Positions 1 through 64,000 of a stretch of DNA of 64,000 nt are shown one piece after another. This stretch comes from a virus, in IMG/VR virus record IMGVR_UViG_3300036791_000797, positions 20,646 to 84,645 of that record. One strand, 5' to 3'. The position numbers and the translations under genes were made by a program. Under the pieces are notes generated by a model, which saw only the letters and a list, made by a program, of their open reading frames with translations, searched no databases and was not told the origin of the DNA. Positions within the stretch are counted from its first letter, which is position 1, and each line of letters begins with the position of its first letter.

Positions 1-516
1 CTCAAGATCATGACCCCCAAGGCCAGGACGCCCCATGACATGGCCGAGTACTGGGTGGAGGACGCCTCACTCGGGACGGGTGGCTCCCTGGACGGGGTGC
101 TGGAGCCTGACAACCTGCCCATCGAGGTGGAGGAGGGTTTCGAGATCAAGACCATGGTCAACGCCAAGCTGCGGAAGTGCCCCAAGGCTCCGCCCATGTC
201 CAATGAGAAGGTCGAATGGTATCGAGATAGCTGCCCGGAGTACTATGCCCAGGTCATGGAGTATCTCAGGATGTCGGGTTACCAGCGTCATAGGATCCTG
301 ATCACCTCGGTGGAATACCCGTATCCGAAGGCGGAGTTATGCATTCCCTTCGACCGTGGTTACTCGTCTGCCATAGTCGAGAAGTACCGGCGGGTACGCC
401 AGGCCGTAGCCGAGGATCATCTCCCTGATCCCTGCTGTGGCTACTTCGACACCAAGGTCCAGCAGATGTGCCCGGCTCGCACCGTCTGCCCCATCGCCCT
501 GCGGATTGCCCGATGA
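1..516 (+). CDS. PD-(D/E)XK (Cas4/RecB-like) nuclease, 5'-truncated
   Basis: G.LDG..EIKT and Y.AQV..Y motifs, C-terminal Cys cluster; frame open from position 1. Confidence 0.7.
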   Translation, partial: LKIMTPKARTPHDMAEYWVEDASLGTGGSLDGVLEPDNLPIEVEEGFEIKTMVNAKLRKCPKAPPMSNEKVEWYRDSCPEYYAQVMEYLRMSGYQRHRILITSVEYPYPKAELCIPFDRGYSSAIVEKYRRVRQAVAEDHLPDPCCGYFDTKVQQMCPARTVCPIALRIAR

Positions 517-842
517 GATGGCGAGTCACGCTACGCGGTGAGGACGTGGAGCTACGCGGCTACGTCGATTGCTCGTTGCCAGAACTGGAACTGATGTCCG
601 AGCAGGTGAAGCCGCTGGGTCTGTTGATCGCCTCGCCTGCTGATGCCGATTACAACCCGTTCGGTCCAGATCCGATGACCAGGCAGGAGATCCTAGAACG
701 GATGGCTCTCCTGGTGGCCGGTCGTATGGCTTTGCATTGGCCGTTTCAATGCCCCATGTGCCCAGACCGGGCGCACATGGCTCTCGACATCGCGGAGTCG
801 ATTATGGCTGATCCAGTTCTGGCCCCGGTTTCGCATGACTGA
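513..842 (+). CDS. hypothetical protein
   Basis: ATGA overlap with upstream stop. Confidence 0.6.
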   Translation: MRWRVTLRGEDVELRGYVDCSLPELELMSEQVKPLGLLIASPADADYNPFGPDPMTRQEILERMALLVAGRMALHWPFQCPMCPDRAHMALDIAESIMADPVLAPVSHD

Positions 843-1452
843 CCTGTCCAAGTTCCGTATTGGGGAGCCTGATGGCTCACCGATGGTCCCGCTCAAGTTC
901 CTGGATATCCGCTACTGGGGCAAGATCATCGCCTTCGACCAGAGCCTGTCCAAGACCGGCTACGTGGTGCTTTCCAACCGGGGTAACACCTTCTCCACGC
1001 CGGAGTTCTGCTTTGAGACTACCGGTATGCTAACGGCCAAGGATGATCTTAAGGGCCATGAGAAGGCCCTTGATAGGGGCATGGACCTGTTCTGGGAGAT
1101 CCAGGATGTCTGCCGGGCGCACCGGCCTGACAGCGTCATCTTCGAGACCCCACCGGTCGGGGGCAAGATGTCCCGGCCCGAGTCCTCCTTGCTGGCGGCC
1201 CTGACCATCCGCCTGGCCGCCATCATCGAGAATCCCTTCGTCAAGCTGATCATGATGAGCCGCCAGAAGGCCGCCAAGCGCTGGACCGGCAATGCCAACG
1301 CCGACAAGAAGGTGGTACGAGCCGCCTTGGAAGCACTGATGGAGGCCCATAAGATCGAGCGGCCCACCGGCTACTGGAACGAGCATGTCTGTGACGCGCT
1401 CAGCCTGGGCCTGTTGTTCATGGAAGGAAGCAACGATGGCGAATCAGGGTAA
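835..1452 (+). CDS. ruvC: RuvC-like Holliday junction resolvase
   Basis: IIAFDQSLSKTG, IFE, TGNANADK, DAL motifs. Confidence 0.8.
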   Translation: MTDLSKFRIGEPDGSPMVPLKFLDIRYWGKIIAFDQSLSKTGYVVLSNRGNTFSTPEFCFETTGMLTAKDDLKGHEKALDRGMDLFWEIQDVCRAHRPDSVIFETPPVGGKMSRPESSLLAALTIRLAAIIENPFVKLIMMSRQKAAKRWTGNANADKKVVRAALEALMEAHKIERPTGYWNEHVCDALSLGLLFMEGSNDGESG

Positions 1453-2116
1453 GCCTCGTCAGAGCGGGCTCACCGCCGCCCAGGAGACCGCCATCGAGGC
1501 GGGCAAGGACGCTGACACCCCGCTGGACTCCGACATCGAACACACCCGCAAGTTCCGCACGCCGGGCTTCGCCCGCATGCGAACCGACTGGCGGCCCGAG
1601 GATGCCATCATCCTGACCAAGGCCAAGCTGGCCGCCGAGGATCGCCTGGTGTTGGAGTTCGCGGACGCCTATCGGGTCCTGGCCCACATCTACGACATCG
1701 TCCGCACCCCGCTCACGGTGGATGACCAGGTCCAGAAGGACCGCCACGGCTGGACCATGTGGGCCAAGGACGAGTACGGCAGCTTCATCGAGGACTGGTC
1801 CCTGCTCACCACCGACAAGCGCGACACCATCCTGTTCACCCTGGCCACCCGGCTCTATGACTGGGAGCAGAAGGCCGCCGACGCCTGGGGTGAGGCCATG
1901 TTCGCCAAGGGCCAGTGGGAGGAGCGCTTCAGCATTGGCTTCGACGCCCCCATGTCCGGTACCGTGCAGGATCGGGAGGCCACCGGGCGCATCTGGAGCG
2001 CCGACGAGCGTTACTTCGCCATCCAGATGACCTTCTACTCCCGGAAGGCTGATGCCCTGGTACGGACCATGACTCGTCTGGCCGATCGCCTGAAGGACAG
2101 CCTGTTGCATCGCTAG
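1436..2116 (+). CDS. hypothetical helical phage protein
   Basis: RBS GGAAGG, GC3-rich codons. Confidence 0.7.
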   Translation: MANQGKPRQSGLTAAQETAIEAGKDADTPLDSDIEHTRKFRTPGFARMRTDWRPEDAIILTKAKLAAEDRLVLEFADAYRVLAHIYDIVRTPLTVDDQVQKDRHGWTMWAKDEYGSFIEDWSLLTTDKRDTILFTLATRLYDWEQKAADAWGEAMFAKGQWEERFSIGFDAPMSGTVQDREATGRIWSADERYFAIQMTFYSRKADALVRTMTRLADRLKDSLLHR

Positions 2117-2263
2117 GCCTCATGGTCATCTCGACAGTGTGATTTCTTGCGCGGGTCGTTTGAATCTGCAAGGTTAGAGGCGACGGTGTTTTGGGACGCC
2201 GTGTCTCCGACTACAGGGGACCCCGATCGGATGGGCCAGAGAAGGGCAGTTCAGTGATCTGAG

Positions 2264-2644
2264 TTGGGTTCCCATGATGGTGAGGAACTGGATGGCTGGT
2301 CTGTCTCGACCCTGCGAGAGCTATTCCGCAACTTGCAAGCCTTCCGATCCTTTGTCGAGTCCGGTGGGGCAGAAGATCTCATCTGGCATGGCCATGAGTT
2401 CAACTACTGGGATCTCGAACGAATCTACAGATACTCACAGATAGCCCTGCCCAGACGACAATATCAGGCCATCTTTCTCTGTCTCTATGAGAATGTCCTG
2501 GAGAAGGATGCTGCTGAGATGATGGGCGTATCGCCCACTAACCCTGTTGCCATGTATGCGACTAAGGGACTTGAGAAGCTCCTGGATCACCTCCGTACCG
2601 GGAGGATTCCAAACGTCCGTATCGACTTTTATAATGCTGGATAA
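2264..2644 (+). CDS. sigma-70 region 4-like HTH protein (candidate phage transcription factor)
   Basis: LPRRQYQAIFL...EKDAAEMMGVS pattern. Confidence 0.65.
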   Translation: MGSHDGEELDGWSVSTLRELFRNLQAFRSFVESGGAEDLIWHGHEFNYWDLERIYRYSQIALPRRQYQAIFLCLYENVLEKDAAEMMGVSPTNPVAMYATKGLEKLLDHLRTGRIPNVRIDFYNAG

Positions 2645-2656
2645 GAGGTATGAGTA

Positions 2657-2977
2657 ATGTCCATGCATCATGGCACCAACCGCATATTGGAAGACGAGGC
2701 CGATCGCATCATCAAAGAGTCGTTGAAGGGGGTGACCCGCTATAGCGACAAGGCGGACATCCTCACCCCCTGGAAGCAGAAGAGCCGGGCCAAGCGGGAG
2801 ATCCTCACCTCCTCGGGGTTCCCTGAGTCCTCCCTGCGCCAGGGCATGTTCAACCGGCGGCACAACGCGGCGCGGCCGGACCTAAACTCCAGGGATGGCA
2901 TCGCTCAGGCCCGAGGTCGGGGCCTGGAGCGGCTGCAGACCTTCGTGCAGGAGTACGGGGCATCACTAGACGAATGA
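2657..2977 (+). CDS. hypothetical protein
   Basis: RBS GAGG, ATGA overlap downstream. Confidence 0.65.
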   Translation: MSMHHGTNRILEDEADRIIKESLKGVTRYSDKADILTPWKQKSRAKREILTSSGFPESSLRQGMFNRRHNAARPDLNSRDGIAQARGRGLERLQTFVQEYGASLDE

Positions 2978-3708
2978 CCGGCCCTCCTCCTCCGCAGACC
3001 TCGGTGATCTACCGGATCGGCGGCACCAACTACCCCATGCGGGTGGTTCGCAACTGCGACACCTGCCGCTCGATCCACCGTGCCGAGATCGAGAACCTCA
3101 TCATCATGGGCTACTCCTGGGGCACCATCGCGGACCACCTGCCCACCGACGCCGGGCTGTCCAAGGACCAGATCCGCCGCCACTTCGAGACCGGGCACAT
3201 GCCCCTGCCGGAGTCTCTACGCCGGGCCGTCATCGAGCGCCGGGCCAAGATGCTGCGCTTGTCCACCGCCGACAACGCCGCTCCCCTGGTCGATCAGTGG
3301 GTGGTGGTGCAGTCCATCATGCAGCGGGGCTTCGAGCGCATCGCCACCGGCCTGGCCGAGCCGGACGTGAAGGACACCCTGGCCGCGGCCAAGGAGCTAT
3401 CCGCCATCGAGGCCCGTGCCCAGGGGGAGCAGGCCCTGGACGAGGACGCGGTGATGGCTATCATCGAGGGCGCTCGCTCCTACATGAGCCAGGAAGACTG
3501 GATCAAGTTCATGTGGGATTTGCGCGAGAACCCAGCCATGGGCATGTATGGGACCGTAGAAGAGGTCCAGGAGAGCCGGGTCCCATTGGAGCGATCCGGT
3601 CACACTGGCTTGCCGCCGGTCGATGCCAAGGCTGATTACAATCAGACGCACATGGGCTCATCAACCGATGAGATCCCCCCGATATCTGACCATGCCGAGT
3701 CTCTGTAA
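2974..3708 (+). CDS. candidate terminase small subunit (CxxC plus HTH)
   Basis: CDTC..R.EIE..I, HTH-like segment; upstream of TerL. Confidence 0.45.
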   Translation: MTGPPPPQTSVIYRIGGTNYPMRVVRNCDTCRSIHRAEIENLIIMGYSWGTIADHLPTDAGLSKDQIRRHFETGHMPLPESLRRAVIERRAKMLRLSTADNAAPLVDQWVVVQSIMQRGFERIATGLAEPDVKDTLAAAKELSAIEARAQGEQALDEDAVMAIIEGARSYMSQEDWIKFMWDLRENPAMGMYGTVEEVQESRVPLERSGHTGLPPVDAKADYNQTHMGSSTDEIPPISDHAESL

Positions 3709-3731
3709 CACCTCACTGAGAGGAAAGTCCT

Positions 3732-4742
3732 ATGTTTGGTGTCCGTACATTGTCAGGGATAACCCTGGAGGAGATCGCTAGCCAGGTCGCTCCCCCCGAT
3801 TCCAAACTCGTTTGCACCACCGATGACATCAGGGTCAACTTCGGGGGTGCGGAACCTTCGGTGAGAATACGTGTAGGCCCGGAAGATCATCTGACCATTT
3901 CGGCCCTGGGGGCACGCAACGTCTTCTCCCAGTTCCTGAACATCCCCTATTCGTTCCTGGATCGTGTCAACGATTCCATGGCTGATTACATCGTCAATGG
4001 ACTGCTGGGTGAGGTCCATAACGAAGTCCGGGTCCGCCATTCAGAGCATGGCATCCATGACATCCTGGAGGCCCGTCTGGATCCCATCGAGCCGCTCTCG
4101 GTGATCGAGATCGCAGAGCGCATCGTGGGTGAGGAGGCTCAGATCCTGGAGTGGTGGATCAACCTCACCGACTTCCGCCTGGACGTGGTCTCCCCGGAGA
4201 CGGGCCTGACCGGCGGCGATCGCAAGCTGGGTGACATCTGCCATGGTGGCCTGCGTTACAGCCAGGATCTCCGCAAGCACATGATGCCCCAGGTGCAGAA
4301 GCTGGTCTATCGGCTGGTTTGCACCAACGGCATGGAGATCGCGGACGCGGCGGCCAAGATGGACGGCCGGGGAGCCTCGCACTCGGAGTTCCTGGACTCC
4401 TTCGAGATCATCTCCCGACGGCTCTACTCCGAGGTGGAGGCGGACATCCACCACTTCTACCAGCTACGCCAGGAGCCCCTCGGAGACGCCTCTCAGGCCG
4501 TCCTGCGGGTGGCCCAGGAGCAGAAGCTGCCCGAGCGGGTGGCCACCCACCTGGTCCGCCTGGTGCCGGACATGATCCCGGACGAGAACGCCTCTCAGTT
4601 CGACCTGGTCAACTTGTTCACCAATGCCGCCCTGGAACCCGGTGTACCGGCCGGGACCCGCCGTCGGCTGGAGTCCATCGGTGGCCATATCGTCATCGAG
4701 CAGAGCGCCCGTTGCACCAAGTGCGCGGCCAAGGTGGGTTGA
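3732..4742 (+). CDS. DUF932-like protein
   Basis: YRLVCTNGM signature. Confidence 0.65.
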   Translation: MFGVRTLSGITLEEIASQVAPPDSKLVCTTDDIRVNFGGAEPSVRIRVGPEDHLTISALGARNVFSQFLNIPYSFLDRVNDSMADYIVNGLLGEVHNEVRVRHSEHGIHDILEARLDPIEPLSVIEIAERIVGEEAQILEWWINLTDFRLDVVSPETGLTGGDRKLGDICHGGLRYSQDLRKHMMPQVQKLVYRLVCTNGMEIADAAAKMDGRGASHSEFLDSFEIISRRLYSEVEADIHHFYQLRQEPLGDASQAVLRVAQEQKLPERVATHLVRLVPDMIPDENASQFDLVNLFTNAALEPGVPAGTRRRLESIGGHIVIEQSARCTKCAAKVG

Positions 4743-4743
4743 C

Positions 4744-5100
4744 GTGCCTAATGAAGTTCTGCCGCAGATCGACCTGTACGACTCGGAGATAATCCAGGTC
4801 GAGAAGGTCCTCGAAAAGCTCAATGCGAAGCAGGGCAGTTATGTCCCGGTGGAGGCATTCCGCAAGGAGGCCATCGAACGTTTTGAGGAAATAGGGCTGG
4901 TCGTCAATGTCCAGGTGTACTCCTGCATGGATGAAGGAGGGAAGCCACTGGACGATGTCTATGCCTTCGATATCACCATCTCTGATCGCTGCGAACGGAA
5001 GCCCTTCGATTTCGATCGACAGCGTTTTGAGGTGATCAACGATGTCGCCGGTATCGAGCCCGACATGAAAGGTGTCACCTTTCCCGTACCGGATGCCTAA
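4744..5100 (+). CDS. hypothetical protein
   Basis: GTG just after upstream stop; TAATG overlap with terminase. Confidence 0.65.
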   Translation: MPNEVLPQIDLYDSEIIQVEKVLEKLNAKQGSYVPVEAFRKEAIERFEEIGLVVNVQVYSCMDEGGKPLDDVYAFDITISDRCERKPFDFDRQRFEVINDVAGIEPDMKGVTFPVPDA

Positions 5101-7148
5101 TGGCCAACGTTCTGTCGGCCCGGATGGCGCAACTGACCGAGGACGAGACGGGACTGTGGATCCCCGACATCATCGAGTTCACCCTCTCAGACGCCTTCCT
5201 GCATCGAAACCTGTATCCCCGCCAGGCCACCATGCTCAAGGTGGCCTTCCTGCAGGACGAGCTTTTCACCGACTACGACCTGGAGGTTATCGACGGCTGG
5301 ACCCGCTCCTTCCGCGAGACCGAGGAGAACGGCATCCAGCCCGACATCTTCGAGCGCATCCAGATCTGCAAGGCCGAGGGTCGCCCCTGGTTCCGAGAAT
5401 GGCTCAACATCATCGGCCGCCGGGGCTCCAAGGGCTACCTGGGCGGTATCGGGGCCGCCTACGTGCTGTGGCACTACCTGTGCAAAGGAGATCCCCAGGA
5501 GTACTACGGCATTGATCGCGACCGGCGGTTGTCCATGCTGGTTTTCGCCGGGAAGAAGGAGCAGGCCACCGTCAACCAGTGGCGCGATGTCACTGACATC
5601 ATCAAAGGCGGCAAGTGCTTTGCCCCCTATTTCTCCCGATCCCTGGGCGAGAGCCTGACCCTGCGCGCTCCCCATGACAACAAGCGCATCAACGCCCGCG
5701 AGGACCTCGGTATCTACGAGGACGGGGACATGGCCACGTTTATCATCCTGCCCAAGGAGTCCACGGCCATGGCCGCCCGAGGCCCGGCCGTGTTCGCCCT
5801 GCTCTTCGATGAGATGGCCCACGTCGTCCGCCAGGTGGCCAAGTCCGACGCCGCCGAGGTGTACCAGTCGGCCTCCCCGGCCCTCGACACCTTCGGAGTT
5901 GATGCCTGGATGTACGAGGCCTCCAGCCCCTGGGCCAAGACCGGCCAGTTCTACGACAACGCCGTGCAGGCCCTGGCCGTCTCCGATGGCACCGACGGGC
6001 TGGAGCCGGGCGAGATCGTCCGACCGGAGATGCTGCTGATCCAGTTGACCTCCTGGGATCCCTACATCGACTGGGAGCGCTCCGACCACATCCCCACCAT
6101 GGGCCGGGCTGAGTTCGAGCATCCCCGTCGTCGTCCCTCGGCTGGTCCTCCCCACTCCCGCGGCCATGGCTATTGCCTGCCTCAGCAGCGGCGCGCCCAG
6201 CAGGTCTACGACAAGCAGCTACAGCGCATCGAGGCCGCCAATCCCGAGACCTTCGCGGTGGAGCGGCGCAGCCATTGGGCCGCCGTCCTCGATGCGTACC
6301 TCAACGAGGATCGTGTGAAGGCCATCTGGCTGCCATGGCCAGAACAGAACCCCCTCAACCTGCACATGCGTGAAGAGGGCAAGCTGGCCGTCCTCTACAA
6401 GGCTCATGGGGACCCCTCGAAGTCGGGGGCGAACTTCGGCTTCGCAGTGGCCCATGTGGTCCGCTACGGCGAGGATGACTTTCCGCACGTCGTCTTCGAT
6501 TACATCACCCACTGGGAGCCAGCCAACTTCCCGGAGAACGAATACCAGATCGATTACGATTATATCGAGAAATCCATCCAGGGCTACATCGACGCTTTCA
6601 TGCCTACTGAGGTCACCTTCGACCAGGGTTATTCGAACTGGATGATATCCAGGTTGATGAAGTGGGTGAGAACCAGGAACTTCGCCAAGCGGGTCCAGGT
6701 CTTTGAGCGCACCGCCACCGCGCCCATGAACTGGACCATAGCCGAGACCTTCAAGACGGCTATAGGGCTGAGTCTGGTCCATGCTCCGTACTATCAGCAG
6801 GCCGAGGATGAGCTTGTCTTCCTGCAGAAAGTAGGCGAGAACAAAGTCGATCATCCGACGGCTGGTCCGGTGCAAACCAAGGACGTGGCCGACTGCATGA
6901 TGATCCTGGTGCATGCCCTGATTGGAAATGAGATTTCCGCCTTCGTGGGCGAGGCCTTTTCGTCCTTGCGGATGCGAGGGGGCGCGCAAGGTGGGCTGCC
7001 TACCCCGGCCGAACAGGCCGCGGAGGTATCAGCCGGTGACCCCATCAACGCCCTTCGCAACTGGGGTGGCCGCAACCGTCCCATGGGCAGTGGCTATTCG
7101 CCTGCTCGGGGTCGATTCAGCGGCACGGGGCGGCGCAGTAGAAGATGA
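5100..7148 (+). CDS. terL: terminase large subunit
   Basis: LYPRQ, GRRGSKG Walker A variant, LLFDEMAH Walker B, ASSPW coupling motif, nuclease domain HGDPS, FDQ, KDVAD. Confidence 0.9.
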   Translation: MANVLSARMAQLTEDETGLWIPDIIEFTLSDAFLHRNLYPRQATMLKVAFLQDELFTDYDLEVIDGWTRSFRETEENGIQPDIFERIQICKAEGRPWFREWLNIIGRRGSKGYLGGIGAAYVLWHYLCKGDPQEYYGIDRDRRLSMLVFAGKKEQATVNQWRDVTDIIKGGKCFAPYFSRSLGESLTLRAPHDNKRINAREDLGIYEDGDMATFIILPKESTAMAARGPAVFALLFDEMAHVVRQVAKSDAAEVYQSASPALDTFGVDAWMYEASSPWAKTGQFYDNAVQALAVSDGTDGLEPGEIVRPEMLLIQLTSWDPYIDWERSDHIPTMGRAEFEHPRRRPSAGPPHSRGHGYCLPQQRRAQQVYDKQLQRIEAANPETFAVERRSHWAAVLDAYLNEDRVKAIWLPWPEQNPLNLHMREEGKLAVLYKAHGDPSKSGANFGFAVAHVVRYGEDDFPHVVFDYITHWEPANFPENEYQIDYDYIEKSIQGYIDAFMPTEVTFDQGYSNWMISRLMKWVRTRNFAKRVQVFERTATAPMNWTIAETFKTAIGLSLVHAPYYQQAEDELVFLQKVGENKVDHPTAGPVQTKDVADCMMILVHALIGNEISAFVGEAFSSLRMRGGAQGGLPTPAEQAAEVSAGDPINALRNWGGRNRPMGSGYSPARGRFSGTGRRSRR

Positions 7149-7179
7149 TGTGGTCAGTGGGACGGTTGGTGGGTATGAT

Positions 7180-7333
7180 CTAGCCAATCCTGGTCACCAT
7201 TTCTGCAGTTTGATCTCAAGATCTTCAAAAGGCTGTGGGAACACAGGATGCGTGGTGGTCCTTGTGGGCCTTGTCGATCCCCCACCGATCCAGCCCGGTG
7301 GGGGCTCGACCGCGACTGAGCGGATTGGTCTAG
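7180..7333. ncRNA. putative structured RNA (multi-way junction)
   Basis: CTAGCCAATCC / GGATTGGTCTAG closing stem with three internal hairpins, intergenic. Confidence 0.4.
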
Positions 7334-7359
7334 CAAGCACACCTGGGTATGCTGACCCC

Positions 7360-7872
7360 ATGTCCTCAGTCGAGGCACCCTCGGAGAACTCCAGTCGCGA
7401 GCCTGTAGTTCAGAAGAAGTGTGCGTCCTGCCATCATCCCCTGAGCTTTCATGGCAACGGAGCGACCGGATGCAAGGCCATGGGCTGCCGGTGTGGGACC
7501 TGGAGCGAGGAGGACCCCTTCGGGGCGCGGGACCACTATGCCGCGGTAGTGACCTTGCTGAGAGCCTTAGAGGTGCCCTCCCGGCTGATGCAGCAGGGGG
7601 AGCGACCCCTGATCTACGTTGGGGGTTACGTCGAGCCCGATCTCTATGACCTGGCCGAGGCCGGTAGTGAAGCCCCAGGATTGCCCGGAGGCTGGCAGCC
7701 GCCCTTCGCCATCTGGGCCAACTACGACGGCCCCTGGAGCTATTCGGTGGTGGATCAAGAGGGTATGGTGACTGAGGCGGGCACCGATGTCATGCCCCAT
7801 GACACGGGGGCCGAGGAGGTGGCTCGCATCGTGGCCACCTGGACCTACCCCAACGAGGCCATGGAGTCTTGA
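7360..7872 (+). CDS. hypothetical protein with N-terminal Cys/His cluster
   Basis: -10 TATGCT 6 nt before ATG (leaderless). Confidence 0.65.
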   Translation: MSSVEAPSENSSREPVVQKKCASCHHPLSFHGNGATGCKAMGCRCGTWSEEDPFGARDHYAAVVTLLRALEVPSRLMQQGERPLIYVGGYVEPDLYDLAEAGSEAPGLPGGWQPPFAIWANYDGPWSYSVVDQEGMVTEAGTDVMPHDTGAEEVARIVATWTYPNEAMES

Positions 7873-8180
7873 TGACCAGCACCCCTGAGTATCCCGAAGC
7901 CACCGGAGCGGCCGAGCCCGTCCTCAACTGCATGGTCCCCGGTTGCACCCGCCCGGCCAGCACCCAGATGATCGTGGTGGCCGCCCCCGACGAGCATCAG
8001 CTACCGGTCTGCGACCTCCATCACCTGGAGCTATCCCAGCCGGGTCACCTGAAGGACCTACGGGAACTGGCCGGGATCAGCGAGCAGGTCCACCAGCCGG
8101 GTGACCAGTTCATCGCCCAGGCTCAGCCTGCTCAGCCGGGCACATCGACCGAGCCCGGCCCGGAGGTCGTCAAGCCCTAG
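7872..8180 (+). CDS. small Zn-binding hypothetical protein
   Basis: TGATG overlap; C..PGC and C..H. Confidence 0.6.
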   Translation: MTSTPEYPEATGAAEPVLNCMVPGCTRPASTQMIVVAAPDEHQLPVCDLHHLELSQPGHLKDLRELAGISEQVHQPGDQFIAQAQPAQPGTSTEPGPEVVKP

Positions 8181-8194
8181 CATTATAGGGATGC

Positions 8195-8229
8195 TTGACA
8201 ATCGATAGGCGGCTCGCTAGGGTGGCACC
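8195..8229 (+). promoter_or_regulatory. sigma-A-type leaderless promoter
   Basis: TTGACA-N17-TAGGGT-N6-ATG. Confidence 0.75.
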
Positions 8230-8466
8230 ATGGTGGGTGTCCTGCCGCTGGGTAACTCTGTGTGGCTGCTGGTGATCATTGGCGTCTTGATAGTCCTGGC
8301 TATGATCGTCATCGTTATGGCGACGACTTATCACATGCAAACACCGGTCCAAGCTGATGATAACTACGATGGCTACGATGATTGTGTGGATGGGGAATGG
8401 CATCAGCATGTGCGTGTCCTATCTCCTCCTGCCCCTTCCTTCTATGATTGGGAGAACGACGCTTGA
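8230..8466 (+). CDS. small membrane protein
   Basis: one N-terminal TM helix; directly behind promoter. Confidence 0.6.
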   Translation: MVGVLPLGNSVWLLVIIGVLIVLAMIVIVMATTYHMQTPVQADDNYDGYDDCVDGEWHQHVRVLSPPAPSFYDWENDA

Positions 8467-9023
8467 TCCTGGTGGACCGGGACATCAAACAGGCCCTGCT
8501 AACCGGTGAGATCGAGATCGAGCCCTACAACGAGGACCACCTTCAGGCGGCCTCCTACGACATCCGGCTGAACCCGACCATCCGCCGCCTGGACCCCCGC
8601 ATGGAGGCCCTGGACCCCGCCATCGAGCAGCCCTACACCTACCCTGAGACCGTCCCTCATCCCTTCGTGCTGCACCCCGGCGAGTTCATCCTGGCCTCCT
8701 CGGTGGAGCGCATCAAGCTCAACGGGCGCATGGTGGCTCAGCTATCGGGCAAGTCCTCCCTGGCCCGCCTGGGCCTGCAGATCGAGGCGGCCGGGTACTT
8801 CGACCCCGGCTGGAATGGCCAGGCCACCCTGGAACTGGCCAACATGACCCAGCGCCCCATTCGCCTCTACCCCTACATGAAGATCGCCCAGATGGTCTTC
8901 ATCATGGGCTCGGGCATGGCTGACCGGCCCTACGGCAGCCCCGAGCTTGGTTCCAAATACCAGAACCAAACAGGTCCCACGCCGTCGGCCATGTGGCGCG
9001 AGGAGCCCCCGAATGGATCATGA
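8463..9023 (+). CDS. dcd: dCTP deaminase
   Basis: ASYD, LHPGEFILA, GKSSLARLGL, FDPGWNG, KYQNQ. Confidence 0.92.
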   Translation: MILVDRDIKQALLTGEIEIEPYNEDHLQAASYDIRLNPTIRRLDPRMEALDPAIEQPYTYPETVPHPFVLHPGEFILASSVERIKLNGRMVAQLSGKSSLARLGLQIEAAGYFDPGWNGQATLELANMTQRPIRLYPYMKIAQMVFIMGSGMADRPYGSPELGSKYQNQTGPTPSAMWREEPPNGS

Positions 9024-9177
9024 CCTCGACTACTACGAGGCGGTGACCATCTACTGCCATAGCTGCGGTCAGGAGTGGCCCACCTCCTGGGATGAACTGA
9101 CCGAGACCCAGGACGCCCTCAAGGTCAGCCATGACTGCCCTGGCCCGCCTCCCCACCAGATCGTCACACCCTCCTGA
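9013..9177 (+). CDS. small hypothetical protein (CxxC)
   Basis: RBS GAGGAG. Confidence 0.5.
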   Translation: MDHDLDYYEAVTIYCHSCGQEWPTSWDELTETQDALKVSHDCPGPPPHQIVTPS

Positions 9178-9189
9178 GATGATCCCGCC

Positions 9190-9606
9190 ATGGCCCTGTA
9201 CCTGATCCACTTCGCCCAGCCCTACCAACACGCCAACCACTACCTGGGCTTCGTGGACACCGACCGACATCCCCTCCAGACCGCCCTGGAGTCCCGCATG
9301 GCCTACCACCGCGCCGGGCGGGGATCGAGGTTCCTGCGGGCCGTCAACGCCGCCGGGATCGACTGGGAGGTGGTCAGGGTCTGGGAGGAAGGCACCCGCA
9401 CCGACGAGCGCCGTCTCAAGAGTCATAGCTCCACCCGGCTGTGCCCCACCTGCAATCACCTGGGATGGCAAGCCTACGGCCGGTTGACTAACGTGATCTT
9501 GCCCTCTCAGGCTGGAGAGGCAGAAGGGCTGGAACCTGATGGAACTGTCCTCGAACGCGCGCCAGATCATGGATCTGCGTTACTCGCGCAAAGACGAGCA
9601 GGGTAA
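9190..9606 (+). CDS. GIY-YIG-like nuclease
   Basis: LYLIHF...HYLG...R...H..G.GS.F. Confidence 0.65.
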   Translation: MALYLIHFAQPYQHANHYLGFVDTDRHPLQTALESRMAYHRAGRGSRFLRAVNAAGIDWEVVRVWEEGTRTDERRLKSHSSTRLCPTCNHLGWQAYGRLTNVILPSQAGEAEGLEPDGTVLERAPDHGSALLAQRRAG

Positions 9607-12076
9607 CCCGACCGAGACCCCCGAGCAGGTAGTGGCCCGCGTGGCGGCCACCGTGGCCAAGGTCACCCACCTGTACGAGAAGGGCCACAGCCCGCCGGGC
9701 CAGTACTCCACCGCCGCCCCGGCCTCCGCCGAGCAGGAGGTCTACAAGGCCTACCGGGACCTGCTCGATGACCGGCTCATGTTCCCCAACAGCCCGACCT
9801 GGACCGGGGCCGGGACCCCGCTGGGCCAGCTATCGGCCTGCTTCGTGCTGCCCATCGATGACGACCTGGGTCGGGAGCGGGCCGGGATCTACTCCACCCT
9901 GCGGGACGCGGTGCTGATCCAGCAGACCGGCGGCGGCAACGGTTTTGACTTCTCCCGCCTGCGCCCAGCCAACGCCGTGGTGTCGCGATCCATGGGCCGG
10001 GCCTCGGGGCCGGTGGGCTTCCTGGGCAGCTATGACGCCGTGTTCGGCACCATCGCCCAGGGTGGCTCGCGCCGGGGGGCCAACATGGCCGTGCTGCGTT
10101 GCGACCATCCCGACGTGACTCGCTTCATCCGGGCCAAGATCGAAGAGGGCAAGATCTCCAACTTCAATATCTCGGTGGCCGTCACCGAGGACTTCATGAC
10201 CGCGGTGCAGGAGGAGGCCGAGTTCGACCTGGTCTATAAGGGCCGGGTCTATGAGACCATCAAGGCCGGTGATCTCTTCGCGGAGATCGCAGAGGACGCC
10301 TGGAAGTTCGGGGACCCCGGCCTGTTGTTCATCGATCGAGCCGAGCGTGATAACCCTTGTCCACTGCATTACCACTATGAGGCCACCAACCCCTGTGGTG
10401 AGCAATGGCTACCGCCGTATGGCTCCTGCAATCTGGGATCCATAGCCTTGCAACGCTTCGTGAGAAACGGCCAGAACTCCGGCGAGGCATTCCTGTATTG
10501 GGAGGGCCTGGCCCAGGCCATCCACACCTCGGTCAACTTCCTCGATGACGCCATCGATGCCAACCACTACGTGGAGTCGGTGCCCGAGCTAGCCGAGATG
10601 GCCTTGAACGAGCGCCGCATCGGTCTCGGCTACATGGGCGTGGCCGACGCCATGGCCCTGCTCGGCATCCGCTACGGCTCTCCTGATGGGGAGGACTTCG
10701 TCTCCCAGGTCACCGAGTTCTTGCGCTTCCACGCCATGTCCGCCTCCATCCTGCGCGCCCAGGCTCGCGGGGCCTTCCCTTGGATCGAGGGCTCCATCTA
10801 CGACCCCAAGCTCATCTCCGGTCGGGGCTGGGGCACCGAGATTCAGCCCGGCCTATTCACCTGGTCACCGCCGGTTGGCAGCGTGGAGCATGTCCGGGGC
10901 TGGGGTCGTCCGGTGCTGGACTGGCACATCATCCAGGAGGGCATCGAGTCCTACGGCATCCGCAACGCCTGCCTGCTGACCTACGCCCCCACCGGCACCA
11001 TCTCCAACGTGGCCGACTGCGAGGGCTCGGGCATCGAGTGCTTCTTCGCCCTGACCTTCGAGCGCAAGGTCATGCAGGAGGGCCAGAACATCAGCCTGCA
11101 CTATGCCTCGGCGCTCTTCGAGCAGGCTCTGACCGGCCTGGGCTACGACCAGTCCCGTCGCCGGGCCATCGTGGACCAGGTGGCGGCCGAGGGGGGCTCC
11201 TGTCAGGCCGTGGGCGACCTGCCCCAGACGGTCCGCGACGCCTTCGTGGTGGCCGGGGACCTGAGCTACCAGGAACACATCCGCATGCAGGCGGCGGCCC
11301 AGGCCTGGGTGGACAACTCCATCTCCAAGACCATCAACCTGCCCCATGAGGCCACCGTGGGCGAGGTGGAGCATGCCTACCGGCTGGCCCACCAACTGGG
11401 CTGCAAGGGCATCACCATCTACCGCCAGGGCAGCCGTTCCCTGGAGGTCCTGTCGGCCCCGTCCGCCGAGGTCGAGACCATCCCCGAGCCAGTCAGCTTC
11501 GAGGCCCACGCCAACGGCTGGAAGACCATCACCCCCATGCCCATCCCGGTCAGCGCGGCCACCGAGGGCCTGCCTACCCGGACCTTCCCGGTCAAGACCG
11601 GCTTCGGCACCCTGCAGGTCTACGTCACCGAGCATCCCGACCACCCCGGCCGCCCCTTCGACTGCCGCATCTCGGTGGGCAAGCACGGCTCGGACAAGAA
11701 CGCCGACGTGGAGGCCCTGGCCCGCATGATCTCCATCGCCTTGCGCTCGGGGGTGTCGGTGGCGGCCATCACCGACCAACTCAAGGGCATCGGCGGGCGG
11801 ACCATGGACGGCTTCGGGCCGGGCAAGGTCCTCAGTGTCGCTGACGGCGTCGGCAAGCTCCTGGAGCGCATCTACCAGCCCGATCCCTCTCAAGCGCTCT
11901 TAGAGGCTCCTGGAGGCCTCTCCGGGCCTCCTGGACTCCTGGAGGCTGGCCCCATGGCTCTGGACCGGGGTCAGACCTGCCCGCGCTGTGGGGTGGCCTC
12001 CCTGGTCTACGAGGCCGGGTGCCTGCACTGCGATGTCCGCTACGGGGGTTGCGGGGATTTTACACGGTGTGATTGA
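9539..12076 (+). CDS. nrdJ: class II (B12-dependent) ribonucleotide reductase with C-terminal TSCPD-type/Zn domain
   Basis: PNSPT, LSACFV, RRGANM, TNPCGEQ, APTGTIS, SISKTIN. Confidence 0.92.
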   Translation: MELSSNARQIMDLRYSRKDEQGNPTETPEQVVARVAATVAKVTHLYEKGHSPPGQYSTAAPASAEQEVYKAYRDLLDDRLMFPNSPTWTGAGTPLGQLSACFVLPIDDDLGRERAGIYSTLRDAVLIQQTGGGNGFDFSRLRPANAVVSRSMGRASGPVGFLGSYDAVFGTIAQGGSRRGANMAVLRCDHPDVTRFIRAKIEEGKISNFNISVAVTEDFMTAVQEEAEFDLVYKGRVYETIKAGDLFAEIAEDAWKFGDPGLLFIDRAERDNPCPLHYHYEATNPCGEQWLPPYGSCNLGSIALQRFVRNGQNSGEAFLYWEGLAQAIHTSVNFLDDAIDANHYVESVPELAEMALNERRIGLGYMGVADAMALLGIRYGSPDGEDFVSQVTEFLRFHAMSASILRAQARGAFPWIEGSIYDPKLISGRGWGTEIQPGLFTWSPPVGSVEHVRGWGRPVLDWHIIQEGIESYGIRNACLLTYAPTGTISNVADCEGSGIECFFALTFERKVMQEGQNISLHYASALFEQALTGLGYDQSRRRAIVDQVAAEGGSCQAVGDLPQTVRDAFVVAGDLSYQEHIRMQAAAQAWVDNSISKTINLPHEATVGEVEHAYRLAHQLGCKGITIYRQGSRSLEVLSAPSAEVETIPEPVSFEAHANGWKTITPMPIPVSAATEGLPTRTFPVKTGFGTLQVYVTEHPDHPGRPFDCRISVGKHGSDKNADVEALARMISIALRSGVSVAAITDQLKGIGGRTMDGFGPGKVLSVADGVGKLLERIYQPDPSQALLEAPGGLSGPPGLLEAGPMALDRGQTCPRCGVASLVYEAGCLHCDVRYGGCGDFTRCD

Positions 12077-12236
12077 GGTCTTGGCTTTCCTGGCTCTGTC
12101 CCCCACTCTCTGAGCATGGCGTCGCGTTCTGCGGTTGATCGTCGGCATCCCCTGCTCCTCGATCCTCTTCAGCAAGTCCCTCAAGTCGTCCGCCGTGCAG
12201 CCGTGGGGGGTTATCGTCTTCGCTTCCTGATACTCC

Positions 12237-12965
12237 ATGACTGGTAGATACGTCGAACCACAGCTTGTTGTCCGGGAGCATCCGGCTACCTGGTCCGCCC
12301 CCATCCTGGAGGTCATCGCGGCTCGATTGCCCAAAGGGGCAATCGTTCTGGACCCCTTCGCCGGTACGGGTGGACTCAGTGACATTGGTCACATCCGCCC
12401 GGTCATGATCGAGATCGAGCCCGAGTGGGCCACCCAGGTCGTCGGCAATGCTCTGAGCTTGCCCTTTCGGGCAGGCACCTTCCTGTGGGTGGCCACCTCG
12501 CCCTGCTTCGGCAACCGCATGGCGGACCACCATGACAACCGGGACCCCTGCAAGCCCTGCAGAGGCACCGGCCTCCAGGGCGACCTGAGAGACCCCTGCA
12601 GGGCCTGTGGGGGCTCGGGGCTGTCACGCCGCCACACCTACAAGCACTACCTGGGCCGGGACCCCCACCCGGCCTCCAGCGCCATCCTGCAATGGGGCGA
12701 GGAGTACCGGTCCTTCCACACCGCCGCCTGGGCCGAGACGACCCGCGTCTGCGGAAGATGGGCGCACCTGCTCCTGGACATCTCCGACCACATCCGCGGT
12801 GGCGCGATCATGCCGGTTACCGATTGGCACCAGAGCGCCCTGGAGGGCCTGGGCTGGCTGTGCCTGGACCGCACCCCGGTGGATGTCCGCCGCCAGCGCC
12901 ACGGCCAGAACGGGGACCTCAGGGTCATCTGCGAGTGGGTCCTGGAGTTCGTCCGGGTGGGCTAG
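12237..12965 (+). CDS. amino-DNA-methyltransferase-like protein with inserted Zn finger
   Basis: VLDPFAGTG motif I, ATSPCF variant motif IV, two CxxCxGxG repeats; start uncertain. Confidence 0.65.
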   Translation: MTGRYVEPQLVVREHPATWSAPILEVIAARLPKGAIVLDPFAGTGGLSDIGHIRPVMIEIEPEWATQVVGNALSLPFRAGTFLWVATSPCFGNRMADHHDNRDPCKPCRGTGLQGDLRDPCRACGGSGLSRRHTYKHYLGRDPHPASSAILQWGEEYRSFHTAAWAETTRVCGRWAHLLLDISDHIRGGAIMPVTDWHQSALEGLGWLCLDRTPVDVRRQRHGQNGDLRVICEWVLEFVRVG

Positions 12966-13237
12966 CTCCGACCCTCCTCCTGGGCAGGCTGGTCCGAGCC
13001 CTTCTGGTCATCCTCCTCCAGCCGGGCCACCAGGTCCTCCTTCTTGCCGGACTTCGGCAGGTCCCGCTCGGCTAGCTCGTCCTTCAACTCCGCCACCGTG
13101 GACTCGGAGTAGGAGGATCCCTCCTGGGTCTCTGCTTCCGGAGTCAGGCCCTGCATCTCGGCACGGGCGCGCTCTTCGTCCTCGCGTTGTTTGGTAGCCA
13201 TCTGCTGGGCCACCTCTTGGCTCGTATCGTGGGTCAT
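12962..13237 (-). CDS. SAP-domain protein
   Basis: TVAELKDELAERDLPKSGKKEDLVARL. Confidence 0.75.
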   Translation of the reverse strand: MTHDTSQEVAQQMATKQREDEERARAEMQGLTPEAETQEGSSYSESTVAELKDELAERDLPKSGKKEDLVARLEEDDQKGSDQPAQEEGRS

Positions 13238-13261
13238 AGTCGTAGTGATACCCTCCGACCC

Positions 13262-13453
13262 ATGACCGACACCGCTCCTACCCCGCCTGATCCCGCCGCC
13301 TCTGACAGCCCGGTAGCCGACGATGTGGCCGCCGTGGTGGACTCCCTCAAGCAGCTAATAGCCACTGTCCAGCAGGAGTTCGACGCCCTGCGGGTGACGG
13401 TGCAGACCAAGATCGATGAGGTCCAGACCAAGCTGGCCAACATCCGCCAGTAA
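13262..13453 (+). CDS. small coiled-coil protein
   Basis: -10 TACCCT 7 nt before ATG. Confidence 0.6.
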   Translation: MTDTAPTPPDPAASDSPVADDVAAVVDSLKQLIATVQQEFDALRVTVQTKIDEVQTKLANIRQ

Positions 13454-13524
13454 GAGACCACTTGAAACGGTCTTAGCATCACCCTTTGTGTGGCGAGCCC
13501 GTGGTCCTGGGTAAAACCCCCGGC

Positions 13525-13698
13525 ATGGCACTTGGAATCGCTCTGATCATCATCGGCTTCATTTTTCTGGCCTTCCTGATCTTCCCCTTCCACGTCCTGC
13601 TGGGGGTGCTGGCGATAGCCCTGGGCATCCTGGACCTGTTCTGGGCGGGCCGGACCTGGCGAGGGGGCTACACCGGTCCCCGCCGGTACTACTACTAG
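13525..13698 (+). CDS. small two-TM membrane protein
   Basis: hydrophobic hairpin, C-terminal GPRRYYY. Confidence 0.65.
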   Translation: MALGIALIIIGFIFLAFLIFPFHVLLGVLAIALGILDLFWAGRTWRGGYTGPRRYYY

Positions 13699-13705
13699 GA
13701 GGACC

Positions 13706-13960
13706 ATGCCTGCCCAGCGTTGTCCCGGCTGTAGCGCTCCTCTGCCCGAGGAGCGTCACCGGGAGGAGACCATCCGCACCGAGAGCGGCTACCAGATCCC
13801 CGTCATCGTCTGCCCCAACCATCCCCGCGGCACCCTGACCATCGGCCCGCCCGAAGGGTTCCGCTTGATGGAGGACGACCTCCAGGCCCCCGGCGCGTCC
13901 GAGCCCCCTCCGGTGATAGAGGGGGCTCGGGTGGCTCAGGGCCGGGTCAGCGACGTTTAG
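13706..13960 (+). CDS. small Zn-binding hypothetical protein
   Basis: RBS GGAGG; CPGC, CPNH. Confidence 0.55.
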   Translation: MPAQRCPGCSAPLPEERHREETIRTESGYQIPVIVCPNHPRGTLTIGPPEGFRLMEDDLQAPGASEPPPVIEGARVAQGRVSDV

Positions 13961-15048
13961 ACCAGGCTGGCCACCTCCTCGGCGGCCTCTGCGGGGCTCT
14001 CAGGGGCCTCAGCATCGTCCTTGGCGTACTTGATGCCCTGGATGTAGTCGGCGGCCTCGGAGGCCTTGGTGGCGGCCTGGAGGAGCCATTTGGGCTCGTC
14101 GGCCAGCTTGCGGAGCCAGCCCTGCAGGTAGGCGGCCGAGTTGTCCACCGTCTCGTTGTCGATCCCGGCGATCCCGCACAGCATGGCGGCGGTCATCTCG
14201 GCCACAAGCTCCTCCTTGGAGTAGCTGGTGTCCCCGAAGTGGTGCATCTCCATGAGGTCCTTGCGGGCCAGGCGGCTGGCGTGGCCGGTGGAGTGGCCCA
14301 TCTCATGGAACAGCGTCGAGTAGTACTCCTCGGCCCCGTCGAACTGGTGGCGCTCGGGCATGCCGATGTAGTCGGCCGAGGGGCTGTAGTAGGCCCGGTT
14401 GCCGCCGTGGCGGACATCCACCTCGGTGTAGCCGGAGGCGATGGCCTCGGCCGCCTCGATGGGATCGAACTCCTCGGGGGCCTCGCCGGGGGCCGCGGGC
14501 AGGAGCTTCTCGGGCAACGTCTCGGCGGCCACCTGGTCCTGGTTCCAGACGTGGTAGGTCTTGAGGAGGGGGATGCGTTTGCGGCTCTTCTTGCCGGTGG
14601 CCTCATCGATCTCGGTGATGTAGATCTGGATCCACAGGGTGATCTCGGTGCCCTTCTCGCCCTTGCGGACACCGCGAGGGGTGGGATCGACACTGCCGTC
14701 TTCGAGGACCGGCGAGAAGTACTTGACGATGTCGCGGCCCTTGGCGTTCTGGCCGACGACGGTGCGGACCATGCCGCCCTGGCGCGCCCACTCGTTGTAG
14801 GTGCCCCAGCGGTTGGACTTGTAGCCCTTGTCCAGGGCCTCGGCCAGGAGGATCCAGGGGTTGATGCCCCGGTAGTTCCGGCCTGTCGAGAGGGAGATCG
14901 GGAACATGGACACGCCGTCCACGTTCTTCCAGGACCGGTGCCAGGTCAGACGGCCCTCGGCCACGATCTGGGCGATGAGCTTGTCGGAGATGTCGCCGTA
15001 CACGTCCCGGCGAGGCTTGGCGGACTTGGACTTCTTGGTGGTGGTCAT
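13957..15048 (-). CDS. ardC: ArdC-family antirestriction protein (ssDNA-binding N domain plus zincin MPTase)
   Basis: YRGIN, VRKGEKG, AYYSPSADYI, HEMGHSTG, EELVAE; leaderless start at 15048. Confidence 0.9.
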   Translation of the reverse strand: MTTTKKSKSAKPRRDVYGDISDKLIAQIVAEGRLTWHRSWKNVDGVSMFPISLSTGRNYRGINPWILLAEALDKGYKSNRWGTYNEWARQGGMVRTVVGQNAKGRDIVKYFSPVLEDGSVDPTPRGVRKGEKGTEITLWIQIYITEIDEATGKKSRKRIPLLKTYHVWNQDQVAAETLPEKLLPAAPGEAPEEFDPIEAAEAIASGYTEVDVRHGGNRAYYSPSADYIGMPERHQFDGAEEYYSTLFHEMGHSTGHASRLARKDLMEMHHFGDTSYSKEELVAEMTAAMLCGIAGIDNETVDNSAAYLQGWLRKLADEPKWLLQAATKASEAADYIQGIKYAKDDAEAPESPAEAAEEVASLV

Positions 15049-15084
15049 GGCAGGTACGTTAGCAAGGATCCTTAGAGAAGTCAA
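15049..15084 (-). promoter_or_regulatory. boxed leaderless promoter, copy 1
   Basis: TTGACT-tctctaaggatccttgc-TAACGT-N7-ATG. Confidence 0.85.
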
Positions 15085-15243
15085 GTCGGCCCGGCAACGG
15101 CTAGGCTCAGGCCAGCGCGGTAGTTAGCCCGTCTGGTCCTAGGCCCCCAGGCCCCGACTAAGTCCCCCATCGGGCATCGGGAGCGGCGAGTCTCGAAATC
15201 CGCGACAGGACCGGTCAAACGTGGGACGGTCCACCTACGAGAA

Positions 15244-15265
15244 GAGCCGCCCCGGAGGGCGGCTC
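15244..15265 (-). terminator. hairpin terminator
   Basis: GAGCCGCCC/GGGCGGCTC 9-bp stem downstream of 15286 stop. Confidence 0.55.
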
Positions 15266-15285
15266 AAGTGGGAGATAGTGGGGGA

Positions 15286-15678
15286 TCAGGACTGCTCGGC
15301 CCCGCATTGGTTGCAGTAGGTGGTCCAGCGCCAGCCGTCGCCGCTGTCGTCAGGGACGGCGTAGCCCTCCAGGTCGAAGAACCCGCTGAACAGGTTGTCC
15401 GAGTAGCAGGTGGCGCAGGGGGCGTGCGTGGGGCGGGTGACGGTCAGGATGGTGTCATGGCGCTCGATGGCGTAGCCCAGTCCCTTCAGGGCGTCAGCCA
15501 GGTCGTCGGCCAGGCGAGAGGCCTCACCGGAGTGATCCAGATCGGCGCTGACGGTGACGGCCCCAGCGAAGCCTTTGCGAACCCGCACGCCCTCGCGGCG
15601 GCGGTCGAAGGAGGGCACGAAGCCAGCCTTACGAAGCTGACGGCTCACGCCCTGGGCGGAGATCTTGGTGGTGGTCAT
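15286..15678 (-). CDS. hypothetical protein (MTTT start, C-terminal CxxC pair)
   Basis: promoter-defined start. Confidence 0.7.
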   Translation of the reverse strand: MTTTKISAQGVSRQLRKAGFVPSFDRRREGVRVRKGFAGAVTVSADLDHSGEASRLADDLADALKGLGYAIERHDTILTVTRPTHAPCATCYSDNLFSGFFDLEGYAVPDDSGDGWRWTTYCNQCGAEQS

Positions 15679-15714
15679 GGCAGTCACATTAGCAGGTTTC
15701 CTTAGAGGAGTCCA
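15679..15714 (-). promoter_or_regulatory. boxed leaderless promoter, copy 2
   Basis: TGGACT-cctctaaggaaacctgc-TAATGT-N7-ATG. Confidence 0.85.
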
Positions 15715-15855
15715 GTCGCTCCTGCTCAGCTTGAGTCCGGCCGGTGAGGGCGTTGCGGACTTCTCCACAGCGGGTGCAGGTGGTGGTGGATTGCCGCCAG
15801 TCCGCCCGGTTGGGCGGATCAGGGGCGGAGTCATGGGTGAAGGGCTCGCAGGGCA

Positions 15856-16185
15856 TCAGACCGTCACCTCGGAAAGCTCACGGGGCAGGCCGTGCCATTC
15901 GCGCAGTGCCCGCTTGTGGGGCTGGCCAAGCTCCTCAGCCAACCGGACGAAGGCGGCGTCGATGTGGCGCTGGGACCTGGTCATGGCCTCGTCGCGGGTG
16001 ACGTAGGCCAGACCCCTGATCTGCTGGGTCTGGGACAGGCCGACGCTGGGGTTGCCCTCGGCATCGACCAGCTTGATGACCGGCACGTAGGGGAACTTGG
16101 GGTTACGGCCCCGCTTGGCGGCCGAGGCGATCCCGAAGAAGTTGCGGGCCTGGAGCCCCTCGATGGTTTTCTGGATGGTGGTCAC
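15856..16185 (-). CDS. hypothetical protein (MTTI start)
   Basis: promoter-defined GTG start. Confidence 0.7.
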   Translation of the reverse strand: MTTIQKTIEGLQARNFFGIASAAKRGRNPKFPYVPVIKLVDAEGNPSVGLSQTQQIRGLAYVTRDEAMTRSQRHIDAAFVRLAEELGQPHKRALREWHGLPRELSEVTV

Positions 16186-16222
16186 GGGAAGACACGTTAG
16201 CAGGAATCCTTAGAGGAGTCCA
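16186..16222 (-). promoter_or_regulatory. boxed leaderless promoter, copy 3
   Basis: TGGACT-cctctaaggattcctgc-TAACGT-N8-GTG. Confidence 0.85.
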
Positions 16223-16223
16223 G

Positions 16224-17231
16224 TCAGTCGTCAGGATCAGTGTCCTCGGGCCAGGTCATGTCGGCCACGGCCTCGGCAATGGCCTGCGGCAGGGCCTGGC
16301 GCTCACTGAGCCATTCCCCCTTCACCTGGCGGCGGATGTCGGCATCGAGGTGCTGGCGGAACCATCGCCGGAGCAGGGCGTCCAACTCCGGGACCGGGAT
16401 ACCGTCGGCCTCGGCCTTGCCGTGATCGTCCAGGAGATCCCAGTCCCGAGCCTGCTGCACGGTCAGGGCCAGGCGCTTCCAGTCCAGCCACCCGCCCGGC
16501 CGGGAGGGGATCCCCTGGGGCAGCCAGCCGTCCGGCTTGGCCAGCCCGAACCACTTCTCCACCCAGGCCACCGTGTCGCGCACCAGGGGCCGGTAGATGT
16601 TCCTCTCCCCGGCGTCGTCGCGGTCCCCGATGTGACCGATGATGGTGGGGATGCCGCGGGAGGCGGCCTCTCGGGCGATGCGGGTCTTGATCTTCAGCCC
16701 GTCCGAGCCCCCGCCTGAGAACACGTTCACGCCATAGGGGGTCGAGATCTGGGTGATCCGGGGCATCAGATCGGCGGCCTCACACCACAGCACCAGGTAC
16801 ACGTCCTGGTCCTTCTGAAGGTTGGGCTGGAACTCCTGGGCTCGGGCCATGGTCTCGCTGGCGAAGTCCTGGGCATCGTCGTAGCTGGGGATGATGAGAG
16901 GGTCCGGCGCATGGGCGTCGGCCACCCAGGACTCGGGGATGATCAGCGCCCGGCGCAGCATGAGCAGGAGGTCCGCGACGTGGGTCTCATGAGCCTCCAT
17001 GTCCCCGAACTCCTGGGGCTCGGTGTTCTTCTTGCGGTAGGTCAGGCCGTGGCCCATGCCGGTCGGGCGCAGGTCGTAGAAGATCCCTCGACCACCACGG
17101 GGCAGGGTGCCCTCCCGCTCATGCTGCTGGTAGCGGGCGATGATGTCTTGGGCCAGAGCCTTCTGGCGGTCGCTGCGCTGGTCTCCATCGGGATCCCAGT
17201 CGAGTTGAGGCCCCTTCGGGCGCTCCCCCAT
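16224..17231 (-). CDS. TopoVI-A/Spo11-like TOPRIM protein
   Basis: RGIFYDL (candidate catalytic Tyr), LWCE, IGDRDDAG DxD. Confidence 0.65.
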   Translation of the reverse strand: MGERPKGPQLDWDPDGDQRSDRQKALAQDIIARYQQHEREGTLPRGGRGIFYDLRPTGMGHGLTYRKKNTEPQEFGDMEAHETHVADLLLMLRRALIIPESWVADAHAPDPLIIPSYDDAQDFASETMARAQEFQPNLQKDQDVYLVLWCEAADLMPRITQISTPYGVNVFSGGGSDGLKIKTRIAREAASRGIPTIIGHIGDRDDAGERNIYRPLVRDTVAWVEKWFGLAKPDGWLPQGIPSRPGGWLDWKRLALTVQQARDWDLLDDHGKAEADGIPVPELDALLRRWFRQHLDADIRRQVKGEWLSERQALPQAIAEAVADMTWPEDTDPDD

Positions 17232-17434
17232 CAGCCCTCCAGCCAGCGCTTGACCGAGTCAGCGAAGCGCTCGATGTCCTGCTTCATCTTCATGCCGGTC
17301 TCGGTGCGGTAGTACACCGTGCCCGTGGCCACGCGGGTGACGGTGCAGATGTCGGGTCGGGCCGTCCCCGCCTTGGGGGAGCCCTGGATGTAGCGGGCAT
17401 GCTCGAAACGCGCCCCGGCCTTGAGGTGGGTCAT
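17231..17434 (-). CDS. hypothetical protein
   Basis: overlapping start/stop chain. Confidence 0.6.
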   Translation of the reverse strand: MTHLKAGARFEHARYIQGSPKAGTARPDICTVTRVATGTVYYRTETGMKMKQDIERFADSVKRWLEG

Positions 17435-17637
17435 GACCGCCCCCGCTCAACGTCCTTGAGGGTGTAACGGCGGAACTCCCGAGCCGCCGTGCGGTACTCG
17501 TCGGCCCTGAACTGCATGCGCCGCACAAGCTCGCGCTTGGCCGGGGCGAAGGTCTTGAACACGTCGTCGCCATTGGGCTCTTCGTCGCTCTCGCGGATGC
17601 CGCCGAAGATGCCGTCGGTGTAGATCTGGTAGCTCAT
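17431..17637 (-). CDS. hypothetical protein
   Basis: ATGA overlaps. Confidence 0.6.
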   Translation of the reverse strand: MSYQIYTDGIFGGIRESDEEPNGDDVFKTFAPAKRELVRRMQFRADEYRTAAREFRRYTLKDVERGRS

Positions 17638-17912
17638 GGCCGTCCGCGCTCGATCACGTCGAGGCCGGTGTACCAGCCTGCTGGACGCTCATTGGAGCCC
17701 CGGTTGATCCCGGCGTGCAAGTGGTTGGGGGTCTGGCGGTGGTGGGCCTCGGCATGGGCCTGGGCCAGTTGGCCTGCGGTCCAGCTAGCCCGCATGGTGA
17801 GGCTCTGGTGGCGCTCGGCCAGGTGGGAGGCCAGGTCAGCCCGTTTCCCGGCTTTGGCGGCCCAGGCGGCCCGTACAGCGGCCTTACGGCGGTCGGTGGC
17901 GCGCTGGCTCAT
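17634..17912 (-). CDS. hypothetical protein (MSQRATDRR...)
   Basis: ATGA overlap with the shifted upstream frame. Confidence 0.6.
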   Translation of the reverse strand: MSQRATDRRKAAVRAAWAAKAGKRADLASHLAERHQSLTMRASWTAGQLAQAHAEAHHRQTPNHLHAGINRGSNERPAGWYTGLDVIERGRP

Positions 17913-18068
17913 GATTGACCCCACACTTCCGGCCATTGATCGGCCCGGAACTCGTCCAGGTTCAGATCGGTGTCGCTGACCTGGTACTCCAGGTCGGTGC
18001 ATTCCCGGCAGGGGCAGTTCCACAGGTCCACCGAGGGATCGTGGACAGGATTGGGGGGTGGTGGTCAT
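17909..18068 (-). pseudogene. small gene with +1 frameshift in a C6 run (or sequencing error)
   Basis: removing one C gives a GC3-rich frame MTTTPNPVHDPSVDLWNCPCRECTDLEY...GQS ending in ATGA. Confidence 0.6.
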
Positions 18069-18104
18069 GGCAGTCACATTAGCAGGTTTTCTTAGAGAAG
18101 TCCA
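18069..18104 (-). promoter_or_regulatory. boxed leaderless promoter, copy 4
   Basis: TGGACT-tctctaagaaaacctgc-TAATGT-N7-ATG. Confidence 0.85.
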
Positions 18105-18120
18105 GTCGCCCTGGGAAAGG

Positions 18121-18151
18121 GGAGAGCCCCCGTTGTAGGCGGGGGCTCTCC
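18121..18151 (-). terminator. hairpin terminator
   Basis: GGAGAGCCCCCG/CGGGGGCTCTCC 12-bp stem. Confidence 0.65.
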
Positions 18152-18404
18152 AGTCCAGGTGTACTGCGGCACTACGGTCCTGCCTGATCTCGTACCCGGA
18201 GCTTGGTCGCATCGCAGCCTGGCGGGCTCGGGAGCCCTCCCACTCTCTCCGGCAGGGCTGGCATCCCTGCGTACTCTGTGGTTTTGGTTGTCAGAGGTCA
18301 GTTTCCGGGCTCAAGCCGTTCGCGCCGGGGCTCGCATGGACTCGACTACCGCCACCAGGGGCCTCCCAGCCCCCGGCGCAGACGGTGCCATGCGTCGGTG
18401 AGAT

Positions 18405-18545
18405 CTAATCCTGGACCACCCGGCCCCGGCAGGCCCGCTTGGAGGCGACCCGCTTCTTCGAGGGGATGGTGCTGGCCCGCAAGGTGACCAGGGGGTTCAT
18501 GGCTCGCTTGGCGCGAGCCGCCTGAGGTTTGCGGGTGGTGGCCAT
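18405..18545 (-). CDS. 46-aa highly basic peptide
   Basis: promoter-defined start MATTRK... Confidence 0.6.
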   Translation of the reverse strand: MATTRKPQAARAKRAMNPLVTLRASTIPSKKRVASKRACRGRVVQD

Positions 18546-18581
18546 GACAGGTACATTAGCAGGAATCCTTAGAGGAGGCAA
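18546..18581 (-). promoter_or_regulatory. boxed leaderless promoter, copy 5
   Basis: TTGCCT-cctctaaggattcctgc-TAATGT-N7-ATG. Confidence 0.85.
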
Positions 18582-18993
18582 GTCGCCTCTGGTGAGGTCG
18601 GTACTGACCCAGGGAGTTGGTGGGCACCACCTGGCTACAGGCCGGGCAGTAGGCCTCACCCTGGCCCGGCCGGGACACGCCGATGTAGGCCAGTGATCCT
18701 TCGCAACGCGTCGTCTTGGCGGTGGCCTTCTGACAGCGCTGGCACTGGGGGATCTCATCGGCCTCGTCCTCGCTCAGGTCCCACTCGCTGGGGTCGGTGA
18801 CATCGATTGGGTAGACCCGGATCTCGAACCAGGACAGCCCCCGAGGGCGCTGGTAGCCAGGACGGGCCTGCTTGGGCACCAGGATCCCGCACAGGGTCTT
18901 CTCAGCCCCCTCGGGCAGCAGGTGGACACTGGTGGGCGGGGTGGTGGTGTAGAGGCTCTGAGAGCGGCTCCAGGCCACTGGGGTGAGGCTCAT
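18556..18993 (-). CDS. Cys-rich hypothetical protein
   Basis: ORF; its stop codon is the TAA of the next -10. Confidence 0.6.
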   Translation of the reverse strand: MSLTPVAWSRSQSLYTTTPPTSVHLLPEGAEKTLCGILVPKQARPGYQRPRGLSWFEIRVYPIDVTDPSEWDLSEDEADEIPQCQRCQKATAKTTRCEGSLAYIGVSRPGQGEAYCPACSQVVPTNSLGQYRPHQRRLASSKDSC

Positions 18994-19706
18994 GACTCAA
19001 GCGCCTTGATCAGCATGTTCATAGTGCCCCTCTTTGACCGAGGCATCTGGAAGACCGGCTCGGGTGTATGCCCGGCCGAGCCACAGTGGCGACAACGCCA
19101 GCCGTCTCGGCGCAGTACCGTTTGGCGGACCTGGTGCCAGTAGGGTGAGGACACGAACTGGGTGTAGTAGCCCTCGTAAGGCTTGGGTGCATGTAACCAG
19201 GGATCGGCGGTGTGAGCGGCCTTGTGACAGGGATCGCACACGGTGATAAGATCGCCCAGATGAGCATGCTCCTGGGTGTGGTGATCATAGGTGAGATGGT
19301 GAATGATCAGCCGTTCCGAGGTCCGTTGCAGAGCTTGCTCTTGGGCTTGGGCATTGATGTGCGGATTGGTGCCTCGTAGTACCATCTGGGCCTTGAGCCA
19401 GCCTGGATCGCCGGGTTGCTTCGACTGCCAGTAGCCGTCAGGGTCAACTTGGCGGAGATGCCGTTGATGGGCTATCCCGGCCTGGGCCTGTTGCTGTCGT
19501 TCGACTAGCTCGGGGTGTAGGGCCAGGTATTGAGCCTTGGTGTCCTCGTCCTGACGCCACCAGACGCTTTCCTGTTGCCGAGGCTCCAGATCCCAGAACG
19601 AGACCGGAGCCGGGGGTGGGTAGTAGACGGGCTCCGGCCGCGATGGCCTAGAAGGAGCGGACGCGGGCGTGGTCAGCCACTGCTTCAGTCGCTGCCAGAA
19701 GGTCAT
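18990..19706 (-). CDS. HNH-like protein with permuted motif order
   Basis: HHLTY..LITVCDPCH precedes W..VR..VLRRD..RC..CG. Confidence 0.6.
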   Translation of the reverse strand: MTFWQRLKQWLTTPASAPSRPSRPEPVYYPPPAPVSFWDLEPRQQESVWWRQDEDTKAQYLALHPELVERQQQAQAGIAHQRHLRQVDPDGYWQSKQPGDPGWLKAQMVLRGTNPHINAQAQEQALQRTSERLIIHHLTYDHHTQEHAHLGDLITVCDPCHKAAHTADPWLHAPKPYEGYYTQFVSSPYWHQVRQTVLRRDGWRCRHCGSAGHTPEPVFQMPRSKRGTMNMLIKALES

Positions 19707-19885
19707 GATTGACCCCTCTTGGCCTTGAGGACGGGCTGACGGTTGCCACAGCGAGCCACATAGCCGTCGGCGTTGGCCGGGGCGTTGTGGGAGGCCAGGT
19801 AGGCCCGGTCCTGCCAGGGCTGCTGGCGTACCGGCACCTCGGTCTGGCCGCACTTGGGGCAGGTGGCCGTCATGACCTTAGCCAT
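19703..19885 (-). CDS. small Zn-ribbon protein
   Basis: CPKCG; ATGA overlap. Confidence 0.55.
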   Translation of the reverse strand: MAKVMTATCPKCGQTEVPVRQQPWQDRAYLASHNAPANADGYVARCGNRQPVLKAKRGQS

Positions 19886-20129
19886 GGTCGATCCCTGCGG
19901 CACTGTAGCCAGTGGATGTCGCTCGCCGTAGACAACGACGGCAGATGATCGGGTGAACCTGCGCCCAGGACATGCCACCACGAACCGAGATGCGCTTTGC
20001 GTCGTCAAGGATTACTGGCGTTCCACAGACTGCCGTGCCAGTTACGAGCCAGCGGGCATGCCACTTACCTCGGTCATCGACGGGGGCGAAAAACTCGGCG
20101 TGACGTGCCGTCAAGCGAGGCTGGTTCAT
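19878..20129 (-). CDS. hypothetical protein
   Basis: ATGA overlap; H..C..CxxC. Confidence 0.55.
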   Translation of the reverse strand: MNQPRLTARHAEFFAPVDDRGKWHARWLVTGTAVCGTPVILDDAKRISVRGGMSWAQVHPIICRRCLRRATSTGYSAAGIDHG

Positions 20130-20692
20130 GACCACACCACCTCCTTGCCGTGCGCCCTGGCGAACTCCGCCACCTCACGCAGTTGCGCCAGGCGGTCCTC
20201 GGTGTAGCCCTCGGGACGGCCGCAGGAGATGAACGTGGCGCAGCCCTCCTCGATGAAGGTCTCGGTCTCGGTGCCGGGATCGCCTACCGACATGACCTCG
20301 GCGGCCAGCACCCGGCCCAGGAACTCCTCGGCGTCCATGCAGCCGTAGGGGTCCTCGGGCAGGGGGCCGAAGGGGCCGTCAACGACGCGGGGCCGCAGGC
20401 CCAGGGCGGACAGGATCAGGATGGCGTTGCTGTTGGAGATGTTGAGTTCGGGGCCGCGCTCGGGGTACACGGCCGTGATGAAGCAGTGGCCCAGGTCGCA
20501 GAAGCCCTCCCGCCCGAGGTAGTCGCAGCCCACCAGGACCTCGGGGATGGCCCGGTTCAGGAGATCGTGCTTGACGTAGAACGCCTCGGCGTCGGCGTAG
20601 GTACCGAACACCGGGCCACGGTTGGACTCGCAGGAGCAGCCCACCCGGAAGCCGGTGGGGGTGCCAAGTTCGGAGTGGAAGGTAACGCTCAT
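20126..20692 (-). CDS. hypothetical phage protein
   Basis: promoter-defined start MSVTFH. Confidence 0.7.
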   Translation of the reverse strand: MSVTFHSELGTPTGFRVGCSCESNRGPVFGTYADAEAFYVKHDLLNRAIPEVLVGCDYLGREGFCDLGHCFITAVYPERGPELNISNSNAILILSALGLRPRVVDGPFGPLPEDPYGCMDAEEFLGRVLAAEVMSVGDPGTETETFIEEGCATFISCGRPEGYTEDRLAQLREVAEFARAHGKEVVWS

Positions 20693-20728
20693 GGAACCCA
20701 CGTTAGCAGGTTTCCTTAGAGGAGTCCA
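20693..20728 (-). promoter_or_regulatory. boxed leaderless promoter, copy 6
   Basis: TGGACT-cctctaaggaaacctgc-TAACGT-N7-ATG. Confidence 0.85.
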
Positions 20729-20733
20729 GTCGG

Positions 20734-21063
20734 CTAGTCGTCCCCGTTGTAGGTCTGGACCAGCAGGCTGCGGCCGATCATCTCGGTCCACAGGGCGTCG
20801 TTGGTCAGCCTCCTGGTCTTGGGGTAGTTGACCGGGTTGCGGTAGTACCGGCCGATGCGCTTACCGAGGACGCTGAGGTAGTCATAGCGCTCCCGGCGGC
20901 ACCGCTTGCAGCGCAGGCAGACGATGACATGGGCCATGCGGGCCACCTGGCCGTCGATGTGCTTGGGCGAGGGGTTCTTGCTCCAGTCATGAGCCCACAG
21001 CGCCTTGCAGGTGAGGATGTCGTCACCAAGCTCGGTGATGTCGGTGTACTCAAGAACGGCCAC
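20734..21063 (-). CDS. Zn-binding hypothetical protein
   Basis: C...H.W, CxRC; RBS GAGG. Confidence 0.65.
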   Translation of the reverse strand: MAVLEYTDITELGDDILTCKALWAHDWSKNPSPKHIDGQVARMAHVIVCLRCKRCRRERYDYLSVLGKRIGRYYRNPVNYPKTRRLTNDALWTEMIGRSLLVQTYNGDD

Positions 21064-21418
21064 GGGGTGCCCTCACTTGCTCGCAGATCCACATCGACCC
21101 GTCCTCGCCCAGTCCCACCTTGATGTTCTCCGGGAAGTGGAGCCCTTCGATGGGGGGCGGCAGCACCTCGTTCGGGCGCGCCACCACCGCAGGCAGCAAG
21201 GCCTGGGTCGATGCTTTGCGGGTGGCGTTGGGCCGACGCCCCCGGTGGTTGTACCGGGGGTCGTTACGGACCCGACCGCTGCGCCCACCCCAGATGTTGT
21301 GGACCTTGCGAAGATGGTTGTAGATGTTCTGGCCCTTGTATGTCCCTCCACACTCCGGGCACTGATTCAGGCCCTTCTCATGGAAGTTCTCAACGGCTCC
21401 GTTGTGTTGGTTTGTCAT
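21050..21418 (-). CDS. C2H2 zinc-finger protein
   Basis: CPECG...HLRKVH; start approximate. Confidence 0.6.
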   Translation of the reverse strand: MTNQHNGAVENFHEKGLNQCPECGGTYKGQNIYNHLRKVHNIWGGRSGRVRNDPRYNHRGRRPNATRKASTQALLPAVVARPNEVLPPPIEGLHFPENIKVGLGEDGSMWICEQVRAPRGRS

Positions 21419-21423
21419 AGGAT

Positions 21424-22230
21424 TTATACCGGGCACTCGTCAACGATCGAGCAGGCGCTCTCGACCTCTGAACGCCACTCGTCCATCTGGTCCGAGGTGG
21501 GCTCGTCGGGGGTGAATCGGCCGCTGCCGTCGCAGGTATCGCAGGCGATCTCCTCCTCCTCATCCTCGGAGCCCTCGACCCAGTCCGGGTTGGCGATCGA
21601 GCCGGAGCCTTCGCACTCCTCGCATTCGTCCTCCTCGACCTCGGGCAGGTCGGGGACATCGACGTTCTCGATCTCGTCGGCCCAGGAGTTCAGTTGCTCG
21701 GCCACGTCGGTCAGTTCCTCCGACATGGACGTGGAGTGGCCGAAGCCCTCCTCCACGTTGTTGGCCGACTCTTCCTTCTCCGAGGCGATCTCGCGTACTG
21801 CCTCGGCGGCCTCGTTCAGGGCCTCGGTGATCTCGTCGGGGGTGTCGGCGTTCGAGATGGCCACGCTGAAGTTGTGGCTGATCTCGGCCGTGCGCGCTGA
21901 CAGCGAGGAGGAGTACTCCCACACATTCCAGGAGGGGCACTCGGCGCAGCGGTACAGGGTCCGGCCGCCGTAGGGGCCGGAGCGAGGGGAGATGTGCTTG
22001 TAGGGGTCCCCGACCTTGATCTCGTTGCCGCACTTGCCGCACTTGCGGTTGGGCAGGGGCTTGGACTTGTCGTTCGTGGTCACGCTCAGGAAGATGGGCT
22101 TGCCCTTCTTGGTGACCCGCTGCTTGCCGTTCTTCATGACCGGCGTGCGCTTGGGCTGGCCGTCCTCATCGAGGACGGGGACCTGCTCGTAGCGCTGCTG
22201 GGCAGCCTTGACGTAGGTGGTGCGGGCCAT
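21424..22230 (-). CDS. hypothetical protein with CxxCxGxG Zn finger
   Basis: RBS AAGGAG; CEECEGSG/CDTCDGSG. Confidence 0.7.
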   Translation of the reverse strand: MARTTYVKAAQQRYEQVPVLDEDGQPKRTPVMKNGKQRVTKKGKPIFLSVTTNDKSKPLPNRKCGKCGNEIKVGDPYKHISPRSGPYGGRTLYRCAECPSWNVWEYSSSLSARTAEISHNFSVAISNADTPDEITEALNEAAEAVREIASEKEESANNVEEGFGHSTSMSEELTDVAEQLNSWADEIENVDVPDLPEVEEDECEECEGSGSIANPDWVEGSEDEEEEIACDTCDGSGRFTPDEPTSDQMDEWRSEVESACSIVDECPV

Positions 22231-22264
22231 CGGAGGAAACTCCTTGTTCGTGGTGGTCTCGCCC

Positions 22265-22293
22265 ACCCTAGAGGAGAATCGAGTCATTGTCAA
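22265..22293 (-). promoter_or_regulatory. sigma-A-type promoter (leadered)
   Basis: TTGACA-N17-TAGGGT; predicted leader begins with ACCACCAC. Confidence 0.75.
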
Positions 22294-22326
22294 GTCATCT
22301 TAGAGGACCCAGGCTCCGGGGAGGCC

Positions 22327-22362
22327 CCTGTCCAGGTACACCTCAGGACCCTGAAGGGGTGA
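22327..22362 (+). promoter_or_regulatory. putative late promoter
   Basis: CCTGTC-N20-GAAGGGGTGA. Confidence 0.55.
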
Positions 22363-22389
22363 GATGGGCACGTCAGCGAACCAGGGCGA

Positions 22390-23649
22390 ATGAGTCATCT
22401 CCAGGCCCAGTGGCGACAGGTCCAGGCCTGGCGACTGCCGACGGAGATCCGGGGCTATCCCCTGCCTATCGGCGGCCAGTTCGCCCACACTCAGGACACC
22501 CTGGACCCCGACCTCTTCGATCCCTCCGAGAAGATGTGGCCCTGGATCAGAGGATCCCTCCTGGCCATCCTGGAGGCCTTCTGGCGGCCTCGCTACGGCG
22601 ACTGGCGGCCCTGGACCCGGATCTACCTGGCGGGCTCCCTGGCCAGCTACTGGCACGCCACCCTGGACTTCGACACCCTGGTGGGCGTAGACACCCACCG
22701 CCTGGTGCGTGATCACCCCGAGTTCGGGGGCATGTCCGACGCCGAGGTCTGCCAGGCCCTGACCCATGAGTTCATCACCGAGCTTGACCCCCTGCTCATT
22801 GACTGGAGCTTCCCGCCCGAGCCCAACCTGCACCGGGTCATGCACGCCCTGGGCGGGCCGGATGTGACCGACGTGTACAAGTCGGTGCCAATGACGGTGG
22901 TAACCGGGCTCGGACCCATGGAGATGACCTGGTACGTCAATCCGGCTGCCTACGACATTCGCACCATCAGGCCCTACGCCGCTTACGACGTGACCAACGA
23001 TCGCTGGGCTGTGCATCCCGACAAGATGGCCAAGACGTGGGGAGCCCAGGCTCTGGGCCATGACTTCTGGGAGCGCATGGCTGATGTAGCCGATGGCATC
23101 AAGGCCGCCCTAAAACTTCCAGAACCGGCGCGCACTTCTGAGAGCTTGCGGATATATGACCGCATACACACTGATCGAGGCCAGGCCTTTGGCCCGGCTG
23201 GGCGGGGGGTGACCGACCCCCGCTCCCTGCAGTGGATCGTCCTGAACCGCTGGGGTCTGCTTGGCCCCCTGGAGGTGGCCGCCCATCCCGGCCGGGAGAT
23301 GGCCCACATCCCTCCGGCCATCGCCTCCTCCTGGCGGGCCATCGACCCCGGCTTCGAGTCCGGGGGCCACGGGTCCTGGCGTAACCATCCGGCCGTGGTC
23401 ATCCCCGAGGGTGGGGCGGCCGGGCGCAAGCGCTACACCCTGCACGTCAACGGTGAGCCCAAGGCCAGCCGGTCCACCCTGCGCGAGGCCAAGGAGGCCC
23501 TGGAGAGCGAGTGGGGGCCGCAGGAGTGGAAGCGAGCCCGGCCCCCGAAGCAGTCGGCCACCCACTACCACTTCGGCCCCACTACCGAGTTCTCCGATCC
23601 GGCGGAATATCATTACGTCGAGAATCTGGAGCGCAATCATGAGCAGTGA
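22390..23649 (+). CDS. Pol-beta-superfamily nucleotidyltransferase
   Basis: IYLAGSLASY...DFDTLV (GS..DxD). Confidence 0.65.
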   Translation: MSHLQAQWRQVQAWRLPTEIRGYPLPIGGQFAHTQDTLDPDLFDPSEKMWPWIRGSLLAILEAFWRPRYGDWRPWTRIYLAGSLASYWHATLDFDTLVGVDTHRLVRDHPEFGGMSDAEVCQALTHEFITELDPLLIDWSFPPEPNLHRVMHALGGPDVTDVYKSVPMTVVTGLGPMEMTWYVNPAAYDIRTIRPYAAYDVTNDRWAVHPDKMAKTWGAQALGHDFWERMADVADGIKAALKLPEPARTSESLRIYDRIHTDRGQAFGPAGRGVTDPRSLQWIVLNRWGLLGPLEVAAHPGREMAHIPPAIASSWRAIDPGFESGGHGSWRNHPAVVIPEGGAAGRKRYTLHVNGEPKASRSTLREAKEALESEWGPQEWKRARPPKQSATHYHFGPTTEFSDPAEYHYVENLERNHEQ

Positions 23650-23932
23650 GGTCCTGTCCAAGGAACTGTCCATGCAGAAGAAGGTGCGATGGGTGTTCCC
23701 ACAGGATCTAGAAGAGGGTCAAAAGGCGGCTATTCATGTGGTAGGAATAGCCATAGCTCCGTTCTTTGACTTCTATGGTGACAGGTTTCAGAACTTCGGT
23801 TCGTTCTTTGAAGGAACAGTTGAGCGTATCCTCGATGAGGATGGGGAACTCGTAGCCGTGCAGATTGGGTTCTACCTGATCCCCGACGATCTTCTCGATC
23901 ATCCCAGGGTGACGGCGGTGATCGAGACATGA
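23639..23932 (+). CDS. hypothetical protein (lower GC)
   Basis: RBS GGAG; ORF. Confidence 0.5.
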   Translation: MSSEVLSKELSMQKKVRWVFPQDLEEGQKAAIHVVGIAIAPFFDFYGDRFQNFGSFFEGTVERILDEDGELVAVQIGFYLIPDDLLDHPRVTAVIET

Positions 23933-23951
23933 GCAAGGCTGGAGGGATGCA

Positions 23952-24239
23952 ATGCCCAAGGGAGTCTGTTTCGTAACCGAGAAGCACAAGGCCGGGTTTC
24001 TGTGGGTGATCGGCAACCCGCCCCGGCCCGATGACGCCGTGCTGTACGCCGAGACCGAGCGGGAGATCCAGTACGTGGACTGGCAGACCCAGGTCATGCA
24101 CGTCAGCACCCACGGCGGGGACCTGGTCACCGCGGCTCATCGGCTAGTGGAGCGCTTCGGGGGCAAGGCCGTGAACTACTCGGTAGTCTTAGATCCGGCC
24201 GAGGCCGAGGACCTGGTTTCTCAAGCTCTCTTACATTAG
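23952..24239 (+). CDS. hypothetical protein
   Basis: RBS GGAGG. Confidence 0.6.
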   Translation: MPKGVCFVTEKHKAGFLWVIGNPPRPDDAVLYAETEREIQYVDWQTQVMHVSTHGGDLVTAAHRLVERFGGKAVNYSVVLDPAEAEDLVSQALLH

Positions 24240-24248
24240 GCTTGCCTC

Positions 24249-24836
24249 ATGCCTGTCTGTGGAGCCCCAGATCCTCGCAAGCGGGGAGTCAGTTGCATCC
24301 TACCGCCTGATCATGAGGATGATGAGCATAAGGATGCCTTTGGGGTCTTTGCAGATCCTTGGCCGGTCGAAGGGCGCGATCCGCCTACGATTCCGCCCAG
24401 GACCCAGCGAGAGCAGCAGTTACATCTGCTGGAGATGTCCCGACGTGGTTCTCAACCAAGTCATGCTCTTGAGCCTGATCTACCCAATATGGATGTTCCA
24501 GGTAGATATCGAGCGAGACGAACAGATCCTAGTACTTCAAAATCCGCTGCTAGAGGTAACTACTTATCTCATAGTATTCGCCTTCTCATTGCCTTTTCAA
24601 AGGCCGTAGATGATGGATTGAATCGTGATGAAGCAGCATCAATAGCTGGATTAACCCCTTATCAGGCATCTAAACGAGAATCCGATCTTCACATTCATCA
24701 TGGTTGGATTGAACTTGTAGTGCAGGATGGACGAGAAGTGCTTCGCAGAGGGTCTTCGGGGGAAGATCAGCAAGTTTGGCGAATCACGTTTGCTGGACTG
24801 CAGGAGCTTGTCGAGAGAGGAATCTCCGACAGCTAG
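24249..24836 (+). CDS. hypothetical protein, possible winged HTH
   Basis: -10 TAGGCT 6 nt before ATG; RARRTDPSTS..AA motif. Confidence 0.6.
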   Translation: MPVCGAPDPRKRGVSCILPPDHEDDEHKDAFGVFADPWPVEGRDPPTIPPRTQREQQLHLLEMSRRGSQPSHALEPDLPNMDVPGRYRARRTDPSTSKSAARGNYLSHSIRLLIAFSKAVDDGLNRDEAASIAGLTPYQASKRESDLHIHHGWIELVVQDGREVLRRGSSGEDQQVWRITFAGLQELVERGISDS

Positions 24837-24872
24837 CCTGTCTCTTCCGAGATCAGCCCCACGAAGGAGTGA
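24837..24872 (+). promoter_or_regulatory. putative late promoter
   Basis: CCTGTC-N20-GAAGGAGTGA, overlapped by hairpin CACGAAGG/CCTTCGTG. Confidence 0.55.
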
Positions 24873-24899
24873 AGTTCACCTTCGTGAGGGAGTCCTTGC

Positions 24900-27569
24900 A
24901 TGACCCTGATGGGCTTTGAGGTTCGAGCGGCCAAGGCCAAGGGCGAGCGCAGTTCAGATGAAGAACAGCCGGATCGTCAGCCCATCCGCCCGGCCGAGGT
25001 CTCCCCGGCCCAGCGGCGCAACCTGACCAACGAGGAGCGCACCGTCAAGCGGCGGCGGCGGCGCGTCAACGCGGCCTTCACTCAGCCGGGCTACTACCTG
25101 GTGGACAAGGACGCCGCCCCGCAGTCCGAGCGCTTCGACACCATGAGCGAGGCCGAGGCCCAGCTACAGCCGGAGTCCGGGCAACTGATCCAGTACCTGG
25201 ACCAGGCCCCCAACTCCTCCCACATCGCAGAGCCCTTCCCGCCCAACCTCAACCAAGTCAACGGGAGCCTGTCCATGTCTGCCCACCTCGATGACGAGTT
25301 CCTCTTCGTAGCTGGCATGGGTGGTGAAGAGGCCGACGCCGACGAGGACGAGGGGGCGCAGAACGCCAAGGACGAGGATCTCATCGCCCAGGGGGCCTAC
25401 ACCCCCGAAGAAGAGCGCGAGAACGAGGAGATCCGCCGGGCCAACGAGGAGCGCCGTCAGCCCGCCCCTTATGAGATCGCAAGCTGGCAGAAGAAGGAAT
25501 CCCTGCAGGTACGGGAGGCCCGACTCCTGGCTGCCATGGCCAAATCCTCGGGCGACGAGCAGCGCCAGATCATGGGGGAGCTTGAGGGCCTACGCCGGGA
25601 GGCCCGACGCCAGGTGGTAGCCGATCGGGAGATCGACCTGACCGACGCCTACATCCATGACTCCTTGACCCCGGTGCGGGTCCATGAGCATCACACTGCC
25701 GCCACCGACTGGATCGAAGAGGTAGCCGAGCCCGCCTACGACGCCAGCACCGTCCACCGGGCCATGGTGGTCGAGGCCCGGCGCTGGATGGCCGGAGTCT
25801 CCCCGGCGGTCAAGGAGGACCGGGACGAGTACCTGGAGCAGGCCCGTGGCGTGGCCCGCATCAATGCCTCGGCCATGGGGCCGCACCGGGATCTGGCCTT
25901 CCAGACCTTCATGCGGACTGCGGCCGACGGCGAGAGCGGAGCCCTGCCCTGGAGCGCACCACCCATGGAGTTGCCCCCCACGGGTGGCGGTAACGCCCCC
26001 TTCGGCGTCCCCCAGGGCGGGGCTCCCCTCAACGGCCAGAACTTCAATCCCATGGCCACAGAGGTCTATCCCGGCTCCCAGCCCCTGCCCCTCGACAACG
26101 GGGCCTCAGCCTGGCCTCCGGCCGACAACCTCGAAGGCGAAGAGCCCCTACCGCCGGTCGCTCCCGACAACTACAACGCGGTCGGGGCCGACACCCATAT
26201 GTCGGCCCTGCAGCGAGAGGCCGACGCCAAGGAGTACTCGCCCCGCTCAGGCATGGGCGGCCAGGAGCAGACCAAGCCCTGGAAGGCCACCCACACCTAC
26301 AACCCCATCGGCTGGGACGCCTTCGACGCCCGTCCCCACCCCGGCTCCAAGGCCATCACCCCTGGCGTGCCCATCCAGAACCACGGCTACATGAGCCCCC
26401 GCGGCCCCGGTGGCATGCGCCTGGTCCATGTCTCCGACGAGGCCGGGAACCACCAGACCATCGACAGCCGCTCCCTGGCCGCTTACGACGGCCCCAATCC
26501 CGATCGACCCAACGTCTTCGAGAGTCGCCGTCGCCAGGCCTCCGAGGCCTTCAATGGCCCCAAGCAGACCTACGCCGAGTACCAGGCCCGGCTGTCCGAG
26601 GGATCTGAGCCCATGGACGAGGAGCATTGGGCCGGGTCCATGAGCGCGGTCAGCCCGGCTGCCACCAACACCGTCACCCCGGTCACGGCCATGTTCCGCT
26701 GGGCCGAGCGGGGCACCGACCCCGACCCCCAGGGCAACGACCTGGCCGGAAATCCCATGGCCGGGTACCCCGAGGGCGGCGACTGGGACAAGGACGAGGC
26801 CCATGCCCAGTCCGGCGAGGCCCAGTCCAACCTGCCGCTGGCCCCCGAAGGCCCCACCGTCACCCAGCACCTGGACTTCATCACCGACTTCCCCGACACC
26901 GGCCCCACCGAGGTGCCCTCTGATCGAGCCTTCAACATCTCGGCCAACGGCAGTCATACCGGAGCCACCGTCAATGCCCCCTATGCCTGGGACCCCGGCT
27001 ACGCCGACGAGGACATCGCTGACGACTACGCCAACCATCAGTACATGAGCGAGATCCCCCACGATTTCGAGCCCCAAGGCAACTCCCAGTACTGCCGTAC
27101 CTGCGGGGAATCCCGCCGTCATCCCATGCACGTCTACGCCCGTCGAATGGCAGCCAAGCCACCCCCTGACGTGGGTGAGGACGAGAGCCAGGGCACGTCC
27201 GGGTGGAAGCCCCGTGAGGATTACGCCACTACCCCCGGTGGCCAGGCCGCCTCCACCGAGCAGTACGAGCAGGCCTACTCCTCCGGGCGGAATATCGACT
27301 ACACCGAAACAGGCATCGGGCAGTTGGGCACCGTGCCAGTCCAGGGCTATGGGGCCAATCCCAACGGGGAGATGTTCACCTGGGAGATGGCCCCCGGTGG
27401 AGTACCGGTGGGAGCCGCCAACGTGGCCGATGTGCCGCCCCCAGGGGCCGGACAGGTCGGGGCGGCACAACCCACCGACCTGAACAACCCGGAGTCCCCT
27501 GAGGGCAGGGAGGCGGCTCTGCGAGTCGTCCGGGATCGAGTCCGCTACAACCTGGGAGCCCGGCGATGA
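24900..27569 (+). CDS. large modular putative head/internal protein (889 aa)
   Basis: RBS GAGGGAG; low complexity, recurring [RKH]xA linkers; in portal module. Confidence 0.7.
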   Translation: MTLMGFEVRAAKAKGERSSDEEQPDRQPIRPAEVSPAQRRNLTNEERTVKRRRRRVNAAFTQPGYYLVDKDAAPQSERFDTMSEAEAQLQPESGQLIQYLDQAPNSSHIAEPFPPNLNQVNGSLSMSAHLDDEFLFVAGMGGEEADADEDEGAQNAKDEDLIAQGAYTPEEERENEEIRRANEERRQPAPYEIASWQKKESLQVREARLLAAMAKSSGDEQRQIMGELEGLRREARRQVVADREIDLTDAYIHDSLTPVRVHEHHTAATDWIEEVAEPAYDASTVHRAMVVEARRWMAGVSPAVKEDRDEYLEQARGVARINASAMGPHRDLAFQTFMRTAADGESGALPWSAPPMELPPTGGGNAPFGVPQGGAPLNGQNFNPMATEVYPGSQPLPLDNGASAWPPADNLEGEEPLPPVAPDNYNAVGADTHMSALQREADAKEYSPRSGMGGQEQTKPWKATHTYNPIGWDAFDARPHPGSKAITPGVPIQNHGYMSPRGPGGMRLVHVSDEAGNHQTIDSRSLAAYDGPNPDRPNVFESRRRQASEAFNGPKQTYAEYQARLSEGSEPMDEEHWAGSMSAVSPAATNTVTPVTAMFRWAERGTDPDPQGNDLAGNPMAGYPEGGDWDKDEAHAQSGEAQSNLPLAPEGPTVTQHLDFITDFPDTGPTEVPSDRAFNISANGSHTGATVNAPYAWDPGYADEDIADDYANHQYMSEIPHDFEPQGNSQYCRTCGESRRHPMHVYARRMAAKPPPDVGEDESQGTSGWKPREDYATTPGGQAASTEQYEQAYSSGRNIDYTETGIGQLGTVPVQGYGANPNGEMFTWEMAPGGVPVGAANVADVPPPGAGQVGAAQPTDLNNPESPEGREAALRVVRDRVRYNLGARR

Positions 27570-30500
27570 CTGACCTGTGGATGATGGCCGGTGAGGAGGC
27601 CGAGCGCGACGCCTCCGATCACCTGCTGGCCCTGGCCCGAGTGGCCTGCGCCTGCTACTGGCCGGTGGTGGCCTCGGTGACCACCAAGGAGGGCCTGGAC
27701 CACGCCAAGGCCCTGATCTCCGATGGGGTCACCACCTCGGTGACCGGCATCGCCACCTCCCCGGCTGAGACCGCGGTGCTGGCCTCACGGGTCCTGGACA
27801 GCTTCTCCGAGGACTGGGAGGCCCATATCGCGGCCAAGCAGGCCGTGGTTGAGAACGCCCCGGCCTACGCCGAGCAGATGGGCTTCGGGTTCCCGGCCGA
27901 GCCCCTGCCCAACGAGGCTCCCGCCCTGGAGGGTGAGATCGCGGCCTGGGAGGGTGCTGACCAGCAGAGCCGGGTCAATATGGGCAACGGCCTGGGGGTC
28001 TCTGACGACTCCTCCGGCCCCAATGTGGCCGGGCCGGGAGCCAACCCCGGCGAGACGCCCCTCCTGCATGCCAGCGCCCTGGACATCGAGGCCGGTCTGG
28101 AGCCCGGCGATTATCGCCTGGATGCTTTCGGGGCGCTCATCCGGGTGGAGGCCACGCCTTGGAGTCATCTGAAGGAGATGAATCCAGGCGAGATGAGTGA
28201 CCAGGAGCTAGAGAACCATCTCATGCTCCACCACAATCAGATGTCAGTCTCTGATTATGCTCCATTGAATGCTGATAAGCATATGGAGATCCATGGCAAT
28301 CCCGGTCAGTATGGATCTGCCCGTCACGGTCATGGTGCTTATTCCGGTGAAGAGTGGGATGAAAGTGGTCGTCTCTCCCATCTCGTCTTAGCTGACAAGG
28401 CTCCGTATTACATCCGGGAGGAAGGCGGCAAGTTCAAGGTCGTCAACCGCGAAGGTGAGGTAAAGGGCACCTTCGACAGCAAGGACGCCGCCCGCCAACA
28501 GCAGAAGGCCCTCTACGTCAACATCCCCGACGCTCCAGGGAAGGCCGAGAAGGCCCACGGCCACACCCCTGAGGCCGTCTCCGACGTGGGCAAGAAGGCC
28601 AGCCGTCGCACCGCCAGTATCCGGCTGACCGCCCTGCAGCAACAGGCCGTCCGGGCAGCCCGTGCCCTGGTCGATCAGATGCCCACCGAGGCCCAGCATC
28701 ACGCCGTGGCCAAGGCCATGCTGATGCGAGCCCGTGGCTTCGAACTGAGCCCCATAGAGACCGACCTGGTCATCACCGCGGCGCTCCAGCGCGTCACCGA
28801 GCGGCAGGCCGGAGGGGGCCTGGATTTTACCCGGCAGGCCGCTGACGATCGCAGCCATTGGCCGCGCTGGGCCGCCAGGGTCCATACCTTCGATGACTCG
28901 GGGCATGCCTACAACCGCAGTCAGACCGATGATGAGATCAAGAACGGCGATGTCTTCCACATCCCCGAAGAGGGCATCACCGGCTACATGCACAAAGCGT
29001 GGCCCACGGCCGTCACCCAGAACAAGGGCGCGTTCCATGGGCTAGAAGAGCCTGCCTCTTATGCCGGTCCTCGGGGTGAAGGCCACAAGATCTGTCAGAC
29101 CTGCGATGGCAATGGCCAGGCGAAGCCCGGAGCCAATGCTCCCTACCGTGAGCCCGGCGACACCAAGTGCTGGGGATGCGGTGGCAAGGGTCACTACGAG
29201 GGTGACTCACTGGAGACGGTGCAAGCCTTGCACAATGGTTGGCGGCAAGCCCGAGAGCTTGCTACCCAGCATGGCTATCCCGTCGATGGCATGGGTACTA
29301 CTGCTGCTAAGCACTCTGCTGCTAAGCACTCTGCTGAATGGCACCAAGGGTTTGAGCATGGTGTATCAGGTCAAGCTGAGCAATATCCTGATGAGTTCAG
29401 TCCAGAACAAGTTGATGATTACAGCGATGGACATGAAGAGGGACGCCGGTCACGCGGTCGTAGTGATGATGATCGGCGTTTTCTAAGCTCGATCCACACC
29501 GCCGACGGCGTACCTGAGTCCAAGCGAGATCGGGCTGAGAAGGCCGGTGACACCCTGCCCGGCACCGACAAGTTCCCTATCGAGAACGCCCGTGACCTGG
29601 AGAAGGCCAAGCACGACATCGGGCGTACCAATGAGCCTCATGATAAGGTCGTCAACTACATCGATCGTAAGGCCGAGGAGTTAGGTGAGCCTGGAGTCGG
29701 TGAGGATGATGAGGGGAAGAAGGCAGCCCTGCAAAAGGGTGCCCCTTTCGCCGGTTACAAGGACTTCCATGACTGCGTGAGGAAGAATCAGGACAAGGAT
29801 GATCCTGAGGCCTACTGCGGTCAGATCAAGCATCAGGTGGAGGGATCCAGACAGGGTCGGATGGGACGGTTGTGGGACCGACTCATGGGCCGTACCGCCC
29901 AGGGCATGGGCATGGCCAACCCCATGGACCCCTCCTCGGTGGCCAACCCCTTCTCCCCGGCCCAGGATGTCAACGCGGCCATGACCGACACCAATCCCAC
30001 CATGGGCGGGGGTGCGGCCGGAGCAGGTGGGACCATGGATCCCTCCACCACCCCGCCCGACGAGATCCCCGGCCAGACCGTGCCCGGCTCGGCTACGGCG
30101 GCCTCCTCTAAGCCCCGTACTAAGCCCTCCAGCAACCCCAACGCCCCCAACCAGCCATCTCCCTCCCAGCTTGGCGGGATGCCTCAGCCGGGGATGATGG
30201 GTGGCACACCCATGGGTGGTCCGATGCTCACCAGCATGCCCATGATGGCCGGTCGTGCCCAGGTCCTGGTGGCCTCGTCCATCCTCAACGACAACCCGGA
30301 GATGTCCGACGACGAGGCCCTGCACCTGGCCTCCAGGACCATCGAGCGCTACCCACACCTGGTCCATCAGGCTTACGGAGGATTCGACTTCCCTTTTGGC
30401 GAGGAGGACACACCGGGTAGCTACACGGTCTGTCCGCAATGCAACGCCAATACCTTTGACGGTCGTAGCGGGCATTGCCACAACTGTGGATACCTCGGTG

Positions 30501-30727
30501 GTACCGGCTCTCCAGGCTTCGATCCCCTGGTAGGTCCAACCACCATAAGACCGGGACAGTTCGACATGCGGAATCCAGGTCTTACCGCTGCTTCTTACAG
30601 TGTGAGAAAGTGTAGATCTTGCGGAAATCAAGTCAGGGTTCAACTTGGCCAGGATTTCCCCGAGGATCATGCTGATTACTGTCCAGAGCAGGCAGATTTT
30701 CCTGGCAGAAAAAACAGGGAACAGTAG
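27566..30727 (+). CDS. large modular putative head/internal protein (1053 aa)
   Basis: string of small domains separated by [RKH]xA linkers. Confidence 0.7.
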   Translation: MTDLWMMAGEEAERDASDHLLALARVACACYWPVVASVTTKEGLDHAKALISDGVTTSVTGIATSPAETAVLASRVLDSFSEDWEAHIAAKQAVVENAPAYAEQMGFGFPAEPLPNEAPALEGEIAAWEGADQQSRVNMGNGLGVSDDSSGPNVAGPGANPGETPLLHASALDIEAGLEPGDYRLDAFGALIRVEATPWSHLKEMNPGEMSDQELENHLMLHHNQMSVSDYAPLNADKHMEIHGNPGQYGSARHGHGAYSGEEWDESGRLSHLVLADKAPYYIREEGGKFKVVNREGEVKGTFDSKDAARQQQKALYVNIPDAPGKAEKAHGHTPEAVSDVGKKASRRTASIRLTALQQQAVRAARALVDQMPTEAQHHAVAKAMLMRARGFELSPIETDLVITAALQRVTERQAGGGLDFTRQAADDRSHWPRWAARVHTFDDSGHAYNRSQTDDEIKNGDVFHIPEEGITGYMHKAWPTAVTQNKGAFHGLEEPASYAGPRGEGHKICQTCDGNGQAKPGANAPYREPGDTKCWGCGGKGHYEGDSLETVQALHNGWRQARELATQHGYPVDGMGTTAAKHSAAKHSAEWHQGFEHGVSGQAEQYPDEFSPEQVDDYSDGHEEGRRSRGRSDDDRRFLSSIHTADGVPESKRDRAEKAGDTLPGTDKFPIENARDLEKAKHDIGRTNEPHDKVVNYIDRKAEELGEPGVGEDDEGKKAALQKGAPFAGYKDFHDCVRKNQDKDDPEAYCGQIKHQVEGSRQGRMGRLWDRLMGRTAQGMGMANPMDPSSVANPFSPAQDVNAAMTDTNPTMGGGAAGAGGTMDPSTTPPDEIPGQTVPGSATAASSKPRTKPSSNPNAPNQPSPSQLGGMPQPGMMGGTPMGGPMLTSMPMMAGRAQVLVASSILNDNPEMSDDEALHLASRTIERYPHLVHQAYGGFDFPFGEEDTPGSYTVCPQCNANTFDGRSGHCHNCGYLGGTGSPGFDPLVGPTTIRPGQFDMRNPGLTAASYSVRKCRSCGNQVRVQLGQDFPEDHADYCPEQADFPGRKNREQ
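29301..29336 (+). repeat. in-frame 15-bp tandem duplication (AAKHS x2)
   Basis: CTGCTGCTAAGCACT twice plus partial copy. Confidence 0.85.
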
Positions 30728-31219
30728 ATGCAAAAGACCTCCGTACCCGAGGGCGCACGGGTCGCCTATGCCGGTCTTCCGCATCACGATGTCGATATCG
30801 GTGACGAGGGTAAGGTCCTGCAGACCAGCGGTCGTATGTGCCACGTCATCATGAGGACGGGGGCCAACGTGGGTCAGGTGGTCCTGGTGGACCAGGGAGA
30901 CCTGACCGTCCTGGCCTCACCGCGCCACGCCATCGATGACTCCCTCCTGGATGGCTCTCTGGACGAGCCCACCCTGGTCACCACCGCAGTGCGGAGCGTC
31001 TATGAGCGTCAGGGGGAGAAGGGCCTCATCACCGCCCTGGCCAACCGGGGGGAGCTACCGGATTTCTTCGAGGTGGCCGAGCAGGCCGTCCAGCAGGTGA
31101 TCGCCACCGTGCGCCAGGATCCGATCATGATCAGGGTGCTGGCTGAGCTTGATGACGAGGAGGGTGAGAACTTCATTCAATCATTGGCCTTGTCGGCCAT
31201 TGACGAGGTCATTGGATGA
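30728..31219 (+). CDS. hypothetical virion-module protein
   Basis: abuts upstream stop. Confidence 0.65.
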   Translation: MQKTSVPEGARVAYAGLPHHDVDIGDEGKVLQTSGRMCHVIMRTGANVGQVVLVDQGDLTVLASPRHAIDDSLLDGSLDEPTLVTTAVRSVYERQGEKGLITALANRGELPDFFEVAEQAVQQVIATVRQDPIMIRVLAELDDEEGENFIQSLALSAIDEVIG

Positions 31220-32313
31220 GCGAAACGGCTACCGATAGGGATCGGACTGGTGACACTCCGATGTATTGCACCAAATGTAAGAAGATGGTGCAACGGCAGA
31301 GTGATTGTCCTAAGGGTGGGAACCATCATCTGCTCTCTATCTCTGACAAGGGTGTGCAAGGTCAGGGCCATGGGGATGGACCGGAAAGCACCAGGAACTC
31401 TGAGGAGTCCGATCCGCACAAGGTATCCCGCAAGCTGGTCATTGCCGGAGTAGACCCCGACTGGAATGGTAAGCACAAGTTGCAATGGATGGGTCGAGGA
31501 CGAGATGCACGGGGACAATGCTCCTGTGGGATGTGGGCGGAGCTTGGAACCTATGTCATGCCAAGTAAGAAGGTGCAGAACGTGAAGGACAAGTTCGCTC
31601 AGCACTTACAGCATGCCACCGATCATCCTGAGTACTATCAAAAGGAAGCCTCGGTAGCGCATCCCAACGATCGCATTCGAGCCTATGCCATGCAGTATCT
31701 GGCTCATGATTCCGGTGATGGTCAGACCGTCTACCACTGTCCCTTCTGCGGTGGTGGCAACGTCATCGGCCGTTCTGACGGCACCATCGAGTGCGGGTTC
31801 TGTAACACCCATTTCACCGTGCAGGTCCAGCCCGAGTTCGCGGGCATGCCCCAGACCGTCGATGGTCAGCCCTATGACGTGCCCGGCATGCCGGGTGGTG
31901 TCGATCCTATGACCGGCCTGCCGCCCGACCAGGGTGAGGACGAGGGGATGGGTGACGAGGAGGAGATGCCACCGGGCGGGGCCGAGATGGGCAGCCCTGA
32001 GGACGAGGAGGCTCAGGGCAAGAACGGCTCCTCGGTGCCTTGGGAGCATCAGTCGGCCAAGAAGACCTGGACGGCTGTGTGCAAGGACTGCGATTGGCAG
32101 TCCACCGAGTCGCGTCAACGTGATGCCTACAACCGGGCTGTGGGGCATGAGCGTGAGACTCGGCCAGCCCAGTTCAAGAGTGGTCATCGCGTTCAGCTAA
32201 GAGATGATTCCAAGCAGGCCAAGCGTTACATCTCACCTCTAGGAGCTATGACCGAGCGACAATACATGGCGCATCTCGCTCTCCTTCACAGTGTGGTGGT
32301 AAAGAACGGATGA
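31216..32313 (+). CDS. modular Zn-ribbon protein of the head module
   Basis: HCPFCG..IECGFC; several Cys modules. Confidence 0.65.
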   Translation: MSETATDRDRTGDTPMYCTKCKKMVQRQSDCPKGGNHHLLSISDKGVQGQGHGDGPESTRNSEESDPHKVSRKLVIAGVDPDWNGKHKLQWMGRGRDARGQCSCGMWAELGTYVMPSKKVQNVKDKFAQHLQHATDHPEYYQKEASVAHPNDRIRAYAMQYLAHDSGDGQTVYHCPFCGGGNVIGRSDGTIECGFCNTHFTVQVQPEFAGMPQTVDGQPYDVPGMPGGVDPMTGLPPDQGEDEGMGDEEEMPPGGAEMGSPEDEEAQGKNGSSVPWEHQSAKKTWTAVCKDCDWQSTESRQRDAYNRAVGHERETRPAQFKSGHRVQLRDDSKQAKRYISPLGAMTERQYMAHLALLHSVVVKNG

Positions 32314-32316
32314 CGT

Positions 32317-32697
32317 ATGCCTGTGCCCCCTCTGATCCAGCAGGCCATTGTCAATATCTATCCGAACAATGGGTCTATTTATTCATCGGAACATGAGTGT
32401 GAAGGTGCGAAGTTTCATTCCCCCAATCCCCTCATCGTCCATGAGACCAACCTCGTTCCCTGGGATCCACATCCGCCAGTACACATCGTCTGGCTCTGTG
32501 GTACGTGCCGAGGCAATCTCTGGGTATATCAGCGTCTCCTGCAGGAGCGAGGAGGAGATATCCCCTGGGCTATCCAGCGCTCTTTCGGCAATGCCATCCG
32601 AGCCTTGGCTAAACAAGGATGGGAGATCTATCAAGCCGATGATAATCGACATTCCCATCCTCCGAGTAGTTGGTCTTTGAGGAGCAATCATCTCTAG
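32317..32697 (+). CDS. hypothetical protein
   Basis: ORF between head genes. Confidence 0.55.
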   Translation: MPVPPLIQQAIVNIYPNNGSIYSSEHECEGAKFHSPNPLIVHETNLVPWDPHPPVHIVWLCGTCRGNLWVYQRLLQERGGDIPWAIQRSFGNAIRALAKQGWEIYQADDNRHSHPPSSWSLRSNHL

Positions 32698-32827
32698 TAT
32701 CTGGACTCCGACCGGGGAGCATCCCATAGGCGAGCGGGACTCCGATGTCCTGGCCAAGCTGGCCACGGCCTCGCTACGGCGCGGCATCTCGGAGGGTCCA
32801 GGCGAGGAATCCCCCGAAGTTCAGGAG

Positions 32828-34813
32828 ATGCGGAAGAACCGTCGCATCAACCGCAAGCTCAACGGGGTCAGCCATCAAGCCGATCTCCTCAGTGGGGCCG
32901 GGGCCAGCAGCCTGTCGTTTGCCACCGGGCGTCCTCAGGACCCCATGTTCTACTGGAAGCAAGCGAATCTCCCTTACGATATCTGGAAGGAAGAAGAGCT
33001 TGTTGTTATCCGCCACTACTGCAGGCTTCTTTATCTTACTCATCCACTGTTGGCCTCAGCCATCGATATCTTCAGCAAATACCCCATGCAAGGCATGGAG
33101 TTGAACTGCAAGGACAACGAGCTTGTTGACTTCTATGGAACACACTTCCTCGATGACCTGAACTACCCCGAGTATCTCACCGATGTCCTGCATGAGCGCT
33201 GGCTGGTAGGAGAGGCGTGGCCCCTCGGGCAGTGGAACGACACCCTGGGCATCTGGGAGGACGACGAACTCATCAACCCCGATGACGTGGATGTCATCAA
33301 GAGCCCGTTCATCAAAGAGCCCCGCTTCGAGATGCGTCTGCCCGAGACGTTGCGCTCCATCCTCAAGGAGCGCCAGCCCGAGTGGGAGTACAAGAAGCTG
33401 GTCAACGCCTACCCCGAGCTTCTGGCCTTCCTGGCCGAAGACTCCCGCATGCCGGTGTCCAACATCCTGCTCAAGCAGATCAAGTTCAAGGCCGACACCT
33501 TCCACCCCCGCGGCATCCCCATCCTGATGCGAGGCTTTAGGGCCATCTTCCAGGAGGAGATGCTCAACGCCGCCCAGGACGCCATCGCCTCTCGGCTCTA
33601 CACCCCGCTCATCCTGGCCAAGATCGGAGCCTCGGCCACCGACCTGGGCACCCAGTATCCCTTCATCCCCACCGCCGCGGACCTAGCTGACTTCGAGGAG
33701 GCCCTGGACGAGGCCCTGGCTGCTGACTTCCGGGTCCTGACCCACCACTTCGCCCTGACCATGGAGTCGGTATTCGGTCGGGAGGTCATGCCCGACCTCA
33801 GCGGCGACTTCGAGCGCCTGGCCGAGCGCCAGCTACAGGTCTTCGGCATCTCCAAGACCATGCTCTCCGGCGCGGGTGATGGTGAGACCTACGCCGCCGA
33901 CGCCCTGAACCTGGACATCATGAGCCAGCTACTGGGTGGGGCGCAGCGGCTCATCAAGAGGTTCTTCAAGGATCGGGCTCTGGTGGTGGCTGAAGCCCAG
34001 CAGCACTGGGACTATGAGATGCGGGGTGGCAAGAAGTTCCCGGTCATGGAAGAGGTCCTCGAAGTCGATGAGGAGACCGGTGAGAAGCGCATCATCGAGC
34101 AGCCCAAGCTGCTGGTGCCGGACCTGGTCATGAAGTCCATGGACATGAAGAACGACACGCTGCGACGGCAACTGCTCGAAGAGCTACGCAGCACGGGGGT
34201 GCCCATCTCCATGAAGACTCGCCTGACCAACATCGAGATCGACCTGGACGACGAGATCGAGGCCACCCGTGACGAGCAGATCAAGATCGCGGTGGCCACC
34301 CAGGAGACCCGTCGGGACACCTTCTCGGCCCTGGCCGCCCAGGGCCTGCCCATCCCCGACGACCTGGAGCAGGACTTTCGGGCGGTGGCCCTCGACGCCG
34401 AGCCGGGTGGACCGGCAGCCGAGCAACTACCTCTACCCAACATGGCCATGGACCCGGCTGGAGGTCCGGCCACGGCCCTGACTCCTGGACCTGAGGACTA
34501 TGCCGCCGCCGACGAGGCCGAACAGGAAGGCGAGGCTCCCGGCGACGTAGGAGCCTCCAATGCCTCTCCTCCACCGCAGATGCAATCCAATATGGCGGCG
34601 ATAATACCGTTGCCTCGTCAGCGTATGCGCCCTCCAGAGTCTGATGAACGACGCGGTGAGATGCCGAAGAAATCCAGCTTGCAAAGCGATGATGGTGAGG
34701 AACTTGAAGAGGGATCCTACCGACTGCTCAGCGGCCCGGCCCATATTGGCCAGCGCCGCTACGTGTACCTCGACCCCACCGAGCCCCTGCCCGATCCTGA
34801 CTCAGAACGATGA
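32828..34813 (+). CDS. portal protein (may start at ATC 32690)
   Basis: THPLLASAIDIFSKYP, GEAWP, RGIPILMR..R, RLYTPLIL; size and position. Confidence 0.8.
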   Translation: MRKNRRINRKLNGVSHQADLLSGAGASSLSFATGRPQDPMFYWKQANLPYDIWKEEELVVIRHYCRLLYLTHPLLASAIDIFSKYPMQGMELNCKDNELVDFYGTHFLDDLNYPEYLTDVLHERWLVGEAWPLGQWNDTLGIWEDDELINPDDVDVIKSPFIKEPRFEMRLPETLRSILKERQPEWEYKKLVNAYPELLAFLAEDSRMPVSNILLKQIKFKADTFHPRGIPILMRGFRAIFQEEMLNAAQDAIASRLYTPLILAKIGASATDLGTQYPFIPTAADLADFEEALDEALAADFRVLTHHFALTMESVFGREVMPDLSGDFERLAERQLQVFGISKTMLSGAGDGETYAADALNLDIMSQLLGGAQRLIKRFFKDRALVVAEAQQHWDYEMRGGKKFPVMEEVLEVDEETGEKRIIEQPKLLVPDLVMKSMDMKNDTLRRQLLEELRSTGVPISMKTRLTNIEIDLDDEIEATRDEQIKIAVATQETRRDTFSALAAQGLPIPDDLEQDFRAVALDAEPGGPAAEQLPLPNMAMDPAGGPATALTPGPEDYAAADEAEQEGEAPGDVGASNASPPPQMQSNMAAIIPLPRQRMRPPESDERRGEMPKKSSLQSDDGEELEEGSYRLLSGPAHIGQRRYVYLDPTEPLPDPDSER

Positions 34814-34821
34814 AGGAGTGA
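34786..34821 (+). promoter_or_regulatory. putative late promoter / RBS
   Basis: CCTGCC-N20-GAAGGAGTGA then GATG. Confidence 0.55.
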
Positions 34822-34822
34822 G

Positions 34823-37800
34823 ATGCCCTTCTCGTCGTTCACTGCCATCTTCAGGACCAGGTTAAATGGGCCAGTTGGTGCCGTCCAGGATGAAGGCAAT
34901 GGCTCGGCGGCTGACACCGAACTCCTCCGCAAGGCGGGTCTTCTCTCCTCGGATCCCAGTCGATCGGGCGCGGATATCCAGGACTTGAGCGGCCGTGAGC
35001 TTCTCCCCTCGACCGATTACGAATCCTCTGCGGGTGGGTGGGTGGACCGCCCTGCCCTTGGCCAGTTTGTCTCGCATGTTGTCGAGGTTGGTGCCGAGCC
35101 AGAGGTGATCGAGGGTGACACACAGCGGCACATCGCAGGTGTGCAGTACATGCAGTTCACCGGGATTAGCGATGAAGTGGGTGTAGGCCCAGCGATGGGC
35201 TGGGATCATGCGATTGCCATCCCGGAAGTAGCCGTACCCTCTGCGTTGGGCAGCCGTCCACAGCCAGCAAGGACCGCTTCGATCGACCTTGGCCCAGAAG
35301 CGCTCCTCGATGGTGGGCACGTTGGCAATCTAGCTTCAGATTCCTACCCGGAGCTTTCTGAGGTCCTACTCCAGAGACCCCCGCCCAACTCCCACCAGGC
35401 GGCCGTGGATGGCCTGTGCGCCCTCTGTGAGGCCGAGCCTGCCACCCAGGAGATCTCTGGCACCACCGTAGGGGATCGCTGCGCTGAGCATCTCATGGGC
35501 GTCCCTGGGGCCGGTACAGCCCCTCCTGAGTTCGGTCAGGCCGTCTACGGGATGGCCCACACTGCCTCCTGGGAGTCCGAGGATCGAGAGCGCTACAAGA
35601 CGATCCTCAAAGACCAGCCCGAGGAGCCCTGCGGCAACTGTGGGCAGCCCATCAAGTTCGATGACGAGACCGAGACCTACGTGGCCAAGGACGGCTCCCA
35701 ATGCCCGAGCGAGGATGGCCATGATCCTCTGGGCAGCACCAGCCATGAGGCCGGGATCCTGGACTGGCTGGACCGCAAGCTGGCCCCTACCGGCCTGGTG
35801 CCCGAGCAGGGTGGTCGCTGGAGCTTCGACTGGTGCCGGTACCGTCACAACTCCCACTGCTTCTACCCCGCCGGGCTTGACGCCGGAGCCTCCTCCCAGG
35901 CGGGCTACGCGGTGTGGACCCCGCAGGACCGGGGTAGCTGCCCCCGCTTCACCTGGGAGTCCCAGCAGCAGTGCCCCATCGGCGCGCCCGGCCCTCATGC
36001 TGGGGGCACCCCCGACGCCTATACCCAGCAGCAACCGGTCCAGCCCCGAGGGTTGTTGCAACGACTCCTGGGTTCCAAAGATGCTAAGGATGAGGATTTC
36101 CACTGGCATTTCTGCGCTAAATGGGCAGATGTAAGAGCCAAGGCAGCCCGGATCAGACGTGAGGGTGGCGTGCGTATCATCAGCGCCCCTGATGCTCGCA
36201 ATCCCTATATCACTGCCGAGGTCAAGGGTGATAACCACACCTATCAGACCACCATCCTTCGCTCCATCGGAGGAAAGTCGGTAGCCGGATGGGAATGCAC
36301 CTGTGCCTGGGCGCACTACGCCTGGGGCCGGTCTGGTAGATGGAAGAAGTTCGAGGGCCGACAGTGCAGTCACGCCCTGGCCACCATCTACCAGGCCCAG
36401 GCCGACGAGATGTTCGGCGGCCGGGTCAAGGAGATCTCCCGCCAACCGGCCACCTTCGACCAGCCCGGCGACGAGGGCCAGTTCAAGAAGGTCTGGCAGT
36501 ACGACCCCGACGACGAGAAGCGCAAGGAGTACGTCGAGCGGGACTGGCGCAAGGATCCCACCAAACGCTCCGGTAAGGCCCCCGAGTGGGTCAAGCAATA
36601 CGAGGGCAGCTTAAGGGTCATCGCCCAAGAGACCGAACAGGTCAAGGTCGGTGATGTGCAGCCGGGTGATCGGGTGCTTCTCACCGGATATGAGAAAGAA
36701 GGTCCGCATACTGTCAAGAGTGTTCGCGATGGAACACCAGCTAAGAGGATCGAGCCTTACGAGGATAAAAAAGAACGTACTCTGCGGGGGATCATAGAGC
36801 ATGATGACCCAGATCATTATCCGCCGAAGGACTATGGGACTATTCCCATTCGGCATTTCGATCTAGCGGGAACATTCGATCACATCGCTCTTCCACATCA
36901 TGCACCGATCAAGCGCCTGACGGCTTCCTTGAGCTTCTCCGAGGAGCGGCCTATCGCCATGGAGGCTGAGGCCCGTCTGGAGGCCGGTGAGAGCCCCCAG
37001 GCCGTCCTGAGCTACCTGCGGGCGGCCGATGCTCCTTGGCCCGAGTACATCCTCACTGAGGCCCTGCACAAGCCTTTCGTGGCCCGCGACCCGGCCGATG
37101 AGCTACACACCATCGTCAGCCTCGAAGGGGAGCATGCGGTCACCGACAACGGGGATCTCATCCCGGCCGAGCATCTGACGCATCCCGACTTCGACTGGCA
37201 CAGCGGGCTGTCGTTCCAGGGACAAGCTCAGACCAACTCGGCGGAAGTCCAGCAGGACCCCGTCGAACACGTCAACGCGGATGGGTCCCCGCACAACGGG
37301 GTCATGGTGGCCCTGGTACCGCCCGAGAAGGTGCGTGAGGGGCTGGCCGTCCAGGACGGCGAAGCCCCGGAAGACATGCATGTAACCGTCGGTTACCTGG
37401 GCAAGAAGGACAGCGTCGATCCTGAGGCTTTGCACCGGGCCGTGTCCTCCTTCGCCCAGCAGGTACCACCGCTGAAGGGCAAGATCAGTGGGTTCGGTAA
37501 CTTTGAGGTTGATCCTGAGCGTAACGATGGCTTTTCCCATGCCCATGTTGGGCTGGTGGACATCCCCGGTATCTCCGACTTCCAGGCCAAGCTCGATGAG
37601 CATCTTGGGCGCGAGGGCCTGAAGGTCAACAACGAACATGGTCTGCAGCCCCATCTCACTGTCGCCTACGGGCATGAGCCCGCTGAGTACGACAGCATGC
37701 CCGATACCACCGACCATTTCGACCTCCCTCACATCACCGTAGCCCACGGTGGGACCTGGACCCACTATCCCCTCCAGGGCAGCCCGGAGGCCCAGAAGAC

Positions 37801-40528
37801 CGGCATGCTGCGCTGGGCCAGAGGTCCGGTCCATGGACCCATCCTGAATCCCCACTGGCAATCCCCCGAGGCCCCCAAGGGTCGCTCGAAGGGCCGGGCC
37901 GATGATCCCAACGCCACCAAGTTCTCCACCTACGAGCCCAAGTTCCAGGAGAAGATCGCCAACCAGTTCCACAGCAACGTCCCCTCAGAACTCGGCATCA
38001 ACACCCATCGAGACATGGTCGAGAACATCAAGGGGATGTACCGGGAGGCCAAGGCCACCAATCCCAAGGCCATCAGAGAGGGCAAGAAGTGGTATTCGGA
38101 TGCCCACAACTTCGCCAAGGGATTAGCTCAGAAGCATCCTGGTGGGAAGCTGCGTACAGCGCTGGGTATGACGGCGGCCCTCTCGCCCCAGAATCACTGG
38201 GAGGAGAACAAGACCCAGGCCGAGTATATCCACCATCATCTGAGTGCTGATCCCGACTCCGAAGACGGTCGCTTCAACATCTCGCATGAGGATGCTCAGG
38301 CGGCCATGAAGAAGCAGTCCAAGCAAGCCAGCGTGAAGAAGGGTTATCGCCAGGTACAGCAGTTGACGCCCGGCAAGCGCTTTGCCGACATGGAGCCCGA
38401 GGAGGCGGCCCACTCCCTCAAGGCCCAGGCCCAGTACACCCACAAGCTGAAGGTGCCGGGGCGGATCAAGAACGACGGCGATCCTTGGAAGGCCACCTTC
38501 GCCAACGGCACCGGCTCGATCGCCAAGGCCGTGCGGATTCATCGGGGTGAGGATCCCGATGATGTTTTGCAGGGTCATAAGGTCCGCTCTTTCTTCAACA
38601 ATATGGCGGATCACACCAACAAGCAGAAGCGTGATGATGTCACTATTGACACGCATGCTGTCTCGTTGGCGGCTGGGGCCAAGTTCGGAGCTAGCGCTCC
38701 TGAGCTAAAGAAGATGTTCGCCAATGGTGCCAACAAGAATCAGAACGTCACCGGCACTTACGGCTATGTCGCGGATGCCTATCGCCAGGCTCATAAGGAG
38801 CTACAGGACTCCGGGGAGATGTCCAAGACCTCGGCTCCCCATCACCTGCAGGCCACCACCTGGTTGCACTGGCGGGACATCAACGACGAGCCCGGCAAGC
38901 TGAAAGAGGCCAACAAGGGTCGCTTCAAGGACTACTCCGGCGAGAACGCTGCCCGCAACAAGCGCAACAAGGAACTCTACGGCGAGGACTACGAGGGCGA
39001 CGAAGACGAGGACGAGGGCATGTCCGCGGCGGCCAGCCTGCATGTGGCCCAGGGGCATGACATCGGAGAGGCGGGCAAGCTCCTCGACCCCTCCAACTAC
39101 GACGAGAACGCCGCCGATCCCGACTTCGACCCCGATCTGGCCGAGGATGCCCTGGACGCCGAATGGGATGCCGAGCCCGCCGAGATGGAGCAGCGCTGGC
39201 AGGACTCCCAGGCCAAGCAGCCTCGCACCTCCATGCTGCGCTGGGGCGCGGTCCAGGGTGACGACATGGACACCGATGACGTGGATTCTGACACTTCAGA
39301 TGAAATGGCGGATGCCTCGGCGGTGCAGAAGCAGTACGCCGATCAGGCCGACGACGCTCAAGACGACTTCTACTTCAACTACCCCACCGACAGCCAGAGC
39401 CCCTTCCCCAACGACCCCAACAAGGTGCCGCCCTACATGAGCGCCACGCCCCACGGGGCTATGCTCCACTGGGCTCGCCCCCGGCCCGATCGCCTCTTTG
39501 ATGTCAGTGATATCCCCACTAAGAAGGGGCCGTATCAGGAGCCTCGATCAAACCCGAACTTCGAGCATCCTTACGAAGGTCCCATAGGGAAGTATCTGTA
39601 TCATCACAGTCCGCCTGAGAATCGCAGTTCCATCATGGAGCATGGTCTGCAGCCCCGTGATCCTCAGGAAAGCTCAGCTAAGGGATCTGATATTCCTTCT
39701 GAACGGACACCCGAAGGTGTCTACTTAGGACCATACGATCACATCGGTCCTCACCAGCGTGGATCTGATGTATGGGCGGTGGATACCAACAAGGTAAGGC
39801 TCCATCAAGATCCTGATGATGACGAGAACTACTGGGGATTCCACTACTCGGAGGACCCCGTGCCGCCGGAGGCCATGAAGCTGGTGCATCGGCATCCCAG
39901 CGTGGCCATGCTGCACTGGTCAGCCGAGGCGGCCGAGGAGATGCTCAGGGATGAGCCCGAGGGCGCGCTCCCATCTACGGATGGTGGAGCCCCCTCAGAG
40001 CTTTGGGAGAGCCAGCACTCCACCACTGCCCCCGATCCCATCAGCGCCGGTCCTGCGGGCTTCGGCAGTCCCCTGGACCCCGGCAGCGAGCATGAGGACA
40101 TGGGCTACCCCGAAGCCGACGAAGCGGTCCTGCGCCCCTCCGGTGGTCCGGGCGCGGGGTCGTTCATGAACGAGATGGAAAACAAGATGTATGGCCTTGA
40201 CTACGCCTCCTCCCTCCATGCGGGGACCGTAGGTCAACAGAGCCGGGCATGGCTGCTACAGGCGGATCCTCATCGAAGTGCAGGTGGTGACCAGGGCATT
40301 CGGGATTCCGACATAGCAGCCATGGCTCGGCAGTTTCTGCAGACCGGGGAGGTGCCGGGTCAGTCCAAGGTGGCGGCCAAGGTGTTCAGCCCGGCCGAGC
40401 AGGTCGAGTTGATCCAGGAGGGCTCGGCCGACGGCACCCGCGCCTCGAACCTGGACCGCCTGCAACTGGAGGGCACCCACTACCTGGCTGACGAAGATGA
40501 CGAGGATCTCGATGGGTTGTTCGGCTGA
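34823..40528 (+). CDS. giant polyvalent virion protein (SWIM Zn finger, 2H phosphoesterase, glycosylase-like and ART-like modules)
   Basis: CTC..CSH; HVT/HLT; WY..ALSP..TIDTH..QATTW; LYHHS..I..GL.P..GVYL. Confidence 0.75.
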   Translation: MPFSSFTAIFRTRLNGPVGAVQDEGNGSAADTELLRKAGLLSSDPSRSGADIQDLSGRELLPSTDYESSAGGWVDRPALGQFVSHVVEVGAEPEVIEGDTQRHIAGVQYMQFTGISDEVGVGPAMGWDHAIAIPEVAVPSALGSRPQPARTASIDLGPEALLDGGHVGNLASDSYPELSEVLLQRPPPNSHQAAVDGLCALCEAEPATQEISGTTVGDRCAEHLMGVPGAGTAPPEFGQAVYGMAHTASWESEDRERYKTILKDQPEEPCGNCGQPIKFDDETETYVAKDGSQCPSEDGHDPLGSTSHEAGILDWLDRKLAPTGLVPEQGGRWSFDWCRYRHNSHCFYPAGLDAGASSQAGYAVWTPQDRGSCPRFTWESQQQCPIGAPGPHAGGTPDAYTQQQPVQPRGLLQRLLGSKDAKDEDFHWHFCAKWADVRAKAARIRREGGVRIISAPDARNPYITAEVKGDNHTYQTTILRSIGGKSVAGWECTCAWAHYAWGRSGRWKKFEGRQCSHALATIYQAQADEMFGGRVKEISRQPATFDQPGDEGQFKKVWQYDPDDEKRKEYVERDWRKDPTKRSGKAPEWVKQYEGSLRVIAQETEQVKVGDVQPGDRVLLTGYEKEGPHTVKSVRDGTPAKRIEPYEDKKERTLRGIIEHDDPDHYPPKDYGTIPIRHFDLAGTFDHIALPHHAPIKRLTASLSFSEERPIAMEAEARLEAGESPQAVLSYLRAADAPWPEYILTEALHKPFVARDPADELHTIVSLEGEHAVTDNGDLIPAEHLTHPDFDWHSGLSFQGQAQTNSAEVQQDPVEHVNADGSPHNGVMVALVPPEKVREGLAVQDGEAPEDMHVTVGYLGKKDSVDPEALHRAVSSFAQQVPPLKGKISGFGNFEVDPERNDGFSHAHVGLVDIPGISDFQAKLDEHLGREGLKVNNEHGLQPHLTVAYGHEPAEYDSMPDTTDHFDLPHITVAHGGTWTHYPLQGSPEAQKTGMLRWARGPVHGPILNPHWQSPEAPKGRSKGRADDPNATKFSTYEPKFQEKIANQFHSNVPSELGINTHRDMVENIKGMYREAKATNPKAIREGKKWYSDAHNFAKGLAQKHPGGKLRTALGMTAALSPQNHWEENKTQAEYIHHHLSADPDSEDGRFNISHEDAQAAMKKQSKQASVKKGYRQVQQLTPGKRFADMEPEEAAHSLKAQAQYTHKLKVPGRIKNDGDPWKATFANGTGSIAKAVRIHRGEDPDDVLQGHKVRSFFNNMADHTNKQKRDDVTIDTHAVSLAAGAKFGASAPELKKMFANGANKNQNVTGTYGYVADAYRQAHKELQDSGEMSKTSAPHHLQATTWLHWRDINDEPGKLKEANKGRFKDYSGENAARNKRNKELYGEDYEGDEDEDEGMSAAASLHVAQGHDIGEAGKLLDPSNYDENAADPDFDPDLAEDALDAEWDAEPAEMEQRWQDSQAKQPRTSMLRWGAVQGDDMDTDDVDSDTSDEMADASAVQKQYADQADDAQDDFYFNYPTDSQSPFPNDPNKVPPYMSATPHGAMLHWARPRPDRLFDVSDIPTKKGPYQEPRSNPNFEHPYEGPIGKYLYHHSPPENRSSIMEHGLQPRDPQESSAKGSDIPSERTPEGVYLGPYDHIGPHQRGSDVWAVDTNKVRLHQDPDDDENYWGFHYSEDPVPPEAMKLVHRHPSVAMLHWSAEAAEEMLRDEPEGALPSTDGGAPSELWESQHSTTAPDPISAGPAGFGSPLDPGSEHEDMGYPEADEAVLRPSGGPGAGSFMNEMENKMYGLDYASSLHAGTVGQQSRAWLLQADPHRSAGGDQGIRDSDIAAMARQFLQTGEVPGQSKVAAKVFSPAEQVELIQEGSADGTRASNLDRLQLEGTHYLADEDDEDLDGLFG
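34862..35320 (-). CDS. HNH homing endonuclease
   Basis: RFWAKVD..CWLW..GYG..AHR..VLHTCD..CV..HL..GT..N; own -10 TAGATT 6 nt before GTG. Confidence 0.9.
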   Translation of the reverse strand: MPTIEERFWAKVDRSGPCWLWTAAQRRGYGYFRDGNRMIPAHRWAYTHFIANPGELHVLHTCDVPLCVTLDHLWLGTNLDNMRDKLAKGRAVHPPTRRGFVIGRGEKLTAAQVLDIRARSTGIRGEKTRLAEEFGVSRRAIAFILDGTNWPI

Positions 40529-40884
40529 TGGCTGACCTGGAGCGCTACCCCGACGGCGACGTGGAGGAGAACGGCCTCCTGGCCTATCGCCTGTTCCGCC
40601 CGGTGCTGCCGCATGTGCTGGTCGAGGAGCTAGAGGCTGAGGCGGGCACCGAAGCTCTGCATCTGACCTTCGAGGGTGACATCAGCGCGGCCTCAGAAGA
40701 GGACCCGGTCATCATCTACGTGCCCGAGACGGTCAACACCAAGCACATCACCCGTGTCCTGGCCTCCCATGATCACCGTGCTGCCCCTCATGCCATGGAT
40801 GCCATCAGGATGAAGCTAGACCATGATGAGCAGCTAACCATGGAGGAAGTCTCTCAGGCGCTCAAGTTCTTGCTGGGGGCGTAG
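40528..40884 (+). CDS. hypothetical protein
   Basis: TGATG overlap. Confidence 0.65.
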   Translation: MADLERYPDGDVEENGLLAYRLFRPVLPHVLVEELEAEAGTEALHLTFEGDISAASEEDPVIIYVPETVNTKHITRVLASHDHRAAPHAMDAIRMKLDHDEQLTMEEVSQALKFLLGA

Positions 40885-41876
40885 TGGCTACTCCCATCTC
40901 CGCCCGCAACTTTTCGAATACGACTCTTCCTACTCAACTGAGCGCCAACATCGACAACCAGTTGACCACCACCAATATCCCCGTCCAATCCACGGCCAAC
41001 TATCCGCCGGTTCCCTTCACCGGGTGTTTCGAGCGCAATACCATCAACCAGGAGTTTTGTCTGGTCACTACCATCCCTGATGCCAATCACTTCACCGTAG
41101 TACGAGGTTATGACGGTACTCCGCCTGTGCAGCACTTGGCTCCGGCAGTCTTCGAGCATTGTGTCGGTGCCATCGACTATCGCGAGGCCAACTGGCATAA
41201 CACCGACACCACCCGCGATGACCATCTGCAGTATGCCTTGACCAACGGGTCCCGTCCCATCACGGGTTTGCAGACCTTTCAGGCCGGTCTCAGCACCCCC
41301 TTCGTAGCCGTGGCCGGTAACTTCGGCTCCAATATCGCCACCCGCTACATGGGGGGAACTGGACCTGGTGTTGGTCCTCCAGGTGGAGGCACCTTCCAGG
41401 TCGGGGATTGGATCATCGATGTTCTGGGCCATCGCTGGACCTGCATCACGGCGGGCACTCCTGGTACCTGGACGGTGGAGGCTGGGAGAATGGTGGGTCA
41501 TTATCAGAACACCGGTGCTTTGCCTGATGCCGCCAACAACACCGTCACCGTGACTACCGCCTCATTCACGGCGGTCAAGGGTGTCTCTTACGTCATTGAT
41601 GCCAGTTATCAAGGGACGATCATCACTGCTCTTCCCAACTATGTGAATGCGGTGTTGTATACCAGTCCCAATATCTTCGCTTACAATAGCTACATTTTTA
41701 CCCTAGATAGTGCTGGCTTTATCTTGGGTAATGTCATTCAAGGATGTACGGTGTCAGGGACGAACGTCATAGCCACCACTCAGACCGTCAATGTAATGGT
41801 GAACATTCAGTCTTCCGGTGCTGGTGGATTACGGAGTGCGGTGGGCGGCTTAGAAGTGATCGTGAGGACGGCCTGA
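40884..41876 (+). CDS. putative fibre/receptor-binding protein, paralog 1
   Basis: conserved N-term (TVVRGYDGT, RDDHLQY), beta-rich C-term. Confidence 0.65.
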   Translation: MATPISARNFSNTTLPTQLSANIDNQLTTTNIPVQSTANYPPVPFTGCFERNTINQEFCLVTTIPDANHFTVVRGYDGTPPVQHLAPAVFEHCVGAIDYREANWHNTDTTRDDHLQYALTNGSRPITGLQTFQAGLSTPFVAVAGNFGSNIATRYMGGTGPGVGPPGGGTFQVGDWIIDVLGHRWTCITAGTPGTWTVEAGRMVGHYQNTGALPDAANNTVTVTTASFTAVKGVSYVIDASYQGTIITALPNYVNAVLYTSPNIFAYNSYIFTLDSAGFILGNVIQGCTVSGTNVIATTQTVNVMVNIQSSGAGGLRSAVGGLEVIVRTA

Positions 41877-41877
41877 T

Positions 41878-42867
41878 ATGGCACCTATCACTGTACGCAA
41901 CTACTCCAACACCACCCCACCCACCAACCTCACCGCCAACATCGACAATGCGCTGACCACCACCAACATCCCGGTGGCCTCCACCGCTGGTTATCCCGTC
42001 GTTCCCTTCACCGGCTGCTTCGAGCGCAACACCAACAACCAGGAGTTCGTGCTTTGCACCAACATCGTTGATGCCAACCACTTCTCGGTAGTACGAGCTT
42101 ATGACGGCACCCCGGCGGTCCAGCATCTCGCCCCCGCCACCTTCGAGCATTGCACCGGGGCCATTGACTTCCGCGAGGCCAACCAGCATCACACCGACAC
42201 CACCAGGGACGACCATCTCCAGTACGTCCTGGCCAATGGGTCGCGGGCCATCACCGGGCTACAGACCTTCAGCAGTGGTCTCAGCGCTCAGACCGTGGCC
42301 ATCAGCGGATTTCCTAGCTACTCCTATATGCCCACCCGCTACGTCGGTGGCACGGCGGGTCCTGGCCCTCCAGGAGGCGGAACCTTCCAGGTAGGCGATT
42401 GGGTCCTTGACACCGTCAACTGCCGCTGGATGTGCATCACCGCCGGTACACCCGGCGTCTGGACGCCAGAGCCTGGGCATGTCTACGCCCGTGTGTACGG
42501 CCCTCCTGCCGGTCAGGACATCATCAATCGCCAAGTTCAGGTCCTCAGCTACAGCTTCACTGCTGTGAAGGGCATGACCTACGAGGTCGATGTCCGCTTC
42601 CAGGGTCTCATCATCACCGCCATTCCGGCCTGGGTGAACTCGGTCTTGACCTGTACCGGAGGGATGCTTCCGTCCACCGTCTACGTCATGACCATCGGTG
42701 GAGCCGCCTTCGTGACGGGCAACGTGGTGTCGGGCTCCTGCACCGTGTCGCTCACCCCGGTGACGGTCACCGGAACCCAGACGCTGCGGCTCTATGCCAC
42801 CTCGGCGGGTCGAGGAGCCATGCGGATGACCGGCTACAACGCCGAGTTGATCATGCGAAAGGGATGA
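41878..42867 (+). CDS. putative fibre/receptor-binding protein, paralog 2
   Basis: aligns with paralog 1 over its full length. Confidence 0.65.
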   Translation: MAPITVRNYSNTTPPTNLTANIDNALTTTNIPVASTAGYPVVPFTGCFERNTNNQEFVLCTNIVDANHFSVVRAYDGTPAVQHLAPATFEHCTGAIDFREANQHHTDTTRDDHLQYVLANGSRAITGLQTFSSGLSAQTVAISGFPSYSYMPTRYVGGTAGPGPPGGGTFQVGDWVLDTVNCRWMCITAGTPGVWTPEPGHVYARVYGPPAGQDIINRQVQVLSYSFTAVKGMTYEVDVRFQGLIITAIPAWVNSVLTCTGGMLPSTVYVMTIGGAAFVTGNVVSGSCTVSLTPVTVTGTQTLRLYATSAGRGAMRMTGYNAELIMRKG

Positions 42868-42868
42868 G

Positions 42869-43870
42869 ATGGCCACTCCCATCCTGGCTCGCAACTACTC
42901 GAACACCACTCTTCCCACTCAACTGACCGCCAATATCGATAACCAGTTATCCACCACAAACATCCCGGTGGCATCTACGGCGAGCTATCCACTGGCTCCT
43001 TTCACTGGTTGCTTCGAGCGTAATACTCCTAATCAGGAGTTCGTTCTGGTCACCGCCATCCCTGATCTCAATCACTTCACGGTGGTGCGAGGCTATGACG
43101 GCACTCCACCGTCCCAGCACTTTGCTCCGGCCACCTTTGAGCATGCGGTGGGCTCCATCGACTATCGCGACGCCAACTGGCATCACACCGACACCAGCCG
43201 CGACGATCACCTGCAGTACGCCCTGACCAATGGCACCCGAGCCTTCACCGGGCCGCTGACCGCACCGGCCTACGCCGCCAGCTTGACCGGAGCCAGCGGG
43301 CGATTCATCGGCATGACCAATGGGCCTCCTGCGGCCGGGGCTTATCTGATCAACGATTACGCCGCTGATCCTACCAATCGTTGTTTCTGGTTCTGCATAG
43401 CGGGAGGATCTCCAGGCACATGGTCCTCATCACGGCTGAAGCCATCGGCTCGATTGCAGGCTACTGCTCAGACGGTCTTGGCAGCCAATACCTGGGTTCA
43501 GATGGTCCTGGCCACCGATCATGCTGTCGGGGGTTGCACCATCGTTGCACCGAGTAGTATTCGTGTTCCTGTCGCCGGGATATATCGCACCTCCTGCGCC
43601 ATCCTGTACCAGACCAGCAACAACCCGGCCGGGGCCGGTCGTTATGTGGCCGCCATCTATCGCAATGGAGCCCAGGTGCGCCAGTACAACGACACCTCCA
43701 TCGGTGGGAATGCCTTCACCCAGCCAGCCGGATCAGACACCGGACAATACGGGGCCGGAGATCTCATCACCCTGTGGGGTTGGCAGAACTCCTCCGGTCT
43801 GGAAGGATCATTCGGCAGTGGTGTTTACACCAATCTAGCCGTCGAGTTTGTCACCTATTTGTCAGCATGA
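42869..43870 (+). CDS. putative fibre/receptor-binding protein, paralog 3 (C1q-like tip)
   Basis: same N-term; VPVAGIY..GDLITL C-term. Confidence 0.65.
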   Translation: MATPILARNYSNTTLPTQLTANIDNQLSTTNIPVASTASYPLAPFTGCFERNTPNQEFVLVTAIPDLNHFTVVRGYDGTPPSQHFAPATFEHAVGSIDYRDANWHHTDTSRDDHLQYALTNGTRAFTGPLTAPAYAASLTGASGRFIGMTNGPPAAGAYLINDYAADPTNRCFWFCIAGGSPGTWSSSRLKPSARLQATAQTVLAANTWVQMVLATDHAVGGCTIVAPSSIRVPVAGIYRTSCAILYQTSNNPAGAGRYVAAIYRNGAQVRQYNDTSIGGNAFTQPAGSDTGQYGAGDLITLWGWQNSSGLEGSFGSGVYTNLAVEFVTYLSA

Positions 43871-43887
43871 TGCGAAAGGGTTAGCTA

Positions 43888-44724
43888 ATGCCAATCTACG
43901 TGCAGATGGATAACTCTGCCGCTATCGAACACTTCAAGGATCACCCTGACGCCGAGGAGATCAAGTCCCGTCCCCTCAGTGGTGAGCGCATCTTCGAGAT
44001 CGTCTTCCCGGACGGCACCACCCTGCGGGAGATGATCGCCACCACCATGGCCACCTACCGCATGCACCAGCCGCACGGCAACGCTCCCGACGACCAGCCG
44101 GTGGGCCTGGTGTACCCCCGGTGGGTGCGGGCCAGCGATGATCAGCTACAGGAGCAACTGGTCCTGGAGTACGGCCTGGAGAGCAACGACATCCCGGCCG
44201 GGTTCGGGGCCGAGCATGAGTCCTGGGACCGCACCAGCATGCCTGCTCTGAAGACCGCGGCGGTCATCAGGACCACCGGCCTGCTGACCACCAGTCTCTA
44301 CGTCTTGGCCGCCATGAGCCTGTTCAAGCTCAGCCGCCTCACCCTTCGCACCACGGCCGGGCGCGACTACCAGGCCGGGATCATGGGCAATCCCTCCTCC
44401 ACCGGGACGGGGGCCTTCGCCTCGGCCAGCTACATCGGCCTGACCGCCGATCTCACCGCTCCGGCGGCCGGGGACACCATCCTGCCCGGAGAGGTCCTGT
44501 CCGGCACCCTGGTCCGGGCTCAGGGAGCCTTCGGGCACACCACCGGGGCGGCTTCCTACACCGTGAGCAAGCTGTTCGTGTCCGACCAGCACATCATCGT
44601 CAACAAGATCGGGCTGTTCAATGCGGCCACGGGTGGGTCTCCGTTCATCGAGACGGTGCTGTCGGCTCAGGCCACGCTGAACTCCGGGGACCAGCTACAG
44701 ATTGTCTCCACGGTGACCCTCTGA
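43888..44724 (+). CDS. virion structural protein
   Basis: IGLFNAATGG..LNSGDQLQI pattern. Confidence 0.6.
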   Translation: MPIYVQMDNSAAIEHFKDHPDAEEIKSRPLSGERIFEIVFPDGTTLREMIATTMATYRMHQPHGNAPDDQPVGLVYPRWVRASDDQLQEQLVLEYGLESNDIPAGFGAEHESWDRTSMPALKTAAVIRTTGLLTTSLYVLAAMSLFKLSRLTLRTTAGRDYQAGIMGNPSSTGTGAFASASYIGLTADLTAPAAGDTILPGEVLSGTLVRAQGAFGHTTGAASYTVSKLFVSDQHIIVNKIGLFNAATGGSPFIETVLSAQATLNSGDQLQIVSTVTL

Positions 44725-44756
44725 CCCCTTGGGCTCATGGGTCCTAGTAAGGTGTC

Positions 44757-45482
44757 TTGAGAACTATTGCATACCGTGATGTAGGACTGATGCGTAAGTC
44801 TCAAACTAATACTCGGCATGATACTTGGCACGAATCACCGTGTTATGTATGCCGTCATCCATGGCGTAATCTCATCGACCTGGAGATTCTGGAAGACAAG
44901 CCAGTAGGAGCCATCTTCATGCATCTGCCGGTGATCCCTTCCGTACCCATTCCCACTCACACCGAGATCAACCGGCACCGCCGCCAGGGTCATATGCGGG
45001 CTCGGGAAAGCATCCTTAGAGACCAGGCCGAGAAGCTCAAGCTGCTCAACTCCATTATCGATGACCTCCCCCCGAGGGACCTACTGCTGAACTCCCTGGC
45101 CATCGATTCCCCCTCTCCGTTGCCACCCATCTCCCAGCCCGGTCCTCCGCCGCGGGTCATGGCTCCTCGCTTGTCCACCAAGCCCCCAGAGGCGGCCTGG
45201 AGCCCCCATGTCCTCAAGACCCGCCAGAGACGCACCGGATGGACCCCGGAGGCTCAGATCGCCCTACGGGACCTGCAGGACAACGCCTGCGCCATCTGCG
45301 GTAGCTCCCATCCCACCTGCCTGGACGTGTTCACTGACGCCCTCGACAACGAGCGCGTCCTGGGCTACCTGTGCCAGCGTTGCAAGGGGGTGGTGTCCAT
45401 GATGGGCCATGATCGTGTGTTGTTCTATCGGGCTTGTCGTTACCTGGATCGTCCGCCTTCTCAGGAGATGTTGGATGGCTGA
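44757..45482 (+). CDS. CxxC protein fused to degenerate endonuclease VII domain
   Basis: LQDNACAIC..GYLCQRC; N-term resembles 2974..3708; start uncertain. Confidence 0.55.
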   Translation: MRTIAYRDVGLMRKSQTNTRHDTWHESPCYVCRHPWRNLIDLEILEDKPVGAIFMHLPVIPSVPIPTHTEINRHRRQGHMRARESILRDQAEKLKLLNSIIDDLPPRDLLLNSLAIDSPSPLPPISQPGPPPRVMAPRLSTKPPEAAWSPHVLKTRQRRTGWTPEAQIALRDLQDNACAICGSSHPTCLDVFTDALDNERVLGYLCQRCKGVVSMMGHDRVLFYRACRYLDRPPSQEMLDG

Positions 45483-45771
45483 TGGCATCTGCCCTACTTG
45501 CGGGCGTGACATCTACAACCATGACGCGACCGAGCGCAAGGTATGCCATGACGCCGTCAGCGGCTATCGCCGTCCACTGGCAAGCAATCCTATAATGGCA
45601 AGCATGCCTATAGCAGATGAGTGCCATGACACCGACGGGGACGGGGACTGCCCCATCTGCATCGGTGGCCGATGGCGCTGTCCCAAGAAGACCCATCTGC
45701 GCCCGAATCTAAGCGATCCTGGGTACTACGCCGGGCGGGAGTTCGGGCTCCCTGATCCCTGGGCTGACTGA
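45475..45771 (+). CDS. Cys-rich hypothetical protein
   Basis: ORF. Confidence 0.5.
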   Translation: MADGICPTCGRDIYNHDATERKVCHDAVSGYRRPLASNPIMASMPIADECHDTDGDGDCPICIGGRWRCPKKTHLRPNLSDPGYYAGREFGLPDPWAD

Positions 45772-45777
45772 CCCGAC

Positions 45778-45812
45778 TTGCAGTCTCTAGGTAAACCTGC
45801 TAATATGGTGCG
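45778..45812 (+). promoter_or_regulatory. boxed leaderless promoter, copy 7
   Basis: TTGCAG-tctctaggtaaacctgc-TAATAT-N6-ATG. Confidence 0.8.
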
Positions 45813-45857
45813 ATGACCACCATGCTAGTACTACTCATAGAAATCCGTATCCTCTGA
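45813..45857 (+). CDS. 14-aa leader peptide MTTMLVLLIEIRIL
   Basis: starts at predicted TSS; TGATG coupling to next gene. Confidence 0.6.
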   Translation: MTTMLVLLIEIRIL

Positions 45858-46528
45858 TGTACGGACGATCCACCACCAACGGCCAGGGCAACCGGGGGCG
45901 CGACACCCAGCGCTCCAAGCTCTACGCCGCCGAGGCCGTCCTGCAGGGTGCCCCCGACTTTGTAACCGTCCAGGAGTGCCAGGCCTTCGTGGACGCCGTC
46001 ATGGCCAGCCGCTGGGTGGCCACTCGCTTCCGCAACCCCCGCATCGAGGTCACCCCCGGCTACGGCCGCCGCAGTGCCTGCGCCATGGGCGACGACGAGA
46101 TCCGCCTCCCGATGTGGTCCCGGCAGAAGCCGGTCATCCTGCATGAGATCGCCCACTGCCTGATCGACTACGGCTATACCCGCTACGCCTGGCACGGCCC
46201 CGAGTTCGCCGGGCTACTGCTCAGCCTGGTCCACCACGTCCTGGGCCAGGAGAGCGCCACCAAGCTGCGGGCCTCCTTCAAGGCCCACCGGGTTCGCTAC
46301 AACCTCAAGGCCCTGCCCACCGGGCCGCGCCACACTGTGGTGCCCAAGGCTGTGGTGGCCGCTAAGGCCCGTCAGCGGGCCACCACGCCCCTCACGTCCA
46401 CCGAGACCACCCAGGTGGCCGCTCTGCTGCGCCGGGCCGCTAAGGCCGGGCAACTGGGCACTCCCGATCGCAAGCCCCGCCAGCACGCCCTGGCCACCGC
46501 CCGCCTCCTCGAAGGGATCTACTCATGA
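45857..46528 (+). CDS. HEXXH zinc metalloprotein (Rv0185/SprT-like)
   Basis: RDTQRSKLYAAE, VILHEIAH, HGPEF. Confidence 0.75.
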   Translation: MYGRSTTNGQGNRGRDTQRSKLYAAEAVLQGAPDFVTVQECQAFVDAVMASRWVATRFRNPRIEVTPGYGRRSACAMGDDEIRLPMWSRQKPVILHEIAHCLIDYGYTRYAWHGPEFAGLLLSLVHHVLGQESATKLRASFKAHRVRYNLKALPTGPRHTVVPKAVVAAKARQRATTPLTSTETTQVAALLRRAAKAGQLGTPDRKPRQHALATARLLEGIYS

Positions 46529-46722
46529 ACGAGCATCTACCTCAGATACGAACCGAGTACCGCGCCGTGTGGACTTACGACGGTGATCGTTGTGCCGGAG
46601 GGATCCGGCCCACTGCTGAGAGGGCGCTAAAGGACGCCGAGGGTTGGATGTATCCCAAGCCTGATCTCAGCGTCGAGCAGCGCACCGTCACGATAGGTCC
46701 CTGGGCCGAGGTGATGGCATGA
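46525..46722 (+). CDS. hypothetical protein
   Basis: ATGA overlap. Confidence 0.55.
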   Translation: MNEHLPQIRTEYRAVWTYDGDRCAGGIRPTAERALKDAEGWMYPKPDLSVEQRTVTIGPWAEVMA

Positions 46723-47003
46723 CCGTCCTCGACATCATCGACGCCAAGCTGGCCACCCGCAAGGCCTACGACGCAGCCAAGCGCACCATGGATCTTCTCA
46801 GCGCCATCACCGACGACGAGACCAGTATCCCGTTCAGGATCGAGGAGATCCTGGACTCCGCCAAAGAGACCCTGGTGCTGGCCACCGAGGCCGATGCCCT
46901 GGCCTTCGCTCGGCTGGCCGACGCTTATGCCAGAGCCCATGAGGCTCAGGCCGATCTGTCCGCCTTCCTGGACGGCCGGGCTCCCCAAGTGGGTGAGGGA
47001 TGA
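46719..47003 (+). CDS. hypothetical protein
   Basis: ATGA overlap, RBS GAGG. Confidence 0.6.
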   Translation: MTVLDIIDAKLATRKAYDAAKRTMDLLSAITDDETSIPFRIEEILDSAKETLVLATEADALAFARLADAYARAHEAQADLSAFLDGRAPQVGEG

Positions 47004-47275
47004 AGCTCATCACCATCGAGTACGGCCAGTACATCGACGGCTATGGCTTCGCCCGATCCACCACCGCGCACAACAATCGCAAGTTCCATCTCATCAATCT
47101 CAACCGCTTTAGCACCACCGCCTTGTGCGGCAAAGGCACCTATGGCTCGCAGGGCGATGTCACCGGCAAGCTATGTGGGGAGTGTGCCGACGCGGCCGGG
47201 ATCCACAGTGCCACCGACCTCAGCCTGGACAAAGAGACCAATGACTGGTGGAAGGCTCAGAACAATGCCCAATGA
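47000..47275 (+). CDS. hypothetical protein
   Basis: ATGA overlap. Confidence 0.6.
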   Translation: MKLITIEYGQYIDGYGFARSTTAHNNRKFHLINLNRFSTTALCGKGTYGSQGDVTGKLCGECADAAGIHSATDLSLDKETNDWWKAQNNAQ

Positions 47276-47435
47276 CAAGACCATCATAGAGCGCATCAAA
47301 ACACTGGGTGTCGATGCTGATCGACTGAAGTCAGCATTGGACGGCCATGACAACTGGGGATCCCTGGTGCATAGCTTCGTGTACCTGACCGTGCTGGGCG
47401 TGGTCTGTGACGCCATGATCGAAGAGGAGAAGTGA
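47265..47435 (+). CDS. small hypothetical protein
   Basis: RBS GGAAGG. Confidence 0.45.
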   Translation: MPNDKTIIERIKTLGVDADRLKSALDGHDNWGSLVHSFVYLTVLGVVCDAMIEEEK

Positions 47436-47607
47436 GCAAGGGCACCTGGCCGGAGTGGGCCGAGCGCTGGGACGGCCGTAAGCGCTGTCCCCGCTGTGGA
47501 GCCCGCCTGGTGCTGGTGGCCTGCATGATGATGCACTACCACTCGGTGTGCAGCGCCTCGGGCTGGGCACCCGAACAGTGCGATGCCCAGCCCAAGGCAT
47601 CAGTGTC

Positions 47608-48204
47608 CTAGCAGTGGGCGATGGTGAAGCTCATGGGGGCGGCCCCCACGGTGGCCGAGACGCTCTGATGGTCCACCATGTGGAAACTCACCTGGCTGCC
47701 GTCACTGCCGGTGCCGACGAAGGTGATGGTGTCATGGTTGACGAAGTTCTTGTTGTTGAAGCTGCCGCCGAACCACTGGGTCAGATGACCGGTCAAGGTG
47801 GGAGCAGCCGGATCAGGAGCGATGGGATTGCCCATGGCATCGGCGGTGAAGGGCACCAGGGTCACCTGGCCGGTGAAGGTGGAGGTGAACCAGGCGTCAC
47901 CCTTGTTGTTGATGATGGCATGCTCGACGCCATTGCCGGTGCCGGTGATCTCCACCGCATCGGTCTGGATGTAGGCCGGGCAGTTGGTGGCGGCCGGGCT
48001 GGGGGTGCCGAACTCGGGCTGGTCGGTGCCCGAGGGAGTGGAGAAGTGGGCGGTCTGGTTGCAGGCCGTGAACACCGTCATGCCGCAGGTGAAGTCCGCG
48101 GGCGCGACCGGTGCCGCGCTGGCCATGGCCGTGCCCGCCAGGCTCAGCCCGCCCAGCAGGGTCACTCCCGTCAGGGCGCGTCCCAGTAGTGCTGTCATAC
48201 GCAT
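47608..48204 (-). CDS. secreted beta-rich protein
   Basis: signal peptide ending AMASA; RBS GAAGGG. Confidence 0.75.
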   Translation of the reverse strand: MRMTALLGRALTGVTLLGGLSLAGTAMASAAPVAPADFTCGMTVFTACNQTAHFSTPSGTDQPEFGTPSPAATNCPAYIQTDAVEITGTGNGVEHAIINNKGDAWFTSTFTGQVTLVPFTADAMGNPIAPDPAAPTLTGHLTQWFGGSFNNKNFVNHDTITFVGTGSDGSQVSFHMVDHQSVSATVGAAPMSFTIAHC

Positions 48205-48267
48205 GTCATTTGTCCCTTCGTTGGTGGAGCCCCGACTGTAGCTCGGTCCCTGCGCCCGGTCCCGTCA

Positions 48268-48295
48268 CTCTAAGTAAACCTGCTAAGCTGTCGCC
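48268..48295 (+). promoter_or_regulatory. boxed leaderless promoter, copy 8 (no clear -35)
   Basis: ctctaagtaaacctgc-TAAGCT-N6-ATG. Confidence 0.75.
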
Positions 48296-48904
48296 ATGAC
48301 CACCAGCAGGAGATCCCGAGTCAGCTTCACCGCCCCCGACGTGGCCACCGTGGAGGCGGCCCTGGGCAGCCCTAAGTCCGACTGGGCGCACCAATGCCAC
48401 GCCATGAGCCTGGCTCTGGTCCGCTCGGGACTACTGCCCGAGGGTGCCCGCGTGGCCCGTGGCTGGACCAAGAAGATCCTGTCCCAGCACTCCTGGGTCG
48501 TCCTGGGTGATCCCTACGACCCCGCGGCCACCGTGGTGGACATCACCCTGTGGAGCTACGACGCCAGTGTTCCCACCATCTACGTGGGCCGGGCGAAAGA
48601 CCGTCCGCACGTCCCGCATGGAGCAGGCTCCATCTGGCAGTACGGACGGCCCCCTGAGCCCGTCTCAGAGGTCGTAGAGCTTGCCGAGGACCCAGGCCCC
48701 AGGGCAAACGATTTCCTGCGCCTGGCGTGCCCCACAGGGCTCGATCAGCAGGGCTGGGGAGTGCTGATCCACTCTCCTGTTGAGGGCTGGCCGTCCAAGG
48801 AGATCCTGACCGCGGTGGCGCACACCCCCAAGCTGGCCGGGCTCATCCCCATCGACATCCTGGGCATGGTCACCGACGAGAATCCCAAGGGCCTGTACTT
48901 CTGA
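48296..48904 (+). CDS. transglutaminase-like Cys-His-Asp protein, copy A
   Basis: QCHAMS..QHSW..VVDIT. Confidence 0.6.
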   Translation: MTTSRRSRVSFTAPDVATVEAALGSPKSDWAHQCHAMSLALVRSGLLPEGARVARGWTKKILSQHSWVVLGDPYDPAATVVDITLWSYDASVPTIYVGRAKDRPHVPHGAGSIWQYGRPPEPVSEVVELAEDPGPRANDFLRLACPTGLDQQGWGVLIHSPVEGWPSKEILTAVAHTPKLAGLIPIDILGMVTDENPKGLYF

Positions 48905-49356
48905 TGGCCAGAAAGCTGATCGGGACCAGAGAGCATCCTGGCTGCGTCATCGTGCGAGGGATCCCTCACTTCAGCGAGTGCCTGGTGGCGCAGTGGCCCG
49001 AGCATCCCGACTCCGATTGCACCTGCCATGACGACAGCCCGGACTGGGATCGCGGCTGATGGCCGAGAAGAAGACCAAGCGGGCCACCTGTCCCTACTGC
49101 GGCAAGCGGGTGGCGCTCACCAAGCTCGGCTATCTCCATGCCCACACCGACCCGGCCACTGGCCAGCGCTGCGTGCGGAAGAGTACAAACTGAGCCCATG
49201 AGGTGCCCCGGCTACGATGAGGACGGCCGGGAGTTCGACTGCGACGGCGTCCCCGGCACGGCCTGGACCCCTATATGGTGTGCGGAGTGCGACGAGCGCA
49301 GACGTGCCCGTTTGTCGCGTCAGTTCGATGAGCTTCTGAAAAGGCTGGAGTGAACA

Positions 49357-49854
49357 TTGGGAAGCCGCCTCAAGCTGGTGAGAAGCGATGGCCGGGTCTA
49401 TCTCAAACGCTGGGGATTGGCCTGTCGCTTCGGTGGTGTCTACGTCCATCACATGACCGCCCCCGACCCTGGGCCGGACCTGCATGACCATCCCTTCTGG
49501 TGGGCCTCCTGGGTGGTCAAGGGCGAGTACGTCGAGTGCCGGGCCAGGTCTGTCCAGGCCGTGGCCCGTGCCTACATGGAGGTCCAGGGTGGCATGGTGG
49601 GCTGGCCCGAGCGAAAGGCCACCAGGGGCGATGTCAACCGCCGCTACCGCTGGAGCGTGCAGCAGTTCAGAAGAACTGAGTGCCACATGATCACCGAGTG
49701 CGCCCCCTCGACCTGGACCATCCTGGTGCGCGGCCCCCGGCGCAAGAAACGGGAGATGGGCGAGTATTGGGGCTTCTATACGCCGGATCGCTACTACCCC
49801 GAGGGTGACTATGACCGGCTGGGGGCCAGGGACCTGTGGAACGAAGTGGAGTGA
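49357..49854 (+). CDS. cupin-like hypothetical protein
   Basis: LHDHPFW..G.Y.E..H.I..WT. Confidence 0.6.
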   Translation: MGSRLKLVRSDGRVYLKRWGLACRFGGVYVHHMTAPDPGPDLHDHPFWWASWVVKGEYVECRARSVQAVARAYMEVQGGMVGWPERKATRGDVNRRYRWSVQQFRRTECHMITECAPSTWTILVRGPRRKKREMGEYWGFYTPDRYYPEGDYDRLGARDLWNEVE

Positions 49855-50095
49855 CGGGTGAGTACCTGGAGCCGTGTTATCTGGAGGGGTGTCCATGGCC
49901 CGCGTGTAGATGTGACCGTACACCTCGGAAGGATGGAGTGATGGATGAGCGCACCGAGGAGCAACGCTGGCAAGATGGCTATGCCCTGGGGTTCTGCGTG
50001 GCCTGTCATGGGGCTCGCTCGGTACGAGTGACAACTAAAGAGGGAACGACATTACAGGAGCTATGGTGCCCGGCATGCGAAACAGTAGCAACGTG

Positions 50096-50575
50096 ATGGA
50101 CGAGAAGATGAAGGATCGCCTCGAACAGATCATCGATCCCAAGGCTTATGGCAGCGATGCCGCCTATCATATGATGGTGACATTGTTCCGGCAATGGATG
50201 ACCGAGGTGGAGTGGGCGTGTAAGGACGAGGACATTCCTGACGATAAGACAGCCGCCATCCTCAACCGATTAACGTATGGTCATCCCTATGGGGCCGATG
50301 CCTTGCTGCGAATAGAGATGGATGCGACCAAGCTGGAAGAGCTAAAGAGCAATCCTCCGCCCTCGGTGTTCATGTGCCCTCGTTGTGGTCGGGTCAGTCA
50401 TAGTGCCCATGACATCAAGGAGGGCTACTGCTCGGCTTGCCATGACTGGACGGCTCTGCAATCCCCTCGTCGCGGCGATCATCGCCTCTGCTCCACCCTC
50501 GGCCACTCAGAGCCAGGTCGGTGCGGCAACTGCGGTGCCACCCTGGCCCCCAGCGAACAGGCCAGAGATAGATGA
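50096..50575 (+). CDS. hypothetical protein with C-terminal Zn fingers
   Basis: CPRCG..YCSACH. Confidence 0.55.
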   Translation: MDEKMKDRLEQIIDPKAYGSDAAYHMMVTLFRQWMTEVEWACKDEDIPDDKTAAILNRLTYGHPYGADALLRIEMDATKLEELKSNPPPSVFMCPRCGRVSHSAHDIKEGYCSACHDWTALQSPRRGDHRLCSTLGHSEPGRCGNCGATLAPSEQARDR

Positions 50576-50931
50576 CCATGGCCGAGAGCTACCTGTGGCT
50601 GGACACCTACGACTGCGGGCACACCCAGAACGTGGAGATCGCCGTCCCGGTAGACCGGGAGAGCCGGGTGGGCGAGCCAGTGGTCTGCTACGTCTGCAAG
50701 GAGGCCGGGGAGTTCCACGTCCGCCAGCGCACCAAGGCCGAGTCCCTGGGCCTGGCCTGCCCTCACTGTGGCAGCCCCATGAAGCGGGGCAAGGCCCTGC
50801 TCAACTTCGGGGAGGGCCAGCCCTGCGAGGAGATGGTGCTACCGCCGGTCTGCACCAACCCGGACTGCCAGGCCGCCCGTGATGATGCTGCCATCGCAAG
50901 AGCCATCGAACGGGGTATCATCGACCCTTGA
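50572..50931 (+). CDS. Cys-rich hypothetical protein
   Basis: ATGA overlap. Confidence 0.6.
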   Translation: MTMAESYLWLDTYDCGHTQNVEIAVPVDRESRVGEPVVCYVCKEAGEFHVRQRTKAESLGLACPHCGSPMKRGKALLNFGEGQPCEEMVLPPVCTNPDCQAARDDAAIARAIERGIIDP

Positions 50932-50932
50932 T

Positions 50933-51172
50933 ATGCCCATGCCTAAGCCTTTCGATCCCATGTGCGGCAAGTTCGCGGCTGACATGGAGAGCCTCGACTA
51001 CTACATCCGAGAAGCTGAAGAGGATGACCGAGAGATCACCCCGGAGATGCGAGAGCGGTTCGTGCGATCGGAGGAAGGGACGTACAACCCCGAGAACGGG
51101 CACTTCCTGTGCAACGAGTGCTACATCGTGGCGGGCACGCCAAGCTCGCCCTCGGGGTGGCGTTGCCCCTGA
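50933..51172 (+). CDS. hypothetical protein
   Basis: EEGTYNP..FLC..CY. Confidence 0.55.
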   Translation: MPMPKPFDPMCGKFAADMESLDYYIREAEEDDREITPEMRERFVRSEEGTYNPENGHFLCNECYIVAGTPSSPSGWRCP

Positions 51173-51453
51173 TGTCCAAGGACAACTTCACCAACCAGCA
51201 ACCCTTCATCGTCACCGCGGAGCATCTCAAGTTGCCTTGGGGTGGTTTCAAGGACGGCCGGAGGTTTGGCTGCGCCTTCTGTCTGACCTCATTCCTGGAA
51301 GGCCAGACCGTGCGTTGGATCTGCATGCCCAAGGTGCCCAACATCTTTGTGTGTCAGGAGCATGACACGCCTGATGTCCAAGAGCTATGGAGCGATCGTT
51401 GGACCAATGTGATCCTGCCCATACTCAGACGCTGGAGCAGTGACTATGACTGA
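51172..51453 (+). CDS. hypothetical protein
   Basis: TGATG overlap. Confidence 0.55.
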   Translation: MSKDNFTNQQPFIVTAEHLKLPWGGFKDGRRFGCAFCLTSFLEGQTVRWICMPKVPNIFVCQEHDTPDVQELWSDRWTNVILPILRRWSSDYD

Positions 51454-52134
51454 TCAGGGCGTGCCGAACATGGCCAGCAAGGCCTGGGCCAGGGAGTTGG
51501 GGTCGGTGGTGTCCGCGAAGCTCAGCGCCCGGACGTGGCTGTTGCCACTGGCGATGCGCTGGTAGCCCGCCATGGTGGCGTCATGCTCGGGGCCATAGCC
51601 GACCACGGCCACGGCCACGTAGGTGCCGCCCTTGGACTTGGCCAGCAGGTCCTCGAACTCCTTCTCGTCGGAGGCCTCGCCGTCGGTGATGACCATGCAC
51701 AGCAGGGACGGGCGCGAGGTGGGATCCTCGTCCCCGAACTCATCGAGGTAGTTGGACAGGACCAGTTGGAAGCCGGGCACGATGTTGGTGCCCCCGCCCC
51801 AGCGGATGCCCTTCCATTGCTGGCGCACGTTGCCGGAGTTGAGGTCGCCCACCACCTGGGCCTCGGAGGCGAAGGTGACGGTCATGACCCCACCCTCCTC
51901 CTCACCGGCTGCCTCGGTCTCCTTGGCCGCCTGGGCGTCGAAGCCCTCCAGGCCAGCGATGATGAGCGGGATGGCCTCACCGACCAGTTCCCTACGCTCC
52001 ACCTTGCCGTCGGCGGTGGTGGGGTAGCTCATGGAGCCCGAGGTGTCGAGCAGGAGAGCGGGCTCCAGGTTGGCCGGGCCAGCCTTGCTCAGGGGGCTCA
52101 GGTCGTTGACGCTTGGTTCGGGTGTGGTTGTCAT
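51454..52134 (-). CDS. vWA (MIDAS) domain protein
   Basis: LLDTSGSM, GGT, ITDGE; -10 TAGCCT 8 nt before ATG, MTTT start. Confidence 0.85.
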   Translation of the reverse strand: MTTTPEPSVNDLSPLSKAGPANLEPALLLDTSGSMSYPTTADGKVERRELVGEAIPLIIAGLEGFDAQAAKETEAAGEEEGGVMTVTFASEAQVVGDLNSGNVRQQWKGIRWGGGTNIVPGFQLVLSNYLDEFGDEDPTSRPSLLCMVITDGEASDEKEFEDLLAKSKGGTYVAVAVVGYGPEHDATMAGYQRIASGNSHVRALSFADTTDPNSLAQALLAMFGTP

Positions 52135-52173
52135 GGCCGCGGAGGCTAGCACCCGACCACTTGAAACGGTGAC

Positions 52174-52210
52174 TTGACTCTCTCTAAGGGAACCTGCTAA
52201 TGTGGTCGCC
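52174..52210 (+). promoter_or_regulatory. boxed leaderless promoter, copy 9
   Basis: TTGACT-ctctctaagggaacctgc-TAATGT-N7-ATG. Confidence 0.85.
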
Positions 52211-52495
52211 ATGACCACCACCGAAGTCATCACCCCTGATCCCTTCCACACCGAGTGGGAGGCCGTCATGGCCCCCCTGCGGGACAACCCCCTGTGGGTC
52301 CAGGTCCGCCACGCCGCCACCGAGACCATCGAGCGGGACCTGATCTCCATGTGCGGGCCGGACCACGGCCAGGGCATCTCAAGCTCCGACATCAACCACA
52401 CCATCTTCGCCGTAGCCCGCCGGGTCAACGTGCCCCTGCGCCTGTGGCCCGCCCTGTACGCCAAGGCCATCGTAGAGTCCCTGGAGACCTGGTGA
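52211..52495 (+). CDS. hypothetical protein (MTTT start)
   Basis: promoter-defined start. Confidence 0.65.
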   Translation: MTTTEVITPDPFHTEWEAVMAPLRDNPLWVQVRHAATETIERDLISMCGPDHGQGISSSDINHTIFAVARRVNVPLRLWPALYAKAIVESLETW

Positions 52496-53070
52496 GCGCC
52501 CCTGAGCCCGCCTGGGCGGCCTGCCGGGGCATGGGACCCTGGTACGGCTTTCGGACCCGCTTCGAGGCTGAGAGCTTCGTCAGCGACCATCCCAACGGTT
52601 GTGTCAGCCCGGTAGCCCTGGTCAACCAGCGGCCCCTGCTGGTCCCCGAGGGCCGCTGCGTGGTCTGCCTGGTCAACCACCCCCAACTCCTGAAGGCCCG
52701 CGAGCAGAAGCACTGGCCCGAGACCGAGGTGCTGGGTCGGGTGGTCCACCGCTCCTGCGCCCATGAGGCCGAGTTCCTGATCGACTTCGCCACCAAGGCC
52801 CACCTCGACGGCAACGCCTACCGGTGGCTGTCCAACCACCACTGCGTCCCCCACGATTGCCTGCAGCTAGCGGTGATCCTGGGCGTGGCCGACGAGGCCT
52901 ACCTGGAGTCCTCCCGCGTAGCCGAGCGGGCCGAGACCCAGGCCTTCCTGGCCGCCTACCGGGCCAACCAGGGACCCATGAGCGCGGAGGAGCGGGCCGA
53001 GGCCCGCGCCGCCTTCGGGCCGGGTGAGGTCATCGTGGATGTCATCACCGGACGACGGACCCAGCTATGA
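52492..53070 (+). CDS. hypothetical protein
   Basis: GTGA overlap. Confidence 0.65.
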   Translation: MSAPEPAWAACRGMGPWYGFRTRFEAESFVSDHPNGCVSPVALVNQRPLLVPEGRCVVCLVNHPQLLKAREQKHWPETEVLGRVVHRSCAHEAEFLIDFATKAHLDGNAYRWLSNHHCVPHDCLQLAVILGVADEAYLESSRVAERAETQAFLAAYRANQGPMSAEERAEARAAFGPGEVIVDVITGRRTQL

Positions 53071-55106
53071 AGCCCGAGCCCTTCGAGGTATTGCGTCAGC
53101 AGTACACCGACATTCCCATGGAGCTATCCAAGTCCCTGTACGACTTCGTGGGCCGCTTCAAGCGACCATGGCGTGAGGGTGATACCTACTGGCCCGATTA
53201 CACCCTGGACACCCAGGTCAAGATCATCTATGAGGCCATCCTGGACCTGGGCGATGACCTCACCGAACTGGAGCGGGTGGAGCGGTTCTTCACCGACTCC
53301 ACCCCGCCCAGCCCGGCCTGGGAGGAGCTTCCTGACGATGCCTCCCTGGAGGACCGGGCCATCCGCCTGACCCTGTGCCTGAACCAGGCCCTGGACGAAG
53401 CCTCACTGCGTGAGATGGAGGTCAACGAGCATGGTGTCGAGGCACTTGGTAACATAGCTGACAAGCTCAAGGCTTGGGGCAAGTATTGGCCACCGGAACT
53501 TGAGGCCCAAACCACACTCGTCCTGAAGCTGATAGTCGATGCAGATGACGAGACCATGCGGGAGTTCAAGCTCGTTGAAGGATTGTTCAAGCTCACCGGC
53601 AACCCCAAGCTGCGACCCTTGCCACAGGGGTCCACGCGACGCGACCGAGCCCGGCGTATGGCCGCCAGCATGGAATGGGAGCGACAGAAGTCCACCGCCA
53701 TCCAGGCCGACAAAGAAGGCAAGCAGATCACCTATGGCGAGAACTTCGTCACCCGGCCCAACACCAACCTGCGGAGACTCATGAAGTCCGAACCGGCCAA
53801 CCTCATTCGCGCCCAGGGTCCTGACTACTGCTGCCCCCGCTGCGGCCATCACGTCCCCGACGACGTTCACGTCAACGAGTGGGAGGGGGCCTGGAGCCGC
53901 ACCGACCACCGCACCGAGATCTGCTCCCCCTGCGGCCGGGTGGAGTCCTGGGAGGAGCGCTCCGGCAGCTTGACGCCCCAGAGCGCCTGGCCGGTGGAGC
54001 ATATGGAGCCGCCCACCGTCACCGGCTTCTCGGAAGCCTGGGATCACGTCCGCTCCTCGAACCGGGGGGCCATGGCTCCGGCCCCCATGCCTCGCGAGGT
54101 GCCCGAACTGCGCCTACACCTGCTGGAGAAGTGGATCCCCGGCGGCTCCTTCGAGAAGACCCTGGAGCTACGCAACACCATCGCCGGGTCCAACTCGGCC
54201 GAGTCCGAACGGCGCACCCTGCGCCAGGCCAGCCTGTGGTGGTTCTCCGACGAGATGATCCGGGTCACCCTGTCTGTGGCCAAGACCATGCCCACCGACG
54301 TGCGGGGCGAGGAGATCCGCCTGCCCGCCGATCAGACCTTCGGGTTGGTGGTCCTGGGCAGCCCCTGGCTGGGCATCGACTCCATGGACCCCGACCAGCA
54401 GGTTCGGGTGGACGCCTTCACCTGGTGCCCCACCAACATCGATGGCGGGGACTGCCTGTCCATCAGCATGTATCGCTACTTCGACTTCACCGGAGGGTTG
54501 GGACCGGCCGACCTGAAGGAGGCCATCGACACCGGGGCCATCATGGACGCCAGCCAGGACCTGGTCGGTAACGGGCCTGCAGACCAGCGTAGGGGCCGCC
54601 TGCGGGGCGGGGCCTGGATCTACCAGGGCCGGTCGGATTGGCCCCTACGGGAGACCCTGGAGGGCTTTGAGGTCATCTCCGCCGACTATCCCAACGGCCA
54701 GCCCTACAGCGACACCCACAAGGCCTCTCTGGCCGAGGACCGCCGGTTCTTCTCGGCCTTCGCCTTCCTGATCAACCACAAGCTGTCCGAGACCGAGATG
54801 GTGTGGGCTCCCCGCGCCGTGCGGAAGCGGGCGGCACGGGCCGGGGTGGACGCCGACAAGGAGCCGTCCCATGTGCGACTGATCAAGCTGCGCCAGATCC
54901 GGCGCAAGCATGATGAGACCGACGAGGATTACGAGAAGCGCAAGGTGGAGTACAGCCATCGCTGGATCGTGAACTCCCATGTGGCCTGGCGGCGGTGCGG
55001 TCCTAAGGGTGTCAACCGTCGCCGGGTGTTGATACCGGCTTATCCCAAGGGTCCAAAAGACAAGCCCTTGATCATCAAAGAAGACGTGCGAGTGTGGACT
55101 CGATGA
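53067..55106 (+). CDS. large multi-domain hypothetical phage protein
   Basis: 679-aa ORF, central CxxC pair. Confidence 0.7.
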   Translation: MKPEPFEVLRQQYTDIPMELSKSLYDFVGRFKRPWREGDTYWPDYTLDTQVKIIYEAILDLGDDLTELERVERFFTDSTPPSPAWEELPDDASLEDRAIRLTLCLNQALDEASLREMEVNEHGVEALGNIADKLKAWGKYWPPELEAQTTLVLKLIVDADDETMREFKLVEGLFKLTGNPKLRPLPQGSTRRDRARRMAASMEWERQKSTAIQADKEGKQITYGENFVTRPNTNLRRLMKSEPANLIRAQGPDYCCPRCGHHVPDDVHVNEWEGAWSRTDHRTEICSPCGRVESWEERSGSLTPQSAWPVEHMEPPTVTGFSEAWDHVRSSNRGAMAPAPMPREVPELRLHLLEKWIPGGSFEKTLELRNTIAGSNSAESERRTLRQASLWWFSDEMIRVTLSVAKTMPTDVRGEEIRLPADQTFGLVVLGSPWLGIDSMDPDQQVRVDAFTWCPTNIDGGDCLSISMYRYFDFTGGLGPADLKEAIDTGAIMDASQDLVGNGPADQRRGRLRGGAWIYQGRSDWPLRETLEGFEVISADYPNGQPYSDTHKASLAEDRRFFSAFAFLINHKLSETEMVWAPRAVRKRAARAGVDADKEPSHVRLIKLRQIRRKHDETDEDYEKRKVEYSHRWIVNSHVAWRRCGPKGVNRRRVLIPAYPKGPKDKPLIIKEDVRVWTR

Positions 55107-55303
55107 GCAAGACCAAAAAGCCCGTCCACCTGCGCGGTGGGGGCTCGGCTCGGGCCTGGGGCCGCGAGCCCAAGGTCCACTACCCCCGCAACGCCTACGA
55201 GGGCGACGAGGCCTCGCTGTGCGAGCGCAGTGGTCATGGCACCCCCACCGCGGACCCGGTGGACTGCCGGTTCTGTCTGAGGATCGCCAGTGGCGGACAC
55301 TGA
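55103..55303 (+). CDS. small Zn-binding protein
   Basis: ATGA overlap. Confidence 0.5.
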   Translation: MSKTKKPVHLRGGGSARAWGREPKVHYPRNAYEGDEASLCERSGHGTPTADPVDCRFCLRIASGGH

Positions 55304-55574
55304 GCCCGCCTGGTGGCAGCGCCAGGGCTACGCGGCCGGACGCCAGCTAGACCAGGTCCACTGGGTCTGCGTCCACAAGATGATCTTCACCTGGCGACTC
55401 ATGCTCTGCACCGAACGCGAGGTGCTGGACTTCGCCTGCTACCACACGCCGGGCGAAGCCCTGGCGGCCTTTACCACATGGAATGGTAAGACCGTTCCAC
55501 CTGGTGATTGGATCCGCCATCACGGCTCGGGCCAGCGACGTTTGGACGACGGCTCCATCGTCATAGCGTCATAG
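55290..55574 (+). CDS. hypothetical protein
   Basis: RBS GAGG. Confidence 0.55.
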   Translation: MADTEPAWWQRQGYAAGRQLDQVHWVCVHKMIFTWRLMLCTEREVLDFACYHTPGEALAAFTTWNGKTVPPGDWIRHHGSGQRRLDDGSIVIAS

Positions 55575-55580
55575 ATCTGT

Positions 55581-55606
55581 GGTTTGGGTTATGGCCATAG
55601 GGGTAG
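55581..55606 (+). promoter_or_regulatory. SigF/SigB-type promoter candidate
   Basis: GGTTT-N15-GGGTAG. Confidence 0.4.
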
Positions 55607-55615
55607 TACCTGGGC

Positions 55616-55822
55616 ATGGCTGCTCAAGCTCCTGCCACGCGTTGGTCTCAGCCGGGCTATTGGTCACCAGTTCGATTGCTGGCTGTGGTGGCCACTATTG
55701 CCACTCTGATTATCGGCTTTGTCATCGCCTTTGGCAATCTCTCTGCGACCAGTTTCAAGGACTGGGTCGCATCCGGCATCATCGCCGCGGGTGTAGCCCT
55801 GGGCTGCATCATCTTCCTGTAG
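55616..55822 (+). CDS. small two-TM membrane protein
   Basis: two hydrophobic helices. Confidence 0.6.
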   Translation: MAAQAPATRWSQPGYWSPVRLLAVVATIATLIIGFVIAFGNLSATSFKDWVASGIIAAGVALGCIIFL

Positions 55823-55840
55823 GTAGGTCCCACCTGCAAC

Positions 55841-55887
55841 CCACCCGCCCGGTGTCGGGAAGGCCAACCCGGCACCGGGTGGGGTGG
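55841..55887 (+). terminator. long GC-rich hairpin
   Basis: CGCCCGGTGTCGGG / CCCGGCACCGGGTG with G-U pairs, after 55822 stop. Confidence 0.55.
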
Positions 55888-55907
55888 CCATCTATGGTGG
55901 TGGCACC

Positions 55908-56231
55908 ATGGACATAGAGGGCCTGTGGTATGACCGCCAGGGCCAGCCCATCAGCTTCGAGGAGGGCGCTCGCCTGCTCAGCGACGGGGAGGCCCGGCGG
56001 GTGGCCCATGACGTGATCATCGTGGACGGTGAGCCCATCTGGGTCTCCACCGTGCATCTGGTCCTCAACCATTGCTACGGCGGGGGACCACCCCTGATCT
56101 TCGAGACCATGACCTTCACCCATGACGGCCCGGTGGACATGGTGTACCGCTATCCCACCGAGGAGGCGGCCCTGGCCGGGCATGACCAGGTGGTGGCCGA
56201 GCTACGCGACAAGGCCGATCACCCCACCTGA
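55908..56231 (+). CDS. hypothetical phage protein
   Basis: VSTV..PLIFETM..RY.T..A..GH. Confidence 0.65.
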   Translation: MDIEGLWYDRQGQPISFEEGARLLSDGEARRVAHDVIIVDGEPIWVSTVHLVLNHCYGGGPPLIFETMTFTHDGPVDMVYRYPTEEAALAGHDQVVAELRDKADHPT

Positions 56232-56232
56232 C

Positions 56233-56270
56233 TTGACTTAGCAAGGATTCTTATAGTAGGGTGGCTGGCC
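56233..56270 (+). promoter_or_regulatory. leaderless promoter carrying the 19-bp box inverted
   Basis: TTGACT-N18-TAGGGT-N8-ATG; 56238-56256 is the reverse complement of the box. Confidence 0.8.
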
Positions 56271-56627
56271 ATGACCACCATTGCATCCAAGCTCCTACCC
56301 GCTGATGCCCGCCATGTCTCGCGCATCCTGACCAAGGCCGGGGTCGCCCGTCATATCGAGGGCACCCGTCGCCTGCGTGAGCAGCCCGGCTACCAGGCCA
56401 CCAACGACTACATGAGCCCCTGCTGGGTCTCGGTCGATAGCTACTGGGACAACAAGGACCGGGCCGAGCAGACGGCCTTGATCATCGAGGTCCTCACCGC
56501 CGCCGGTCTGGTGGCCGAGGCCGGTCAGTACTGGCGGGTCAAGGTCTACCGGCCTGTGCGTGACACCGAGGAGGATCAAGCCCACTACGAGCGGGCCGTC
56601 AAGCTCGGTTGGAAGGTGTTGCCGTGA
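56271..56627 (+). CDS. hypothetical protein (MTTI start)
   Basis: promoter-defined start. Confidence 0.65.
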   Translation: MTTIASKLLPADARHVSRILTKAGVARHIEGTRRLREQPGYQATNDYMSPCWVSVDSYWDNKDRAEQTALIIEVLTAAGLVAEAGQYWRVKVYRPVRDTEEDQAHYERAVKLGWKVLP

Positions 56628-56815
56628 CCACCGTCCCCATCACCGACGAGACCAAGCGGTCCACCTGCCGCCGTTGCGGCAAGCCCATCTTCCTGGTGGC
56701 GGTGCCCCAGTCCAAGACCGACCAGCACCGCTGGATCGTGGGCAACCGGCTCGCCAACTGGCACTGCGGCTCCGACCCGGCCTTCCCTGTCCGCACCCAT
56801 GAGCCCACCGGGTGA
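56624..56815 (+). CDS. small Zn-binding protein
   Basis: GTGA overlap; CRRCGKPI. Confidence 0.55.
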   Translation: MTTVPITDETKRSTCRRCGKPIFLVAVPQSKTDQHRWIVGNRLANWHCGSDPAFPVRTHEPTG

Positions 56816-56816
56816 C

Positions 56817-56852
56817 TGGACTCCTCTAAGTAAACCTGCTAATGTGCCTGCT
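56817..56852 (+). promoter_or_regulatory. boxed leaderless promoter, copy 10
   Basis: TGGACT-cctctaagtaaacctgc-TAATGT-N7-GTG. Confidence 0.85.
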
Positions 56853-57098
56853 GTGACCACCACCGAGAAGTTCCTCACCACCGAGCGCGAAGCCAACCTC
56901 ATCGTCCTGGCTCGCAAGAGCATCGAGGCGGAGTGGGGCAACAGCTTCAAGCTGCTCGGCTCCCGCATCCAGTCCGCTCTCATGGCCGAGGCCGTGCTGA
57001 ACCTGGCCTCCCTGCAGGACGCCGACGAGGTCTCCGACGAGAGCGTCCGCCGCATCGTCAACACCGGTCAGGCCTGGGCCGCCGGGTGGAAGTCATGA
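56853..57098 (+). CDS. hypothetical protein (MTTT start)
   Basis: promoter-defined start. Confidence 0.65.
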   Translation: MTTTEKFLTTEREANLIVLARKSIEAEWGNSFKLLGSRIQSALMAEAVLNLASLQDADEVSDESVRRIVNTGQAWAAGWKS

Positions 57099-57292
57099 CC
57101 ACCTTCCATGTCACCCAGTCCTCCTGGGACCAGTCCGGCCGCCGCACCGACAGCGCCGTCACCGGCCCTGTGGCCGACGCCCTGGCCGACATCGCGGCCC
57201 AGGCCCTGACCCTGTCCCCGGCCATTGGCTCGGTGGTCTTCGAGGCCCCTGACCACCACTCCCGCATCACCGTCTTCCGGGCCGCGTCATGA
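57095..57292 (+). CDS. hypothetical protein
   Basis: ATGA overlap. Confidence 0.55.
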   Translation: MTTFHVTQSSWDQSGRRTDSAVTGPVADALADIAAQALTLSPAIGSVVFEAPDHHSRITVFRAAS

Positions 57293-57495
57293 AGACCCGC
57301 ACCTTCACCGAGGAGGAGGCCTGGGACCACTCGGCCCACTTCGCCGCCCCCCACTGCCGCCGCTGCCACGGCCAGGGCACCTACTGGATCTACATGGGCG
57401 GTGAGCAGTCCGCCATCCACCTCTGCCATTGCGTCCGCAACAAGGCCGGGTTCGTGCCCGGCATCATCTACCGCCAGGACCGGGCCGATGTCTAG
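57289..57495 (+). CDS. small Zn-finger protein
   Basis: CRRCHGQG..CHC. Confidence 0.55.
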   Translation: MKTRTFTEEEAWDHSAHFAAPHCRRCHGQGTYWIYMGGEQSAIHLCHCVRNKAGFVPGIIYRQDRADV

Positions 57496-57991
57496 GGGCG
57501 GCGGCAAGGTCTTCGAGGCCTGCCCCAAGTGCAGCAAGAAGGGCCTCTACCTGTCCAATGGCTGGCCCTACTGGGGTGATGGCACCCGCTGCTGCCGGTA
57601 CTGCCACCTCACCCTCAAACCAGGAGCGACCTACGTGCCTAAAGCCACCTTTGCCCCCTACGCCACCGCCTACTACGACGCCCTGGACGAGGCCCTGGAC
57701 ACCTTCCAGTGGGCCTACCAGGACCGGGAACACAACCGGGGCGAGTTCTCCTTGGACCGCGACACCAACAAGCTGATCCTGACCATCTTCGTGGCCGACA
57801 CCGCGGACGAGTCCTACGATCCTGCAGAGAGCCCTCTGCTGCCCCTGGAGGGCCGCTTCGAGGTGGACATGACCAAGAGCCCCCAGGAGATGATCCGGGC
57901 CGCTATCCACGCCTACGTGTGCCATGAGGCCGATGAGCAGATGTGGTTCGACAACGAGCGTATCTTCGACCCTCATAAGATCGATGCCTAA
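57488..57991 (+). CDS. hypothetical protein
   Basis: CPKC..CRYC; HEADE..FDPH. Confidence 0.6.
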   Translation: MSRGGGKVFEACPKCSKKGLYLSNGWPYWGDGTRCCRYCHLTLKPGATYVPKATFAPYATAYYDALDEALDTFQWAYQDREHNRGEFSLDRDTNKLILTIFVADTADESYDPAESPLLPLEGRFEVDMTKSPQEMIRAAIHAYVCHEADEQMWFDNERIFDPHKIDA

Positions 57992-58226
57992 CCTCCGCAT
58001 CTACATGGCCTGTCAGGAGCCGGACCACAAGGCGCATTGGCACGTCACCCAGCGCAAGTGCAACTTCAGTGCCTTCAACGGCTACCGCTACAGCCGTAGC
58101 GACTACAGTCAGGTCCGTTGTCCCATCGATGGCAAGACGTGGCGCTCGAAGGGGGCCTACGTCGATGAGCTACCCGATGCTCCGCCGGATTGGAACAGGG
58201 AGGCACCGAGGAGATATGTCAACTGA
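57984..58226 (+). CDS. hypothetical phage protein
   Basis: CNFSAFNG..SDYS..W.SK..YV..LPD. Confidence 0.6.
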   Translation: MPNLRIYMACQEPDHKAHWHVTQRKCNFSAFNGYRYSRSDYSQVRCPIDGKTWRSKGAYVDELPDAPPDWNREAPRRYVN

Positions 58227-58464
58227 ACAGTTCGCATCACTGCCCGTATTCACCGTGGTTGAGACCGATGAATGGCTCATGGTCAAGACGAGCCTGAACA
58301 ACTGGCAACCCGTGGGTTGGGAAACATTCGATGATGACGATGAGCAGATGGCATCTCGTCTATTGGCCAATGGTGAGAAGTTCTATGCCAACCCCCAGGT
58401 GGTAGCGCTAGGTGGAACAGGCGCGCTGGCTGGTGAGACAATGAGCCATGGCTCAAAACCCTGA
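58216..58464 (+). CDS. hypothetical protein
   Basis: RBS GAGGAG. Confidence 0.55.
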   Translation: MSTEQFASLPVFTVVETDEWLMVKTSLNNWQPVGWETFDDDDEQMASRLLANGEKFYANPQVVALGGTGALAGETMSHGSKP

Positions 58465-58660
58465 TCTCATGAACGCCATCGGCGGAGCGCTGCCAGGAGG
58501 TTGCGCGGCTGCCGGGTCCTCCGGCGACTGGACCGGCACGGCCGCCCAGACCTTCCTGACCGGCCTGGAGACCCGCGGCTACACGGTGGTGCCCATGGTC
58601 ACCACGCCGGTCAGCTACCAGGACCCCGGCATCCAGAACTACACTCCCACCACGGGTTGA
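58448..58660 (+). CDS. hypothetical protein
   Basis: GC3-rich ORF. Confidence 0.55.
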   Translation: MAQNPDLMNAIGGALPGGCAAAGSSGDWTGTAAQTFLTGLETRGYTVVPMVTTPVSYQDPGIQNYTPTTG

Positions 58661-58691
58661 TCTCTCTAAGCAAACCTGCTAACGTGCGGTC
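58657..58691 (+). promoter_or_regulatory. boxed leaderless promoter, copy 11
   Basis: TTGATC-tctctaagcaaacctgc-TAACGT-N6-ATG. Confidence 0.85.
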
Positions 58692-58946
58692 ATGTTCACG
58701 GCCGACAAGCGTTGGTTCATCTGCAGCCACGCCCTGGAGCGCATGATCGAGTTCGGTCTCGACCGGGCCGCCGTGGTGGACATCTGCGACGACCCCGAGG
58801 TCAGCTACCCGCCCTACGTGAACCGCAACGAGCGCCGCATCTACGTCAAGGGGGAGTTCGCGGTGGTGGCCCACCCGGCTGACCGGGTGGTCATCACGGT
58901 GCTGCGGAACCTGCCCGAGTGGTGGCACCGAGTCCGGCCCGCCTGA
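58692..58946 (+). CDS. DUF4258-like small protein (possible RNase fold)
   Basis: SHALERM..VITV. Confidence 0.6.
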   Translation: MFTADKRWFICSHALERMIEFGLDRAAVVDICDDPEVSYPPYVNRNERRIYVKGEFAVVAHPADRVVITVLRNLPEWWHRVRPA

Positions 58947-58951
58947 CCGAC

Positions 58952-58987
58952 TTGACTCCTCTAAGCAAACCTGCTAACGTTCTCGCC
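58952..58987 (+). promoter_or_regulatory. boxed leaderless promoter, copy 12
   Basis: TTGACT-cctctaagcaaacctgc-TAACGT-N7-ATG. Confidence 0.85.
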
Positions 58988-59488
58988 ATGACCACCACCG
59001 AAGTACCCATCAACGTGCAGGACCTGCACATCGTGGTCGCCGCCTTGGGCGGTCTGACCAACAAGGCCTTCATCGGCTACACCGCCGTGTCCGGCCCCAT
59101 GTCCTACGACGCCGCCCTCAAGGTTTGGGAGGACCGGGAGCGGCTGCGCTCCGACCACTCCCGCAGGCGGCAGAGCCACGTCCTGCACTACGCCGTGCGC
59201 TCGGTCGATGACCCCCGCTTCGCCCCCCTGATCGGCCGGGGCTACGCCGACGGTCGCACCCGCGACGGCTTGCGGGGCAACGGCGACTACGGCCGGGTGA
59301 AGGCGGCCAAGGCCTGGGCCAAGCTGTACGGCTACGAGGGCCGGGGCGGCGGCTGGATCTACGACTCCCACGGCCGCACCGTCGTCCAGGGCTGGCAGAG
59401 CTTCGCGGAGTACCTGCGCCGCAACGGCAAGATCGCTAGGGGCTCCGACGACCTGTGGTACGTCCTCGACCGGGAACTGGCGGCCTGA
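58988..59488 (+). CDS. hypothetical protein (MTTT start)
   Basis: promoter-defined start. Confidence 0.65.
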   Translation: MTTTEVPINVQDLHIVVAALGGLTNKAFIGYTAVSGPMSYDAALKVWEDRERLRSDHSRRRQSHVLHYAVRSVDDPRFAPLIGRGYADGRTRDGLRGNGDYGRVKAAKAWAKLYGYEGRGGGWIYDSHGRTVVQGWQSFAEYLRRNGKIARGSDDLWYVLDRELAA

Positions 59489-59489
59489 G

Positions 59490-59810
59490 ATGACCTCCCC
59501 AAGCAGGAGCATCAAGCTGATCAACAAGAGCCAGCGACAGCTAGACAAGCTGATCGAGGCGGCGCAGAACGCCATCGAGTTCACCGTCCAGGGCAGAGGC
59601 GTGTTCCCTGCCGACATGCTCCGGTACGACCTGTGCTGGCCTGCCCACGAAGCCGATGCCCACTCCATCGTGACCTGGACCGACCTCGTATCCGAGAGCG
59701 GCAAGCCATTTGAGTCACGGCGCATCAACCTGAAGGGCCTCAAGCCCCCCACCCCAGCCCGCTGGGCCAGCTTCGGCTGGATGGTGGAGATCAACGGGGT
59801 GTTGGCATGA
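59490..59810 (+). CDS. hypothetical phage protein
   Basis: FP.DMLRYD.CWP..PT.ARW.SFGW. Confidence 0.65.
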   Translation: MTSPSRSIKLINKSQRQLDKLIEAAQNAIEFTVQGRGVFPADMLRYDLCWPAHEADAHSIVTWTDLVSESGKPFESRRINLKGLKPPTPARWASFGWMVEINGVLA

Positions 59811-60202
59811 GCCACGCCCTAGCTGTGCAGGCCCAGTTCGGCCCCATGGGGAAAGGCTCAGACGAAACCTGGGCACTCCTCCTGGTGGTCGACTGGATCG
59901 CACCGGAAGACCGAGCCGAGGGGATGAGTGCCCGGTATGACCTGGGCACTGCCACCATCATCCGTACCGGCCTGGAGTCCTTCAAGGAGCCAGTCCAGTT
60001 CCCCGTCTACCGCACCCGTGGCAAGCACCACGGCAGCGGCTGGGACTGGTGGCGACTCGCAGAAAATGTTGCCGACTTCCTCAACGGGGAGGCCGACAAG
60101 GTGGGGCGTGAGCCTCTCCAGGTAGTCCGCATCAAGGACATCGACAACACCCTCCTGGGATCGTGGGAGATGTGGGAGCAGACTTACGGGGGCAGGCCAT
60201 GA
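59807..60202 (+). CDS. hypothetical protein
   Basis: ATGA overlap. Confidence 0.6.
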   Translation: MSHALAVQAQFGPMGKGSDETWALLLVVDWIAPEDRAEGMSARYDLGTATIIRTGLESFKEPVQFPVYRTRGKHHGSGWDWWRLAENVADFLNGEADKVGREPLQVVRIKDIDNTLLGSWEMWEQTYGGRP

Positions 60203-60525
60203 TCAAGTTCGATGAGGACATTCACTGCCATGGCTGCGCTGGCCTGGGTGAGCATCCCCGCACTGAAAGGCCCTGCCCAGTCTGTGAGGGCACCGGCTAC
60301 AAGGCGATCCAGGTGGGCTATAGCCCCAGGTCTACTGAGCACGTCATCCTGCCTGGAGTCCTCCCAGCACGCCCTGGAAGGCCCTACAGCGCCCCTGTAC
60401 AGACAGCATGTGGCAGGAGGCTATCCGGCCTGCTGGACTCCTCTTGGGTCCAACCAGAGGCCGCTCAGAGGCGGGTGGATTGCCGAGGCTGCACCCGGTA
60501 CCTTCAGGGACTCCTCAGAAAATAA
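60199..60525 (+). CDS. Zn-finger hypothetical protein
   Basis: two CxxCxGxG repeats; ATGA overlap. Confidence 0.55.
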   Translation: MIKFDEDIHCHGCAGLGEHPRTERPCPVCEGTGYKAIQVGYSPRSTEHVILPGVLPARPGRPYSAPVQTACGRRLSGLLDSSWVQPEAAQRRVDCRGCTRYLQGLLRK

Positions 60526-60572
60526 TCGCATAGATGCCAACACATGTCTGTGCGATGCTGTATACTGATCCT

Positions 60573-60830
60573 TGTTGGCAGCACATTGAAAACCTGGGAC
60601 TGCGGAGGTGCCTCGCAAGTAACCCTATGAACCTGGCCTGACGGTTAACGACCACCAGCCCGTTGAGAATGCGGGCGGACCCCTGAACGAAGCCAGTGGG
60701 AGGGCGAAATCTGCCGGGAGCGAACGCAGAGAACAGTCTGAAAATAGCCGAGAGTAACCGGGGAGGTGCATCGATCCGGGGAGGGTAGGCGACGATAGGA
60801 CTGGCCCAGGTCTTCAATGTGCTGCTGGCA
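60573..60830 (+). ncRNA. unassigned ~260-nt structured ncRNA
   Basis: -10 TATACT (60561-66) just upstream; 26-nt closing helix with G-U pairs; nested internal helices. Confidence 0.7.
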
Positions 60831-60863
60831 CGCAACCACCAACTACCGAGAAAGCTAGAGAAC

Positions 60864-61496
60864 ATGACCGAACCCCGCTCCGAGCTTGACAGCATCACCG
60901 TCACGCTCACCAACGACGACTTCTGGCGCATCCGTACCGCCCTGGCAGAGTCTGCCATCCAGCATCAGGGGGCTGCGGATCGCTGCTCCGGTAGCAACCA
61001 GCGCAGCACCGACACCATTCTTCAGCACGAACATGTCGTCCGACGTATGCAGGACGTAGAGGAGAAACTGGTCGCTGCCTTCAACGCCCCGCCCACCCGC
61101 ACGGTCACCCTGACTGACAGCGAGGACGCCGTGGTGATCGACTCGCTCGCCATCGTCCGTGACCGCATTCGTGAGATAGGGGGCGAGAATCCCCCCAACA
61201 TCATCAGTGCGCTTGACAAGATCAAATCGCTGATGACCCCCCGCACTGTTGGCCTTCGCCTGGAGGCCATCGAGGTGCAGCCACAACCACAGCCTGGCGT
61301 GAAGATCGGTCTGATGGCACCTGACCACGATGTGCCGATGGGCACCTTCACCAACCTGGAGGAGGCCCACCAGGCTCTCCAGGCCCGCACCGATGGCTGG
61401 ACCCTGGTCGACCTCGCTGAGGGGCCGAACGAGGGCTACATCATCGAACTGGTGTCCGGTGGGCGCATAGTCAGCCTGGAGGCGAAGGACCGATGA
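60864..61496 (+). CDS. hypothetical protein
   Basis: first ATG after the RNA; GC3-rich. Confidence 0.6.
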   Translation: MTEPRSELDSITVTLTNDDFWRIRTALAESAIQHQGAADRCSGSNQRSTDTILQHEHVVRRMQDVEEKLVAAFNAPPTRTVTLTDSEDAVVIDSLAIVRDRIREIGGENPPNIISALDKIKSLMTPRTVGLRLEAIEVQPQPQPGVKIGLMAPDHDVPMGTFTNLEEAHQALQARTDGWTLVDLAEGPNEGYIIELVSGGRIVSLEAKDR

Positions 61497-61849
61497 ACCT
61501 CGACTACGTCTTCGGGCCAGTCAAGGCCACCGACAACCTGTTGAACATCCAACTGGAGTTCGTGCGGGTGCAAGACACCCAGCCAGACGACTTTCAGGGC
61601 ACCCAGCGGGGCTGGGCCTGGACCTCTGACGAGGAGAGCCTCGACATCGTGGGCGAATGCTCCGGGGGCCTCTACGACATCGATCCCATCGTGGCTATCG
61701 ATGACATGCTCGCCGCCCTGCGGGCAGAACTGGTCGACCGCCTCGACGCCTGGCTGGAGAAGCACCCCAAGGCCGCTACTGACCTGGAGAAGTACCGGGA
61801 CAATCCCTCGCAGTACTTCAAGGACCGTGAAGAGGCGGCGGCAAAGTGA
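61493..61849 (+). CDS. hypothetical protein
   Basis: ATGA overlap. Confidence 0.6.
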   Translation: MNLDYVFGPVKATDNLLNIQLEFVRVQDTQPDDFQGTQRGWAWTSDEESLDIVGECSGGLYDIDPIVAIDDMLAALRAELVDRLDAWLEKHPKAATDLEKYRDNPSQYFKDREEAAAK

Positions 61850-62247
61850 CCCCGAAGCAGGAACTGACCGCCCACATCCTGGGGGAGGAGTTGCACGCTG
61901 ATGCGCCTCCTCCCTCCCGGGCCACCCTCAATCAGTTGGCGCTCTGGCACGCCCAGGCGCACCGGGATCGCCACCTCACGCATGCCCATGAGAACCACAC
62001 ACTGCCTGGGTATCCGGTGCGGATCTTCCTGTCGCCGCCCAAGAACCCCAGTGCTTCCCGCAACCAGGATCGCAACTGGGTGCTGAACATCAGCCACCAG
62101 GGCCATGGCTGGCGTTGGGAGATGGCTGGCACCAGTGCTGGCTTCCCTGACGAGGCCAAGGTCGCCGCCAACAAGCTCCTGGGCTACGAGGCCAACTGGG
62201 TCAAGTGTGGCTGGGGCTGGGAAGTGAAAGATGGACGAGGGCAGTGA
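61846..62247 (+). CDS. hypothetical protein
   Basis: GTGA overlap. Confidence 0.6.
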   Translation: MTPKQELTAHILGEELHADAPPPSRATLNQLALWHAQAHRDRHLTHAHENHTLPGYPVRIFLSPPKNPSASRNQDRNWVLNISHQGHGWRWEMAGTSAGFPDEAKVAANKLLGYEANWVKCGWGWEVKDGRGQ

Positions 62248-62440
62248 CTGCCCAACCGGCAAGCGTCAGTACGCCACCAGAGAGGCGGCTGACGCTGCCG
62301 TCGCTGCCGGTAGACGGCAAGGCTGGCGCAGCTACAACCGCTACAAGTGCCCGCTCTGTAGGTGCTGGCACACCGGCAACAAGAACCGAGATGAGACATC
62401 CAAGAACCGTGCCCGCAGTAAAAAGAACAGGAGAAGATAA
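62231..62440 (+). CDS. small Zn-finger protein
   Basis: CPTGKRQY..YKCPLC..WH. Confidence 0.6.
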   Translation: MDEGSDCPTGKRQYATREAADAAVAAGRRQGWRSYNRYKCPLCRCWHTGNKNRDETSKNRARSKKNRRR

Positions 62441-62703
62441 TGACCGCTGAAGGCCCCTTCGTCACCAAGACCGGCAAGATCTTGACCGACCAGGACATTG
62501 AAGCCTTTGCCGAAGAGGACGAGTACAAGGAAACCTGCATCATCATCACGCCGCCAGACAACTGGCTGGGCAGCCAGGTGCTGGTGCGCCTGCCTGGTCA
62601 CATAGACCCTGCCACTGTCCAGGTGGACTTCCGCCCGGACCCCAGTGGAGTCTGGACCCCGTCCAGCTTCTTTGAGGACAGCCTGGTGGTGCGCCACCAA
62701 TGA
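62440..62703 (+). CDS. hypothetical protein
   Basis: TAATG overlap, RBS AGGAG. Confidence 0.55.
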   Translation: MTAEGPFVTKTGKILTDQDIEAFAEEDEYKETCIIITPPDNWLGSQVLVRLPGHIDPATVQVDFRPDPSGVWTPSSFFEDSLVVRHQ

Positions 62704-63050
62704 GTGACCGCCAGGCCCACATGGCCTTCCTGCAAGAGAACCTGGAAACCATTCTCAGTCGGAGCGCAGACCTGTACCAACAGTGCGGGCGAGGGCTATG
62801 GGTGTTCAAGGACAATGGTGAAGGGGCTGATGGCAGCACCGGGGTCTACATCGATGACCTGTCGAAGCTGCCTGAGGGCGATCTCAATGAACGACTGCGA
62901 GGCATGGTTGCCGCCTATGACCCCGACACCCAGGCCGTTGTACTCCTGGCAGAAAACGACGGCTCCGAGCACGCCTACACCGTGGGGCAGCGCAGCCAGG
63001 ACATGGCCCGGTGGGGCGGCGGCAAGAGCCACGAACGGCCCGCACAGTGA
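62700..63050 (+). CDS. hypothetical protein
   Basis: ATGA overlap. Confidence 0.6.
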   Translation: MSDRQAHMAFLQENLETILSRSADLYQQCGRGLWVFKDNGEGADGSTGVYIDDLSKLPEGDLNERLRGMVAAYDPDTQAVVLLAENDGSEHAYTVGQRSQDMARWGGGKSHERPAQ

Positions 63051-63631
63051 CTCGCTTCACCATCCCCACTGTGAAAGAGGTGGAGGCTGCGCTGGGTCCG
63101 AAGATGGGCTGGGCGCACGCCTGTCACGCCATGAGCCTGGCCCTAGTGCGCTCTGGCCTGTTGCCAGCGGGGGCACGGGTCGCTAGGGGTGGCACTCCTG
63201 GGGTGTCCTCACAGCACTCCTGGGCCGTCCTGGGCGATCCCTACGACCCCCGGGTGACCGTGGTGGACATCACGCTGTGGAGCTACGACCCTGCTGCTCC
63301 AGTCATCTATGTGGCGAAGGCATCCAAGCGCCCACACACCCCCCATGGGGCCGGGTCCATCTGGCAGTACGGACCCCCGCCCGAGCCAGTGGGGCCGATC
63401 ATCGAACTCGCTGTCGACCCAGGCGACGCAGGCCGAGACTTCCTGCGCCTGGCTGCGCCCGATGGCCTGGATCAGCGGGGCTGGGGTGTCCTGGCCCACG
63501 CTCCGGTCCAAGGCTGGCCCGCCAAGGACACCTTCACGGCCATGAATGCCACGCCCAAGCTGTCGGCGCTCATCCCCATCGACATCCTGGGCATGGTCAC
63601 CGATGTCAATCCGAAGGAGTTGTATTTCTGA
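63047..63631 (+). CDS. transglutaminase-like Cys-His-Asp protein, copy B
   Basis: close paralog of 48296..48904. Confidence 0.6.
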   Translation: MTRFTIPTVKEVEAALGPKMGWAHACHAMSLALVRSGLLPAGARVARGGTPGVSSQHSWAVLGDPYDPRVTVVDITLWSYDPAAPVIYVAKASKRPHTPHGAGSIWQYGPPPEPVGPIIELAVDPGDAGRDFLRLAAPDGLDQRGWGVLAHAPVQGWPAKDTFTAMNATPKLSALIPIDILGMVTDVNPKELYF

Positions 63632-64000
63632 TGGCTGAGCTAGACCTAGAGGCGCAGAACCTCCTGGTGGTGGACTGGGATTTCTTCTTCCCCACGCCTG
63701 AGGGCGATCCTGCCGCCACCATCGAGCAGATGTTCATGTACGACTGGGGCCACTCCGAGCAGAGCGCCATGGGGGACATCCTGTGGTCGATCCGGGCTGC
63801 CCAGTTCGACAGGGCGGGCTGGCCTCGCCCCCGCATGAACACCGAGTGGCATGACTTTTGGGATCGCTTCGACATCGATGAGGACGCCACCCTCTACTTC
63901 GCCAACAGCAATGCCCTGGCTGCCAACGACGAGGTGCGGCACTCGCTGGCCCCCCGCACCGGGGCGGTGTGGCTCTACGACGCCCACCATGACTCTGGCT
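63631..64000 (+). CDS. arginase-fold/UPF0489-like metallo-protein, 3'-truncated
   Basis: VVDWDFF..YDAHHD; TGATG overlap, RBS AAGGAG. Confidence 0.55.
   Translation, partial: MAELDLEAQNLLVVDWDFFFPTPEGDPAATIEQMFMYDWGHSEQSAMGDILWSIRAAQFDRAGWPRPRMNTEWHDFWDRFDIDEDATLYFANSNALAANDEVRHSLAPRTGAVWLYDAHHDSG

Follow-up and report, generated by a model that had tools for sequence, protein, structure and literature searches.

A folded RNA gene of actinobacterial phages with a putative self-complementary dimer interface

Comparative sequence analysis indicates that positions 60573-60830 of the window (the whole 64,000-nt stretch analysed, which forms the final 64 kb of an IMG/VR virus record of 84.6 kb with a CheckV completeness of 58%) are the plus-strand gene of a folded non-coding RNA. 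Model searches place this RNA in an uncatalogued family with no entry in Rfam 15, and the family is carried by phages of Actinobacteria and absent from the sampled cellular genomes. The predicted fold of nine helices is kept by compensating changes among the relatives, and an 8-base self-complementary loop in its 3' arm points to a kissing-loop homodimer interface. The gap in which the element lies ought to carry an ncRNA gene label in annotations of the window.

The element in the window and its relatives

The genes near the element lie on the plus strand and overlap or abut one another, and the element occupies a 338-bp gap (60526-60863) between the ORFs at 60199-60525 and 60864-61496. An earlier note, made from the letters of the window alone, had singled out this gap in a packed gene array, and no plausible plus-strand gene was found in it. 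The note had also proposed a structured non-coding RNA of about 260 nt, in agreement with the element delimited here, which is 258 nt long (G 89, A 65, C 64, U 40) and has a fold that is kept by compensating changes in relatives. The 26-nt arms that it had paired (60573-60598 with 60805-60830, with one mismatch and three G-U pairs) form the closing stem, P1, exactly as claimed. The outer part of P1 has 18 bp (60573-60590/60813-60830) and contains three consecutive G-U pairs (60575/60828, 60576/60827 and 60577/60826); a single A-C mismatch (60591/60812) separates it from an inner part of 7 bp (60592-60598/60805-60811), giving 25 bp in all. In the DNA, P1 appears as a 21-nt, 95% inverted repeat with 206 nt between its arms.

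The closing-stem score of 55 was not equaled in any of 300 shuffles of the gap, which averaged 27.3 +/- 4.2 with a maximum of 47. The folding energy of the whole sequence had a z of -2.10 on the plus strand (3 of 100 shuffles were as good) and -1.45 on the minus strand; because this is only modestly beyond the shuffles, the single sequence is insufficient to decide for a structured RNA.

Matches to known RNAs were sought with Rfam 15, which returned none at the gathering score over the whole window and none up to an E-value of 10 inside the element, leaving the RNA outside known families as the earlier note had supposed. It had also found tRNA and tmRNA hallmarks lacking, and ARAGORN detected no tRNA or tmRNA in the window. 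Across 34 member loci, the only Rfam matches were to tRNA and tmRNA located elsewhere in the loci. A literature search found no description of this RNA, and fragments of it may be among the supplementary motifs of PMC10690425 (2023), which, as far as its accessible text goes, comprise 8495 predicted IMG/VR motifs of 29-151 nt.

A 16-nt search word from the 3' part of the element (60778-60793) matched 13 IMG/VR stretches, and three of these (L003, L004 and L005) align with the element across most of its length. A plain MAFFT alignment of these loci with the window showed that the helix at 60600-60604/60725-60729 changes from CUGCG/CGCAG to CCACG/CGUGG and CCGAG/CUCGG, and that the strand CUGACGGYUAACGACCAC is common to all four sequences. 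Only chance matches were obtained with a search word from 60691-60707. Scanning IMG/VR with the conserved 5'-arm strand gave 56 stretches, and a covariance model, R1 (257 positions, 66 pairs), was built from the window, L004 and L044. With an E-value cutoff of 0.01, R1 had 40 matches in 70 sources, corresponding to the window and 39 IMG/VR loci, or 34 distinct sequences. Members outside the seed matched over their full length with scores of 62-217 bits; the window element matched model positions 1-257 at 287.6 bits, a score that includes its being one of the three seed sequences. The second 5'-arm motif, CCCTGAAYGA, was present no more than 220 nt 3' of the pattern match in 38 of the 53 stretches with enough flank, and the R1-confirmed members were among these; R1 found zero matches among the stretches without it.

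The same pattern retrieved at least 80 loci from JGI metagenome contigs, at least 34 of which match R1, at least 24 of them over the full model. Some of the metagenome matches to R1 cover the 5' arm only. Nine new loci came from a search with a pattern for the 3' loop; two of them belong to the family but have altered 5'-arm motifs, so the first pattern captures only part of the family.

The link to cultured mycobacteriophages was reached only by using other family members as queries: BLAST of the window element against 50,697 GenBank phage records gave no match, nor did L042 match the GenBank phages. The element of Mycobacterium phage Tonenili, a member present in IMG/VR, matched 205 GenBank records, all of them from Mycobacterium or Mycolicibacterium phages of the Bixzunavirus type, and 203 of the matches span at least 80% of the Tonenili element, each in one place. 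Diverged copies occur in Myrna, Phabba and ScoobyDoobyDoo. Some 200 sequenced laboratory mycobacteriophages (Bxz1/Alice/I3 type, host M. smegmatis mc2 155) contain one copy of the RNA each, and it could be tested directly in a safe and genetically tractable host. Most Bixzunavirus-type records annotate the RNA as one or two "hypothetical proteins" or leave it unannotated; in Alice it lies at 20494-20897 under two such annotated proteins, gp60 and gp61, and in Myrna it falls at 3225-3603 within an unannotated gap of 700 bp. A widespread and strongly constrained RNA has thus been overlooked in a well-studied collection, and the ORFs annotated across the copies of the relatives deserve questioning. 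Carrier records with a CheckV completeness of at least 90% range from 44 to 167 kb, and every record examined, including that of the window, has a single copy.

A pattern scan of bacterial genomes revealed one member (L144) among the 80 matches listed. L144 lies on a 126-kb contig of an Acidimicrobiales MAG and has an R1 score equal to that of the viral locus L018, so it is probably phage DNA binned into the MAG. No match was found in 150 further sampled genomes of the phylum of this MAG, which were searched with stricter filters. A 62-nt, 20.8-bit R1 match in bacterial genomes (L089) was taken as spurious.

Fold and covariation

The family was compared in an alignment, A5, of 34 distinct rows with 66 pairs and 1972 pair cells. 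In A5, 92.3% of the cells pair, compared with 58.9% when partners were shuffled and 34.0-40.4% when the 3' partners were slid by 1-3 columns, although these pair counts lean towards the model since A5 was fitted to the model structure. The covariation score was 0.671 compared with 0.165, and none of 500 shuffles equaled any of five measures. The earlier note had held that homologs without compensatory changes would speak against its proposal; the homologs found here have double changes in 62 of the 66 pairs. All 24 modelled pairs of P1 show double changes, with 95.0% of their cells paired, and a model-free stem finder detected closing stems of 24-33 bp with unrelated sequence in most members. 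A plain MAFFT alignment misplaced the closing stems.

The predicted shape is a three-way junction, in which the long stem P1 carries two irregular arms, and P1 and both arms, with all nine helices, are present in the window. The 5' arm (60600-60729) is made up of P2 (60600-60604/60725-60729), P3 (60608-60613/60715-60721), P4 (60623-60625/60702-60704), P5 (60632-60637/60692-60698) and the hairpin P6 (60655-60663/60671-60678), which forms its variable arm. The 3' arm (60734-60803) contains P7 (60734-60739/60798-60803), P8 (60747-60749/60788-60790) and P9 (60758-60762/60775-60779) and has purine-rich internal loops, GAGAGUAA and GGAGGGUA. Double changes occur in each helix of the 5' arm; the exception is the 2-pair helix 3, where only one side varies. 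In other members P6 is longer by 60 to about 190 nt, which gives the RNA a size range of about 255 to 440 nt. With respect to the interior of the RNA, only the hairpin that the earlier note had placed near 60658-60676 survives, as P6. Its other five elements, the pairings 60624-60628/60795-60799, 60636-60642/60785-60790 and 60642-60647/60755-60760 and the hairpins near 60601-60617 and 60710-60730, are replaced by the covarying helices. A search for additional tertiary or pseudoknot pairs by column statistics gave nothing convincing.

Two strands of the 5' arm that match family motifs are present in the window. The first, CUGACGGUUAACGACCA (60638-60654, between P5 and P6), matches CUGACGGYUAACGACCA and is identical save for one Y position in three relatives that were found with an unrelated 3'-arm pattern. 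This strand later served as a search pattern, which by construction makes it invariant in the large set, and since most members were fetched with the 5'-core pattern the conservation of the core is overstated; the two members with altered motifs retrieved by the loop pattern carry changed versions of it. The second, CCCUGAACGAA (60681-60691, between P6 and P5), matches CCCUGAAYGAA.

The pairs themselves indicate which strand is transcribed: among the 1972 pair cells of the family, 139 are G-U and 55 are A-C, as expected for an RNA of the plus strand. In none of 32 members does a plus-strand reading frame stay open across 90% of the element.

The loop of the 3' arm and comparison with other RNAs

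The apical loop of P9 (60763-60774) has 12 nt, GAGGUGCAUCGA, arranged as GA-GGUGCAUC-GA, and is the proposed kissing site. The 8-base core, GGUGCAUC, can pair with a second copy of itself through six Watson-Crick and two G-U pairs, and the window thus has the 12-nt apical loop with an 8-base self-complementary core that is typical of the family. Among 23 distinct members with a short loop, aligned by the model, 22 have a 12-nt loop consisting of GA or GC, eight bases and GA or AA; the remaining one (L034) has a 13-nt loop with the 6-mer GACGUC. The 8-mers are GUGCGCAC, GUGGCCAC, GUUGCAAC, GCUGCAGC and, with its G-U pairs, GGUGCAUC, which is found in the window, L003, L044 and L040. Expanded members have GUGCGCAC (Bixzunavirus and Myrna types), or GUGCAC, AUGCAU or CGUGCACG.

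A script limited to stems of 4 bp or more found a palindromic hairpin loop in 28 of 32 members but in only 56 of 640 shuffled regions, and in 21 of those 28 members the palindrome comprises 8 nt of Watson-Crick complementarity. Three of the four members missed by the script have 3-bp stems with the same palindromes when inspected by eye. Loop positions 4, 5, 8 and 9 distinguish the window from L004; these are two double changes that preserve the complementarity of 4 with 9 and of 5 with 8. With two bases or none between their partners, pairs 5/8 and 6/7 are impossible inside one hairpin, and their maintained complementarity therefore argues for pairing between two molecules. The calculated energy of the self-duplex is -12.1 kcal/mol for the window loop, a value reached by 13 of 500 shuffled loops, and -16.5 to -17.3 kcal/mol for the G-C-rich versions. 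The palindromes could alternatively be sites for a dimeric protein.

Self-complementary loops of this kind have a precedent in the dimerisation initiation site of the HIV-1 genome, which has a 6-base core in a 9-nt loop. There, too, the core is flanked by purines and varies between strains while staying palindromic. The present RNA differs in being a small phage RNA with an 8-base core in a 12-nt loop.

By kind, the RNA resembles two groups of RNAs described elsewhere, as far as the accessible parts of those reports describe them, and by sequence and model it belongs to neither. One group comprises ROOL, GOLLD and OLE, large "ornate" orphan RNAs studied by cryo-EM (10.1101/2024.12.08.627333 / PMC12286853). 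According to the accessible text, these share with our RNA an association with phages or prophages, an intricate fold, no known function and no obligatory protein gene partner, and they are built to self-associate, a property that in the present RNA is suggested by its sequence. Unlike them, the present RNA is much smaller (about 255-440 nt compared with the large RNAs of that text), is found with other hosts (in phages of Actinobacteria) and offers evidence for a dimer interface only, through which it would self-associate. The Rfam searches of the window and the 34 member loci indicated no sequence or model similarity to ROOL, GOLLD or OLE. The other group includes manA and further short RNAs that assemble into cages and oligomers (bioRxiv 10.64898/2026.07.01.735769). 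These are likewise phage-associated structured RNAs whose assembly, in the portion of the report available, is defined by intermolecular kissing loops. In manA-type RNAs, however, loops pair with different loops of a neighbour (L5-L7'), giving pentamers and cages, whereas the one self-complementary loop of the present RNA would give a two-fold dimer, and the families are unrelated. Self-associating natural RNAs have, to judge from the available text of these two reports (10.1101/2024.12.08.627333 and bioRxiv 10.64898/2026.07.01.735769), been shown to exist only recently. If the dimer is real, a small RNA with a covarying interface encoded in its sequence would be a simple new case and would provide a first handle on what use such RNAs are to phages.

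Y RNAs and YrlA also have ends that are paired in a long stem, and a reading as a partner of a Ro60-like protein was considered. All five cluster C mycobacteriophage carrier records encode a TROVE (Ro60-like) protein, but none of the 27 other carriers does (0 of 11 among those at least 90% complete), nor does the record of the window. In cluster C, separate YrlA-like matches lie beside the TROVE gene at three of five loci, below the gathering score, and Rfam gave no YrlA match on the element itself. The Ro60/Y RNA reading was rejected because, among the carriers examined, TROVE occurs in cluster C only and the YrlA-like matches there are separate from the element.

Locus, expression and proposed function

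The RNA probably has its own promoter. A -10-like box, TATACT (60561-60566), ends 6 nt before the first base of P1, and relatives have TATACT, TATGAT, TACACT, TACAAT, TATAGT or TAGGAT at the same position. The pattern TANNNT was found within 35 nt upstream of the element in 17 of 32 members (TATACT five times and TATAGT three times), compared with 7% of control windows. A promoter scan of the gap in the window identified no full -35/-10 promoter, no -35 box and no terminator, and the promoter reading for the window is drawn from the -10 box and the relatives. The independent promotion claimed by the earlier note is probable, given the -10 box and its recurrence in relatives. In L067 and L251, an 11-of-12 TTGACA-N16/17-TATAGT promoter precedes the RNA and a 12-bp terminator with a T tail follows it.

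The 5' strand of P1 contains a further feature, a box of the GACAAC type ([GC]ANAAC[UC][GCU]A), which was detected in 16 of 32 members compared with 0.3% of control windows. Its weaker form, GCACAUUGAAAAC, lies in the 5' strand of P1 in the window (60573-60598) and is shared with L003, L032, L061 and the L067 group. The presence of this box suggests that P1 is more than a clamp and that something probably reads it.

A hint that the Bixzunavirus copy is a short abundant RNA comes from three sequencing runs of two studies (one recorded as RNA-seq, two guessed to be RNA). Contigs of 173, 261 and 276 nt in these runs lie inside the element and match it apart from one inserted base, and the other approximately 2 kb of the 2.4 kb around this copy is bare save for one piece at the far end; the run data are contigs, from which no ends, strand or level can be read.

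The genes beside the RNA are conserved among close relatives only, and no protein family accompanies it. The upstream gene (60199-60525, plus strand, 108 aa) has a weak match to the CxxCxGxG zinc-finger-like family PF00684 (E-value of 0.001, below the curated cutoff), and its single homolog locus in IMG/VR (L002, 66% identical) has no copy of the RNA after it. The downstream gene, P0003 (60864-61496, plus strand, 210 aa, ATG start), belongs to no family and begins 34 nt past the RNA; it has four relatives (P0004-P0007), and used as a query in IMG/VR it found no related locus. Among the 10 proteins neighbouring the element in the window, Pfam detected no reverse transcriptase and no other enzyme family. 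A retron ncRNA was likewise not indicated, as judged by the missing reverse transcriptase next to the window element (Pfam) and the lack of a conserved neighbour in the relatives.

We favor, with moderate confidence, a stable RNA that acts in trans, is made from its own promoter, is protected or released by way of P1, dimerises through the P9 loop and binds a factor with the core of its 5' arm. Action in trans is suggested by the flanking proteins, which are not conserved beyond close relatives. Transcription would start from TATACT and place the 5' end of the transcript at the foot of P1. The 25-bp P1 would then hold both ends in place and shield them, or serve as the site of the cut that releases the RNA from the downstream message. 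The self-complementary 8-base loop of the 3' arm would bring two molecules together head to head, and the resulting dimer would work in trans through its conserved 5'-arm core, most likely capturing a host or phage factor and retaining it in the early phase of infection.

The main rival to a trans-acting RNA is a 5' leader that acts in cis for the operon beginning at 60864, conferring resistance to terminators, protection from 5'-end decay or sensing of a ligand; we regard it as unlikely. The element lies directly behind the -10 box and 34 nt before the start codon with no terminator in between, and by eye many relatives have a purine-rich stretch and a start codon on the same strand within approximately 15-45 nt. 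The put RNAs of phage HK022, which make RNA polymerase resistant to terminators, are an example of such leaders. To our knowledge, known leader elements of the put kind are smaller and have no closing stem of this length. Across the members, however, the downstream genes are unrelated: downstream ORFs form no cluster beyond close relatives, rather than the one downstream gene class typical of a riboswitch or leader. In addition, at 3 of 32 loci the gene that follows on the same strand encodes a tmRNA (L005 and L048) or a tRNA (L043), a terminator stands right behind the RNA in L067 and L251, and a leader would have no use for a self-complementary loop that double changes preserve. A general linkage to tRNA or tmRNA genes was rejected because it concerns these 3 of 32 loci only.

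A more specific version of the trans-acting RNA, which we put forward as quite improbable, is that a two-fold assembly made of RNA only and produced early captures a host factor: two copies locked through the self-complementary loop would display two 5'-arm cores, which could serve as bait for tRNA-cutting toxins or other RNA-directed defences. Such toxins and defences of the host are abundant in mycobacteria, and a 7-base stretch of the core, Y-U-AAC-G-A (60645-60651), has the outline of an anticodon loop. On this version, dimers of Myrna-type phages might in addition be chained together by a second palindromic loop (GUCAUGAC).

The functions suggested by the earlier note, a ribozyme, an RNA-polymerase-binding RNA of the 6S/Ms1 kind and an anti-defence decoy, are conjectures. 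Near-invariant unpaired strands (60638-60654 and 60681-60691) framed by covarying helices are the pattern of catalytic and ligand-binding RNAs, and the core of the 5' arm might on this basis be the active site of a ribozyme, self-cleaving or otherwise catalytic. We consider this very doubtful, as no Rfam ribozyme model matches the window or the 34 member loci, no cleavage site or substrate can be named, and the Bixzunavirus contigs pass unbroken through the core. Still less probable is an RNA that binds RNA polymerase in the manner of 6S or Ms1, which would account for the long terminal helix and for the -35-like UUGACA seen by eye in the 5' strand of P1 in 6 of 32 members; there is no Rfam match to these RNAs, the predicted shape is a stem with two arms and not a long helix with a central bubble, and what is invariant in the P1 box is GACAAC, not TTGACA.

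We give next to no credence to a protein gene on the minus strand, even though a 147-aa ORF (60515-60958, P0001) runs across the whole gap and minus-strand ORFs over the element cluster between loci in BLASTP: this ORF was rejected as a gene because its frame is broken in L003, the closest relative of the window, and because even the two best minus frames stay open across 90% or more of the element in only 19 and 13 of 32 members, 1-nt indels separate close relatives, the open frames are explained by a plus strand that is rich in purines and poor in U, and the clustering merely mirrors conserved DNA. The chance that the element is a mobile, MITE-like DNA or some other site with an inverted repeat that functions at the DNA level is similarly negligible, despite the spacing and match of its repeat arms and the existence of L002, where a relative of the upstream gene occurs without the element: the earlier note had named target-site duplications as the sign of a MITE, and the element is present in one copy per record, has no flanking direct repeat, favors G-U over A-C in its pairs, and is most variable in its arms and most conserved in its interior, the reverse of a MITE.

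A possible shortened form and expanded forms of the RNA

Among the metagenome matches listed, 8 of 34 were covered by R1, the 257-position covariance model of the RNA family, over the 5' arm alone (model positions about 41-157). In three of these metagenome loci (L219:1462-1610, L268:2221-2367 and L205:1250-1439), the 5' arm, as read by eye, is seemingly closed directly by a helix of 9-10 bp. This suggests that there may be a shorter relative of the RNA in which the usual 3' arm is missing. If this relative is real, the 5' arm would be the functional core of the RNA. Some of the remaining matches, in L223, L203 and L227, are full family members with large insertions.

Three expanded members, those with an enlarged variable arm, from Myrna (L031, 3225-3603), Phabba (L039) and L038, have a second hairpin with a further 8-base palindrome, GUCAUGAC, in its loop. 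Two self-pairing loops per RNA would allow these members to form chains or larger assemblies.

Annotated ORFs and an anticodon-loop outline

In the Mycobacterium phage Alice (L071, 20548-21167), gp60 and gp61, both annotated as hypothetical proteins, overlie the RNA on the same strand, and about 200 GenBank records resembling Alice likewise carry hypothetical-protein ORFs over the RNA, on its own strand. Such ORFs are probably mis-annotations, although one + frame in the Bixzunavirus copy is open across 78% of the element.

Within the conserved strand of the window, UUAACGA (60645-60651; CUAACGA in most relatives) follows the outline of an anticodon loop, that is, pyrimidine, U, three bases, purine, A. 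The heptamer is flanked by two G-C pairs only, and the likeness may be due to chance.

Neighboring RNA genes and promoter

Two uncultured phages encode a tmRNA on the same strand as the RNA, with the tmRNA gene 400-850 nt downstream of it (L005:10221-10616 and L048:284-609, both on the - strand). A T-arm-like sequence, GGTTCGAACCCC, without an ARAGORN call, was seen about 70 nt past the RNA copy of L018.

In cluster C-type phages, matches to YrlA, a Y RNA-like Rfam family, adjoin the TROVE/Ro60-like gene (L314:1166-1244, L318:1166-1243 and L315:2212-2278). At 31-37 bits these matches are below the gathering score of 69; they are likely phage Y RNAs that have diverged past the Rfam cut-off.

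Finally, L002, which has a homolog of the window's upstream gene and lacks the RNA, carries an extended -10 box (TGGTATACT, 3539-3560) before the next gene, at the place matching window 60553-60566, as well as an additional ORF of 62 aa. The promoter may be older than the arrival of the RNA, or the RNA may have been lost in L002.
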